Shown: in pieces, positions 1 through 64,000 of the stretch
How positions within the stretch are numbered: the first letter of the stretch is position 1
Layout: each line of letters begins with the position of its first letter
Assembly (NCBI GenBank): GCA_965153455.1
Contig: OZ234493.1
Span: forward strand, 24,666,213-24,730,212
Direction of reading: 5' to 3'
DNA length: 64,000 nt
From: Sphagnum compactum
Taxonomy: Eukaryota
The notes under the pieces: model-generated
Databases searched by the model: none
What the model saw: only the letters and a program-made list of their open reading frames with translations
Told to the model about the DNA's origin: nothing
Made by a program: the position numbers and the translations under genes

Positions 1-387
1 AAACAAACATAAAAAAAAAAAAAAAGTAAGGAATGGAAACAAATGAAACAAGGAAAGGGAAATAAAGTAAAAAATTTACAAAATGAAGAAACCAAATAAA
101 GAGTCAAAAATTTTAAAAATAAAACTTATAATAATGAAGAAAAGCCCTACTTGAAAAAGAATGAGATGTATCTTCTTTCTCCAAACTTCAAACTTGCATC
201 CAAATAAACAAAAATATAAAAGTGAAAAAGAAACACTTTATTTTTATTATACAAAATAATAATAAAAACAAAAAACACATTCAAAAAAAGAGAAAGATAA
301 AAGTTTCTAAAAAATAATTAAAACATGAACCAAGTTTAAAGAGACCGGGGGACTTCACAGTGCCCGAAGGTCACAGGTACCCACTAG
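1..387 (+). mobile_element. 3' part of a non-autonomous Helitron-like element (5' part outside window)
   Basis: Ends in an imperfect hairpin GTGCCCGAAGGTCAC, then AGGTACCCA, then CTAG (384-387) followed by host T, the Helitron 3' signature. Bases 1-375 are the reverse complement of about 1427-1832. Confidence 0.7.
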
Positions 388-499
388 TTGATTAAAAATA
401 AACACAATTTTTTCCCAAAGAGCTCTCTATTCAACCTCAATGCACAAGTGACATCAAACTTGTGATGTAAATTTTTATTATCAATTTCTAAGATGTAAT

Positions 500-752
500 T
501 CGACAAAATTTGAAGATGAAGTGATTTAAGCAATTTTCAATTGCCAAATTTGTTTTAAAAAACAAAGTAAATTTTCACTTATTCCTACATTTGGTTTCAA
601 TGTGTAGTAAGACATATAGAAAGGTGATTAAAGATTTGTATTCCATATTTGGTTTATTGCCAAAATTTGATCAAATCTTCCTAAAGATGATGGCCATTTT
701 CTACATCTTCTTCACATGGGTGATCATCACTTTGGTTGTAAACAAAAATTCA
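500..752 (+). repeat. Dispersed short repeat family, copy 1 (related copies at about 30992-31142 and about 38605-38850)
   Basis: Shares blocks such as ATGAAGTGATTT, ATTTGG..GTAG(C)CA..ATATAGAA and GATGAT..CCACTTTGG with the other two copies. Confidence 0.55.
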
Positions 753-1046
753 TAATATCATTATGAAGTTTCTTATGAAGAAATTTGGGGCAAAAAACTT
801 CAAAAGATTATCAATATTGGCAAGTATGTAGATTGTAATCTATTACCCAAGGTCCTAATAAAGGTGAGCGAGTTTTTTAAAATTTAAATGTATTAGGTGG
901 ATAAAGGATTTTAGGTTTTGACAAACTTCCAAGTCAGGCTAGAGGAATATGTTCTTTGCAATTTCCATCAATTTGAAGAAGGTAAATGACCATGTTTAAT
1001 TTGATTCACACAATGTGAGTTGAATTTCCTTACCATTTATTTTAAA

Positions 1047-2663
1047 CTAGTGGGTACTCGTGACCTTTGGACATTGTGACATATGACATCAGTTTCTCTT
1101 CTATTAACAATATTACGAACTCTATACATAACAAAACAACATAATTCAAAATGTTTATTTTTTAAAAAAGGTGTAATTTGCAAGTCTAAGTTCAAATAAT
1201 TTGATGAAAATTTCAACAAACCTTGTCATACTTGCAACATAAAAAAATTAAAAAATAAACTCATGAACATGTGTGAAAACTAAATCTTTAAAAATAAATA
1301 TATTGATTATTCGATAGTTACTTGCTGAACCCAATCACAGCCTATGATATATCATCCCTCCCCCAAATTACACATACCCACTAAAGCGCCCCCAACATAC
1401 AACCCAAGGAGAACGACCGGACGGCAGTGACCTTCGGGCACTGTGAAGTCCCCCGATTTCTTTAAACTTGGTTCATGTTAGTTTTTTCTAGAAACTTTAA
1501 AAAAAAATTTTTTTTTTATGTGTTTTCTGTTTTTATTATTATTTTGTATAATAAAAATAAAGAGTTTCTTTTTCACTTTTATATTTTTGTTTATTTGGAT
1601 GCAAGTTTGAAGTTTAGAGAAAGAAGACACACCTCATTCTTTTTCAAGCAGGGTTTTTCTTCATTATTATAAGTTTTATTTTTTCTTATTTTTTACTCTT
1701 GATTTGGTTTCTTCATTTTTGTAAAATTTTTTCTTTTAAAATTATTTTACTGTATTTCCCTTTCCTTGTTTCATTTGTTTCCATCCTTTTTTATAGTTTT
1801 TGAGTTTTTACTTTTTTTTTTATGTTTGTTTCATGCTTTAATTTTTTCTATTCTTATTTTGTCTATCTCCATTTTTTTTTAAAATTATGCATTTATTTAT
1901 TTATTTATTTTGTTTCTATTTTCTTTTTCAAAAAGATTCTAGTTTTTTTAATATGTTTTGTAATGAAAATAATTTTTAAAAACTTTTGTATTTTTGTTTG
2001 ATTAGATACAGGTTTGAAGTTTGGAAAAAGAAGACAAACCTCTTTTTTTTTTTCAAGTATGGTTTTTTTTCTCTTTCTTTTGCTGTCTATTTTGTTTTTC
2101 ATTTTTCGTCATCTATTTTTAAATTTTCTTTTAAGATTATTTTACTGTATTTTCCTTTTTTGTTTCATGTTTAAATATATTTATTTTATATTTTTTCATT
2201 TTTTTTCTATTTTTAAGTGTTTTAAAAAAGTTTCTAACTGTTAAAGTGTTTTTCTGTTTTTTTTTTCTAGCTTTTTCCCTTAAAAAAAAATATTTGTTCT
2301 GTTTTTTTCTTTTTTGTTACAACTTTGTTTCATTTTATTTATTTGTTAATAACTTTTTTTTTCTTTTTTAATTTGAAATTTCTTGTGTTGTTTTAAAAAG
2401 ATTTCTTCTCTTATTTCTCATTTTTTTTTCAACAATTTTTAGTTTTTTAAAATTAGTTTGTAGCTTTTGGCAAATTGCAAGACTATAGGAATTTTTCATA
2501 AACTACAGGATTGGATCACATGAACATGTGGATAAACTGCTGCCGCCGCCATGAGTCGTCCTCCTCCTCCTCTTCCATCATCTTTTTCTTCTAGGATGAA
2601 AAACTTGGATGACGGGACGGATGGATGGAAAGGACGACCACCCAAGGATATTATATAAGTAGA
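1047..2663 (-). mobile_element. Non-autonomous Helitron-like element, about 1.6 kb
   Basis: Minus strand begins A|TCTACTTATATAATATCC (5' TC at 2663) and ends ...TGTCCAAAGGTCACGAGTACCCA-CTAG|T (1047). It sits between host A and T with no TSD and has an AT-rich non-coding interior. Confidence 0.75.
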
Positions 2664-5600
2664 TGTGTACTATGGATAGAAGTGAATGAATTCAAGGTGA
2701 AAGGTAGGGTAAATCAAAATATGGATAGCATGTACAGGTATGACCCATTAACAATTGGATCAAGGCAATTTTTAGTCATGGACATGTGATTTTAATATAA
2801 GAAGGGTGAAATGAAAACCCTTCAACAAAACTAGTACAATTTATCCAAAGCATTCTATAATGGCATATAGTAACACATTTTAAAAAGGTTTGAAAGGTTA
2901 CAACTAGGTGGCCACTAGTTGGATTTTTTGCATTTGGCCAAAAAACTCCATTTGGTGCCCACCAAGTGGATTGTTTGCCTCTAGTCAACATGTCTTGATG
3001 GAAAATAAGTTTAGAAAATATTAATTAATTAATTAATTAATTAATCTATTTATTTTTTAATATCCTGACATGTAGGATGTTGATTGAATTTTTTCAATCA
3101 AATTGATCACAATTCATTTCAATTATCCTTAGTCATTAAAATATTATGCCAAAAAAGATTGGTTTGTTTTGACTAAAAACAAACTTGTCCTTGGTTTGAT
3201 TATATTAAATTTTCAATCATAAAGCCTAGCATAAAAGCATATAGAATGTGTTATAGTGTGGATTTTTCAAGATGGAAGAACTTTCGAAACCTTGAATGTT
3301 CACGAAGGTCTGATTAAAAAATTAGTTTTGCGAGCATTTGGATTTGATAGTTCATATATTTTCATAACATTCTATACCATGAATACATTTTTTTAACAAT
3401 GCCATCACAACTTGAATTGATGAGAAAACAAGGAGAGGTCTTCTAGCTTGATGTCTTTTAGTTTCTAGGGCTCATTATTGTTTTGTAAATGGAAAGTTCT
3501 ACGTGTTTGAAGCATTATGGCTATTTCATGGTGTAGTCCATGAGAATTTTTCCATGCCCAAGCCCATAGACCCTTATTGTAGAAATTGCTTACATGCTGA
3601 ATAGTTAGTATTTATATGTAATCTAAGTTTCAACTATAAGCTTGTAACTTAAGCCATTGGCCAAGAGTTTTTAATCATTTGCCAAGTTTTGCCACTTCAA
3701 TTCTCCCACCAAAGGTTTCACACAAATGTGTTTTTTTAGTGTGGCCTACATTTTATTCAAATTCTCTCAAAATTGAAATAACCATTATTCACACACACAA
3801 TGCAACATGCAATAGCCCAAATACACCACCCATCCAAAAGGAGAAAATAGCCATAATATGTTATTTCTGTATAGCCAAAGGATAACTAGGCATGCAATTG
3901 TAGCAACTTGGGGAAAGTCCGTGAAACCCATTTTGTACCTATTGACTGAAATTATTATTATTATCTAGAGTAGGCAAATACATATTGTAAAGAGATATTA
4001 CCAAAATCTTACCAAATAAATTTCATTAAATCCTTCTCATCAACATCTTTCGACCGACACCAAAGGCACATTCCAATTCCTCCTAAATTTTCAGCTATGA
4101 TTTAATCTAATTTTCAAGGAAGAAATCTTTCAATATTCAAGAACTTCTGCACCGCAAGTCCAAACCTCATGGTTGTTTTGGTTTTTTTTTTTTTTAAATG
4201 CTATTCCCAATGTGTTCCTCAAGATGTTCCCAATAGCACCTATCACCATATGCTTTGCCCAAAGCTGTGTGCTCTTTCACCTATATATATAGGTGGGCCA
4301 AAGGGGGAGGCACTTCACCTTCCAATAGAAACTCCTATGTCGGGGAACCTTCAAGGTTTCAGTTTTGTTTGTGATGGGAAGGGAAAAGATATAAAGAGTT
4401 GAACTTGGAAGATACCCCTATTTAATTTGGGCCCCGCACTATTGTGAACTACTAGCAACAATCAACTTTTGTTTTTCCTTATGTTTTCATATGACTTCCA
4501 ATAATTCATCATTATTTATGTCAATGTCAAATTTAATTTAAATTAATCTAAATATCATGGAATTGAAAAGAGACGTGTTAAATATTTTTTCTTTCATATC
4601 CATGTTGGTGAGTAGAAAAAAAAAGAGTAAGACAATTGTAAAGATGGAGGTAGTTAGTAGGAAAAAAAGACTGAAATAATTATTGGACTTGGAAATGAGG
4701 TAGCTAGTCTTTGGAATTGTCCAAGGAGGATGACGATATGATAAATTCCAAAAAATCATCCATATACCAGTTCCTCCAAATTTCTCATCACTGAAATTAA
4801 TAAAAAAAAAAGAATTAAGTACCTGAGATGAATAAGTATTCCTCTCCCATGGATAATAATGATTGTAACAAGTGCTCAATAAATCCTTTTACACACACAC
4901 ACACCAGCTTGAAACCCTTTGTCAATGAACTATTGTAGAAATACTCTCTCAAATTCATCATCACAAGTAATTCAGTCAGTGAAACATGTGTTTGAAAGCA
5001 CATCCAAGGAACTAGGAGGCCTCAAACAACAAAAGCTCCACAAGCCCTTTTTTTTTGCCCTATCGAGGTTTGGTTTTTTCCTTGAAAACTTCCTCCCACT
5101 CGCCTCACCCACCTACTTTCACCTACCTACTCACCCACCCATCTATTTACCTACTTACTTGCCCTTTCACCTTCCTATTTACCAAGCCTTTAGGTAGGTA
5201 CCTACCCAACCCCACCTACAAGGCTTCATCTACCTACCTGGTTACCATTTCCAATAGACCCTACAATTGTCAAAAATTGAAGGTATTGCATGGAGCTTGG
5301 ATTTGTTCACTCAAGCAAAATTAAGGGCATGATTAAACTACTTGTCACCATCTATATAAGGGTATTACAAATATGTATTGACTTGAAACATTATGTTTTA
5401 ATGATTTTTACAATATTACACAATTTTTTGAAAATCCACACCAAGTGAAATACGTTCATTAGTGTATTGCATTGAGTGCTAAAAAGATGTCTTCTGCTAT
5501 GATGGGGGTATTGCAATGTAGATGTCCAAGAAATATGGAACTCCATTTCAATTTTGGCATATTTGATGCATGTTGTACTTAGGTTCATAAAGCAACTAGG

Positions 5601-8600
5601 TTTAGATTTAGCAAATTGATTTGGCTATTTTAATGGTGTATTTAAGCAATGTGGATTATATTTAACAATATTATGTTCCTATAATTATTCATATTGTTTA
5701 ACACTAAGGTTTTTAAATTTCAGGTTATGTAGACAACAAACATTTATGAATTTTTGCACCTTTTAACCCACAAGACATTCTTGGGAATTTGGATTTGCAC
5801 ATTGATGCCACACAAGACACATTCATTTTTTTCTATTTTTTTCATTGGGCGTGGAAAAAGGCGATATGTATATTAAGGTTCATGGCATTTACCATTGGAT
5901 TTTTTTAAGGTTTAAGGTTTATTTATTTAGTGATATCCATGTTGCTCTATTTATGGGTGTGTATTCATTCAAAACCGTTATGAACATCAATGGGTTGACC
6001 CTTTAACATCAACAATACAATTTTTCTATTAATAATTTTCTTTCATTTATTGTTATTTGCTCATACTTGAAATATTTTGCTCCCCTTGGATGGGGATATG
6101 GGTAATCATAAAAATATCAATTTACATTAACAATGTACCACATTCGCACAAAGAACTCCCATGGTCAATGTGTTTCTATTGTTGGATGTGAGTATTGCAC
6201 ATTTTGATTGAAAGTTTTACAAATATTGAATTGATTTTCTTTTGAAAGAAAGGGAGTTTTTTTTTGCACAACACTAGATGGCCATAAGTTAGTTGGGTGT
6301 TTTTTCACCATTTGTAAACTATTTCTTGTTTATGGGTTATGGTAGTGTCCATTTGTAAGGTTTAGTGGTTTTATTGATTTGGGTTATTACAATTTGTGAA
6401 CATGCAAAGGCATTTCATGAGTTTTTACAATAAATTGTGCAAAGATGTGGGTATTGCATTTTGATTATGTCCTACCTTTCAAAAATAATTTGGTCTTTTG
6501 CCTTAAATTGGGGACCTAGTATTATTACAAGGCCACTTCTTGGCATTACAACAAAAGGTGTCCCTATATGCTAAGTGATTTCATTGAATTTGAATGAAAT
6601 CACTAGTCGCAGTGAATGAGACCTAATGGAGATGCAATGAATTCACTAATCTAGTGAATGGGGATTAATGAATTGCACCCACATTTTGTAGTAGTGTGGA
6701 CAATTCAATGCATGGGGCAAACTTTGTTGTCCCAATCCATTAAAATCCAAAACATGGCAAGGTCATTCTTCTAGAATGTGGAATTGGTGTGTGAAGATGG
6801 GTTTAAGCATAAAAGCCAAAACAAGGTGGCAATGGAACTTGCATACATTGCCTATGTTCATGTATTTGAGTTTTTGTAAGGTGAACAAATAGATATGCAA
6901 ACTTTGGTTGAATGGAACATACAAAAGAAATTTTCCTTATAACAAGATGTAAAAAATTCAACAATAACAAATCATCTTAAACATATTTGGTATGATTTTC
7001 ATTGATCATTCTTGTAAAGTAAGGTTAATCACCCTTGTGTATTTTGATTTGAATCAATGGGATTAATTTTTTGTAAGTATCAATGTGGTTATGGGCCAAA
7101 GGACCACTTAGGAAACCGCAACCACATGAGGTCAATAAAACATGGTCATTTGATCCACTTTTCCATTAAAAGAATCACAAATTTAGCATCTCATGACTTA
7201 GTAATGGAAATCATGCAAAATTTATTCATTCACGATTTGTATGTCACGCACTAATATCATGCATCGAAAACACATTTTCCACAAATTTATAGGAAGATGT
7301 GGAATGTGTGTGACATTTGTTCATTCATAGGTTTTTACTTCAACCATCAACACATTTATCAATATGTCAAACGTGTTTTCAACACATGATATTCATATAT
7401 AAATTGTACAAACCTATGAATGAATGAACTTCGCATGATTTTCATTATTAATTCGTCACATGCTATATTAGTGATGGGGTTGTACACATGGCCCAATGTG
7501 GTCAAAATCACTTTCTACCATTAGGCCCACATTCAAACCAATCAAGATCTTGCCCATGGTGCATGTGACCCATAATCCATAGCACGGATGCCTTTTATAT
7601 GTTTTGTGCATGTCCCTAAAGTTAAAGGATTTTATATGGATTCAATTAGGGTTAGGGTACAAAATGAAACAAATCTATGACAAACATAAGGAAATTTGGT
7701 GGCACGAACGAATGTGGGAGAGCGGATGACCTAAGGTGATTGCTTTGGATTCCAGGACATTGCCTACTTGGATAGTACTATTGATAAAAGTTGTAGTCAA
7801 GCAATGAGGCCAGGCAAAATGTGATTTCAAAATATCCTTTGGAATAACACCACCATAGTCCCATATTGATAGAAAATGATAATGTTTGGGGAATATCAAA
7901 ATATAATGATTTTTTTGTGAAGGGCCAATCAAAGTGACTGATTGCAAAAAAATAAATTTAAGCTTTGGGATGCACCCACATCTAATTAATATGGATTTGC
8001 AAGAAGGTATAGGCATTAAGGGTATGTAATATATACACTTAACACACTCTCACACATTACACAAAACCATGTAAGTGTATTTGACAAATATTTACACTGA
8101 CCTCATGTAAGTGTAAAAATGTATATATACACGACAAGAATATAAATGTACAAGTAAAAAGTTCAGATGTGTACATGTAAATGATTTACATTTCCACAAG
8201 ATTTACATGCCGTATATATATGGCTGTAGACAATAACACACATGACACTGGTTTCCCCATTATGATTAAATGAAACTTTTTGCAACTGTTATTTTGTCTC
8301 TCTCCCTGTTTGTCCATTCTCTTTTTGTCTCTTATGATAACGAGAGAGAGAGAAATGAATGCATGCAAAAGATTGAGGGCAGTAATAAACAAAACTTTCA
8401 TGCAGCCCAATGAGAAGGATCCACATGCACACAGAGGTCTTTTTCTTTTTCATTTGGGGTTTCTTTCGGAGAGAGGGATTTTTTTGGTTCCTTTTCCGTT
8501 CCCAATGTATTCCCATCATGTTCCTAAAGTTACCCAATTGTTCTCAACTATGTTCCCAATGTCACCTCTATTGTGAGGAAAGCCACCTTTCACCCATCAA

Positions 8601-9575
8601 TGAAAAACTAACATGCAATTTGAGATCTGATAGTTTATGGCGTGGTGGCAAACATAGTTTCGGTGATCACTCATTAGATGCACTTCGTCATTATCGCCAT
8701 GGCAGCTGTTGTCACTCCCTCAATTGTCAGGGTACCCTTCCACCATACACATGGGAGGTCGAAAGTTGTTGATGGGTGTTGTGGAAGGATGCCTTGGCTA
8801 ATGGGGTAGGCCAAAAGCTGCCATGGCCATGTTGTTGAGATCTAATTGACATACCAATAACCCATCTTTTTTTGTGCAGATTATGCGACTGATAACAGAT
8901 TTCACTGTCCAAGATTCCTTTTTTATTCCCCTAGTGTGCCATTGTTGCCTATCCAAACATGATGCTCAAACTGGCTCCTTGCATATTGAGCAGCTCAAGC
9001 AACTGTTGGCTACTGTTCTCAGAACAGCCACAAGTGTAGCTGCCACAATTCTTTCTTCCTCTAAACTTTTGACAGCACTGCTTGATACCATGACTTGCTG
9101 CTCATCTTTAGCCAAGAGCGAAGTACTAATGACATTAGATTCAAATCCAAAAGTGGCCATGCACAGGACACTAAACACTATATGAGTTGTGGCGATAAGC
9201 AAGGGATAAGCCTCAGGGTCTCCAACGTGCTAACAATTAGCAATGGCTCAAGTCAGTTGCTAGTACCCTCATCACCTTCACATTAACATGACTGCTGCAT
9301 CTTCTATCTATAAGGAAGGCACAAGTGAGACAAGTGATTCAGTGCTGAGTCCTCATCAGTGGTCTTATCCTTCCTAATTGTGGCCATTCCAAGCCTCCAA
9401 CATTTTCCAACAAAATTGTTGAATTCCTGTGCTTGAAACAAAGATATTCAACCCAGGTTTTGACTCTGCCTTACCTCATGTCACCTCCTGAGAAGCCTTA
9501 TAGGTTTACATGCTAACGCCCTCTTTGTTGATAGTTGTGAATCCAATAGTTTGCTTGGAGCAGGTTGTATTGCAG

Positions 9576-11171
9576 CTACCGGATGGTGGAGCGCATACTG
9601 AACTCAACTGTGGTAAACTGAAATGGATGACCGATCACTGCATTTCTGCATCCTCAACCGAAACAGGATCAGAATCTCATCCATGAGTCATGAGACTCAT
9701 ACAGGTCTCTATTGCACCTACTTTGACTTGAATGCAAAAGCCATGCTAACAAGCAGGATCAATAAGCAAAGAACGCTACACAAAAGCGTTCTACCAGAGC
9801 AAACAAGCCTTTGTAACCTCACACAACTAAAACAGAGTGTTCTGCTATGAACTCTGACTGGTGGTGCTCAAGTGGAAACCCACTGTCGTGGCCCATAAAT
9901 TTTGATTTGTCGAATGTGAGTGTCCCTCCCATTTTGGTGGTTTGACAGGACAGCCAACTGCATGAAGAATGCCCGCAGAAAATCTCTGCATTCCAGGGAG
10001 TACACTTTTAACAGGCTTGAACAGAGGAATGTATACTACACATTGCCTATTCTCAGCAGAGACTCCAGTTAAAGTGCCACCAAAGACCACCTACACTAGT
10101 TCAAGGTTCAAGTTCCACAGAGAAATCCAGATCTGAGTTGTATGTTTCCTGAAAGATAGATTGCAACAACACAAAAGTAATTAAACTGTGAACTTACTTT
10201 GAATCATTTGGGAACAAGGAAATATAAATCCACCCTGCAGGCTCATCTAAATCCACCACCTTGATTTCCTGCATACCAAACACTCATTACTAAAACCACA
10301 AGAATATGCTCAAAGGATAACTCCTTTTGATCAATTCTTCCTCTTGTAAGGCAGGACAAACAGGGGCACGTGCACCACTCAAGCAATCAAAATGCCTGTC
10401 ATAGCAAACCCCCTCTCTGTCAAGATGCCCAAATTAAATGGCTGCCCAGAACCACAGAGCAAGGCAAAACATACAGAACCCTTCTTTGGAGCTCACATTA
10501 CATGTAACATACCCGTAGATCATGGAAAGAGTTACCGGCGCGAATTGATATTTTGTTAGGTGTATAACTTTCATCAACCTTGAAGTCAACATACATTGCA
10601 ACTTGCTGCATCCCACCTAGAAAGGAAATAGGTTAAAACCGTGGCCATTACACACTCAAATAAGGAAATGCTGAAGATTTAATCAAAAGTTTTTAGCACA
10701 AGTTTCAGTATTTTTCTATGTACCTGACTCTGGCCCCAATTATATCATGGTGCACTTGTTGTCCAGGGAATAATCGATTACCTGGAGTCTAACTTTCTTT
10801 TGAAACTGGATATTCACCAGATGCGGTTGTGCGCCATCCGATCTGCGCCAATGTCAGAACAATTACAGCCACGAAATGACATATCTATGAGACTGCAACC
10901 ATGAAGGGAAAATACGGAGGAGTGAAAAAATCGTTCAAGGATTATAGAGCAGCAGAATGAAGGAAGGAGACGACGAGGAAAAGGAGCAGGGAAGGATGTG
11001 TTCTTACTGCCAGTAGGTGCCAAGGTTGTTGTCGCGGAGCATTTCGACGCCATTACCAGGTTTATTGGAGCTGACGCTCCACACAGCCAGCTTCCCAATC
11101 TCGCGCTTCTCGCCATCATCTTCCTTATCCACATCCTCTTTCGTATCAACAGCTGCTGATACCTCCGGCAT
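9576..11171 (-). CDS. APC10: Anaphase-promoting complex subunit 10 (DOC1 domain), 186 aa, 6 coding exons
   Basis: Exons 11171-11008, 10842-10782, 10605-10513, 10268-10198, 9985-9884 and 9645-9576 are all GT-AG and phase-consistent (561 nt). The translation has the APC10 hallmarks [63 protein letters not shown] and a C-terminal IR tail. Confidence 0.97.
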
Positions 11172-11384
11172 AACTGGCCACTCCTTCTCCACCTGCCTCC
11201 CGGCGCACACGAAACACACCAACACAGTACACTTGTTCCTCACGGAGGCAAAACAACAAAACAAAACCTGAAATCTCGTCTACAAAATCTGACACAAACC
11301 AACTCCAGACCCACAATCTTCCGATAACAGGCAAGGAACAAAGCGACGAGACTACTGACTTTCGCGCCAACGCTTGGACGTAGC

Positions 11385-11453
11385 TTAGGGTTACCAGGAG
11401 CGTCGGAAATCCAGGCGCCTCTACGCCTTTCGCCACTCGTGGTTAACCCTAAT
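11385..11453 (-). promoter_or_regulatory. Telo-box-like motifs in the GC-rich APC10 promoter/5' UTR exon
   Basis: TTAGGGTT at about 11385 and AACCCTAA at about 11445. A candidate 5' UTR intron donor (AAA|GTCAGT, minus strand) lies near 11359. Confidence 0.45.
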
Positions 11454-14400
11454 TTCAAGGACGAAACCGGTGTTTACCCGCCGGGTCTTGATTTTCATTG
11501 GTACCCGTCAAGTCCGGGTCTAGGTTTTTTAATAAAACGAAACACCTTCTTAATATTCTTGAATTTTTAAGAGAAGTTTTCCACTTTTTTTTCTTTTCTT
11601 TTTTTTTTTTTTTCCTAAATCGACGGATTCCGGTTTGAGGGGGTCTAATCCAGTGTCGACCGGTTATTCCAAAAGACCCGGATATCAATAAATGTATCAA
11701 CCTGATTATCATCCAGGTGGGTAGAAAACTAACTGTGTGGTTACTCAGCAGTTGGAGTCCTTTAGCAGATTCAATGCCAATCAGAATTCTATGGGGTTTG
11801 AATACCCTAGCCTAGGGTCAGTTTCCACATTGACAAAACAAATAATTATTTATTTTCAAAAAAATAATTCTTTTTTAAAAATTCAGAATTATTGAATTTT
11901 CCATTATCTATTATGATATTGTCACATAAGTAATGTAATTATTCAAAGTGTAGCCTATGATAATTACGATGATTTTTAACATGCTTGCAAATTTGAAATT
12001 TTGTTAAATTTTTTGCATTAGTGCTCCTATAACTTAAGAAGGGGTTCGGAATTATGAAGGTCATTTTTGATTAAATATCTTTTAGCACATTGATAGATTA
12101 TCCAACTATATTATAACATAACATTTATAATATTCCCACATATATAATCCTCCCAAATATGAAATCTTACATTCTTTGAAAATAATATCATTCACATGTT
12201 TAAATTTGAATTTTTATGTAAAAACTACACCTCAAAAGGGAATTCATCAAACATGCACAAAGATCTTCATTTATGGAAATCACTCACAAAAGACCATAAG
12301 GTTTTCATAATAATATCGACAATAATCTTCACATTATGTTTATTTCCTCAAAACTTCCTTTTCACATGTAATATTTTTACAAGTCTTGATAACAATTAAC
12401 AACATCAAATTATTGACTACAAATTATGAACCTAAAGCTCTAATTATGACCCCTTATATACGTAAAAGAACAAAATGAATGAATAGTTAATCTCATTCAT
12501 TTACATCTATTCCCCATTTATCATCTTTTTATGTCAAAATAATTATCACATGTCACTTATAATTTTTCATCCTTTTATAAATAGATATTACATCATTTGA
12601 AGTTTCAAATTTAATCAAGTCTACTTACTTAATCTCCTATTATTATTAACCCAAAATAGTTATTTAAATTATTCATAAATTAAACCTTATGCCCCTAGTC
12701 GAATGACTCTTATTATAAGGCCCATGAAACTCATTATTTTATTTCGCATGTTTCTCCATACTATTACCCCAAGTCATAATAATATTATTTGTAATTACAA
12801 TTCCTAATAATTATTTTGTTGTTATAGTCCATGTCACCTAGATAATGGTGCACATTTCCAAGTTTAGAACTAATTTGTTGAAATGGTGTGAATTTAAGCA
12901 AATGCAACAAATTTTTTGCATGTCTCATATTTGGAACGTCTATTGATAAGGTGTACCAAACATTGTTTACAGGTGAAATGTGTTTGATGTAGATTTATTT
13001 TTAAAGGTAAAACACCATTTATTTTTTAAGGTCATATCTCCTTTTTTTTTTATGGAATTGAGTGATCTTAAAGGTTATTGGAATGCCTAAATAACCTAGA
13101 CATTTCATTTATGGACTCAAAGATCAATAGAGCTCCATTGATCTCATGTTTCTACTCTAAATGTTTATGTGTTTAAGCACCAACCTACTTACCCTATGTG
13201 CATATTGGAGCTCTCGCAATTTCACATGGGAAGAACCCAAGTGTTGGCCATCTCAATGATGGAATCTTGGTTTTGATTTTAGGTTTCAAACATCCCAAAA
13301 GACAATAACTAAAGCTTATAGAATCAAAGAATTTCCTTAAACCAAGTATGTGTCTAACTTAAACTTATAACCAAATTTGTGCATCATTGAATATGTTTCA
13401 CAAGGAGGATTTGTGCATTTCTTGCATTTCATCTTGAAAAAACAAAGAGATTTTGAAGTGACTCATGCAAATTCCACATGCTTCCATCGTTGTAACTTGT
13501 AAGGAAACCATGGGGGATAATGGGATTTGTATCCCATATCTTTTTGTCCATACTTTTATTGTTATAACCTTATAAGTAGAAGCACAAGAGGAGAATTTCA
13601 AATGATCTTGAAACTATTCACTAAACCAAAAAAATTATAAAGGGGACTTGGGTGGACTTATTGCCTATCTTAAAGAGGGCTTTAGACCAAGACCTTATAA
13701 AAAAGGTTTTAAGATTAATAGGCTAGTTTTAGGGTTGGGTTTAATTGATCTTAACATTTCATAGGTTACGTGTAAGTCTAGGTTTTAATAGTAGGGCTTT
13801 CACTCCAAGTGGGTGTTTTATAGGGTCTTGTCCTATTTGGATTTGTTTGGCTTGATTCTTGGCCTGGTTCTTAGGGTCAGATCACATTTGGAACCACCTA
13901 GAAATTTAGCATTAACCAACACTAGACAAAACCTAATCATTGGTCAAAGTTTTAAAAAGGGCAACACATACCACAAATAATAATGGCCCCCTAAAAACCT
14001 TGTCATGTAACTTGCAAATTCTCTCACAATGTTGACCAATTCTACTATGTAAGGTGCCATCCTCTAAATTGGTAAATCCTTATATGTAAGGTAATGTCCA
14101 AAGAGCTAATTAACATTCTCAAAATAAGAGCCCACCCAAGATAGAGCCAAGGTTCCCGACTCTAAGGGCATTAAATACTTGTCACAACACTAATGATGTT
14201 TTTTTTTGTTTTTCTCACATGTGATACCTACGATACATTCACATTGACGTTAAGGTAGTGTTAAATGACAATCTAAATGGCATCCTAGGTGACACATAAT
14301 GTTAAACAGGTGATAGCTTAATGTTAAGTGAAGGATAGATGCAACCTATGATGACTCACTTTTGTGACAAAACGATGTTTTTTCCTTGGGTACCTTTTAT

Positions 14401-15315
14401 TCAAATGCAGGTGGTGATTAATATATCCTTAGATTTATTAATTGGGACTTGGACCTAGACTAAAATTTCATTATCAATTTCATTATGATTCATTATGAAA
14501 AAAACTATGTGGTTATTTATTGATAAAAAATTCATTTGTTAGTAGTAATGGACTTTTGAAGTCAAAAAATATGGACTAGTCATCTAACTAGAACATCACA
14601 AAAGGGAAATTTATATTGATTCACATTCCAAATTTATTATTAATATTCAAAATATAATGTAAATCAAGATGATAAATTCATATGAGGAATCTTTTCTTTG
14701 AAAACTTTGACTGTTTAATAATAAGGGATTTTTGAATAGTTAAAATTTGACCATATTTCCATAAGTCCATATGAGTTATTATTTTTGTTAATTTTTCAAT
14801 TTCTTTGTCCCAAAATCATATGTTTTTGAAAATTTTAGGTGGGGCATTATTCCATTGGACTTTGTGGGTTTTTTTTAGGGCTTTAAAATTTAAAAATGAC
14901 ATCAATTACATTAAACACAAGTTTTCTTTGAACCATATTCATTTTAATCATTTTAAAGAATCTTTGTATAGACTTATAGGGTGTGTATTTTTGGCTGATA
15001 TTGAACCATTGTAACGGGCATTCACCTTGAATGTTAGTTGAACATAAAAGTTTCATGGTAACTAGATTTAAGTTCTAAATGATTAGCATGATGTTGAGGG
15101 ATTCAACACTAGAGTCCCTAACACCAAATGTGAACACACTTCCAGTAAGTGAATTATCTCTCCCTGCCATACCTAAGCAAAGCAAAAAACTTACACCACT
15201 TGGAGGCATTTAATTGAAAAACCAATTTGTAATTGGAGAAACACTCTCCTATTTGAAATGTCCCCTCCTATTGCAGAAAGAACCTTTTTGTTGGATAAAA
15301 GACCCTACACATAGG

Positions 15316-15645
15316 CTACAATGAATGAGCACCCACCAATGCACCATCCATTGGATGCGCTTTATTATTTAGTTGTGGATGAACCTCAACTAAATTAATA
15401 TTTGGTTTCAATAACCTTTCGTATCCAAATTTAGTTATCAATTGTGTAAGAACCAGGTCTCATGTGTAGGTGGATAGGTAAGAAAATAGGTACTTATTAA
15501 ATAATTATATGGTTTATACATAGTTGAAGGCTATTTTTACTACCTATTTATTAACAACCTACTTGTGGGTTATTAGTAGGTAGGTAGGAAAAAAAAAACT
15601 AAACTAACCACCATGGTTAGGTTGGGAAGTAGAACCCAACAAATA
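15316..15645 (-). mobile_element. Decayed copy of the MITE family seen intact at 51149-51468
   Basis: Aligns by eye to the reverse complement of 51149-51468 (GCACCCACC..CACCATCC, GATGAACCTCA, ATGGTTTATACATAG, TTAGTAGGTAGGTAG, CACCATGGTTAG). Confidence 0.65.
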
Positions 15646-17468
15646 ACTATTTCCTGATCACTTACCATTTATCCTTCATGGTGCAATTGCATAAGTGCAA
15701 CTACCTTACATGAACTAACACCTACACTCGCACCATGGTAAAGCCCCCAAAATTCATCTAAATTGATTCTAAATATTATACATATCTTAGGCATAGACTA
15801 AATTTGGGTCTTTGAGTTCAAATTGAACATTTTTGGGGGTTTGATTCAACCACTAAGAAACCTCACTATATTAAGGTGAAGGTACCAATGTGAATGTTAG
15901 TTCACCATGGCCCACTAAAACATTTTCGTGGACCCTTATTTCGATTTTTTCTACAAAAACTAAACCCTGGGAATCATGCCCTTTTGGAATATGCAACTTT
16001 TAGCTTGATATTTATCATCATGTTGTTCGGTTGTAGGAACCCCACCCAAACATTTCCTTGTGTGCAATGTGGGAAAAGCTATTTGTTATTTTATAACAAC
16101 AAAATAATTATTAGAAGTTGTAATTGCAAATTATAGTATATGGCTTTGGGAAATAATATGGATAAAAATGGGGAATAAAATAATGAACCTCATGGGCCCA
16201 ACAAGGGCATAAAGGTTGATTATGAATAATTTAGATAATTATTTTGAGTTAGTAATAATAGGTGTATTCACAAAAAACATGAGCAAGTGGGCCCTAGGTG
16301 CAAATCTTTTTAAGGACTATGTTTTTTCAAGTTTGAAACATGGCCTCCATGTTTTGAATAAGGCCTATTATTGGATGATAATGCCAACTTCAAAAGTTTA
16401 ATTCACATGTACGTGTTTCCATGAATTTTCAAACAATATGTAATTAAATCTATTTTCTTAAGATAAATTTTCAAGTAAATCAAATGTGTAGATTTCAACA
16501 AAAATAAACATGTCAATATTTTTTAAATATTATGTGTTTCAAACCTTCAATGATACATTATACATTGAGTTTATCAAACATACCTTTCTTTAACATCATT
16601 CTAAATGGAGTAGAACATATTCACAAAATAAATAAATAAAATGTTATATAACACATTCAATATTCATGAAAATGTAACCTTGCCTTTGCTTACCAAAATA
16701 TATGTTTTTTTTTAAAGAAGTTTTTCAAATTATGTTTAATGATCAATAACACATTTAGACATTAAAGAAAGATTATCATGAATAACTAAAATGAAACACA
16801 TATTCAAATTTTTAATGATACCATGTCGTCATAGTCATTAAATATGGTGATCCACAATTTTTCAGAATTAATGGTTTGGTTTTACATACGATAGACATTC
16901 AAAATTTTAACACCATGTACACACCAAACTATCCACTCTTCAATATACACTTTATGACCAATGAAACATATCAAAATTGCACAAAATTCATTTTGATTAA
17001 AATTCATAAATATACAAACATTTTGAAAGTGATTTCATTAAATTATAATCCTTACAATTCATGCAGTCATTTTCAAAGTCATTGGGGTGAAGGATTTTAT
17101 GTGTGTACACACAATCCTTGGCTCCTTTTATTGTGAATGCACCCTAATGGGAGGTCAAATATGTAAACTTGACCAAATCCTACGTTTCAAATAATGTAAA
17201 CCTATCCTAGAAAGATGAAAAATTATAAATGGCACATGATGATTGGCTTGATACATCGGGAATAGATGTAGATGAATGTAATTAACTATTCATCCATTTT
17301 TTTCCTTTTAGTATATAAAAGGTAGTGATTGGAGCTTTAGGCTCATAATTTGCATTTAATAATTTTGTGTTACCTATTGTTATCAAAACTCATAAAAATA
17401 TCACTTAAGGTATAGTTCTCACATAAAGATTCAACTTTAAGTGTGTGGGTGATCCTATCCCAAAAAAA

Positions 17469-19921
17469 TGTAAGGTCTCATGTTTGGGAATCATGTGAAT
17501 GACGAATATTGCAAATGTTGTGTTGTAGTATGTTTGATAGTCTACCTATGTGCTAATTTCCTTTCTTTCTTCCAGAATTCAATGGATCAAGTCCCCTTGA
17601 CTCCTGAATAGTACATTGAATACATGTTAGGGTCCATCGGTACTGTGAGGAATTATTGCACACCTTCACCACTAAGATATGCACTCACAATAAAAACCCG
17701 GTTGGAAGTGGAACTACTATGTAGTGTAGTCTAACAAGTAAGGTGGTTCGAGGTAAGTAATGAAATTCACCAAAAATCTAATGCGTTGTGTCCAAATTGA
17801 AGCTACAAAACATCGTGAGGGAATTGTAACTCACCATGATGGAATATTGAGGGTCCGTATGTTGATGTTCATTTCAATGTCATGTTCGATGGTTTAAAGG
17901 CTTCCATTCCGTTCGTCATAACAACTACATACAACATCCTAATTTAACATGCATTGGAGTTGGAAGCTAATATAAAAGGAGCCATGTTTAAAAAAATCTC
18001 ATAAGTTTTTATTTTATGTTTTTGATCAAGAGTTAAGCCTCGGAGCTAGGAGCCACTTGCCTAGTTTGAGGAAAAAACAGATAATTCAACCCCCTTTACT
18101 TCCAACTAACGTAGCTCCCTTATAGAAAGCCCGATCAAGCTGAATTTTTGGGAGGGCCTTTTACACCTTCTAAGCTAAAACTGATTCAAATTTGACACAA
18201 ATCCAACGGTGGATTTGAGAGAAACAACTAATTGAACCAAAAGTCCAGAGACTTTGCCATGGAAATCATTCCATGAACCCCACTACAACCCCCTCTACTT
18301 CCAACCCGCGTAGCTCCCTTACAGAAAGCCCGATCAAGCTGAATTTTTGGTAAGGCCTTTTACACCTTCTAAGCTAAAACTGATTCAATTTTGACACAAA
18401 TCCAACGGTGGATTTGAGAGAAACAACTAATTGAACCAAAAGTCCAGAGGCTTTGCCACAAGCACTTGCTACACAAGTTCCTTTCATGCTTAATCCTTAC
18501 ACACACACTTCCCATGAGCACCTCTCCACACATAAGAACTAAAAAACAATCTTCCTCACACTCTTCCTCCTTCTTCCATGCACACACAAAACCCCTCCCA
18601 TGGTGAGCCTCCTTCACCTTCCTTGGGCTTGTTCCCCTTGTCCAATGAAAGCTTCGAAATCCCTTTGCACCAATCAATGGCCTCCTCATCCTTCAAGGGC
18701 CAATGAAAATTTGATAATGAATTGCCATCCAATTGAAATTAGGATGAAAATCCTTGGGCCCAATGAAACATAAAAGATATTCCATCCTCCAATCAAAGAG
18801 GATGACAATCCTCATGACTAATGGGATTGGAGGATCCAACCTCCCCCTTATCTTGGATATCTTGATGAGGTCTCTTGAGCTTGATTCTTATCTTTTCCGT
18901 CCGTTGACCCTCACATCCTATTTCTTCATCCTAATTACTTCAAATAACTAACTACTAGGATAATTTATTGGTAGTAACAAGGAAGAGTCCTTGAATTCTT
19001 ACTTGACTAATTCAATGGTTGAAGTAACATTTCCGTGTAACATTTATTCTTTTGATATTCCCTACCTATTTACTTTACTATGCACTAATTAACTATGTAG
19101 TACATAGTAAATTGGAATTACAATTTGCATCACACCAAAAAAACTCTCACATACTTCTAGATCCACCGTTGAATTTAGGGTTTGATGAATCCCTTAGATC
19201 TAGGGTGTTCGAGTTTCCATGAGGTTCCGTCGTCACTCCCACACCTTACGCCTACCCTAATTTGTTAAATAAAAAGGCTTCGATCCCTTTTGAACGCAAG
19301 TACCACCTTGTCTATACCACCTTCTTGGTTTTTGTTGATGCAGGTGCAACTAGTCATGGCGGACGATGATGCTACGCCTTCAAATCCTCTAGTCGCACCC
19401 GTACAACAAGAAGAGTTTGAAGAAGCACCATTCGACTTGAATGTTTCTCAACGGCCGCGCGAAGAAGAACCGCCCAGGAGAGTGGTGCGCACTCGAGTCG
19501 ATCGTTCGATATGGGATCGTCGATTGTCTCCTAACCCATATGCTTTAGCAATTTATTTAGAGTTTGTTCCTGCTCGTGGAGTCGCGCCAGAAAGGTTTGA
19601 AGAGTGCTAGTGCGAAGATGATGATGTCCGTCTCCATTGTCGAACATGGGTTCCCGGTGATGGCCATTATCGTTGGCTACGAGGCCCGATCAACCCACTT
19701 CCCCTGGAGCATCGAGCCGAGTACCTCGCTCGCACCATTCGCCACATCCTAGATTTTTTACAACTGTGATCTATCCTTTAAGTCAGTTATTCAATTGTAA
19801 TTCACCTGAGGCTACTCAGGCGAAAATGTTAATACTTAAGCTTGATTTTGATTGTATTTAAGAATATGATAGAGTGAGAACTAAATAAAGATGTAATAGG
19901 ACTGCATCCTAAAATCTTACA
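17469..19921 (+). mobile_element. Probable long LTR / solo-LTR-like segment
   Basis: Bounded by TGTAAGG (17469) and TCTTACA (19921), less AT-rich than the flanks, with an internal tandem duplication, and adjacent to gag debris. No matching TSD was seen, so the boundaries are tentative. Confidence 0.35.
18087..18458. repeat. Tandem duplication, 173-bp block with 199-bp period
   Basis: 18087-18259 and 18286-18458 are near-identical (CAACCCCCT.TACTTCCAAC...GTCCAGAG.CTTTGCCA). Confidence 0.9.
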
Positions 19922-20042
19922 AGTACATCATTAGTGCTTGAAGGTCATTCTACAGACTAACTTAACATTGTCATGGTGAAATGTTATTGTTAATTATGGG
20001 CTTGTATTCCCAATATATCAATAAATCCCATCTAATTTTACA

Positions 20043-21574
20043 TCCCTTTTCCCTTTTCCACAATATAAAAAGGACAATGCATTTTTAAAGGTTTACTAGG
20101 TCCTAAACTAATTAAGCGTTACAACAACTGAAATAAAGAGTACTCTATGCCTAGAAATATCACAAAAGCTAATTCAACTATTAATAATCACTACTTGAAG
20201 GTTTATAAGCATTCAAATCATTAGTACTAAGGAAATTTAAGGAACTAAAGCTTAACTATTTGTTAAGCTATAATCCATGGCTCACAGGTACAAAGGATGG
20301 AACCGTATTATACCACATTAGGTATGGTATAGTTCTAGGTTGCCCTACTATCAATGGTGTAATAGGTTGCAACCAACCTAAATGTTAACTAACTAGTATT
20401 GGGTTGGTAACCAAACTCGGTTGTATCTGGGTTTGTTGTACAAGTACACCAACATGTGTTGTTGGTGTGTTCGTTACTATAGATTGTAGAGAAGTTTTAA
20501 GTTTTTTCATTAATCTCTTCAATTTATCATCCACAAAAGGACAATTCTTGAATTCATGTCCAACTTGTTGATAATATTAACAGATTAATGCAACATCAAT
20601 AGTGGGTTGAATGGTTGTAATCAATATACTTTGTTGAACCAATGGTCGTTCAACGATTCCCATGGCAGGTATATTCGGCCAAATAATTTGATGAAGTGGT
20701 TGTGCGTATTGAGTAGCAACAAGGGCCATGATTGTTTCCACTAGTTTTACAAGCTGTTGAAAACCCAATCTATGTGAAGGTATTTGCTTCAAGTTATGTA
20801 GATATTCCAACTAGGTTAAAAGTTGATTACGCTCCAATTTTGAATCTGTTGCAGTTTGGTTCAAAACAGGAACCGATTCAGATGTATAGTAACCAACAAC
20901 TGGTGTTAATCGAGAGGGCACATTTACTCTAGAATGTAGTAACTGGGTGTCACTGATTGCCACTTTTGTCTTTTAGAGGTTACCTCATCAACATGTCAAA
21001 CATGTTTGGTGTTTTGTCCACCCAATTGTGCATTTGACCTTCGTTGTTGGGACGACTGATGGGGTATCAAAAACCAACCAGTTGAAGGTACTTGTGGTTC
21101 CCTTCTTTCCTCCTACTATGCGGGTATATGATGGAAAAGTATTTTTGTCATAACAAGTTATTGAGGCTCATTGGTGGGAGCTTCAACCAATTGTACTCCC
21201 TCGACTTGAGAACATGGTTGTTCTTGTGGTTGAACAGCCTCACAAATAGGTTATTGTGGCGCTTTTAATTCCAATTGCTTCTAAGGCTCCTTGTGACTAC
21301 TCTTGACATCTTACAAAAATCACTATTTCAATTTTTTTTGGGGTCAATAGGTTGCTAAAAATATTATAAAAAATCAACATGCAAATCCAAAGAAATTATT
21401 GATTAATAGTTTGTAAAGAAGAACAAAAAGTGTGAACACAAAAGATAATTTTAAAAAACTTCTAAAACTTAATATAAGTCCAAACCTTAAAAAAATAAAT
21501 TTCAAAATTACTAAAACCAGAAAGCATAAATGTATTACTGACAATTTTGTTTTGCTACATGGTCGCCAAATGTT
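20043..21574 (-). mobile_element. Decayed LTR-retrotransposon internal region (gag zinc knuckle, PBS, PPT)
   Basis: On the minus strand: LTR-end AACA then TT-TGGCGACCATG (PBS-like, 21568-21558); decayed knuckle C*YYQQVGHEFKNC (20582-20541, CX2CX4HX4C with two transitions); PPT GGAAAAGGGAAAAGGGA directly followed by TG at 20042. Confidence 0.65.
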
Positions 21575-22668
21575 AAGGGTGTTTTTTTGTCCCTTTTAGT
21601 TTCACATGTTCTCTTCTATTTCTAATTATGGTTTTTTGACTTATCAACAGGTTGCTTCAAATCTAAATATTAAAAACACAATAAGCATTTGTGGTTTTTT
21701 GCTTATGCATCAAGAACAAGAATTCTAAAACGTGCATTCTAAAAACAGCAAAACGAAAAGCTTCACAAGAAAATTCAAAGTAAACTTTGATTCAGAAATC
21801 AAAAACTCTTCAAGAATTACAAAAAATAAAAAGATGAAGATCGTCTTCGATCTCCAAGTCCTCCTAATTATACCAACTCATAGTGATGTTTGTAACTTAA
21901 ATAGTCACTAGTTAGTATAACTTCAAAATGAAAATAATAAATTATTGGTCATAAGTTCAAATTCACCTATTTTGTTAATCAATTGGTTATTATAACAAAC
22001 CGGTTACTAGTTCTTGTAACTAACCATTTAACTTAAGACATGTTGACCAGAAAACTAAAATGTCCTTAAATCATACTGTCTAATTGGTTACTAGTTGGTT
22101 TAACCAAAACTATATAAATATTTAAAAAATTGGGTTAATAGAATGGAATCATACTCAACACCTAAGGTTATACATAATTATGCATGGCACATGGAGCTCT
22201 TTGTTGTAGTTCTAATTTCAGCTTGACATTTACATGCATATATTAAGGGAATAGTTATTATAGTTACTTATGGTAATAGTTAATTAATATATTTCTACAT
22301 ACCCAAGTTACTATTTTAAGAAATACTAGAAAGATCACATAGGTTTTATCACCATTTGAATTTGAATAGAACATAGGATTATTTTTGTTGATGAATATAT
22401 TTAGCCAAGAGGAAGATGAGGATCTATTGTATCATCATAGAACATGGAGCTTTGATGGAGTATGAGAGAATAACACTTTGATTTCTAGAAAAGGGGTGTT
22501 TCCATAGCCATAATTTGTTGTTTAGATGTTTTTATCATACTTTCATTATTAGGTTTTATTTTTGAAATTAATTCTAAGTAAATATGAATGAGCAGACTCT
22601 ATTAATATTAATTTTATTCTATTTCAGTCCAGATTTTAGACCAAAATATAGGATTAAAAATTATATTT

Positions 22669-23740
22669 AACATTTGGTGACCATCTTAGGGTCTGAATTC
22701 AGAGTGAACTTCATATGGTTTTTGATGTTTTATTGCTGAAATTTTTGTTTTTATAGATAGATAGTGAATTTCAGTTTCATTTTTTGCATTTTTTTTCAAA
22801 TCTTGATCATAAGTTTTTGTTTACAAAGTAAATCTAAGTACTATAGCTAATTGCGAAGATTTTGTTTTAATGGAAAAGTTTGTTCAGATTTGAATTAGGA
22901 TGTGAAGAGATGGAAAATAAAATTGTAACTAGAAGTCTGAATAGATAATTAGACCAAGTTATATTACATGAACAAATGGAAAATGGCATTGCCATCAACA
23001 ACAATTTGAGTGCAGATAAGGTAGATTAGTAATTGTAACACCTAAAAGAGTTTTTCAGTTAGGATAGAGACATCCGTGGATAGAATAAAGACCTACATGC
23101 CACAGAATGCCTCAGGCAGCACCGATTATTCCTCGTGAAGTGCAAACTGGTGAAGCATAGTGGCACACCAACAATCTACAACAAAATTCCAGGAAGGAAG
23201 AACATTAAACTGAAAATGCAGACTCAAAAGTTGAGTTTAGATGAAGGAGTTAGGAGTTTGAACCTCAACTAGGAGTTGTGTTGGAATCACAGGTCTGATG
23301 GAACAACATAATTATGATGTTATGATTAAAGAAGAAGAATAGAGACTCAATAAGTTTAAAAGGGAAGAAGTAATACCAAGGTACATATATGCTTCACCTC
23401 CTTATTATTGAGAGGATCAAGAGAATGAAGAGTTTGAACAAAGAGCTCATAATTTTGAACTTTTGATTTGTTATGTGGTTGAGCAAAAAGTTGCAACTCA
23501 AGGTATCAAAATGTCTAGAGGAGTTGAGTTGATATTTGTAACTAGACAAGAAACTATAATTTTACCAAAAGCAAAATTAATAGTACAAAAGGTGTTTCTG
23601 TGGCTATCAAAGTGAAGTACAGTGAACTTATATTTAATGAGCAAAATGGAAGTATTGTTAGAAGAGTTCCAAGGGATTGAAGTAGAGGGATTCATAGTGT
23701 GAACATAGTTCCAAAACAAGATAAAAGGCAAGACCCACCT
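22669..23740 (+). mobile_element. Second decayed LTR-retrotransposon fragment (PBS plus gag-like purine-rich sequence)
   Basis: AACA-TT-TGGTGACCATCTTAGGG at 22669-22691 resembles the PBS at 21568. It is followed by a T-rich leader and stop-riddled E/K-rich coding-like sequence. Confidence 0.4.
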
Positions 23741-23747
23741 AGAGTAA

Positions 23748-24665
23748 CTCCACACTTGCGATTTGCAAGAAGCAAAACACAACAGTATGACCCCATTAGC
23801 ATCAGTTATCTTGTTGGCCATGAGAAGGGCTTTGACATACTTGCCATGCTGGTCAAAGAAAGAGAATGGAAACTTGTTTGTATCTTGGCCATCCATAGCA
23901 CTGTTGAGCAATATCATGAACTTGGTCATTGAATCCTGCCCTTTGAGCCAACAGCACATCAATTGAATACCAAAAATCTCACCTACTAGCATCTTGCCAA
24001 GCACCTACATCCAAATTCACTAAAACCCAAAGTATTGTAATTGTCCATAGTTACAACTACTCTTAGTTTTGCATGTCACAAATCATTAAAAAACTCAGAG
24101 TACTACTAGACATCCATTGAAACAAAACGTAAAGAATGGTGAAAAGTACCTCCTTTCTTTTCCATCCAGTGAACTTTTCCATGGATGCATTCCACTCCGA
24201 GCAGTAACCATACTCATCAAAACCAAAAATAGGCAAGATCATGGGATTTGGATTTTGCACTATTGCTTTGTAGTCACCTTGTATGCGAATGAACTTGTTA
24301 CAGACCAATTTGTGGCCAATAACATCTTGTCCCACAAAACAGTCACCCACCACATTCTTTGTCACATCCCTACTTGAGCATGCATTTACAATGAAGATCA
24401 CTGCTCCTTTTCCCTTTTGTGAACCGTATGTTTTTAGTTTAATCTCCAAATTCTGCTCTTCCACACCTGCAAGGGAGCAGCACCCAACTCGCAATTAGAT
24501 TACAACAGCACTTGATCACATTCACATGTGTGAGCAAGAGGAGTTAAATTGAATGCCATAAGAGATCAAAACCATACCTTGCAAGGTAAGATAAAGCATG
24601 CGCTCAACAACTTTTGTAGAATCCTCCAGAATCAAATCATTGACAAGCGATCGACCCATAGCTTC
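23748..24665 (-). pseudogene. PHY: Phytochrome gene fragment (PAS-repeat region) with two introns
   Basis: Exon pieces 24665-24578 (EAMGRSLVNDLILEDSTKVVERMLYLTLQ), 24466-24150 (GVEEQNLEIKLKT...VNACSSRD...FVGQDV...IQGDYKAIVQNPNP...EWNASMEKFTGWKRKE) and 24004-about 23748 ([12 protein letters not shown]...[24 protein letters not shown]...[11 protein letters not shown]). GT-AG introns at 24577-24467 and 24149-24005. Frameshift near 23787, and both ends truncated. Confidence 0.93.
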
Positions 24666-27600
24666 AAAAAGTATCTTAAGGCAAAAGAAGAATTACGAAA
24701 ACTCAAATGCTTCACCATGCAAAAATATAATCTTTGAAAAATCCTCTACAAGAAACCAAAATCCTTCAATATGTTATAACTATGTAACTAATCTCAATTT
24801 TCAACACAAGCCAAAATATCATCTTTCAAAAAATCCTCATATAAAAAATATACCTATTACATAAGGGCTATAATCCCTTAAGCTACTATATTCTACAATG
24901 AATTTAAACATAGTGTCCTTGCCTTATAGACATGAACATTTTTTCCTTTAATGAATGAGCCACACATTTAACATTAGAAATTGACTTAATTTTGTTTTCC
25001 TACAAAAAAAGAAAAGACGAACAGCTTGTGTATTCTTCAACTCAAAGATTGTGTACATTTATGAAAGACTAGGTCTTCATGTCTTTGAAGTATAGTTCTT
25101 TCATTGTGATACAGCCCACAAGTGATAAGACTACATTTGTAACTTCACCACAGTTTCACATGTCAACCTCACAATTTGTGTATCACTTTAATTAACATGG
25201 TTTATGGCTAAAAGTATTTTATGCAGGTCCTTATAATTCTTTGGGACATTATATTTTCTCAACAGAAACATTTGTTGCTTGTTTTTGTGGCACATAATTA
25301 TGGGTCCTTGTTGTCTCTTCAATAATCCAAAACAAACAATGATATGCAAACAACCAATTTTTACCCATATACCTGGTACGCAACTACTTCCCTTTTGTTT
25401 CTGTGCTTGTCTGTATTGATGGACCTTAAACCCTTATCACACAGGAATTTCAAGTATTGAAATTAGAGATCGTTTCAAGCTCGAAATCGGAGATGGTTTC
25501 AAAATTAGCTTTGTCCTGAATGGGGGGTCAGCTGGGAGCAAAGAATGTGATGACTGCCATGTATATGAGAAAAGACCTTAGCAAGTAAAATGGTGAAGTC
25601 CTCATAAATTTTATGTAATAACTCTACACTCTAGTGGACAGTAAAGAAATTTCCAACCGTAGGAGATGATTACAACATTTATATTAACAATTAACTGGTG
25701 ACTCCATCTAAAATTCAATGGTAAATGGTAATTATAACAAATAAGTCAAGCATCATATGGTAATTTCAACAATAGAAGGTAAATAACGAACCCAACAAAA
25801 AAATTAGAAATGAAAATGAAATTCCAACAATTATGAAGAAAATACAATAGTGAAATGTATTTCAGTCAATGAATGTAAAATTATAGCACTAATTGAGTTT
25901 TGCACAATGTCAGCTTAATGTGTTTTATGTAAATATGTAAATCACCATGAGTTTTTGGAATCCTGAAAAACATCTCCAAAATGTAATTTCTATTTCTAAT
26001 AGGTGTTGAATAAATCCCATTGGATACATATTGAAATATGATTGAGATTGCAATTCACATAATTTTAATATGTTTTTGACAACTTTGATTGTTGACCTAA
26101 AGTTGTTTTTATTTTTATTGAACACCATGATGACTGATCTTAAACTTGAAAACTGATCTTTAATTGCTTGGGTTCTAAACATGTATTATGAATATCATGC
26201 TAGGGATACAAATTGTTCAATGTAGTTCCAAAGAATGTGGGAATTCAACGTGCATCTAGAGAATGTTGAATTTCATGGAGTTGATGTAGTTTTTTTTTGT
26301 TTTATGTGCATCTTAAACAAATGTGAAGTGATGTCTAGCAAATGGTTTAATAGGAATTATTATGCCAAGAGCTAGCTGATATATGGTTTAAAGCTATTAT
26401 GTTAATAATTGGGGGAAAATTATATTGTTATGTTGGAATAAGTTAATGAATATCTGAAAACTCATTGGAAAATTTGTTGAATTCATTTATACACCAAGAA
26501 AATAGTGGTCATAACTTATAACCATCTTTAAGGTGGTTGTCTTGATGATGTGTTTCTTCCCTGTTGGACACCCATGTCCATGACATACTTGACTACCTAC
26601 AAGCAATTTCCAACCTATAAATACCACTTAAAATGTGTAACATGTAAAAAACCAAATGTATTTCAATTTGGATGAAAGAATTACAAAATTTCAAATAGAT
26701 CATTCAGTTTTAAGTCATCAATTTTTTAAATCAAGAGGGGATCTAGCCCTAGGCAAGGTCTTTGCCCACTACAGTTTGAATTCAAGTTTCCAATTACAAC
26801 ATGAATTTCTAAAAAATATTACAAAATTATATAAAAGAGATTAATATTACAATATTACAATAGGTTAGTTGATAAGATTGTATGCATATGTTTTTAAAGT
26901 TTTAGTGAATCAACATACATGAATCCATACAAAAGAATTAGTTTGTAGAATTGTATAGGAAAAGTACAACTCTATAGATTTATTGCAGAATTTAAAAAAT
27001 GGTAGCATCAAAATACAAAAGGAAACAAGAAAGGGGTTTTTATTTGGAGCATAGTAATTTTTGACAGAACGATTTTTCTCCTTCAGATTTTTATACAATA
27101 GTGATCTTCACCATGAAAGCATGGTTGATGAATCTATATGGAAAGCACTCCAAATTCTCCAAAGTAACACTTGCGCCTTGTTCATTGAAGTCCTCCAATT
27201 TTAGTCAAATTAAGAAAATAAATGGGATCATTGTGGATCCAAGTGTGCACAACTAGTTGTTTGCATTGCCATTTTGATTTTTTGTTTTTCATGTCTATTA
27301 CAATTGACAAAGAATGTCCTCATGATATTTTGCTCGCATTATGGATGCACTCAAATTGGGTATGAAAAAAGGATTCCAAGGCCAAACTGGGGCTCAAAGA
27401 CATGGTGACTTAAGGATAACATTAGTAAGTAATAAATGTGTTTGTGGAATTGAAAATTAGCCAACCCTAACAAACTCATGCACTTCGAGTGTAATCTGTA
27501 ATGTTTGACGATTTTATTTTTTTCATTAATTTTGTTGCTTTTTGCTTGTTGCTTTCAAAGAGATCTACTCTTAAAGCAACTCCGCCATCAGCTTGCACAT

Positions 27601-28789
27601 TATTGTACTTGTGACCAATGTGTGACATAATATGATTTGTAAAAGGTCAACCAAAAAAAGAGAAATCTGGAATTTTTATTAATACTTGTTGAAATTTTTG
27701 AGAATCAAACTCCCAACCAAGTTGTCTTATGTCCCAACCGTGGTGATATTAACATTATAGTGGCCTAGTGGGTTTGGCACTTTGATGTTGAATGTTAATA
27801 TATTTTTTCCTAAAATTCCAACATGACCATTAAGAAAGTACTAAGGTGTACTGTTCACTGGTTAAGTACACCTTAATAATTTCTCAAAAATCTCAAAAAC
27901 ATTCTCTCATAATTATTTGATGCAGAACCTACAACAGTATTACAAATACAAAACATAAGGTGCAATTTGTGTACTTATTCTCTGATATCTATTGAAATTC
28001 TGAAATATCAAATTTTAAGACTAGACTGAACCTCTTTCTCTTGAATAAATAATTATTTTGACAAAGAATTGTCAAATGAACTAGTTGTAAGTATGGTATA
28101 ATATTTTGCTTAAAGTATGATATTCATATGCCAGTTTGGGATCTACTCTTGTTATCAAAGAGATCTACTCTTAGAACAACCCCCCACAAAGTCATTTTAA
28201 CTAGTTTAAAATCTAGAGAGTAATAATCCAATGTTTGTAAAAAAAATAAAAATTACTCTTAATCACATGGATTATAATGATTGGTTCAGGTTATTGAATT
28301 TAATATAGTCTCTCACCTTAAATATATTTTTGGCTAGGTCTCAATATACAACCTAGAGGGGGAAAATATACTGTAACATAATAAAATGATGACTAGAAAA
28401 TTACAGAAGTTAAACCATTTTTTGGTCATTTTGATAAAAAAAATTTAAAAAATAAATCTTCAAATGACAGAAATTGGCCAATAAAAAACTATTGCAGACA
28501 CTATCTCAGTTTTTCAGGTTTATGGGTGAGGATTGCAAACAATTGTACTCCATGAACTGGATGTGAGAAATCTTACTCCTACAACAACATGTATGCCCAA
28601 ATATGGGTTTTGGGTGACCTACTCTAATAAGCTTCCCGCAGCTATCCAATTAGGCCAGCAGGATAGAAAGTGGGTCAGAAAGCCCAGAGTTTCATGGAAG
28701 AATGTTGAGAGCTTGAAAACAGAAGCAAGCAAGCAAGCAAGCTGCAACAACAGTTCTAAGGACATTTGCATGTACTTATAGCTAGCTAC

Positions 28790-30418
28790 TCAGGGGATAG
28801 CAGTGAAGTTGAGCTCCATGGGATAAGCATTGTGCAAGTAAGCATGAGGAAAGAAGTGCTCCTTGTACGTCAAGCGGAGATCTAGTAGAGGTTTGCTCTC
28901 CCAACAATTTCTCTGCACGTCGTAGCTGATGAGCTGTTTCGCAGTCGCCATCCAGATCTTGTCGTCTTTGGCAGTGCAGCTGAACCGCAGTTGTGAAGGT
29001 GAAGTCCTTTGGCCAGGCAGCGGTCCTGTAGGCAAATCCATATGCGCGGGCATCTCTGCATAGAAGTCTCGCTGATTGAACTCCGCAGCAGTACACATAC
29101 TCTCATGAGATTCCGGAGTTTCCGGTACTCCCAGTAGATTGAAGATCCTAAACCTGAGACCTTCCCTGTACATATTCTCTTGCTCTAACATGATCTCTTG
29201 CCAGGTGCGAGGAATGTAATCGCTTGGTGTAAATGGGTTGTTCAGGCAATCTGAGCGATATGGGTTAAGCTCCAAAACTGGTAGTACTGCAAACAGAGTA
29301 CCTGCGCACACCACCAGTTGTGGATTCAACAAAGAGTTTGGCTGCAGCGGCCTAGTAGCAGGTCGCTCTCCTACATCGGGGTTGGGAATATTTTTAATCG
29401 GAGCAGTAGTTCCTAGGTGGCGCGACCAGACGAGATCGTCTAGCCACGTGAGTGTTTGGAGATCGAGTTGGTGGATTGCGTGGAGTTGGAGCCCCGGTCC
29501 GTTTGTTGTAGACCTAGTACTTAGGCAGTAAAGTCTTCCTTTGAAGATGGCACTTCCACCAGAGCCATTCATGAACTCTCCATGACCTGCAGCTGTTGTA
29601 GTAGTTGCAGTAGGCTGCGACTGGCTAGAATTCCATGCCGAATGACGATGATCGCAGCTTTCCCATGTGTGTTGCGATGATGAATACTTCCATGAGAAAT
29701 CCCGACCAAGCAAAAGGAAATCGTATTCCTGGGAATAGTTTTTTGGGTCCGCCACCAGCAACTTCAGCAGCGAAAGATTAGCTGCAATGGGTGTTATGGA
29801 CGGAAGCCTCCGCCACTTCTTGGTCAGAGGATTGCAGATGATGAAATCGTAAGTTCGGTACGGCTTGGGCGGCTGAACACTAGCTCCGTGTGAGGAGACA
29901 TAAGCTGCTGGATCGAAGATTGAGCCAGGAGGTAGCTTTTGGAAGCACACAAGTCCTCCCGATGCAGCCACCATAACCATGGGTTCGAGACTGAATGGAA
30001 GAAAGGTGAACGGCGGCAGGCTGAACACACCACTCGATGGCTGATGCAACCCCATCCATGCTCCCATCTCTAGGCCGCTGGTAACAGATTTCGGTCCTCC
30101 AACGCTGGAGGTCGGGAAGTACCAGTCCGTCACTTCCGTCACTCCCGCCTCCAGTTGCCTTCGCCTGAAGTACTTGGAGTCAAGCTGCAAGCTGCACGCT
30201 CTCAAATACTTGCACACACTTCTGGTCCTCACAAGATCTCGCACAGGAAGTCTAGCCATTATGAGATCACCAAGTTCCTCACAAACCACGTTGAAAGCTG
30301 GTGCAGCACGCTGCTGCACGTGCCGATAATCACTCTCGACACTTTCATGATCAGTCCCCTCGACCTCCATCAACTGCACCGTGGCACTAATACAGAGCTT
30401 GGACATACGTCTAGACAT
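28790..30418 (-). CDS. F-box protein with a beta-propeller (kelch/FBA-like) C-terminal region, 542 aa, single coding exon
   Basis: Open ORF with its first ATG at 30418. It has an F-box motif (ELGDLIMARLPVRDLVRTRSVCKYLR) and the plant F-box-associated motifs VAASGGLVCF and FIICNPLTKKWRRLP. A probable 5' UTR intron spans 30573-30437 (GTAGGT...GAAG). Confidence 0.9.
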   Translation of the reverse strand: MSRRMSKLCISATVQLMEVEGTDHESVESDYRHVQQRAAPAFNVVCEELGDLIMARLPVRDLVRTRSVCKYLRACSLQLDSKYFRRRQLEAGVTEVTDWYFPTSSVGGPKSVTSGLEMGAWMGLHQPSSGVFSLPPFTFLPFSLEPMVMVAASGGLVCFQKLPPGSIFDPAAYVSSHGASVQPPKPYRTYDFIICNPLTKKWRRLPSITPIAANLSLLKLLVADPKNYSQEYDFLLLGRDFSWKYSSSQHTWESCDHRHSAWNSSQSQPTATTTTAAGHGEFMNGSGGSAIFKGRLYCLSTRSTTNGPGLQLHAIHQLDLQTLTWLDDLVWSRHLGTTAPIKNIPNPDVGERPATRPLQPNSLLNPQLVVCAGTLFAVLPVLELNPYRSDCLNNPFTPSDYIPRTWQEIMLEQENMYREGLRFRIFNLLGVPETPESHESMCTAAEFNQRDFYAEMPAHMDLPTGPLPGQRTSPSQLRFSCTAKDDKIWMATAKQLISYDVQRNCWESKPLLDLRLTYKEHFFPHAYLHNAYPMELNFTAIP

Positions 30419-30847
30419 GCTGTTCTCTGGCAATTCCTTCAATAAATAAACTTGTTGCCACTAATCGAATGAAGCTAGAAATAATTTCCTGGCACTAAAG
30501 ACCAAACTATAGAACAGCGAACAGTAGCGACTAACAGAGCAATGAAATCCCAATCCCAAGCAACAACACCTACGTCCAGCAAGCAAACAAGCAAGGAGCA
30601 CGAAGAGCAATATGGAAGCAGCAGCTTGCAGGAGGAGGAGGAGGAGGAGGAGGAGGAGCTCCTGGATGTCTATATGTAGGACTCCTTGCACGACTCCACC
30701 GGACTTCCGCCCCGTCTTGAGAGCTAGTCTCGTAGGAGAGGAAGACGGGAGCTTGGAGCAAGCGGCTGCGGGACCTGCGGAGCTTAGCGAGTGAGTCTCG
30801 GGGGACAGGAAACGAATTGTTCCCCCCGAGAACCATGACCGTCGTCC

Positions 30848-30928
30848 GGACCATTGCCCGGTACAGCGCGGGTGGGACCATTGCCAGCGACCGCGCGGGT
30901 GGGACCATCGCCGGCGACGGCGCGGGTG
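30848..30928. repeat. GC-rich 27-bp minisatellite x3 upstream of the F-box gene
   Basis: Units 30848-30874, 30875-30901 and 30902-30928, consensus GGACCATYGCCRGCGACNGCGCGGGTG. Confidence 0.85.
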
Positions 30929-31189
30929 GGTGGGTTGTTCACAACAAAGCTTCAAATACCTTTTTTCAAATACCTTATATATATATATATAGCCAGAATG
31001 CGAAATTGAAAAATAAAAAGTGCTAAGAACAAGTTTTTTTTTGAGATTTTCAATAGCCACAATTCGACCAAATTTTAAGAAAATTCGCCAGGGTTGTATA
31101 CACGGGTTCAAGTAGGTAGCCAAAAATATAGAAGTATGGTTTTCAAAAATTTACTTTTATTGATGCAAAAGTTGTGTCATGTGTGTTGG

Positions 31190-34100
31190 AGTGGTGGAGT
31201 GGTGGACCAATGAAACAAGGGTTAGTCCAAATAGGGCTAACATAATGAAAAAGTGCATTGCACCTAAGGTCTATGAAGAACATGCAACACATTTGTTGCT
31301 TAAAACCCAGGTACAACATGATTGTCACCTTTATTTTTTGTTTCATTTTTTTCAAATTGTTGTAGTACGTTCTGATCATTTGAACAACCTACATACATAT
31401 TCTTAAATATGTATACAAATTACAAGTTTTTGCAAATTTTGATCCCCATTTTCCTTTGTTTGTTGGTTGTTCATTTTTGTAAAACATGTTTCATACAATT
31501 GTTGTAAAATTTTAGGTTGTTATTTTGTTGAACATCTTATTAACTGCTATAGAATGTTGTACATCCCAAGTTAAAAACTTTGATATTACAAATTGTTTTT
31601 CTATTTACTTGTGATAGATCTTTGAGAATGTCATGATCCTAATTTTGCTCATGAAAATGAAGTTGTACTCCTGTTTTTTCTCACAATTTTTATCATGGGT
31701 TTCTTGTAATCTCTAAGTTATTTTTTTTGTTGTTTTTGTTGGATACTTGTCAGTAAAATGTGTATTATGTGTATTTGTTAGGACTTATGTTCATATTTGA
31801 ATGATCTTAATGTACATTTTGTAATCTGCTAAGAATATTGTGTAATTGTTTTTGCATACTTAAAAATATAATGTGCACTTTGGATACAACATTGTACATT
31901 TTGTGTAGAACTATTATGACTTTAAGGTTTTATACGTAATACCAATATACAAAATATATATTATTTTCATGGAAAGTTGACAATGTTATGTGTATTCTTT
32001 GCATGTTATGTACATTTTGAATATCGTTCCTACCCAATATAATGCATAAATACATGCACATTGCATATTGCATATACATAGTGCATACTTTGTAGCTATA
32101 TTGTGTATTTTCGTAAACATGATTGTGCCTCATTTTTATTTGTATAGCTAGTAACATTACTAATGTATATTAATTATATTGTGCATTGGATTGTGTAGAC
32201 TACTTTTTTTTTAAGATTTCAAGCAACCCGTCTAGAATGCACCATCAAGCAACATGCATCCCAAAAGTTGATGTCATATTATGTCAAACCTTTAAAAGAT
32301 AAAAACATTTGTTGTTGTAAATATCATGTGGAGTTGGACTTGTTAAAACTTAGTTTATATTTTTTGAAGGATCCAAAGAAAGGGGTATGGCAAGATGGGG
32401 TGTCATTGTGATTGCTCTATTTGATCTTCTATTCCAATGAGTCAAAGGATGTCATGTGTTTAGCTCCAAGTAGGGTTTACAAAGGCATCATTGCCTTGTG
32501 GCAAGATTGTGTGTGTGCAAAACCTAAATTAGAAGAATGGCACAAGCGGGAATGCCTCCTAGGTGAGTGTCAGAATCTTGGGTTGGAGAAACTACATTTA
32601 TGTCCATATGAACCAGTAGGTAGTCCTAATTATAAAATGTCTTGGAGACACTTTGAAACAAGAGTCATTGGACAAATTGAAGATGGGTAGCCAAGGAAAA
32701 GGATTAGGGAGGTTTTTAAAAAGACCTCCATAATAGAATTTTTGACATACTTGAAATCCAACTTGTAGAAATTTGTTAAACACAATTTGTTGATCGTTGG
32801 CAGGACACACAATGTAAACTAACCATGTTAAACTTATCAAAGGATGTCATTTTGTCTCACATTGACTTTGCAAAAAATTATACCTTTCAAATTAACAATG
32901 AAATCCAATCTATACACAAGCATTTTTTCCAAGTAATGATCTTGGTCCATATTACATATAGGCTTAACCAATCTTATAATGAGAATAATGGTCAGATTAG
33001 AATGATCAAAGAATCACATTTCTATGTGAGTGATGATAAATAACATGACACATTGTTTATTGCTTTATTGGCGATGGCTTGTTGGCCAAGGTGTGAGGCC
33101 TCGTGAACACTAGGTGTTCTTGGATGGGTGTATTAGCCGGTTCAAAGGTGCCATGTGCATGTTCTTTGTTGCTAGATACCATGGGCTTATGGATGGGTGC
33201 AATATGCAATGGCAATTTTTTGGCACTGGCCATGGAAAAGGTAAATGCAGGTTTAAACATTGTTCACAATTTATTTGGTGTATATGTATATAAATTAAGT
33301 ATTATAATTGATTAATTTCTACCATAACTAATTATGTGGAGAATTTCAATATTGGATCTATATGTTATCTCATTGTTATAATTGTAATAATTAGAGTCAG
33401 ATTGTTAAATGGTTTGGCATAAGCACCATATCATAATTAAAACCCAATTTCTATATCAACCTAACAAATGATTCAATATTGGAAATGTTTCAAGAAAGTG
33501 GGATGGGGCAAGTGCAATCTTGAAAAGAAGACTACGACGGGAACAATTACAAAATCTTCAAAAATGGTTACAATGTGTTGAGGAAGTGGTTTCTTTCCTT
33601 GAAGAATGTTTGTCTACACAAGTTCCTACAACTACTCCCAAAATATCTAGACCAAAAATTCTCTGAAAGTTTTGGAACATTGCCATTAATGATGTTGATA
33701 GGTCCAACCCACATGGCTATGACAATATCCAAGGCTCCATTCTATTTATTCAATTTCTATTCTTGATCCTACAAAATTGATGGTGCAAGATCTTGCATGT
33801 TTCTATCCACCATGTGTGATGGAGCAATGGGAAGAATGTCACAATAAATCTCATGTTCTCCCATGGCAATTGATCAAGCTCAAACCTAACAACAATAGAC
33901 TAGTGAGAAAGCAAATGGATGAGTTTGAATAGCATGAGGAATGCAAATTTGGAGGAGATGGTGATGAGCTTTGATGTTCACATTGGTGACAACTGTGCAG
34001 TTCGAGCTATTTAAGGGAATGTTGAAGGAGTTGATCATGTCCTACAATGTCAACGACCTAAATTCATGGTTTGTGAACCTTTTGCATGTGTTTGGGGTTG

Positions 34101-34230
34101 TGAATTTGAAATGGACAATTATGTTGTGGCTAGGACCAATTACCAAAAGTGGGGGAAGGGCAGTCAATCCTATGTGTATTAAACAACTCCAACATAGCTT
34201 ATTATGGTATTGTTGAGTCTTCAAGCTAGA
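31190..34230 (+). mobile_element. Decayed, intron-containing DNA transposase, Sola2-like DDD type
   Basis: Reconstructed motifs: EWWTNETRVSPN..HATHLLLKTQ | YVKPLKDKNICCCKYHVE, CLLGECQNLG, HIDFAKNYTFQINNEIQS, FYVSDDK*HDT, VFLDGC..RFK, WQFFGTGHGK|GKWDG. These match the DF(S/A)ENY / SDG / HGKGxxDG pattern recalled for Sola2. Many stops and frameshifts are present. Confidence 0.7.
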
Positions 34231-37024
34231 ATTCAAAGACATTCATGCTGCCATAATACTTAAAGGGATTCAACATGTTAATGCCAAATTTTATTTTAAT
34301 TTTATACAATGAATTTCGGCAAATCATAATTTATTTTTCAATATTTTCAACATGCATTATAATATTATTTATTTATTGGCACAAATGAATGCACATGAAC
34401 ATTTTTTCATCCATTTTTACCCAATTAATTGTTATGTTCCTCGGTTATGTTTGCATATTTTAATTTATTAATTATTATTTTTTATTATTTTTTGTTATCC
34501 TAACCATTCCAACAAATTTCAAAGGCATTGGAAGTTGTCCAATTCAACACACACATAACATTGATGTAAATAAAAACATTGCCTCCCAAAACACCTACCA
34601 TGATATGAACAATATAACAAAGTGATGATAATATTTTTTAAATGTAATGGTGATAAACTATGATGTTATTTGTTTTCAATAAGAAATGATAACTACCTTT
34701 GCAGAACTGTTTGATCAAGGTTTGAAGGCAATGAAGATTTGGAGCTTGACAATTTTTAAGGCGTTTAGATGGGATTCTCTCTTTTTGCACACTCCCATTT
34801 TTGCTTGCTAATGCATTTGCATCTTTGGTCTATACCAAAAGAGGTTTTTTAAATAGTTCGAAAATGGTTGTCGACAATCCCCATCCATTTGCCCAATCTT
34901 GGCCACACAAAATCAAACAATTTTTTAATTAAAAGTGTTTGAAGTTGTACTACCATTTAAGTTGTCAAAAATTGGCACAAGAAACTTCATATCAGTGAAG
35001 AGTTTCATCACAAGTTGGAGGCATTAGTGAATCACACAAATCTAAATTATATGACTATTAAGGCCACTTAGTGCACTATCGGGTTTTGAAAGGATAAAAT
35101 AAGGGAGTAAAAGATAAAATCTTATTATTCTCCTTAGGTAAGTAAAAAACTTCAACACAAAAAGGATTGTCAAATTTCACTAGGACAACCTCATAAACTT
35201 TCTACAGAAACAAACTTGAAACAAACATGTAAGGAAGAATACTCACATACAAAGGATAAAAACTACACATAGAACTTTATGTACAAAAGTATGGCAAGAT
35301 AAAAGTAATTGTATTCCAAAAAAATCCTCTTGTATAGTCCACAAAGGGACAAAATTTTAAGTACCTTCAAAAAAGAAATTAGAAACGATGGACCAGGCAG
35401 TTAGCCTAATCCCAAAAAGATCAATCTTAAATATAAACAGTGTAAACTGATAGTAAAAATCGGTTTTGGTAGAGGAAATTCAATAGGAAAATTTCGGTAG
35501 GGAAAATTTTGGTTTCCGTAAAATTTTGGTAAAATTCTGATTTTGGTAAAATCTACCTTCAACAATGACATGATGACCCACACCTTTAGCATTCAAAAGA
35601 ACATTAGCAGAAAATAAATGTTTTGAGCAACAAGAAATTTCTAATGTTGGGTCTTTGATATCCATAAACTCAAAACGATCCCAAGTTGTTAAAATGTGAT
35701 CAAACAAAACACAAATATGTGAATGTTCTTGATTAACATCAACACTTTTCATAGAGTCATCAAGTCAAATCACATCATCAACGATGTAATCACAAACAAC
35801 AATTGAAATCACACAACTTTTTTCAAGTTCCTAATACTATTTGACAATGTAGAATTGTCCTTAAAGGACTTTCCATCAACTCTAATGCTAGCATAACTTT
35901 AGACCCATAAATGTTGTCTTTCACATTCTACAAGACACATATATATAATGAAATGGCAACCATTGCAATTCACAAACAATGGGTCTCCAATTATGTTGTT
36001 CAAATCCATGTTCAACATGCAAAAAATGAAAGAGATCATATACAAAGAATGTGAATTCCTATTGAAAACAATTTGCATTCTAATGACAAGGACAATAGTT
36101 GTTGTTCAACAAAGTTCGAGGACAACCAAATGTCCTTCTAGATAGTATAGTTTGGCAGATAACTATTCAATTATTCGTTGTAGCATCAATGCCAACTAAT
36201 TATATTGTTGATCTTTTTTATGTTGAAGCAATTCCTATGAATCTTTTCCACATGCTAAATTTGACAAACATGTTGATGCAACATATTAAACCAACAAATG
36301 ATCCATAGTAACTACCAATTAGGAACTTACCTTGAGATCATGGATGACCAAACCTTGAAATCATCTGCAAATTGTCAATTGTCATGTTACACTACAACAC
36401 CAAGAGTTTATATATAACATTTTCCATTTCCATTGTCTTCGAGTTCTTAATCTACATAACAATGATATAAGCATGCATGTGCACACACACAACTAATCAA
36501 CTTATGAAAAATAACGAAGATAATTTTTTTGACTTGGGAAGTTTCCTTGAGATATCAAATGACCAAACCTCAAGATCACCAACTACTAATATTCTATTGT
36601 TGCAGTTTTAGAAATGGAATAAGGGATGGTACCAAAGAAATTACTCCCACCCAATTCTAATTTTTGTAACTTTCTATTAAAGTCCATGTATCACTTCACA
36701 ATGTTACCCATTCATGAGTTCCATCCCACAATAGTTCATGAGCTACACGTTAGCAACTTCACAAAAATGCATGTTATCAACAAAATTCCACATGTGAACC
36801 AACCTAGAACTCACAAAAACAACAACACATTTTTTTTTAAAAACTTTCAACTAAGCTCATAAATTAATTTTATGCACATAATCACATGTTGAAAAAGGTC
36901 AGCAGTGATCCTATAATTAGGTTTAAGTTTCTCAAAGTTTCAATAATAGACACTTATAATTTCTCAATTTTTGACATTTGGGGCAAGTAATATTTTAATT
37001 AATTTAAATTTCTAGTTAATTTGA

Positions 37025-37445
37025 TTAACATTGGCAAAATTAAAACTTGGCTAAGCCATGGCTAAACATTGGTGAAATTAAAATTTGGTTAAGTCATGGC
37101 TAAACAAAAACTTAGTTAAACCACACCTAAACATTGACTAATTTAAAACTTGACCAAATGTTGGTTAAAACTTAGTTGAATTAAAACTTGGCTAAACTAT
37201 GACTAAAAATTAATTAATATAAACCTTGGCTAAAACTTGATAAAATTGAAACTTGGCTAAACCTTGACCAAAACTTAGCAAAATTAAAACTTGGTTCAAC
37301 CATGATTAAACCTTGATTAAATTATAACTTAAACAAACTTCGGTTAAACTTTGGTGAAATTGAAAACTTGATTAAATGTTGACTAAACCTAAGTTTATTT
37401 AGGTTAATCTTTAACTAAACCAAAGTAATGTTCAAACCTAAGCCA
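37025..37445. repeat. Degenerate AT-rich minisatellite (about 37-40-bp units built from AAACTTGGCTAA-like subunits)
   Basis: Recurrent AAATTAAAACTTGG(C/T)TAA..CCATGGCTAAAC motifs over about 420 bp. Confidence 0.7.
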
Positions 37446-39108
37446 TATGGCACCTATGCTAGGAATAGACCTAAACCACATCACATGGCATCTAGGTTTG
37501 ACAAATAAATAACTTTAATATACACAAACTATACAAATATATTTTTAATTATGCATAATACACTTAATATGCCCTAAAATACAAGCTAAATATAATCTAC
37601 ATATTATCTTAATACACCTATAAGTGTATTTTCATATTATATCCGTAATACACTATAATATACACTTGAGGTTAAGGTCGTCCCACAATGGTTTGATTAA
37701 TTTTGATCACTATTATAAATAATGGGACACTTCTTTTTTTTTCTTGAATGAAAACTATATTAAAAATTATTCACATGAAAGAATGAAAAATAATAATTGC
37801 AATCTAATTGCAACATAGTTGCAAGAATGATCAAATTTACCAAATAATTGCAAAAATGACCAAAAATAGTTACAAATGATTAATCATTACATATAGTTAC
37901 AAATAGAATGATAGCATATGATTTCTTCCAGTATCCATGACAAGCTTTCAATTATTAATTAAAATTGTCAAATAAATTGATGACATTAGATGACATGCTA
38001 CCTAAATAAACTATTCATGGCAATTATACATCCCACAGCTAACAAGTCAAAACTATGAAATGACATGAGTTAAATTTTTGAATATGCAAATCAACATGCC
38101 AAAATGAGCTACCCATTGTGAGTTGAATTTTCCAAGCACCCAAGTAGGAGCTTTGCACCCATGCCACATGTTGCACTCGAACTTTGTGCCCAAAATAGTC
38201 ACCTTAATGTAAAATCTAAGAAAATAAGTTATGTGTCCACCCCAATAGGGTATAGAGTTCATTAGAAATAGGGTATTATGCCCACCCAATATGCCACTTT
38301 CCCAATCAATGTACAATGGGTCATGTGTTATTCATGTGACTATCACCACATCACTACCACATTAGTGGCAATTAACAGTGAAGACCATGCCATTGCCTCC
38401 ATTGTTATGTGTAACTAACTAAATTGCCTTAGTTACGGCAACATATGTTAAATAACCATCTTTCAAATAAGTATTTTATGAAAATTTCAACATTTCTACA
38501 AATAATATAATTAGTGTCGAAGCTGCCAAGTTACTAGGTTTGAAGACTAGATTTCTAGTACAGTGTTAGTTGAGGTGACCAGCTTGTTTTTTACTCTCAA
38601 TGTTTCACCTAAAAGTGAAATTACAAATTTCAAAGGTGCAAATGAAGTGATTTTTTGGGGCTTTCCATAACCAGAATTTGAAAAAATCAAATAAAAATCT
38701 CCACATTCTTATATTTGGCTCCAGCAGGTAGCCAGAAATATAGAAGGATGCCTTTTTTTTCAAAACTTTCAGATCTTGTAAATATAGCCAAAATTGGCTA
38801 AATCTCCAGGCTATGGATGATTGCCACTTTGGCTACATCATAAAATTGACCAGAAACTGGTATGCAACAATCCTGAACTCCATGCACTTACCCCATATCT
38901 CTGCAATTGCCAAGTTCTTACATTGGGATTTGCAAGCAAAGTTGCATCAATGCTAAATGTGTTGAATGGATACATTTGCCTCTCACTTGTGTACAGGTTA
39001 TCACGCCTTGTGTGTGTACAGGTTATGCATGGACTGTAGATGTGACCTGCAGAGTTTTGAATACAAGAAGTGTTTTGTTTAGCAAGAAGTGTTTTTTGAA
39101 CAAGGTGG

Positions 39109-41260
39109 ATGGCATAAGATCAAGGCATAGATGCATTTGGGCAGGAGCCACAACAAAGGTCTGGCATATACACTTTATGAAGCTCCATGGCTCATCTATG
39201 GCACGAATTGGAGTGTCCACAAAGACAAAAAATATGCGCCTTGTGATTGTTCCTTCATTGAAGATTTATTGTTTGGAAGCGGAAGTTGTGCAACTTGACA
39301 ACAATGAAACTTGTGAATTTAAAAACAGATCTCCCAAGCTTTCCTCTGAGCATCCATACCCCACCACATTATGTTCATACCTGACAAAGAGTGCTAGCCA
39401 ACATTCCTTTGAAATGTCTTGAAAAAAAGTTGCTGGCAACAACTGGTGTTTTTTGGCACATATGGCAGGCTAAGCTCCAGCCTTGCCATGAAAATTGTTT
39501 GCCTCACCTCCACTAAGATAAACACAGCATGCTCTCTGATCTTCTTGGAGTGTCTAGCTTCAGCATTTGCTGTACTTAGTTCTTCGAAATCTTTGTCTTG
39601 TACTCACCTGCATAGTTATCAAGTACTTATAGGCCAATATCACCTGATGTAAGGATTGTTGCTTTGCATGGTATGAGGGATAGTGTAAGATTAAGCGCAG
39701 GCTAGTTTACTGAAAATTTTTGTACTGTCTGATGAATGTGTTATGAAGGCAAGAGACTCCAAATTGATTCTATTTTGGTCAAGATTCATTGAGTATGCTC
39801 AGTAATCAATGAGGATTGCAAAAACATTAAAGGTGTTCTGAAATTTAGTTTCAGAGAGCCTCTCTGAAACAATCTCAAACATGGCCCCTAAGTTCTTAAA
39901 GTTCCGCAATATGGGTTATGGGCAAGTGCACGATGACCAGGTGAAAATCAAAAGCCAAATCGACAACGAAAAGCACAGTAATTTTTGTGCACCAATGACT
40001 TGATTTGATCGGAATGAAATTGAGCCAAGTGGCTTGGACCATCCAAAATTGACATAACATGCACTATTTGGGACATTTGGAAGGAAATATTAGACACCCA
40101 ACTCATTGCTCATGACAAAGAAGTTTATGCAATTGCATGGGGGGCAGGATGGGGTTTTATTTCTGTTTCAGCTGATGGTTCTGTCCAACTGCTTGAATTG
40201 AGGGATAAAGAACCCTTGACAATTGTTTGTGAGAGGACAAAACCAGACATATCTTTCTTGTGATTGGGTTGGAATAAGCAAGTCCCCTGCTACATGGCCA
40301 CAATTTTGATGGACAGTTCCAAAGTGGTGGTTTTGGATATTTGAGTTCCAACAGTTCCAGTTGCAGAACTTCAGCAGCACCAAGCTTGAGTGAATTCTGT
40401 TGCTTGGGCCCCTCAGAGCCTTTGCCCATATTTGGATGATTGGTGATGACTCCCGGGTACATTGTCTTGTTCACTTGCATTGAAATAACCGTCTGATGCA
40501 CCTATAAAAAACAATATGGATGAGGGTTCTAGTGAATTGTGGCTTATTATGATCATCATGCTAACATTCAAGGCCTTATTTTTGGTTTGAGGGAGATTGA
40601 AACCACAGAACCCAATCAATACCTATATGTAGGCCTTTCTGCAGGTGCAGTGCAAAGCTTAAATGAAATGAAGCTTACTCTCACAAGCATCTTGCAGCTT
40701 AATGAAAATACTATTGACTTTATTTTTAAGCTACATCTCCTGAGTGCTATCCAACATCATTATGGAATATTCCCCTTGCTGCCGGGAATGTGACAGAAAC
40801 CCAGGGCAAAGATTTTGCATAAGTGTTTTGCCCAAAATGTTGGGCAGATTGTTTACATACTTATTTACACCCACCATTGGGAGCCCATGAAGTCTGTGGG
40901 TAGTTACTGCAGCTAGTCACTGTTGTTTTATGGTGAAGGTGATGGTGCGATACTTTGTGAGTGACTTTCAAGGTTATGACTGCACTCATTCTTGTTGTTT
41001 GCTTTTGGTTTTGCCGGAATTGAAACATTGGTTACTCTCAAATGTGTTCTCATGGATTTTTTTCTGCAATATCAGTGTCTAAAATGCAGGCTTTAATCTG
41101 GGACTTCCATAAAAAAAGGCAGCTTATGGAAGTGAATCTAGAAGCAAGTCTTCTGGCTTATACTCCAGGTCCAGAAATCAACCGGCTTCAACGGTCTTCA
41201 ACCTCAGCCTGACAGGGTTATCACTGCATTCTCAAGCAAGCTCCAAATTTTATGTGCTAG
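39109..41260 (+). pseudogene. Unprocessed pseudogene of AN11/LWD/TTG1 (DCAF7-family) WD40 protein
   Basis: Exon relics 39109-39468 (RSGIYT/YEAPWLIYGTNWSV.KDKK..EHPYPTT..LLATTG..IWQ), 39926-40456 ([73 protein letters not shown]) and 41090-41260 (ALIWD..LAYT.G.EI..AFSSKLQIL). It has a stop at codon 3, further stops and frameshifts, and decayed intron 1 splice sites. Confidence 0.92.
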
Positions 41261-42315
41261 AACTCACCTTCCATGCCATGATGTTGCTGTTACATGTTTT
41301 GATTCATGGATTGCAGTTCAATTCTGTAAGAGAGTTTGTTGGCACTTCAATGGTTGGCATCTGCAATATTTCAGATTTGCTGTTTCAAGTGTAGAGAAGA
41401 CTTTTGGTTCAGGGCACTGTAAGAGGTGTGCATCCCTGCCCCCGCAGGAAGTCTGGGTGATGGGACAAACCAGCCTTTCTTATTTAATGAAGAGAAGACA
41501 CAGATTCTCATCTCCCAGTGAAGGATATCTTGGTACTGGTTGAGGGTGTCAAAAGCCTTGCCTGGAGTGATCAACCATCCTGCCTCCAAGCAGTAAAGTC
41601 ACATCAACACCCTCTTTTCTCATTGGGGGTATCCTTTCTGGAAATATCCAATTTCTAATAGGGTCAGGTGCTGTTCACTCCCCTGGCAGATTTCATGCCT
41701 TAAACTCTCATTTGAGCTTCCAATTTGTAAGCTAACAGGTGAAGTGACATCTCAGATATTTCACATATATCTTTCACTTGTGCATAACAGCAATCGAGCC
41801 ATGAAAGAACAAATCTTGTTTGCAGAACTGTTTTATGCATCTGAAATATCTGTCACATATAATCTGCAAGTAGTTCATGACTAAAATGGTTGATGCATTT
41901 GTATTCCAGCTTTGTAAACAGCACTTTTTGGCACAGTACCAAAATGGTATTCATGGCCTGGAGATAAAAATGGAAACTATGGACCCTGCACTAACCATGA
42001 ATTTAGTGTAGAAATCTGTACATGACTACTCACCAATATTCTTATGGACTGCTTGTTAACAAGGGCCTTTTCACCCACAATTTTACAACTGGTTTCAAAA
42101 TTCATGGGAAACAATGTACATGAGTTAAGTTTGCTGTGGAAAATGTACATTAATGATGCAGCTATCAATAACCAATACCTGACCAGTATGACCAATTGAA
42201 CATGGGAAGGTTTCATCAAACCACAGCACCTTGGCTTACTTCAAGCAAATGTACTGTCAAGAGCTAATTGGCAATTCATGGAACCACTTCATGATCCTGT
42301 AAAGAGGAGTGGCCT

Positions 42316-43984
42316 TCACTTTTTTAAACTGGTGCCGGGATTGAAGCTCCAACTAGATTGAAACAGACTGATGAGCTCATCTTCCTCATCAGAGTCATAA
42401 TTTAACTGAGACTTCTGAGGATCTTCTGTGCTGCTTTCATTTTCTTGAGTTTCTTCTTCCATAATTTCATCTTGGTAAACTTCCTGAACATCACCTTCAG
42501 GACTCTCATCTCTGGGATATTCAGGAACTGTACCTTGGGGATCTTCATATTGAGGTGTTTCAACCACCAATTCCTGCTTTGTAGCTGCCCCATACTGGTG
42601 CTGTGCCTTCACAGAGCTTCCCTTGCTTGCCACCTCAACAGCATTCATGCCCTTCTCATCCAGATCAGTGTCCAAATGGTTCATCTGCAACACTGAAGCA
42701 TCCTTTTCACAAACCACAAGATGTTTATCCTCAACCTCACTGTGCCGGACAAGCCAATTGGAACCTGCCTGCGCCAAAGGGACACCAATAGTTTGCACAA
42801 CAGGAACAAAAATCCGCAGCAATGTGACTTTATTGGCCAAATTGAGTGCCTCTTCTGACTTGCTCTTCACCACAACCTCATACTCAACCCAAACATCAGC
42901 AGCAGCACCAACCAATCCCCGCCTGCAAACTCTGTCTGCAACCTTCCATGAGAGGACATGCAGATCTTGGGCTTTACAGAAAATGTCTGAGACACCTGGT
43001 ACTTGTTTCTCAACCTCACCGCCAATCAAACACAACTGGATACATCAACAACAGATGGAATGTCAATACTCTGCAAGAAGCATGCAGAAAGGACTCAAAA
43101 TGGGCATCTTATTCCTTGTGTATCAAGTGACTTGCATGGCAGCAAATATCTGACTCTGCACAAAAGGACTTTTTGTACACATGTCCAAAACAGGACCTGC
43201 TCCTCACCTGATCACAAGAAAACAACCAAAGATGTGCAAAGCCAAGAGCAGTAGTGACAGCAAAGTAGCCAGTACACCTTTTCTATGCTAGAGGCTAGCA
43301 GTCGTGCAAAATTTGTCAGGAAGGAGCAGGAGAAAATCTAATTCCCAGCTGTAGGAATTTCCTCTTAAACCAAGTTCAGGTCAGATTAGTCATCAGAAAA
43401 CTTGCTGTTTCTCCACACAGAAAATAAGCCTAGATTTGGAAAAGGCAGAACAAACCAGTAGAGTGCAAGAAAAACACCTGATCATCAACATAAGACAGCA
43501 TGTTTAAACTTTGATTTTTTACATAGGTGACAAGTGGTTGTAAAGGTGGGCCAATGACATCCTCCACTACTCTGACAGTTGATCCAAATGGAAATGGTAA
43601 CTGCTTCACACTTCGAAGGACAGAACATGAAAGAGACAACACTCCCAATCCTACATGCTCCAGCAGCTTCGGCCTTTCTTGTATCATACCATCATCCTGT
43701 TCCAAACCCCCAATAATAGACCACTTAATTTTGCTCTCTACAAAGAATACTCCATGCTGCAACTGTCATATATTCTGTCTTCACTTAGAGGTGGAGGGAG
43801 ATGTGTTCCTAATTCTGGCAATTCCTTTCGATGGACTCCCCGTGATGAGGTCAAAAGAGATAACAGCTGGAATGCAACATCTAGAAAGGCATTGAGAGAA
43901 AAGAACAGGGTGATGTGAAAGAGGAGTGCATACATCATGAAGTGTGTCTGGACATGTAGATACTGCCGGTTCTGCCGAAGTCAT
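42316..43984 (-). CDS. REF/SRPP-like (lipid-droplet-associated, LDAP-type) protein with acidic C-terminal tail, about 351 aa
   Basis: Exons 43984-43934, 43762-43478 and 43035-42316, joined by phase-0 GT-AG introns. The segments PFGSTVRVVEDVIGPPLQPLV...LSYVDDQ and RRGLVGAAADVWVEYE..EEAL..ANKVTLLRIFVPVV resemble the rubber elongation factor domain. The first exon is less certain; an alternative ATG is at 43687. Confidence 0.7.
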
Positions 43985-46900
43985 TTTAGACCACTCCAAT
44001 GCAGACTGCCACAGACAAAACCTATGTAATTGATGTTCATAGACTGTGCATACAATTTGACAATCTGGCCTTCATTCACTTTGTATAGGGAAGCAAGAGA
44101 AAATTGATATAACCATGTATTATTGTGCAAATTTGCAACAAAAGACAAGCTCAATGCAGAATTTTCTTTGTGGATGCTCTAATACACCAAATATTGAGCA
44201 AGGAATTCAATTTCTGTTCAAAAATTTCCTGTAAAAACACATCCAAAAATCTCAATTTCACCAAAACTCACATTCTGATCTTGTAAGCATTTGCAGACAG
44301 AAAAGGGTTTGATGTCTGCAAAGCAACACATATTGCATACACAATGCTTCAGCTGACTGATGAATTTCGACTTGCTGAACTATTGATGTCCTCTGATCTC
44401 AAACATACTTCTTTGCAGTGATTCCAAGATACATACCTAAAAAAAATTCAGACACTAAAAACGAAGTCCTCCTCAGTCCTTCCCAGCCAACTTTTGAAAG
44501 GAGGATCTTTGTTGGTAGGGTTGAGCATACAACAACAGAACACAAACTCACAGTCAACAGAATGTGCATTTTTATTCTTGTATCACCGTTTCCTACTCCC
44601 CCACCTAAAAGTCAGAGTTCTTTCAGAGAATCCAATGACAAACAATATCTACATCATTTACTCACAACAAGCACAAAAATTGCAGGAGATGGAGCAAAAC
44701 TATGGTAAGATTCCGCTCATTAGGAAGAGAGGCAATAGTGGCGCAACCAAGAAGCCCCTTATCCCTCAGGTCATTCCGAGAGCTCTTGCCCCTAAATACA
44801 TTGAGGTTCGCGACAATTAATAAGCTATCACAAAGGACATCGGCAGCTCACTTGTTTCCTCCGTCATTTTCCGAACGATTTTTGAGAGGAAAACTGACTC
44901 GAAATCGACAAATCGCGACAGAAACAACGACAAAACGTTCCAAAAGGACCAGAACGTCGTCAGCGTACTCATTCTACACCTGTGCGAAAACCGTAGACCT
45001 GACGAATTTTTGTGTAATTTTGTATAAAGCTCGTGTCAGCGACTAAGGGACATGGGAAAATTTGGATTTCCATCTTCTTGCCGCAGCAGTGAAGTGTAGG
45101 AAATCACGCTTACGAAATGAAATTCAATAAAAAATGCATGAAAGCAAAGAAAATAGTGAAGCGTACCTCCCCCTCCCCAAAAGCCAAGAGAACGTGATGG
45201 AATATATCGCTGGAGCTTTGAAGCGACTGTAGATGCGGCTCCAAATTTTTTCGCGATCGGGACAAAGATCATGGAAAAACGAGAGTTTCACCCGACCAAG
45301 AAAATTGGCGTGCGCGCGCAGAGCCGTCGGTCATCACCAGAGAGGCGAGGGCGCCGCGAGGCGGAGTCGCTGCAGGTGTGGTGCCGCCGCAGCGATGGCG
45401 CGGACGTGGCGACGAAAGACGACTACTGCTCTCCTCGTCTTTTACTCAATTAAAAAGAAATTCACATGGAGCTTTCCTCGAGGCCTCACCACGGTGCACA
45501 ACTAAACTTAGTGAAAACGTTTCCTCCTCTTTTTGCCTTTTTCTCTCATTCTAACGTGTAATTTCTTAGGGGAGATTTATTATTTTTAATAAATTTGTCA
45601 AATCATCCTTTTGCTCTGTCTCTCATTCTAACCTAAATGTTTTTTAAAACAAAATAATTTAAAGTAAAAAGACTGTTGATGCAAAAAAAGTCCATCTTCT
45701 TTGAGTGAAGTTCTCCTTCTTCACCTTCCCCCACACCCCACCCAAAAAAGAAAGGGCCAAAAAAAAGGACTTTGCGTAAAGAATCAAAATGAAATCCTAT
45801 CACAATCAACATCATCAATTTTTCTTTTTAAAAAATTATTTTCAAAGCATATTGTGGTAAAAGAGTTTGTATCTTGTGTGCCACAACGAGAAGCATCCTC
45901 AATTTTTTAAATTTTATTTTGGAGTAAATTGTCCTTGTGCCCTAGTAGGTTTGGTACATTTTTGTATTGTGGAGTGCAAAATTGAACTCACCATCTGTTA
46001 TCAAGACCTCAAAGAATTCACCACCCTCTTTAAAAAAGGACAACTTCAACATCCAATTCAAGGGATGATGGACTCCAACTTATAAGAGAGGGAGGTCCTT
46101 ATGTGGATTTTTTAAAAAGTAATAATAAATTGTGACTTAAAAAAATTAGGCACACTACCCCACATGTGATTTGGACTCCAAAGACCAACCACTAAAATCC
46201 ATTGTTGCTTCAAGGTTGATGAACCAATTTTACAACTTTTATTCACACTGCAAAGGTCCCAAGTTCAAACTTGTTCATAAACACATGAAAATAATATCAT
46301 GCCATTCGCCATTGGGCCTAACTTGCAATATTGCATTTACTTGGTAAGTTGTATTTGCTAGTGTCATTCAAATAAATAAATACATACAAAATTGAAATTA
46401 TTTTATAAGGTTGATTTGAATATGATCCATTCAAATGCAACAATGAAATACCAAATATTGGGAATATTACACCACACCTCAAAATGTATGTGGCATGAAA
46501 AAGCAATGGAGCTTACAAAGGGTGAATGAAGCTGCTATGGCATGGCTCTTGTTTTTTCAAATGATAGTTTAGTGTTGAAAGTTCCCCATAGGTTTTAGTT
46601 GATTGTAATTTTTTTAAGTATGCATAGTTTGATTGTCTTTTTCTCTTTATGTTAGGTTGTGGGTGTCTAAGTTGTGTTCAAAGAGGCTTATCGTTTTGGT
46701 GGATAATTGTGTGAGGGTTGTGTTAGCGACTTTGGGAGCATGCAGCTAGTAGCAAGGTTGAAATGGTGAAGTTGTGTTGAAATAATCAAATAGAGCAATG
46801 ATGCTAGAAGCAAAGTTGTATAGCAATAGCATTCATGGAGTAGAGGTCCTTCGTTGATTATGTGCAACAAGGAGTAAACAAGTCCAAAGTCCATCTCATG

Positions 46901-47636
46901 TTTTCAAAGACACTCGTAATAGAAGGGTTGCAAGAAATGATAGCATGTCATTTTGAAAAGATTGCTCTCAATGCATAACAAAAGTTGAATTAGGTGAGTT
47001 ATTATTTGTTACCTTTAAAATTTTGTCACAATTATGCAAGCTTTCTACTAAAGGAAATGAAATGAATGATCAAGATAAACTAAGATGTCATCATTGTTGA
47101 AATGATCTATTTGCAAGATCACATGGTCATTGCTAGTTTTGTAAGACCAAAGCCAGACTCACCTTTCAATGTTTGGTTTGTTAACCTTTAAACCAATGAG
47201 ATTGAAAATTGTAAGGTGTTGTTTGATTGCATACTTGGAAGAGGGACCTTTAAGTTCAAAATTGAAAAGCTACATGTTATTAAAAATAATTAACATTGAT
47301 CCCATTCAAGTCAAGTGAAGATGTGTATCTTTTAAGGTTGGGTTGTACGTTTCAATTGAGATTATTCAAAGGGGATGAAGATCCCAACTTGGATTACCTT
47401 GTGAAAACTCTTTATTGAGTTTTGAAATGTGGGATGGGAGATAACATATAGGCTTCGTTCACACTCAAGGTTGACAAACAATCTATCCATACATGAGTTA
47501 AAGGTGAAGAAGGGTGGGCCAAAGACATCTTTGGATGTGTTGAATGTTATGTTTTCTTGTTGAATCCGAATGGTTTTTCTAACACAAACATATCCCAAAC
47601 CCAAATAATGTTATAACTTGTGTTTGCACTCATAGG

Positions 47637-47807
47637 TTTTGATTGTGCAACGCTACTATATTTGTGGCTTGGCCATTGACTTGCACTCCTGGGTTTTGAT
47701 TGTTCAATGCCACTATGCTTGTGCCTTGACCATTGACTTGTACTCCTGGGTTGTGATTGTTCAATTCCACTATGGTTGTGGCTTGGCCATTAACTTACAC
47801 TCCTGGG
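47637..47807. repeat. 57-bp tandem repeat x3
   Basis: Units 47637-47693, 47694-47750 and 47751-47807 each end in ACTCCTGGG, with no spacers between them. Confidence 0.9.
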
Positions 47808-48360
47808 ACTCCATTGGCTTGGCCTTTGGTCCACATCGAGCTTGAAATGCAACAAACCTTTGGGGAACACAATCACATCACCCCCATTCACAAGTGCAAC
47901 AAATAGAGTTGGTTGTTGGTGCTTACAAACCCCACCAAGTTATCCAGAGTGACATACTGAGTACCGGTGGAGATGCTCTTAAAGCAATTTAGATGAATTT
48001 CAAGCTTTTTACCATGGTACCTGTGTGGTTGCTGGTTCACCCAGAAGATCTTGTTCCCTATGCTGTTCGAAGCCAACACTAAACCTAAAAACAGAACGAT
48101 ACGCAGAAAACGAAGAAAAGATGTCCCGAGGACAGAGGCCACAACACGTAACATTCAACAGTCCACTGCCGTCCGTGAGTACAGATTACAGACAAAAATG
48201 ATGCGTTTCACTCTTTGACGTCTTCGTGAATGAAGATTACAGAGCATAATGATCATCCTTATTGTCATTCTGCTAAAATTAGGGTAAGAGTTATTTGATA
48301 TAATGGCCTAAAAATTGGACTGTCTAGATCTAGCGCCGTCCAGATCCAGCAATGGTGCGG

Positions 48361-48420
48361 AAACCCTAAAATCTTGTATAAATAAACTATGTCTTCATGG
48401 AGGTATTCTCTCTTCCGCTC
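48361..48420 (+). promoter_or_regulatory. Telo-box + TATA + pyrimidine-rich initiator of the snoRNA host gene
   Basis: AAACCCTAA at 48361-48369, TATAAATA at about 48377-48384, and TTCTCTCTTCCGCTCC about 30 nt downstream. Confidence 0.65.
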
Positions 48421-48804
48421 CGTGCAAGGTAGGCTCCTGATGGCGCGTCGGTCAGCAGAGGAAGACAGCGACGGTCTGTGTTCTGCGCTTGCGCAAAGTG
48501 GCAGAGGTTTTTGTGGAGAGATCTTCTGTACGGTCTTGATTTGTTACCGATGTTTGTTTTTCAGTTGCTATCTCTAATGTTTCGAATGACTTTGGCCTTA
48601 GTTTCTTCGGATGCTTCTGAAGATGAAACCCTTCTGTAGGGTTTCATCTTCACCTACATGTGGAGGTTTCTTGTATGCGGTAGTTTTCCGGAAAGCTTTC
48701 TATGGAGCCTACTTGTAGGTGTTAGTTTGTGGGAAGCTTGCTATGTAGTAGTCTTTGCTTGTCTTGTCTGGGAGGTTTTGTTTTGTTTTGTCCCTGTTTC
48801 TTGT

Positions 48805-48897
48805 GAGGGCGATGATTATAACCATATTTACATTACCATCTTTCGGGACGGAGAAACCTTTGTTGGTTGTGCCGATTTCTCGAATTATGATGCCCTT
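48805..48897 (+). ncRNA. Box C/D snoRNA, snR39B/SNORD2-like guide for a 25S rRNA Gm
   Basis: Terminal stem GAGGGCG/TGCCCTT, C box ATGATTA (48812), D' box CGGA and D box ATGA (48887). The 13-nt guide ACCATCTTTCGGG (48835-48847) is complementary to the conserved LSU rRNA sequence CCCGAAAGAUGGU. The boxes are non-consensus variants. Confidence 0.7.
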
Positions 48898-48981
48898 CCA
48901 GTGCTTCCCTATTAGTGGTAAATTTCTAGCTGCTCTACAGGAGTTATGGGCAAGCATCTGTGAACGGTTGAAGTCTGTTTC

Positions 48982-49129
48982 TCCTGAACTAAAAGCAGAG
49001 GCCAATGAAACCAGAATGAGCTGGATCTCTCGTCAGTTACAGGAAGATAAAAAAGCATCAACTTTAGGTGGTGAGCCATTGTCGGGTTTATGGCCAATGG
49101 CAATAGGTTCAATCCATGGTGCTACAACC
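48982..49129 (+). ncRNA. Box H/ACA snoRNA, SNORA21/ACA21 (snR10)-like double guide for 25S rRNA pseudouridines
   Basis: Two hairpins, H box AGATAA (49045-49050) and ACA (49124-49126), with both pockets exactly 14 nt from their box. Pocket 1 (AAAAGC/CGTC) fits GACG-U-U-GCUUUU and pocket 2 (GGTG/CAATCCA) fits UGGAUUG-U-U-CACC in conserved LSU rRNA. Confidence 0.85.
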
Positions 49130-51148
49130 TCAAGCGTACACTGTTCTTATGTTTGGTTTCATCACTGTCTGTAGCATGCTAAGCTCTTCAGTAGCTTTCA
49201 TCAAGGGTCTTCTTCTTGTCTTCTGTGCAGGGGGCTTCTCTTGAGCTTCAACCCTGGTGAAGCACTCCATCTGAGTTCGCTTCTGATTTCGTAGGTATGG
49301 GTCTGTGGCTCTGCCTTTTATGGCAAGTTCAAACTAGCAACGTTTAAAGTGGGAAATGTTCTATTTGAAGTTCCCACATAAATGAGCTCCCTGGTGAATG
49401 GTCCTCAAAGTGTGGCATCAAATGAACTCTGCGTTGTTCAATAGTTTCTGCCTGATGTAGACCAACAAATAGCCTAGTACACCAAGAACTCATCAGCAGT
49501 TTGTGTTACGTAACCCATCTGTTGTTATTCATCCAGCACTTCTGTGTGCATTTGAACCATGCAGGCAGAGTTTGTTGCAGACAGATCCATACCTAGGTGC
49601 AATGTGCTTATCAAGCTGTTTTGAAGCTTATGCTTCCCAATGCACGCTCAATCTAATTTCGAAACTCCATCTCTAGTAGGAGATGCCCAACGTTTAGTTT
49701 CACAATATGGTCATTAACTGTTCAGGTAATGGCATCATCAGTAAAAGTACAATGGCCTCGCAATCAATGCAAGGTACATCGAAAATTCTCCGCCTTGTTG
49801 AGGCCCACAGCTATTGTAAAATAGAGCTCAGATTCTTTAAGCCCCACAAGCTTCTTCAACATGGTAGTTGGCAAGAACAACCAACAGGTGGACAATACTC
49901 TGGAGCTGCAGCAGTTCTCAACTTCCAACCAAAGCTATTACTCTTCTTATTAGAGAAATGGCTATCTACTCTTGATCAAAGTGGCAAATTTGCCCACTGG
50001 CTGTTTCCCTCCCTTTCGGGCAATTTCAAATCAGCGACGGTTAAAATAATAATGCTCCATGAAGTTCCTAAAAACTGAACTCAACTAATACCTGGTGAAA
50101 CAAACAGTCCTGGAAATGTGGGACCAGATGAAAACTGCATCATTCTCTAGTCTCTCCCTTACAGGTAGGAGCCAAAAAATCCTCTGCGTGATGGATCAGA
50201 TTTTACATAAACTTCTGAATGGACAAACTTAATAATCAAAGGGATTGGTGTTGTCTACTGCAGCCATGAAGCGCCAAGGCAATTGCAGAGCTCTGTAAGA
50301 TAAGATAAGCTTTTGGCTAGAAGAGCAGACATCTTAATATTCATTAGAACTGCTTGTAGCACTGGTGAACAACAGCTATCCAACACATTCAATTCACTCA
50401 GCAGCAACATGTGCAAAACAGGAAATCCAACCAAAATGAATGGGTATTGTGAAAATTGGGAATTGGTGTACAGTCTCCAGACTAATGAAAATTGGAAATT
50501 GCCTCAATTTTCTCCCCCCTCTCTTCTGTTCCTCTGGCTTGTTGCTGGACCTGTAACTATATCTTGCTCCATCAGCCAGAACAGGGCAGCAAATACTTGG
50601 GTACACTGGTGGAAATCATGGAGGACAAAGACAATAGTGGCTTTGTGAGGGAATATGCATTTTTCTGTGGCAAATCGTTTGTCACCCACATAAATATGTG
50701 ATGTTTCCAAGCTCCAAAATATTTCCAATCTGGGAAAGGGTATAGCAGCTTTGCAAGGTAACCAATACAGGTTTAGCCAGCATTTTTACCAGTTCATGAA
50801 CTTTGGTTAGGGTTAGGGTTAGGGTTCATTTACCTTGTATTTAGTATTTACCCTATTGGCAATAGGTACCCATGGGTACATGCCTATTGCAAAGTTATGA
50901 GATCCCAATTGGGAATACAAAATTGAGAGATGGTGGAACCATGCTTCATGGCTAGCTACGCTACCCTGATTGCAAAATGAATTAGTTCAAAAAAACAAAC
51001 TTGGAGAACACGGCTACATCTCCAGTTGGCACTCACAAGTTGATTCCCAATTCAAACCCAATCCCATGACCTACTTACTACACAGAATGTCATGAGGGTG
51101 AATGAAGTCTCTCTTCCCTCTTGGTAGAGGCAACAAAAGGGAAAGGGA

Positions 51149-51468
51149 CCAGAGTGAACCAGCACCCCCACCAGCGCACCGAATAAGGATGGATGGGTTT
51201 TCTGTCGAATTCCAGTTCCCTAACTAACCATGGTGATTAGCTAGTTGCTTGTTTATACTACCTACCTACTAACAACTCAGGTAGTAATAAAAAGAGCCTT
51301 TGCCTATGTATAAACCATCTACGTAGTATAGGTAGCACCTACTTCTTACCAAATCGGTTACCAAGGTGAATCCCAGATATTAAACTCAGGTGAGGTTCAT
51401 TCACAGCTGAGTCATAAGGGGCATCTAGAGGATGGTGTGCTGGTGGGGTGGGTGCTGGTTCACTCTGG
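51149..51468. mobile_element. MITE-like element, 320 bp, with 19-bp perfect terminal inverted repeats
   Basis: CCAGAGTGAACCAGCACCC (51149-51167) and GGGTGCTGGTTCACTCTGG (51450-51468), plus a subterminal CCAGCGCACC/GGTGTGCTGG pair. No clear TSD; a decayed sister copy is at about 15316. Confidence 0.8.
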
Positions 51469-52717
51469 CCAACAACAAAATGGCCACTTACAGCCTTCCT
51501 TCCTTCCTTCCTTCAAACCAAAATTATATAAATAAATATAATTAATTAATTAATTAATTATTAAAAATTAAAAAATTGTATCTCAAAATCTTACAAAGAT
51601 GTGAAGTCTCTTCTTTCTTTCTCTGGGCAGAGGCAACAAAAGGGGACTTTATTAAAGTCCTGGGTGACATGAGGAAATGATAAGTTAGGAACCATAAGTT
51701 GTCAGTAAGTCAAAATGAAGACGTGAGTGTGGGTGGGGCACTGGGGTTGTGTGGGTCCACATTGCACAATATGTTTGTGAGCCTGGTTGTGTCAGTGACC
51801 AACACTACTAGTGCCCAACTGGCATGACTTGTAAAGGCAAGTTTTCAATGAAAGTGGGCACCGGTTCGCCTGTACTATTTGGCCCCCACCCTCCTCCACC
51901 TCACATCTACTTGTTGTGTGTGGGGTCCTCCTCAGTTTGCTTCAGATGACGGCCGAATTGGTGGTGGTGCTGGTGGTGGTCAAGATGGATGCATGGGCCC
52001 CCGTTGGAACCTTTCTGGACAAAAAGCTTGGCTCCGCTAGGCTGTCCATGATGAGTCGACTCTGGACACAACAACAACAACAACCTACTGCCTAAATAAT
52101 CTTGTTGTGAAGAGAAGAGGAGGAGGAGGAGGAGGAGCAGCAGCAGCAGCAGGAGAAAGGAAAAATTAAATTGAATTAAATTATGAAATTTCAGTGGGTG
52201 GATAAATAAAGGCCCCAAAAATGAGAAAGGAGGAAAATTTTGAGAAATAATCCAAAAACAAAGCAACAAAACACATCAAGTGATGGGTACGTGTGGTGTT
52301 AATGTCAGTTGCTTTGATGGTGGGTGTAGGTAAGCAAAACCCTGATGTCCGAGGAGAGGAAGACAGCACATTTGGCAGGACGGTTTGTGTGTCAGCATTG
52401 AGGGGAGGGGGAGGGAGGGAGGGGATTGTTTTCAGATCGGAAACCCAATTGCCAGTTGCCAGTTGTTTAGAAGTTACTAGTACCTACACTTCTCATGTGT
52501 GTATTTGATAAGAGGAAAAATTTGGGGTTGTGTCTGGAGGCCACGTAACGAAAACTTGGTGGAGGGTTTGGTTCTTAGTGGTTCCATTTCCTGGGGTTGG
52601 CGCACCTCTTTTGGGCTGTTTGCTTGCCTGGACTTTGGTCCTTGCCCCTTGTTTCTGTGTCTCTCCCTTTCTTGGGTGCTTTCTTTTTTATAAAGTTTGG
52701 CAGGGTTTCATCAAAGC

Positions 52718-52721
<4 letters not shown>

Positions 52722-52752
<31 letters not shown>

Positions 52753-52773
52753 TGTGTGTGTGTGTGTGTGTGT
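52722..52773. repeat. Compound microsatellite (GA)14 (TG)11
   Basis: Directly visible in the sequence. Confidence 0.95.
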
Positions 52774-55700
52774 ATCCAACAATGCTTAGGCTGACACAAC
52801 TGGTGTCGGGATATTGTGCTTGTTTGGTGTGTGTCAGGTTGTGAACGACATCACAGGCTGCTGCAAGATGAGAACTTTTGAGGGTCAGGTGCTTTTTAGT
52901 GGAACCCGTGGTGTAGTAGGGTAACGGTCGAGGGCTGGGGTGTTCTTGAAATAAGTGCCTGCCCGAGGCAGAGGCAGAGTCCAGAGGTGCTTATTTTGGG
53001 TATACCCTGCTTAATAATTTAAAAATTTTCAACGGGAATTTGTCCTCTACAAATGGCAGAGCATTTCAAAGAATGCAATCTGGAGCTCTATTTTTTCATT
53101 TTGTTCCCATGATACCCCAATGGGTATGGTTGAAGTTGCATTCGCATAACCATGTAAGAAGGCATTGCTTGTTTACGTAAACATCTAAAGACCTTACTTG
53201 CTAAATGGAGGAATTGGTGCATGAGGTGTTTGTTGGGTCCATTGGGTAACTCCTTTCTTTGACCTGTGTTGCATCCAAAGCAATGAATTTTTGTGTAAAC
53301 CGTTATAGGGGAAGTAAGTTGTGTGTGTTAAATCACCAAACATATGTTAGATGCAAACCTTGTATTTCAAAATGACAATGTTGACTTGTTGAGAAGAGGA
53401 GTTGATCTTGGGTGAAGGAAGTGCATGCAACTATTTTCATCCCACATGGAAACCAACTTCACAAGTGATGGATGAAAATGTGTCATGCCCTACACCATGT
53501 GTGTTTATTTGTTGCAATGAACACATTACAAAAGGTGGACACCCATTGCAAATGTCAACATTGAAGCCTAGGTTCTTCATACGATTCATGAATTATGTCA
53601 AAAAGTCAGAAGCATTTCATAGATATCATTTAGAGGTGTAGTCACAACAAAACCCACTCCAAATGCAATCAATGTTTATTTTTACATGTTTTAAAGTGAT
53701 AAACTAAGTTAATGTTGTGAATGCGTGATTTCTTTTTATAACAATGTTTGAAATATAACATTATAACATTATGATAAATTTCAAATGAATATGATGAATA
53801 TATAGTATTTAAAAACACTTGTTAAGGATCCTAACTAATGTTTTAAAACATAATTTTAAAAATGAAACAAAGGCAAAAGAATCAAAATTCAACCAATTTC
53901 CTATTTTATTACTTCAATTTATCATAGTCACTCAAAATTACAAATTTAAGACAAAGGAGTTGGGTGTGGGTCAAGTTATCATATTTACATCCTACAATCT
54001 TTAGGCTTTTATTGGACGTCATATATGTTGTTTTTAATGTCTTTAGATTTGTAACCTATAAAAAATTTCTTAGATGATTTTTATCAAAATATTAAGTATA
54101 TGGTTATGAAAATGAGATAATTGTGTTTTTTAAAATCTGTTTTTGATAAGACATTGCGTGAAACAATGATTTAAGATTGCAATGGCCACTTGGTTGAAGT
54201 TGGGCATCTCTCAACCTATGAAGCACATTTGCATGTCAAACATTTTATAACATGAAATTTTTCGTAAAATGTGATATGGATGAAGGGCTTGAACCCATTG
54301 GAATTCATTATATTTTAATGTTGTCCAAAGGGGTGTTAAACAATATAAGGTTGACAATCTACATGCATACTACATGGGAACCATGAAACACATTTGTTAA
54401 GTTGAATAACTTGATGTTTATCACATAAAGTTTTGTTTCTAAGTATTCAAATATAAATGAGATAACCAAGGGGGGACCTATAATGGGTGTAGTCATAATA
54501 AAAGGAGTTAAAGAACATGTTGAATGTGTAGTTTTGATGTACCCTATTTAGTTTGAAAATTAATCATATATAGAACTTTCAATTTAGTTGAATTAAATAT
54601 AATATTTGTGAAATTACGTTCAATTATTCATGAAATTGCAATCTTATGACTTTGGAGTCATTTCATTGTGTTAAAGTCCTATACATACAATAAACACTTG
54701 TTGATTAATGTTTTAAAAAAATGTATAAATATGAATGTATTTTTTGTCACTCAAGCCTCCACCAAATGTTTTCAATTATTTTGTGAGTTCTAGAATATAT
54801 TGTACAAAAAAGGTAACATGTGTTGAACCATTCAAAAATCTCTTTGAATTTTCCACATTTGTATTGGAAGCATTTAGTTTAAATGATTTTTGAGCATATT
54901 TAATCATTAAAATAATTGAAAATTTATGATCATGGTTTTAAAAAAATTGAATTTGAAATAATGTAAATTTTGATGCAAATATTTTAATTATTCTTTACAT
55001 TATGGGTTAAATTGAAGACATATGGCACATCCACTTGGAGGATAATTTAGTTAAGGTGCAAATCAAAGATGCATTGAATGCCATGAACCACTATTTTGCA
55101 CCTCCCTTTGTGACGACCCCAAATTGGAAGGGGGAAATGTGTTGATAAAATAACATTGAAAGCATAAAGTTCAAGTTGTAGTTGATGAATTGATACAAAA
55201 TTCCCTTTATAACAATTGAGTATACCCATTGGAGGGGTTGGCCATTGTTAAATGTCAAGTTGCCTCAATTATAACCAAAAAATGAAGCGCCAATTAAATT
55301 ATAAGAAATATAACTGAAAGGTGTTTATAGAACATTTCAATGTTGAAATCTATATTGCCTAATATTACATAAATAGTTACTTCCTAGATTCAAATACTTG
55401 AATCAATTTTCATTTAACTAAACATCACTATCATTGCATCTTTACTTACATATACCATGTTGTATTAGGAAGCTCTTAGGAATTAGATACTATCTTGCAC
55501 CAAGTTTTGGTCCTTTTTTAAAACCTTAAAAACCCCTAAACAATTCCCATCAAGGATTATCATAAACAAAAACCAGCTCAATCATAGAAATATGATTCAA
55601 ATTCCACACCAACATTTACACCATCACCTTCCATGAATGCAACATCTTTTCACACAAAACGCTTCCAAATGAATTTCTTGTTTAGGAATGCCAAATTAAC

Positions 55701-58700
55701 ACACACCCACGGAAATGGTTTCTTGGAAACACAAGTTGAAACATGTTTAATTTATGTATGTTTTCAATAAACATGAATCTCAAAACAAAAAAACACAAAA
55801 AACTACATATTTTGATTGAACTAGGATGAACTAATCATTGATTCTCCACCAAATCAATCCTTTTATTTTTGTTTCAAAACAATGAATATGCAATTAGACA
55901 AATAAAAAACTTAATAATGGTTTTCAACTGCCAATAAACTCAAATCTTCAAAGTCATTTGAATAAAATAACTCTTGCAATTTAGCACCTTACCCTATTAC
56001 ACATTTAAAACAAATCTTATGCATCACATAAATTTTTTCAACCTTAAAACAAATTGTTTTCAATTCCCAACAAGCTTAGGTCCATAGGGTCAACTTACAA
56101 AAATCCTTCAACAATAAATGTTTCACTCAATGCATATCATCGCCATCATATTCAGGTATGGATGAAATCCCCATAACATTATGAACTTCAATCACATAAA
56201 TATAGACCCAAAGGTCATTTGTACATGCATCATAACTCCCTAACAACTAATTCACCCCTCTCCATTAGACCTTAACAAGATCTAAATTGTCATCACATAC
56301 TTTCAAGTTCCCTTATATAAAATAGGTACATTGCAATTGCAAAAAATGTGCAATGAAAAAAAAACCAATCTCTACAAGACCACATCCTTCCTATAACACA
56401 AAAAACTCATAGGATTTCAAACATCAAGCTTGCCAAGATGTCAACAAGAGCTTCACTTACATTCCTAATTTATCCTTGTAACAATTCAACCTCCATGTCC
56501 ACCATTGCCACAACTCAATAACACCATTTGCAATATCCCATGCATTCCAAAGACCAAAAACCAACAAACAATAGATCGCACACTAGGATTTCCATTGAAC
56601 AAATCTTGTAAATCATAAGCATTCCATCACATATTCGATGCAACAAAACACACCACCACTTCAAACATTAAATCCATTGTCATCTCCAAACTCAAAGTTT
56701 CAAAAACAATAAACCACATCAAACACATTAGACAAACATGCATCCAAAGCATGTTCCCTTCCACATCATCTTTCAACTCCCAAGGATTTTTTCAAATTGT
56801 AACTACTGCACAATAAAGAAAATGTGACAAGAACCCTAAACCACTAAGCTTTTCACACAAGACACAGTTAGGGGTTACATAAGGACATGCATAATGCAAC
56901 AATGAACTTTCGCTTGAAAATTGTGAGAACAAAGTTGAAATAATTGGGAAAAACAATTCAAAAAATCTTCTAGACTAAAACAATTTCAAAGGTGTTTGAA
57001 CACAATCCCAAAAGGACTTGTGATCACAAAATACCTCCTACTAATGGACAATTTATGGTTAGGGTTTTTGTCCTTAATGATGTTTACCATTTAAACTTGG
57101 TAAGTGAATACCTATATGTACAAGCAATTTTAATGAAATTTTATTATCATGTGGAAATTATTGATGGGTTCTTGGGGCAAATCTTGTAAAACCATGGAGA
57201 ATTAGGTCATTGGGGTATTAAAGGGAATTGTTTTCGTTTGTCAAAACTTTTGGGGTATGTGGACCCGCAAGGATGTGGGGTGCATGATATGTTCTATGTG
57301 TCAAGAATGGAAAATGCAATCTAAAGGTTTGGGTTGGAAAATGCTGAATGAAGATGCCATGAAGAAAACCACAATAGCTCGAGAAAATAAATCTAAAGTG
57401 ATCTAATCCAAGCATGAATTGTAGTCTTCTAGCTATGTGTTGATTTGTTGTGTTACTTGGGATTTCCACTAATTTGTGTAGCAAAAATTGATGCTAAACA
57501 AATGCTAGTTTGAAAATGTTGGTATGAAAATGTGAGATTATGAAATCTGCATATATTGTCAAGCCCATTTTATGATTACAAACCATTGACAAACAAATGG
57601 GAGATACGATGGAACGTCAATTTAAAAGAATCAAGAGAAAGTTTGAGATCTTAATTTGGTTCATAGTTCTACATAAAGAGAAAGGAAATCATCCAAATCC
57701 AAATGAAAGCTTGTAAGGGTTGAAATGGTGTCAAATGAGGTCGGGGTGAGGGATGAAGGGGCAAGAGCATGTGCATTAAACAATGCTAATCATCTCATGT
57801 GCCCAAGGATAAGGCTACCAATGAAGGTGTTTATAAGTGGGGAGGGTCATGTTGGAATGAAGGCATGAGAAAAAGAAAACACAACAATTAGAATTTGTAC
57901 ACTCACAAACTAGAACAAGATGAAAGGGTGATGTGCGGGCCACCCCCTTGTCCCTTAAATTTCAGCTATGTAGTCTCTCACTCCTTTGGGGATGAAGAGG
58001 TAGAGAGTGTAATTATGTGTGTCTATCTATATTTTCATCCTGTCTACACTTGGATACTAAGTTACATTGCCTTCCATCTTTGAGTGTGAATAAAACTTTG
58101 AATCTTTTTCATCCCTCTAACAGCCCATCACATCCAGCTTACCAACGACCCCAAACAATTGCTTTGAGAATCAATCACAACAAAAAGCACACAACCAAAA
58201 ATAATAAATCTCACATAAGTGTAGCTAGCGTGTGTGATAACGAGGTTAAAAATGTAGCTAGTGGGATTCGAGATGGGGCAACAACCCTCATTAGAAAGAG
58301 AAATAGGTACACAAAAATTCCCCCTCCCCCGCCACCTCCCACTTTCCACCTTTGTTTTTTTCCCCCTACTCTCAAGATGCCTGCTTAGGCTAGCTGGCTG
58401 TTTCTCTGGATAGACTTCAGATAAGGTATCCAAAGAACATGCATAGGTACTGAATCAGGCCCTCCTCGCTCCAAAGCTGCTTTCAGGCAAATAAAAAAAT
58501 TTAAAAAATTAAAAGAAAAGTAAAACTATGTTGTATATCTCCTCTCCACCTTGGATAAATAAATAAATAAATAAATAAATAAATGAATAAATAAATAAAG
58601 GATAGGTTTTTGTTGTGGAATATAAGCACTAGCAATGACATTGCATAGTGACAATACACACCCAATTGCCCATCTTTATCCCACAATTTAAAGTCCACTA

Positions 58701-59562
58701 GGGTAGACTTAGAAATCCTCAAACTATTCAACCAAAGAGCTGTTTGTTGGGGGGAGGGGTGGGGAGTGGGCGGGGGGTGGGTGTGGGTGTGTTGTGTATG
58801 AATTATTATTAACACCCCTTTTTTTTTTCTTTTTCTTTTTGGCACAAATGAAAACGAATTTCATTGCAAAGAAGGGAATATATGAACACCCTCTTTGTCT
58901 CAGAAAAGAATGAAAATTGCCATATACGTAAGTACATTATTAGTGCTAGATTCGCCAAGCAAGCGATGGAAAAGAAAAAAAAAGAAAAAGAAAAAGAAAA
59001 TATCTTAGGTTTTATAGTGTCCTCCCCTCTCTCCCCAACCCACCCCCGCCGCCACCACCACCACCACACAGCTTTCCCCATTCCATGCCTGGAAGAAAGG
59101 AGGAGAAAACAAAAGAATAAGGGGGAAAAAAAAATTAAAAAAAGCGGAAGTGGTGGGCTCAGCGTGAAACAAGAGCCATCCCTACTTGACAAACTGAATA
59201 GGTAGCTGACTGTTAGTGATCCCCCATGTGGCAGACCCTTATTGGGCGGTGCCCCAGAATTTTCGGCAACTTTAGGGGAAAACTACCTACCAAAAAAAGG
59301 GGGTGGTGTACTTAAGTAATCAGCGGGCAGCCCTATTTTATCCCTAAATATTCTACCTGCTGTTTTGTGCCAGCTGCTGCTGCTGCTGCCAGTGACCCCA
59401 GGGATCTTTGTTTTTTCTTGCCTTGTAGGAATTGTACCCATTTTAGAATGATTGCCACCACCTTCATCTCATTATCCTTGGGTTGTTGTACTACGGAACA
59501 GGCCCCCGACCAGGGGTCATTTCACCTCGCAACATGTTCGAGCCTGGAACCGCAACACACAC

Positions 59563-59707
59563 CACCCTTCGATTGGGGTGGTGATGGGTTGTTACGGAGC
59601 TGCAAGGCACGACAGACACCCTTCTATTGGGTGGTAATGGATTTTACAAGGGCCAGCAAGGCACAACATCCTTCCATTGGGTGGTAATGGGTTTTTGCAA
59701 GGGCCAG
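59563..59707. repeat. Degenerate about 50-bp tandem repeat x3
   Basis: Three copies of CCTTC.ATTGGG(G)TGGT.ATGG.TT.T followed by GCAAGG-type sequence. Confidence 0.75.
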
Positions 59708-62157
59708 TTTTTAGAGAGAAACTCGTGTGTGCGTTCCTGGCCCGGCCATTCATTCATTCACATAATTACATTGTTCCCCTTTGTCAATTCGCATCACAAA
59801 GTGGAACTGGCAGAACCAAAAGTGAAACCAGAAGATGACCATAAAGCCTCAAAATACTAGGTACCTGATTAAGACACAAAAACGGGTTATGTTGTCTAAC
59901 AAATAGAAAATTCAAGCAGAAGAAAAGCCCAGTTTCATTAGTTGGGTACTTGATACCTCCTCAGCCTCCCCAACCCCAATGTTGCCCCTCAATGGAATTG
60001 CTGTTTCTTTTAGTTGGAGGGGAGGGGAGGGGATAAATAATTACACCTCAACATGCTGTTTGGTAGAACATCTATGGGCTGGCTTCATGGATGCAAATTT
60101 TTTTGTCTTATTTTTCTCTCTTCTTTTCTAGCATAATTTTTGTAGACAACTTAGTATGAATTATATATCTGGCTCCTAGTGTGTGTAGTAAGTAATAAGT
60201 ACCTATCTATCACCATTGCTCTGCTGTAAAACAACTATGTAACTAACCATGGGGAACAATGGGCGTGGGGTGGGGAAGCATCTTGTTACTTCTGCACTTT
60301 GATTCAATAAAACCAAGCCAAACAAACATGAGAAAACATGTAAACACACACATGATCTCTTGGGTGGTGACTTGACTATGGTTTAGTCATATCACAATTG
60401 CATCTTCTTGTTATGAGTTTAAGTATTTGGTACTTATCAATCAAGGATGGCTTCTAAATGATTGGATTACAAGTCCTTGGGTGAAATAGTTAGTACTAGT
60501 ACGATACCAAGAGTGGAAAAGACACAATGCATAGAAGGAAAGAAAGTATGATCAATGGGCAGTCTTGAAATGTTCTCATTTGCATGTGCTTCCACAGCTG
60601 GAACGAGGCGGCCGGAGAAGTTTTTTTTGTAGAGATTAAGTAGATAATGACTCTGCCCAAAAGAAAGAAAACCAGTAAATGACATTTCAAACAAAATTAT
60701 GTCATCCGGAACAAAAGCAAGTTCTGCAAAGTTGTAAAGCATGATTGAAGTATTAGTATTTTAGTTAGGTGAGAATAACTGCACGACAAACAAAATTATG
60801 TCATATGGAACAAAAAGCGAGTCAAGTCGGTCAAGTGCTTCAAGTTGTAAAGCCCCATGTACTTTACTCACTAGTATTTAGTTAGGTGAGTTACTAACAC
60901 AATGAGATGAAAGTTAGAATGCAAAAGGAAAATGTCTTTTTGGAAAAGGGGGCGGAGGGTTGGGGTACTTAGTTTGTTTTCCTTTTTGATGGATAGATGA
61001 GTACCTAGTCGGTTGAGTTGTTAAGTTTTTAGCACTCCATTTTGGTGGCGTATTAGAATACTAGACAGAGAAAGGCATGAAATAAGAATAATAGCTAAGT
61101 GGTAGTGGTATTGATGGCAGCAGCTGCCATTACAAGGGCCAGGCTCAAATAGCGCTCTTCTGGCACAGCTAACACTGGCATGCTTCTCTGGCCTCGTGCT
61201 TCGCAGATACTGTGTTGCTGTTTTTGTCCATACCTGGAATCTCGCAAATTCGCGCGGATTTGCTTCTTTGCTTCCGCACAGATCATCGCCTTCTTCCCCC
61301 CAAGCACCAAACATTTGTGCTTCAAGCATCTCTCTCTCTCTCTCTGGCTGGCTGGCTGTCTTTCTCTCTCCTCTCTTTTCTTTCTTCTTCATCATCATCA
61401 TCTTCGTCTTTCTCCTTCTTCTTCCTCTCTGCTTCAGGTTGTACCTAGCTGTAGTACCAGTTGCCGTGGCTACTACTGGCTGCTGTTACTGACTGACTGA
61501 CTGCTGTTGCAGCAATCAATATCGTTTTTCTTTTTTGATTCTCTCGCTGTGTTTTGTTTTTTTGTTTTTTATGTTTTGGGGTTCCGAACTGATTTTGAGA
61601 ATTGTTTTTTTTTTTTTTTTTTCTGTATGTGTAGGTAGTCTGTGTGTGTTTTGGATCTCTCTCTATTTTTAGTCATTGTCGTTGTGAGCACTGGTCTTTG
61701 TTGTGAGCAAGGAAGCTCTGGGGTGTTGTATATTGATTCAAGGAAGGAAGAGGTTCGTTTTGTCTCTCGAGCTAGCTAGGTGTCAGGCGTTGTTTTTTTC
61801 TAGAAGTCGGGTCTTTTGATTTTGTTTTGGGAGGGAGGGAGGGGGAAATTTTATCGTGTGCAATCAATCAATCTTGTTGCTCTCGCCAATTGGTTTTTGT
61901 GGATTGCAAGGAACTTTGTGACAACTGGAAAAGAGGGGTCGCTTTTGAATCTCGTTCGCTGTTTTTTCTTGTGTGCCGAATCTGCAGTGCGGAAGCTTTT
62001 GAGGTTCTAGTCTAATTTCTTCCCTTCCGATCGCTGAATCTTTGAGGAGGCGTCGTTGCAGTAGTGAGATTTCCTTCATAAGTGTAACTGTGATCTGTAG
62101 TAGACTCGCACGGAATTGTTTGAGTAAATTGTGGAGGCCCCCTGTTTTTGCCGCGAG

Positions 62158-63661
62158 ATGGCAGACCTACCTTCGGATCAGCTACCTTCTGTTTTTGCCG
62201 AAGCTGATCAGAAGGTAGCTGATATCCCTGTTGCAGCAGAAGAACCGTCCACCGCCGTCGAAGCTGATACTGGAGGTAAGTTTGTAGCTTGTTGGGACTA
62301 GAACACATTGGTTCTCCCTCTTCCAAGCGAAGAGTTCTGGAATATAAGCTGTAGTACCCCTCTGTCTGTCTGTAGAGAGTACACAAACTTTCAGCATGGC
62401 ATCCCCACTGGGAAGTACCTACATATCAAAAGAGAAGATGATGACCTGGTATCTTCTTGTGCAGTGCATGCATGTCCTGTTGAAATATGTGCAGGATGGA
62501 TTTCTTTCTGTTGGCTAAGTTGTGTGTACCTGACTGGCCAGCCAACCAGATGCAAAGTATGTAACATGGTGATGATGATGCCTTCACGCCTTTTTTTGCA
62601 GGGGAGGTCACAACTCCTCAGGCCGAGGACACTACTGTACCGGAGCCAGCTGCACCCACTGCATCTGAGGAAACTGTAACACCTCCGGCAGCTGCAGAGG
62701 GGGAGACCAAGGATCTTGCTGTGGAGAGTAAGGAGGAAACATCGGCAGCAGGTCAGTAAGTAGCAAAGATTAAAGGGACCAAATAAGAAAACTCATACAT
62801 GATTCACTGTGTCTTCCATCCCCTACATAGTTGTTTTGTTCTATTATTGACACTGAACTAGTTACTTATGGATTTGTGATGAGTTCTGAATGTCAGCAGC
62901 ATTAGAAACTTTGGTTTTGCAGTTCTCTATCAGCATGAACCTTGATAAACAAGACATCTGCTCTTTACTGTGTTGCCCTGAACTTCTTGTTTCAGGTTTT
63001 TGTTAAACATGATGATCTTGGTGGAATCTGGCATCTTGTTCACTCCCAAGTTTTGATTTGTTGCACATAATTTCTTAGTGGGTCTTAACAGCATTAGAAT
63101 TAAAAGGTTGACACTAGGGAGGAGAGCTAAGTGCTGGTTGGTTGCACAGGTTTTTTTTCCTTACATTTAGAAACTATACCAGGCCATGGCTGCTGTGTGT
63201 TTTCTCTCAAGAGATTCATTTTGCTGTTATGAGCTGATGTTGTCGCTGACATGTTTTTAGCTTTTACAGTGAATTTTTGAATGGATTTGACTAAGTGACT
63301 GTTGAATTGATCAACAGCAAGTGCTACTGAGGCTGCTCCAGAGCCTGAGAACAAGATTGCAGAGACCTCCAGTCCCAATCTTTTCCAGAAGCTGAAAGGG
63401 AGGTTCTTGCATGGGGAGAAAGCAAAGGGAAAGGAAACTCCAGTTAAGGAAGAACCTGAGTCAATTGCTGTGGAGCCAACATCTGTCTCAGAGGCAAAGC
63501 CAGAGCTGAAGGAAAGCAAACCTGGTTTCCTCTCCAAGGTCCGGAAGCTGTCAATCTGGAAGAATACCGAAACAAAATCTACTGAGCCTGCAGCAGCACC
63601 AGTGGAAGAAGAAGCTCCAAAAGCACCAGAAAGTGTGGAATCTTCCACTCCCCCAACTGAG
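62158..63661 (+). CDS. 5' three coding exons of an acidic E/P/A/T-rich disordered protein (continues beyond window)
   Basis: Exons 62158-62275, 62602-62751 and 63318-63661 with GT-AG introns in consistent phases (1,1,0), open throughout: MADLPSDQLPSVFAEAD...NLFQKLKGRFLHGEK...GFLSKVRKLSIWKN...STPPTE. A CT-rich 5' UTR lies at about 61320-61440. Family not identified. Confidence 0.85.
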
Positions 63662-64000
63662 GTATGCAGGAAGTGGTCAGTTTCTCAAGTACAGCTAGGT
63701 TTCAATTTTCCATGATTACAAATTGTACATTTACAGCCTGTTGTGTGTATTTCAAAAGGGATTCTAGGTCTACATACTTCTTTGCTTGAGTCCTGTTTTT
63801 GTCTGGAAGGTTCTACAACAAGTTGCTCTAATATGCTCTCTGTTGCATTCCTTCCAAAAGTTGGGACCTCCTTAGCTTAGAATAGCACACCTCAGGAAGA
63901 CCTACTTGATCCTCTGTTCAAGTTACACTATTTCCACACTGTAATAGCTTCTCTGAATATCTCCATACATGTGCTGATGCATTTTGCTCAACCCCATGTT

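Follow-up and report, generated by a model that had tools for sequence, protein, structure and literature searches.

The plus strand of the window (the whole 64,000-nt stretch of Sphagnum compactum DNA analysed here) carries a box C/D snoRNA (48807-48895) and a box H/ACA snoRNA (48979-49129) in tandem, separated by an 83-nt spacer (48896-48978), lying 440 nt downstream of a conserved telo box and TATA box and followed by a non-coding tail on the same transcript (provisionally 49130-50790). A preliminary description made from the sequence alone had read this unit as a dedicated non-coding carrier of a mixed C/D and H/ACA pair, organized as a multi-intron host gene and masked by a spurious open reading frame (ORF). 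The carrier, with its conserved promoter and no ORF that survives the indels of its orthologues, was borne out; the multi-intron architecture was not.

A box C/D and a box H/ACA snoRNA in tandem

The C/D snoRNA is related to SNORD96 (RF00055) and to Arabidopsis snoR39BY (At2gCDbox68.1/.2), and was recovered, within the first proposed intron as predicted, both by Rfam and by our own C/D scan. It resembles this family in layout, in a 5′ guide ACCAUCUUUCGGGA (48835-48848) that directly adjoins the D′ box, in a terminal stem (seven pairs, GAGGGCG/UGCCCUU, with a G-C to C-G swap between the window and the related locus L056) and in a length of about 85-90 nt, but differs from it in its boxes, with AUGAUUA as C box (48812-48818), CGGA as D′ (48849-48852) and AUGA as D box (48887-48890) where the family has RUGAUGA, CUGA and CUGA. 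The match to SNORD96 in a 3-kb Rfam search (37.6 bits, E = 6.2e-5) lies below the gathering threshold of 43, and a search of the whole 64-kb window at gathering thresholds returned no matches; the copies in L056 and in L013 scored 29.8 and 58 bits, respectively. In our own scan of both strands of 48300-50620, 48807-48895 was the only plus-strand candidate, and four candidates on the minus strand, whose stems have 4 bp and whose conservation does not exceed background, were taken as chance.

Over 14-15 nt directly upstream of D′, the 5′ guide matches the Rfam SNORD96 consensus at every position. The same ACCAUCUUUCGGGA is found in eight metagenome loci (L013, L023, L043, L054, L074, L090, L103 and L119), which were fetched with the guide motif and therefore share it by construction, whereas the consensus match is independent. 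The 3′ guide reads UUUCUCGAAUU in the window against UUCUGCAAUU in the consensus and in L013, a change at two central positions, and it diverges further in L030 and L056. Arabidopsis snoR39BY is described, in the part of the source consulted, as directing 25S Gm814 by its 5′ guide and 5.8S Gm79, the equivalent of human Gm75, by its 3′ guide (PMC8583080). By analogy, the 5′ guide of the moss RNA would target the 25S position corresponding to Gm814, and because two central positions of the 3′ guide are changed, function as a 5.8S guide has probably been lost.

The unusual boxes follow a consistent pattern. All six Sphagnum-type sequences, which form two sets of mutually near-identical copies (the window, L028, L030 and L057; L056 and L071), combine a C box AUGAUUA with a D box AUGA, so that C position 6 and D position 1 make a U-A pair, whereas seven clear homologues from other organisms have xUGAUGA and CUGA and hence G-C. 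This pairing assumes that C position 6 faces D position 1, as would follow from the K-turn register given in the accessible parts of two sources, in which a 3-nt bulge NRU precedes two G:A pairs and the G and A of the D box are 2n and 1n (PMC1865073, PMC5579392). The moss boxes keep the GA/GA pairs and the U.U pair, and thus should be able to form a K-turn flanked by the terminal stem.

The H/ACA snoRNA, also as predicted in tandem with the C/D snoRNA, was identified by our own scan and by conservation, with weak Rfam matches. It folds into a 5′ hairpin (-15.1 kcal/mol), an H box AGAUAA (49045-49050), a 3′ hairpin (-24.6 kcal/mol) and an ACA (49124-49126); the H box consensus is ANANNA. In a scan for the order hairpin, H box, hairpin, ACA, 48979-49129 was the only plus-strand candidate in 2.3 kb, with 0-1 candidates in each of 10 shuffles; a minus-strand candidate at 50442-50604 showed background conservation and was taken as chance. 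The three substitutions among orthologues fall in a loop, at the base of a hairpin and in an A-U pair that becomes G-U. The RNA is like snoR74 (RF01231) and SNORA21 (RF00412) in length class and in its arrangement of hairpin, hinge, hairpin and tail, and in the cmscan alignments it shares short segments with them at its 5′ end and ahead of the ACA, but its scores (21.9 bits, E = 3.2 and 18 bits, E = 1.8) are far below the respective gathering thresholds of 44 and 80, and it is at most a putative member of either family. snoR74 is presented in the portion of PMC5122169 available to us as one of four H/ACA families found throughout land plants.

Promoter and leader

Direct reading and a motif search confirmed a telo box, a TATA box and a pyrimidine-rich start region at the places first proposed. 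The telo box AAACCCTA (48361-48368) is invariant in the three lineages compared and is the single plus-strand copy in the 64-kb window; the TATA box TATAAATA (48377-48384) is likewise conserved in all three. A pyrimidine tract (48406-48422) lies about 25-35 nt past the TATA box and is the presumed site of transcription start, as judged from its position; within it, CTCTCTTCCG is invariant in the three-lineage alignment and its flanks are variable. The motif search found no site II or TEF box near the telo box. A possible further promoter motif, CCGTCCAGAT (48336-48345), is identical in the window, L028 and L030, and L056 carries GGACCGTCCAGATG twice upstream of its own C/D snoRNA copy, although a 10-mer shared between these promoters would be expected by chance with an estimated p of about 0.2. 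The telo-box/TATA promoter is common, back-to-back, to this unit and a minus-strand cupin (germin-like) gene.

The leader is highly structured. The region 48560-48760 has a minimum free energy (MFE) of -61 kcal/mol (z = -3.44), which none of 200 shuffles equalled, and it contains a perfect 15-bp hairpin with TAGGGTTT at 48618-48652, found by folding and alignment, whose core stem is conserved apart from a single change in L030 and is followed immediately on its 3′ side by a 19-nt indel in L028 and L030. A second hairpin at 48693-48740, present in both the MFE and the centroid fold, has few variable columns. Apart from the leader palindrome, a self-BLAST of 48200-50900 against the window found no repeats. 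We regard the 15-bp hairpin as a candidate endonuclease entry site.

Conservation across related loci

Of the 120 metagenome loci that the guide motif retrieved, seven resembled the window by BLAST (L028, L030, L057, L056, L071, L013 and L097), and the remainder were mostly fortuitous 17-mer matches or homologues belonging to other eukaryotes. One of the seven, L013, carries snoU19 (142.8 bits), snoR138 (79.2 bits) and the SNORD96 relative on one strand. In the three lineages aligned here, the window, L028 and L030, which are about 90% identical to one another, the promoter and the two snoRNAs are the sole strongly conserved blocks: variable columns per nt amount to 0.035 in the promoter, 0.034 in the C/D snoRNA (3/89 nt) and 0.020 in the H/ACA snoRNA (3/151 nt), compared with 0.10-0.44 elsewhere, including 12/83 nt in the spacer.

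Transcription of the unit

RNA from this unit is transcribed from the plus strand, since first mates map to the minus strand here and to the plus strand over the minus-strand cupin gene. In the only same-species polyA run, which yielded 58 reads over 5 kb (depth about 1x), depth was highest over the C/D snoRNA (bin value 9.0); reads were absent from 49404-49904 and present at 50072-50572 (depth 1.1-4.6). Depth in X4 was 114 over 48542-49118 and 22 over 49093-50532 and fell to 0 in flanking bins, so that it does not reflect a DNA background. An X1 contig (record 3; 48979-49141) spans the H/ACA snoRNA with 163 nt, no differences to the window and a depth of 63; because its start reflects a 30-nt overlap between it and adjacent contigs, it was not used for end-mapping. 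The tail is documented by long unspliced contigs in X4 and X7 and by X1 pieces that reach 50786. Depth in X1 also shows bumps at 49375-49625 and 49775-50110, segments whose folds were no more stable than those of shuffled sequences (z = +0.37 and -0.62).

Twelve of the polyA reads over the C/D snoRNA have a loose end before 48775, and G>A at 48803 in 9/9 reads. A splice at this end was rejected: the identical extra sequence follows 48792 in an X7 contig, within a T/G-rich tract. The extra sequence fits an indel or a second copy, and was absent from all seven related loci (L028, L030, L056, L057, L071, L013 and L097).

Alternative readings of the locus

The most substantial alternative is a non-coding host gene whose transcript is spliced and polyadenylated; the C/D and H/ACA pair would be released from a first intron (48429-49230) and one or two further introns would lie downstream, with the tail supplying exon 2 (49231-49294), exon 3 (49726-49773) and exon 4 (from 50165). 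Read directly, the sequence does have GT at 48429, 49295 and 49774 and AG ending at 49230, 49725 and 50164, and to that extent the canonical splice sites first described are present; but at the thresholds set by these sites, 48300-50900 contains 12 donor-like sites on the plus strand against 8 on the minus strand, and 28 acceptor-like sites against 19, so that they amount to no more than chance. Five of the six splice dinucleotides, and the pyrimidine-rich acceptors at 49230 and 50164, are conserved in the three lineages, yet donor 3 reads GA in L028 and in L030, the two orthologous lineages, the context of donor 1 varies across lineages (GTAGGC, GTACAA, GTTAGC) and exon 2 contains an 18-nt indel among orthologues. 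As the preliminary description had expected of introns and exons, conservation is higher over the part with the snoRNAs than over the putative exons (0.44 and 0.33 variable columns per nt in exons 2 and 3). The gap in polyA reads at 49404-49904, with reads present from about 50072, would suit an intron, whereas at least one polyA read pair spans about 49237-49400 and runs through donor 2. L056 has a similar CAAG|GTA shortly past its telo boxes, and telo-box promoters frequently precede intronic snoRNA clusters in rice, at 31/109 loci by the account in the section of PMC3022908 that we consulted. None of the three predicted junctions (48428/49231, 49294/49726 and 49773/50165) was found in four runs, the polyA run contributing only its 58 reads, and two contigs of about 1.4-1.5 kb (X4 record 13, 49093-50532; X7 record 23, 48960-50473) follow the genomic sequence unbroken through five of the six proposed sites. 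These contigs are 93-94% identical to the window and thus derive from related species, X7 was taken as an RNA run by guess, and assembled contigs reveal the presence, not the absence, of RNA forms. Both snoRNAs, moreover, fall in one proposed intron, and introns 2 and 3 contain no snoRNA recognisable by Rfam or by our own C/D and H/ACA scans (the sole Rfam match with E ≤ 10 in 49200-50300, to sn2417 on the minus strand at 13.5 bits, was dismissed as noise); nor would intronic release need a conserved and very stable leader hairpin. At so low a polyA read depth splicing may have gone undetected, but on balance we consider this host gene unlikely. We are a shade more doubtful of a spliced non-coding bryophyte host gene, driven by a plant telo-box promoter, from whose transcript at least one intron is removed (about 49295-50164, and possibly 48429-49230 with the snoRNA pair). 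If the spliced reading were true, the unspliced contigs would be precursors, and an organization of the UHG/GAS5 kind would exist at the base of land plants.

Two further alternatives concern the snoRNAs themselves and the frame that overlies them. Both RNAs might be decaying pseudo-snoRNAs, with the functional SNORD96-type gene at an L056-type locus, as the non-canonical C, D′ and D boxes, the sub-gathering Rfam scores, the diverged 3′ guide and the 12 polyA reads that derive from a further near-identical copy whose upstream sequence differs could suggest. We judge this very improbable because both Sphagnum-type loci are fixed for the box variant, which keeps its base pair, variable columns are confined to 3/89 and 3/151 against 0.15-0.3 per nt in the surroundings, the L056 copy scores lower still, and the X1 contig over the H/ACA snoRNA matches the window exactly. 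The ORF at 48812-49174 (plus strand; 120 aa from the first ATG, and 140 aa stop-to-stop from 48752, essentially the 139 aa at 48755-49174 first reported) might instead encode a real small protein, and a protein miscall of the kind predicted does exist in public annotation, where hypothetical protein CY35_08G090900 of Sphagnum magellanicum is 94% identical to it. A search of 5.8 billion proteins, however, returned only five relatives, all at least 80% identical and of 79-162 aa with differing starts and ends; Pfam has no family for this ORF and gave no matches for four ORFs of the unit; variable residues are concentrated in the 83-nt spacer and not in the third positions of codons; a 20-nt deletion affects the end of the frame in L028; and two conserved RNA genes fully account for its openness. 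That it encodes a protein is therefore extremely improbable, and the 120-aa ORF is, by these sequence comparisons, spurious. The ORFs at 49707-50078 and 50409-50648 are broken in orthologues by indels of 8, 2, 5 and 10 nt, and the hypothetical spliced product has a longest ORF of 79 aa. Because no ORF survives the orthologue indels, the unit of about 2.4 kb is read as non-coding.

Discussion

The reading that we favour, at a probability of about 0.6, is a non-coding RNA polymerase II (Pol II) unit in which a telo-box/TATA promoter drives an independently transcribed, plant-type precursor of two snoRNAs, C/D and H/ACA in tandem. A precursor of about 2.3-2.4 kb would be made largely unspliced, snoRNP proteins would assemble on both RNAs, and, without splicing, endonucleases would cut in the structured leader and the spacers and exonucleases would trim the snoRNAs thus freed, with the leader, spacer and long tail thrown away. 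Release by endonuclease and exonuclease is the usual route in plant polycistronic snoRNA clusters. Several observations count against this account: both Rfam scores are below gathering (37.6 versus 43 and 21.9 versus 44), the C box and the D box are non-canonical, site II and TEF boxes are lacking, the polyA gap would fit an intron of roughly 49295-50164, and the non-coding tail, at 1.6 kb, is long by the standard of plant snoRNA clusters.

The unit shares with the telo-box polycistronic clusters of Arabidopsis and rice its same-strand snoRNAs, its short spacers and its telo box and TATA box upstream. According to the parts of the two sources at hand, plant snoRNA precursors are mostly polycistronic (PMC5122169) and telo-box associated, capped and polyadenylated (PMC3022908), and the clusters yield a Pol II precursor whose processing involves no splicing (PMC3022908, PMC5122169). 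It is unlike them in lacking site II/TEF and in having two snoRNAs only, followed by a tail of about 1.6 kb, and its host is a moss, whereas the clusters compared are from Arabidopsis and rice. It is like L013 in being a mixed H/ACA and C/D cluster with a C/D member of the SNORD96 family. With GAS5 and other UHG/SNHG genes it has in common a non-coding Pol II transcript in which snoRNAs are the only conserved content, little conservation of the sequence outside the snoRNAs, and a pyrimidine-rich start region, although pyrimidine patches are noted as common in plant promoters in the passages of PMC3022908 that we used; it departs from those genes, which typically have one snoRNA per intron, in placing two snoRNAs in one proposed intron and leaving the others empty, in the lack of spliced junctions in the four runs and in the non-conservation of one donor. 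Our literature search found no specific description of bryophyte snoRNA gene organization and nothing specific on plant snoRNA host genes; papers on rice and Chlamydomonas intronic clusters lay outside it.

For annotation, these results turn a Sphagnum ‘hypothetical protein’ into two snoRNA genes that were missed at the default thresholds of Rfam, and they provide a moss example of a mixed C/D and H/ACA cluster behind a telo-box promoter. The C/D snoRNA further offers a natural compensatory change, in which G to U at C box position 6 accompanies C to A at D box position 1; this co-variation exemplifies how the second K-turn stem of box C/D RNAs is kept under selection. Finally, judging from its two guides, the 5.8S guide of the SNORD96 family looks to have been lost in this moss lineage and the 25S guide kept, which predicts that mosses and flowering plants differ in rRNA methylation.

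Promoter and snoRNAs of the unit

Direct reading of 48000-50700 recovered, at the places assigned in the preliminary description, a telo box (AAACCCTA, 48361-48368, the sole + strand copy in the window), a TATA box (TATAAATA, 48377-48384), a pyrimidine tract (48406-48422) and the proposed + strand splice dinucleotides (GT donors at 48429, 49295 and 49774; AG acceptors ending at 49230, 49725 and 50164). CCGTCCAGAT lies beside the telo box here (48336-48345) and at a second moss snoRNA promoter, in metagenome locus L056 (~1533 and 1596), although this pairing, seen at two loci only, may be a chance coincidence; neither promoter has the site II or TEF boxes described in angiosperms. Back-to-back with the promoter is a Cupin_1 (germin-like) gene fragment on the - strand (47793-47939, E 6.5e-5), and the metagenome loci L028, L030 and L057 carry ~835 nt of additional DNA that falls precisely between positions 47938 and 47940 of the window, a difference that may stem from an intron, from an insertion or from loss of DNA in the window.

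Rfam at gathering thresholds gave no match in the entire window. With relaxed thresholds, SNORD96 matched end to end at 48807-48895 (+; 37.6 bits, E 6.2e-5; gathering 43), the sole + strand candidate in our own C/D scan of 48300-50620, with a 7-bp terminal stem and a sequence preceding D' that is identical to the family consensus. Its boxes are unusual (C, AUGAUUA; D', CGGA; D, AUGA). From the published K-turn register, in which a 3-nt bulge (NRU) is followed by two G:A pairs (PMC1865073) and the D-box G and A are 2n and 1n (PMC5579392), we infer that C-box position 6 lies opposite D-box position 1. This pair is U-A in the window, a form common to 6/6 Sphagnum-type sequences (from three orthologous lineages and a second locus), versus G-C in 7/7 clear homologues from other organisms, and the terminal stem shows a G-C to C-G swap between the window and L056; such compensatory changes argue for a working C/D snoRNA. 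The Arabidopsis counterpart is snoR39BY, whose assigned targets are 25S Gm814 (5' guide) and 5.8S Gm79 (3' guide; human Gm75) (PMC8583080). Two central positions of the 3' guide depart from the consensus in the moss RNA, and thus the 5.8S function has probably been lost. Just upstream, extra sequence in a T/G-rich tract (48775-48792) in 12 polyA reads and a contig of run X7, with G>A at 48803, suggests that a second, almost identical copy is expressed or that there is an allele carrying an insertion.

An H/ACA snoRNA is predicted at 48979-49129 (+), folding as hairpin, AGAUAA (49045-49050), hairpin and ACA (49124-49126). It was the sole + strand match in our own H/ACA scan, which returned 0-1 matches in each of ten shuffles. 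Rfam matches at these coordinates were weak (snoR74, 21.9 bits; SNORA21, 18 bits), so the RNA is not placed in a named family; snoR74 is one of four H/ACA families reported throughout land plants in PMC5122169. Contigs of run X4 run into sequencing adapter directly after 49118 and 49122, 7-11 nt short of the expected 3' end and upstream of the ACA box.

Conservation and the overlapping ORF

A metagenome scan with the C/D 5' guide motif retrieved 120 loci, including L028 and L030, which are orthologous to the window over 47940-50859 at about 90% identity (BLAST); L057 is nearly the same sequence as L030 (99.7%), and the window, L028 and L030 were counted as three lineages. In their alignment, variable columns per nt were few in the promoter (0.035), C/D (0.034) and H/ACA (0.020) regions, compared with the spacer (0.145), start zone (0.29) and 49130-49230 (0.28), so the promoter and two snoRNAs are the parts under constraint. 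Values for proposed exons 2, 3 and 4 (49231-49294, 49726-49773 and from 50165) were 0.44, 0.33 and 0.17, and for proposed introns 2 and 3, 0.15 and 0.10. The expectation that introns would be more conserved than exons thus holds, but spacers of an unspliced precursor would fit equally.

No Pfam family matches the ORF at 48812-49174 (+; 120 aa, or 140 aa between stops), and a search of 5.8 billion proteins gave five relatives, all at least 80% identical, 79-162 aa long and with differing ends. Its invariant residues fall in the H/ACA RNA and its variable ones in the spacer. Among these relatives, the nearest one with a name is annotated in Sphagnum magellanicum as a hypothetical protein, bearing out the forecast that the locus would be miscalled as a protein. 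The remaining ORFs of the unit are disrupted in orthologues by 2-, 5-, 8- and 10-nt indels.

Transcription and splicing

The most likely reading, to which we give a probability of about 0.6, is that the unit is an independently transcribed, largely unspliced precursor of two snoRNAs. The multi-intron host gene of the preliminary description was not borne out: 0/3 proposed junctions (48428/49231, 49294/49726 and 49773/50165) were reported in four runs aligned to 47400-52400, contigs are colinear across five of the six proposed splice sites, and no snoRNA was found in proposed introns 2 and 3 by Rfam or our own C/D and H/ACA scans. The runs containing parts of the window are moss and plant metatranscriptomes. 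Two long contigs, X4 record 13 (1438 nt, 49093-50532) and X7 record 23 (1510 nt, 48960-50473), match the genome unbroken over acceptor 49230 and over the donors and acceptors of proposed introns 2 and 3, although both come from related species (93-94% identity) and X7 is RNA by guess only, which counts against the unspliced reading. X4 depth was 114 and 22 over the unit versus 0 in flanking bins, indicating RNA rather than DNA background, and strand information is consistent with + strand RNA.

A spliced host gene nevertheless draws on several observations that count against an unspliced transcript: 5/6 splice dinucleotides are conserved, CAAG|GTA also follows the telo boxes at L056, and a same-species polyA run (58 reads) has no reads at 49404-49904 and some at 50072-50572. 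We consider it unlikely; the third donor reads GA in orthologues, where the sequence around donor 1 is also variable and 'exon 2' contains an 18-nt indel, and splice-like sites are about equally frequent on the opposite strand. Splicing-independent processing requires a site where an endonuclease can enter to remove the cap. The leader of the unit folds much more stably than shuffled sequences (z -3.44), and a conserved perfect 15-bp hairpin within it (48618-48652) would be a candidate for this site in the unspliced precursor.

In run X1, contig depth reached 34/14 and 13 at 49424-49610 and 49904-50245 versus about 3 around them; neither interval yielded a stable or snoRNA-like structure. Positions 49774-50164 are somewhat better conserved than the remaining non-snoRNA parts. 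Convergent to the unit is a minus-strand gene (51074-51470) with spliced or loose-ended reads, and a 41-nt piece (51430-51470) there reaches very high depth in the metatranscriptomes.

Related loci and implications

L056 (1100-2100; = L071) holds a second Sphagnum-type C/D copy, with 85% identity confined to the snoRNA. Two telo boxes and two GGACCGTCCAGATG copies lie ~330 nt upstream of it, and it is transcribed divergently from an apparent LSm/Sm-type gene; no accompanying H/ACA snoRNA was found. Mixed clusters with SNORD96-type C/D RNAs occur elsewhere, as a plant metagenome contig (L013, 1952-2679, -) carries snoU19 (142.8 bits), snoR138 (79.2) and SNORD96 (58) on one strand.

From the moss and plant metatranscriptomes and the Sphagnum magellanicum protein call, the organism is a bryophyte resembling peat moss rather than an angiosperm. 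The locus, mis-annotated as protein, is real and non-coding, yet ordinary in kind: what is new are moss members of known snoRNA classes, in a gene arrangement already known from plants.
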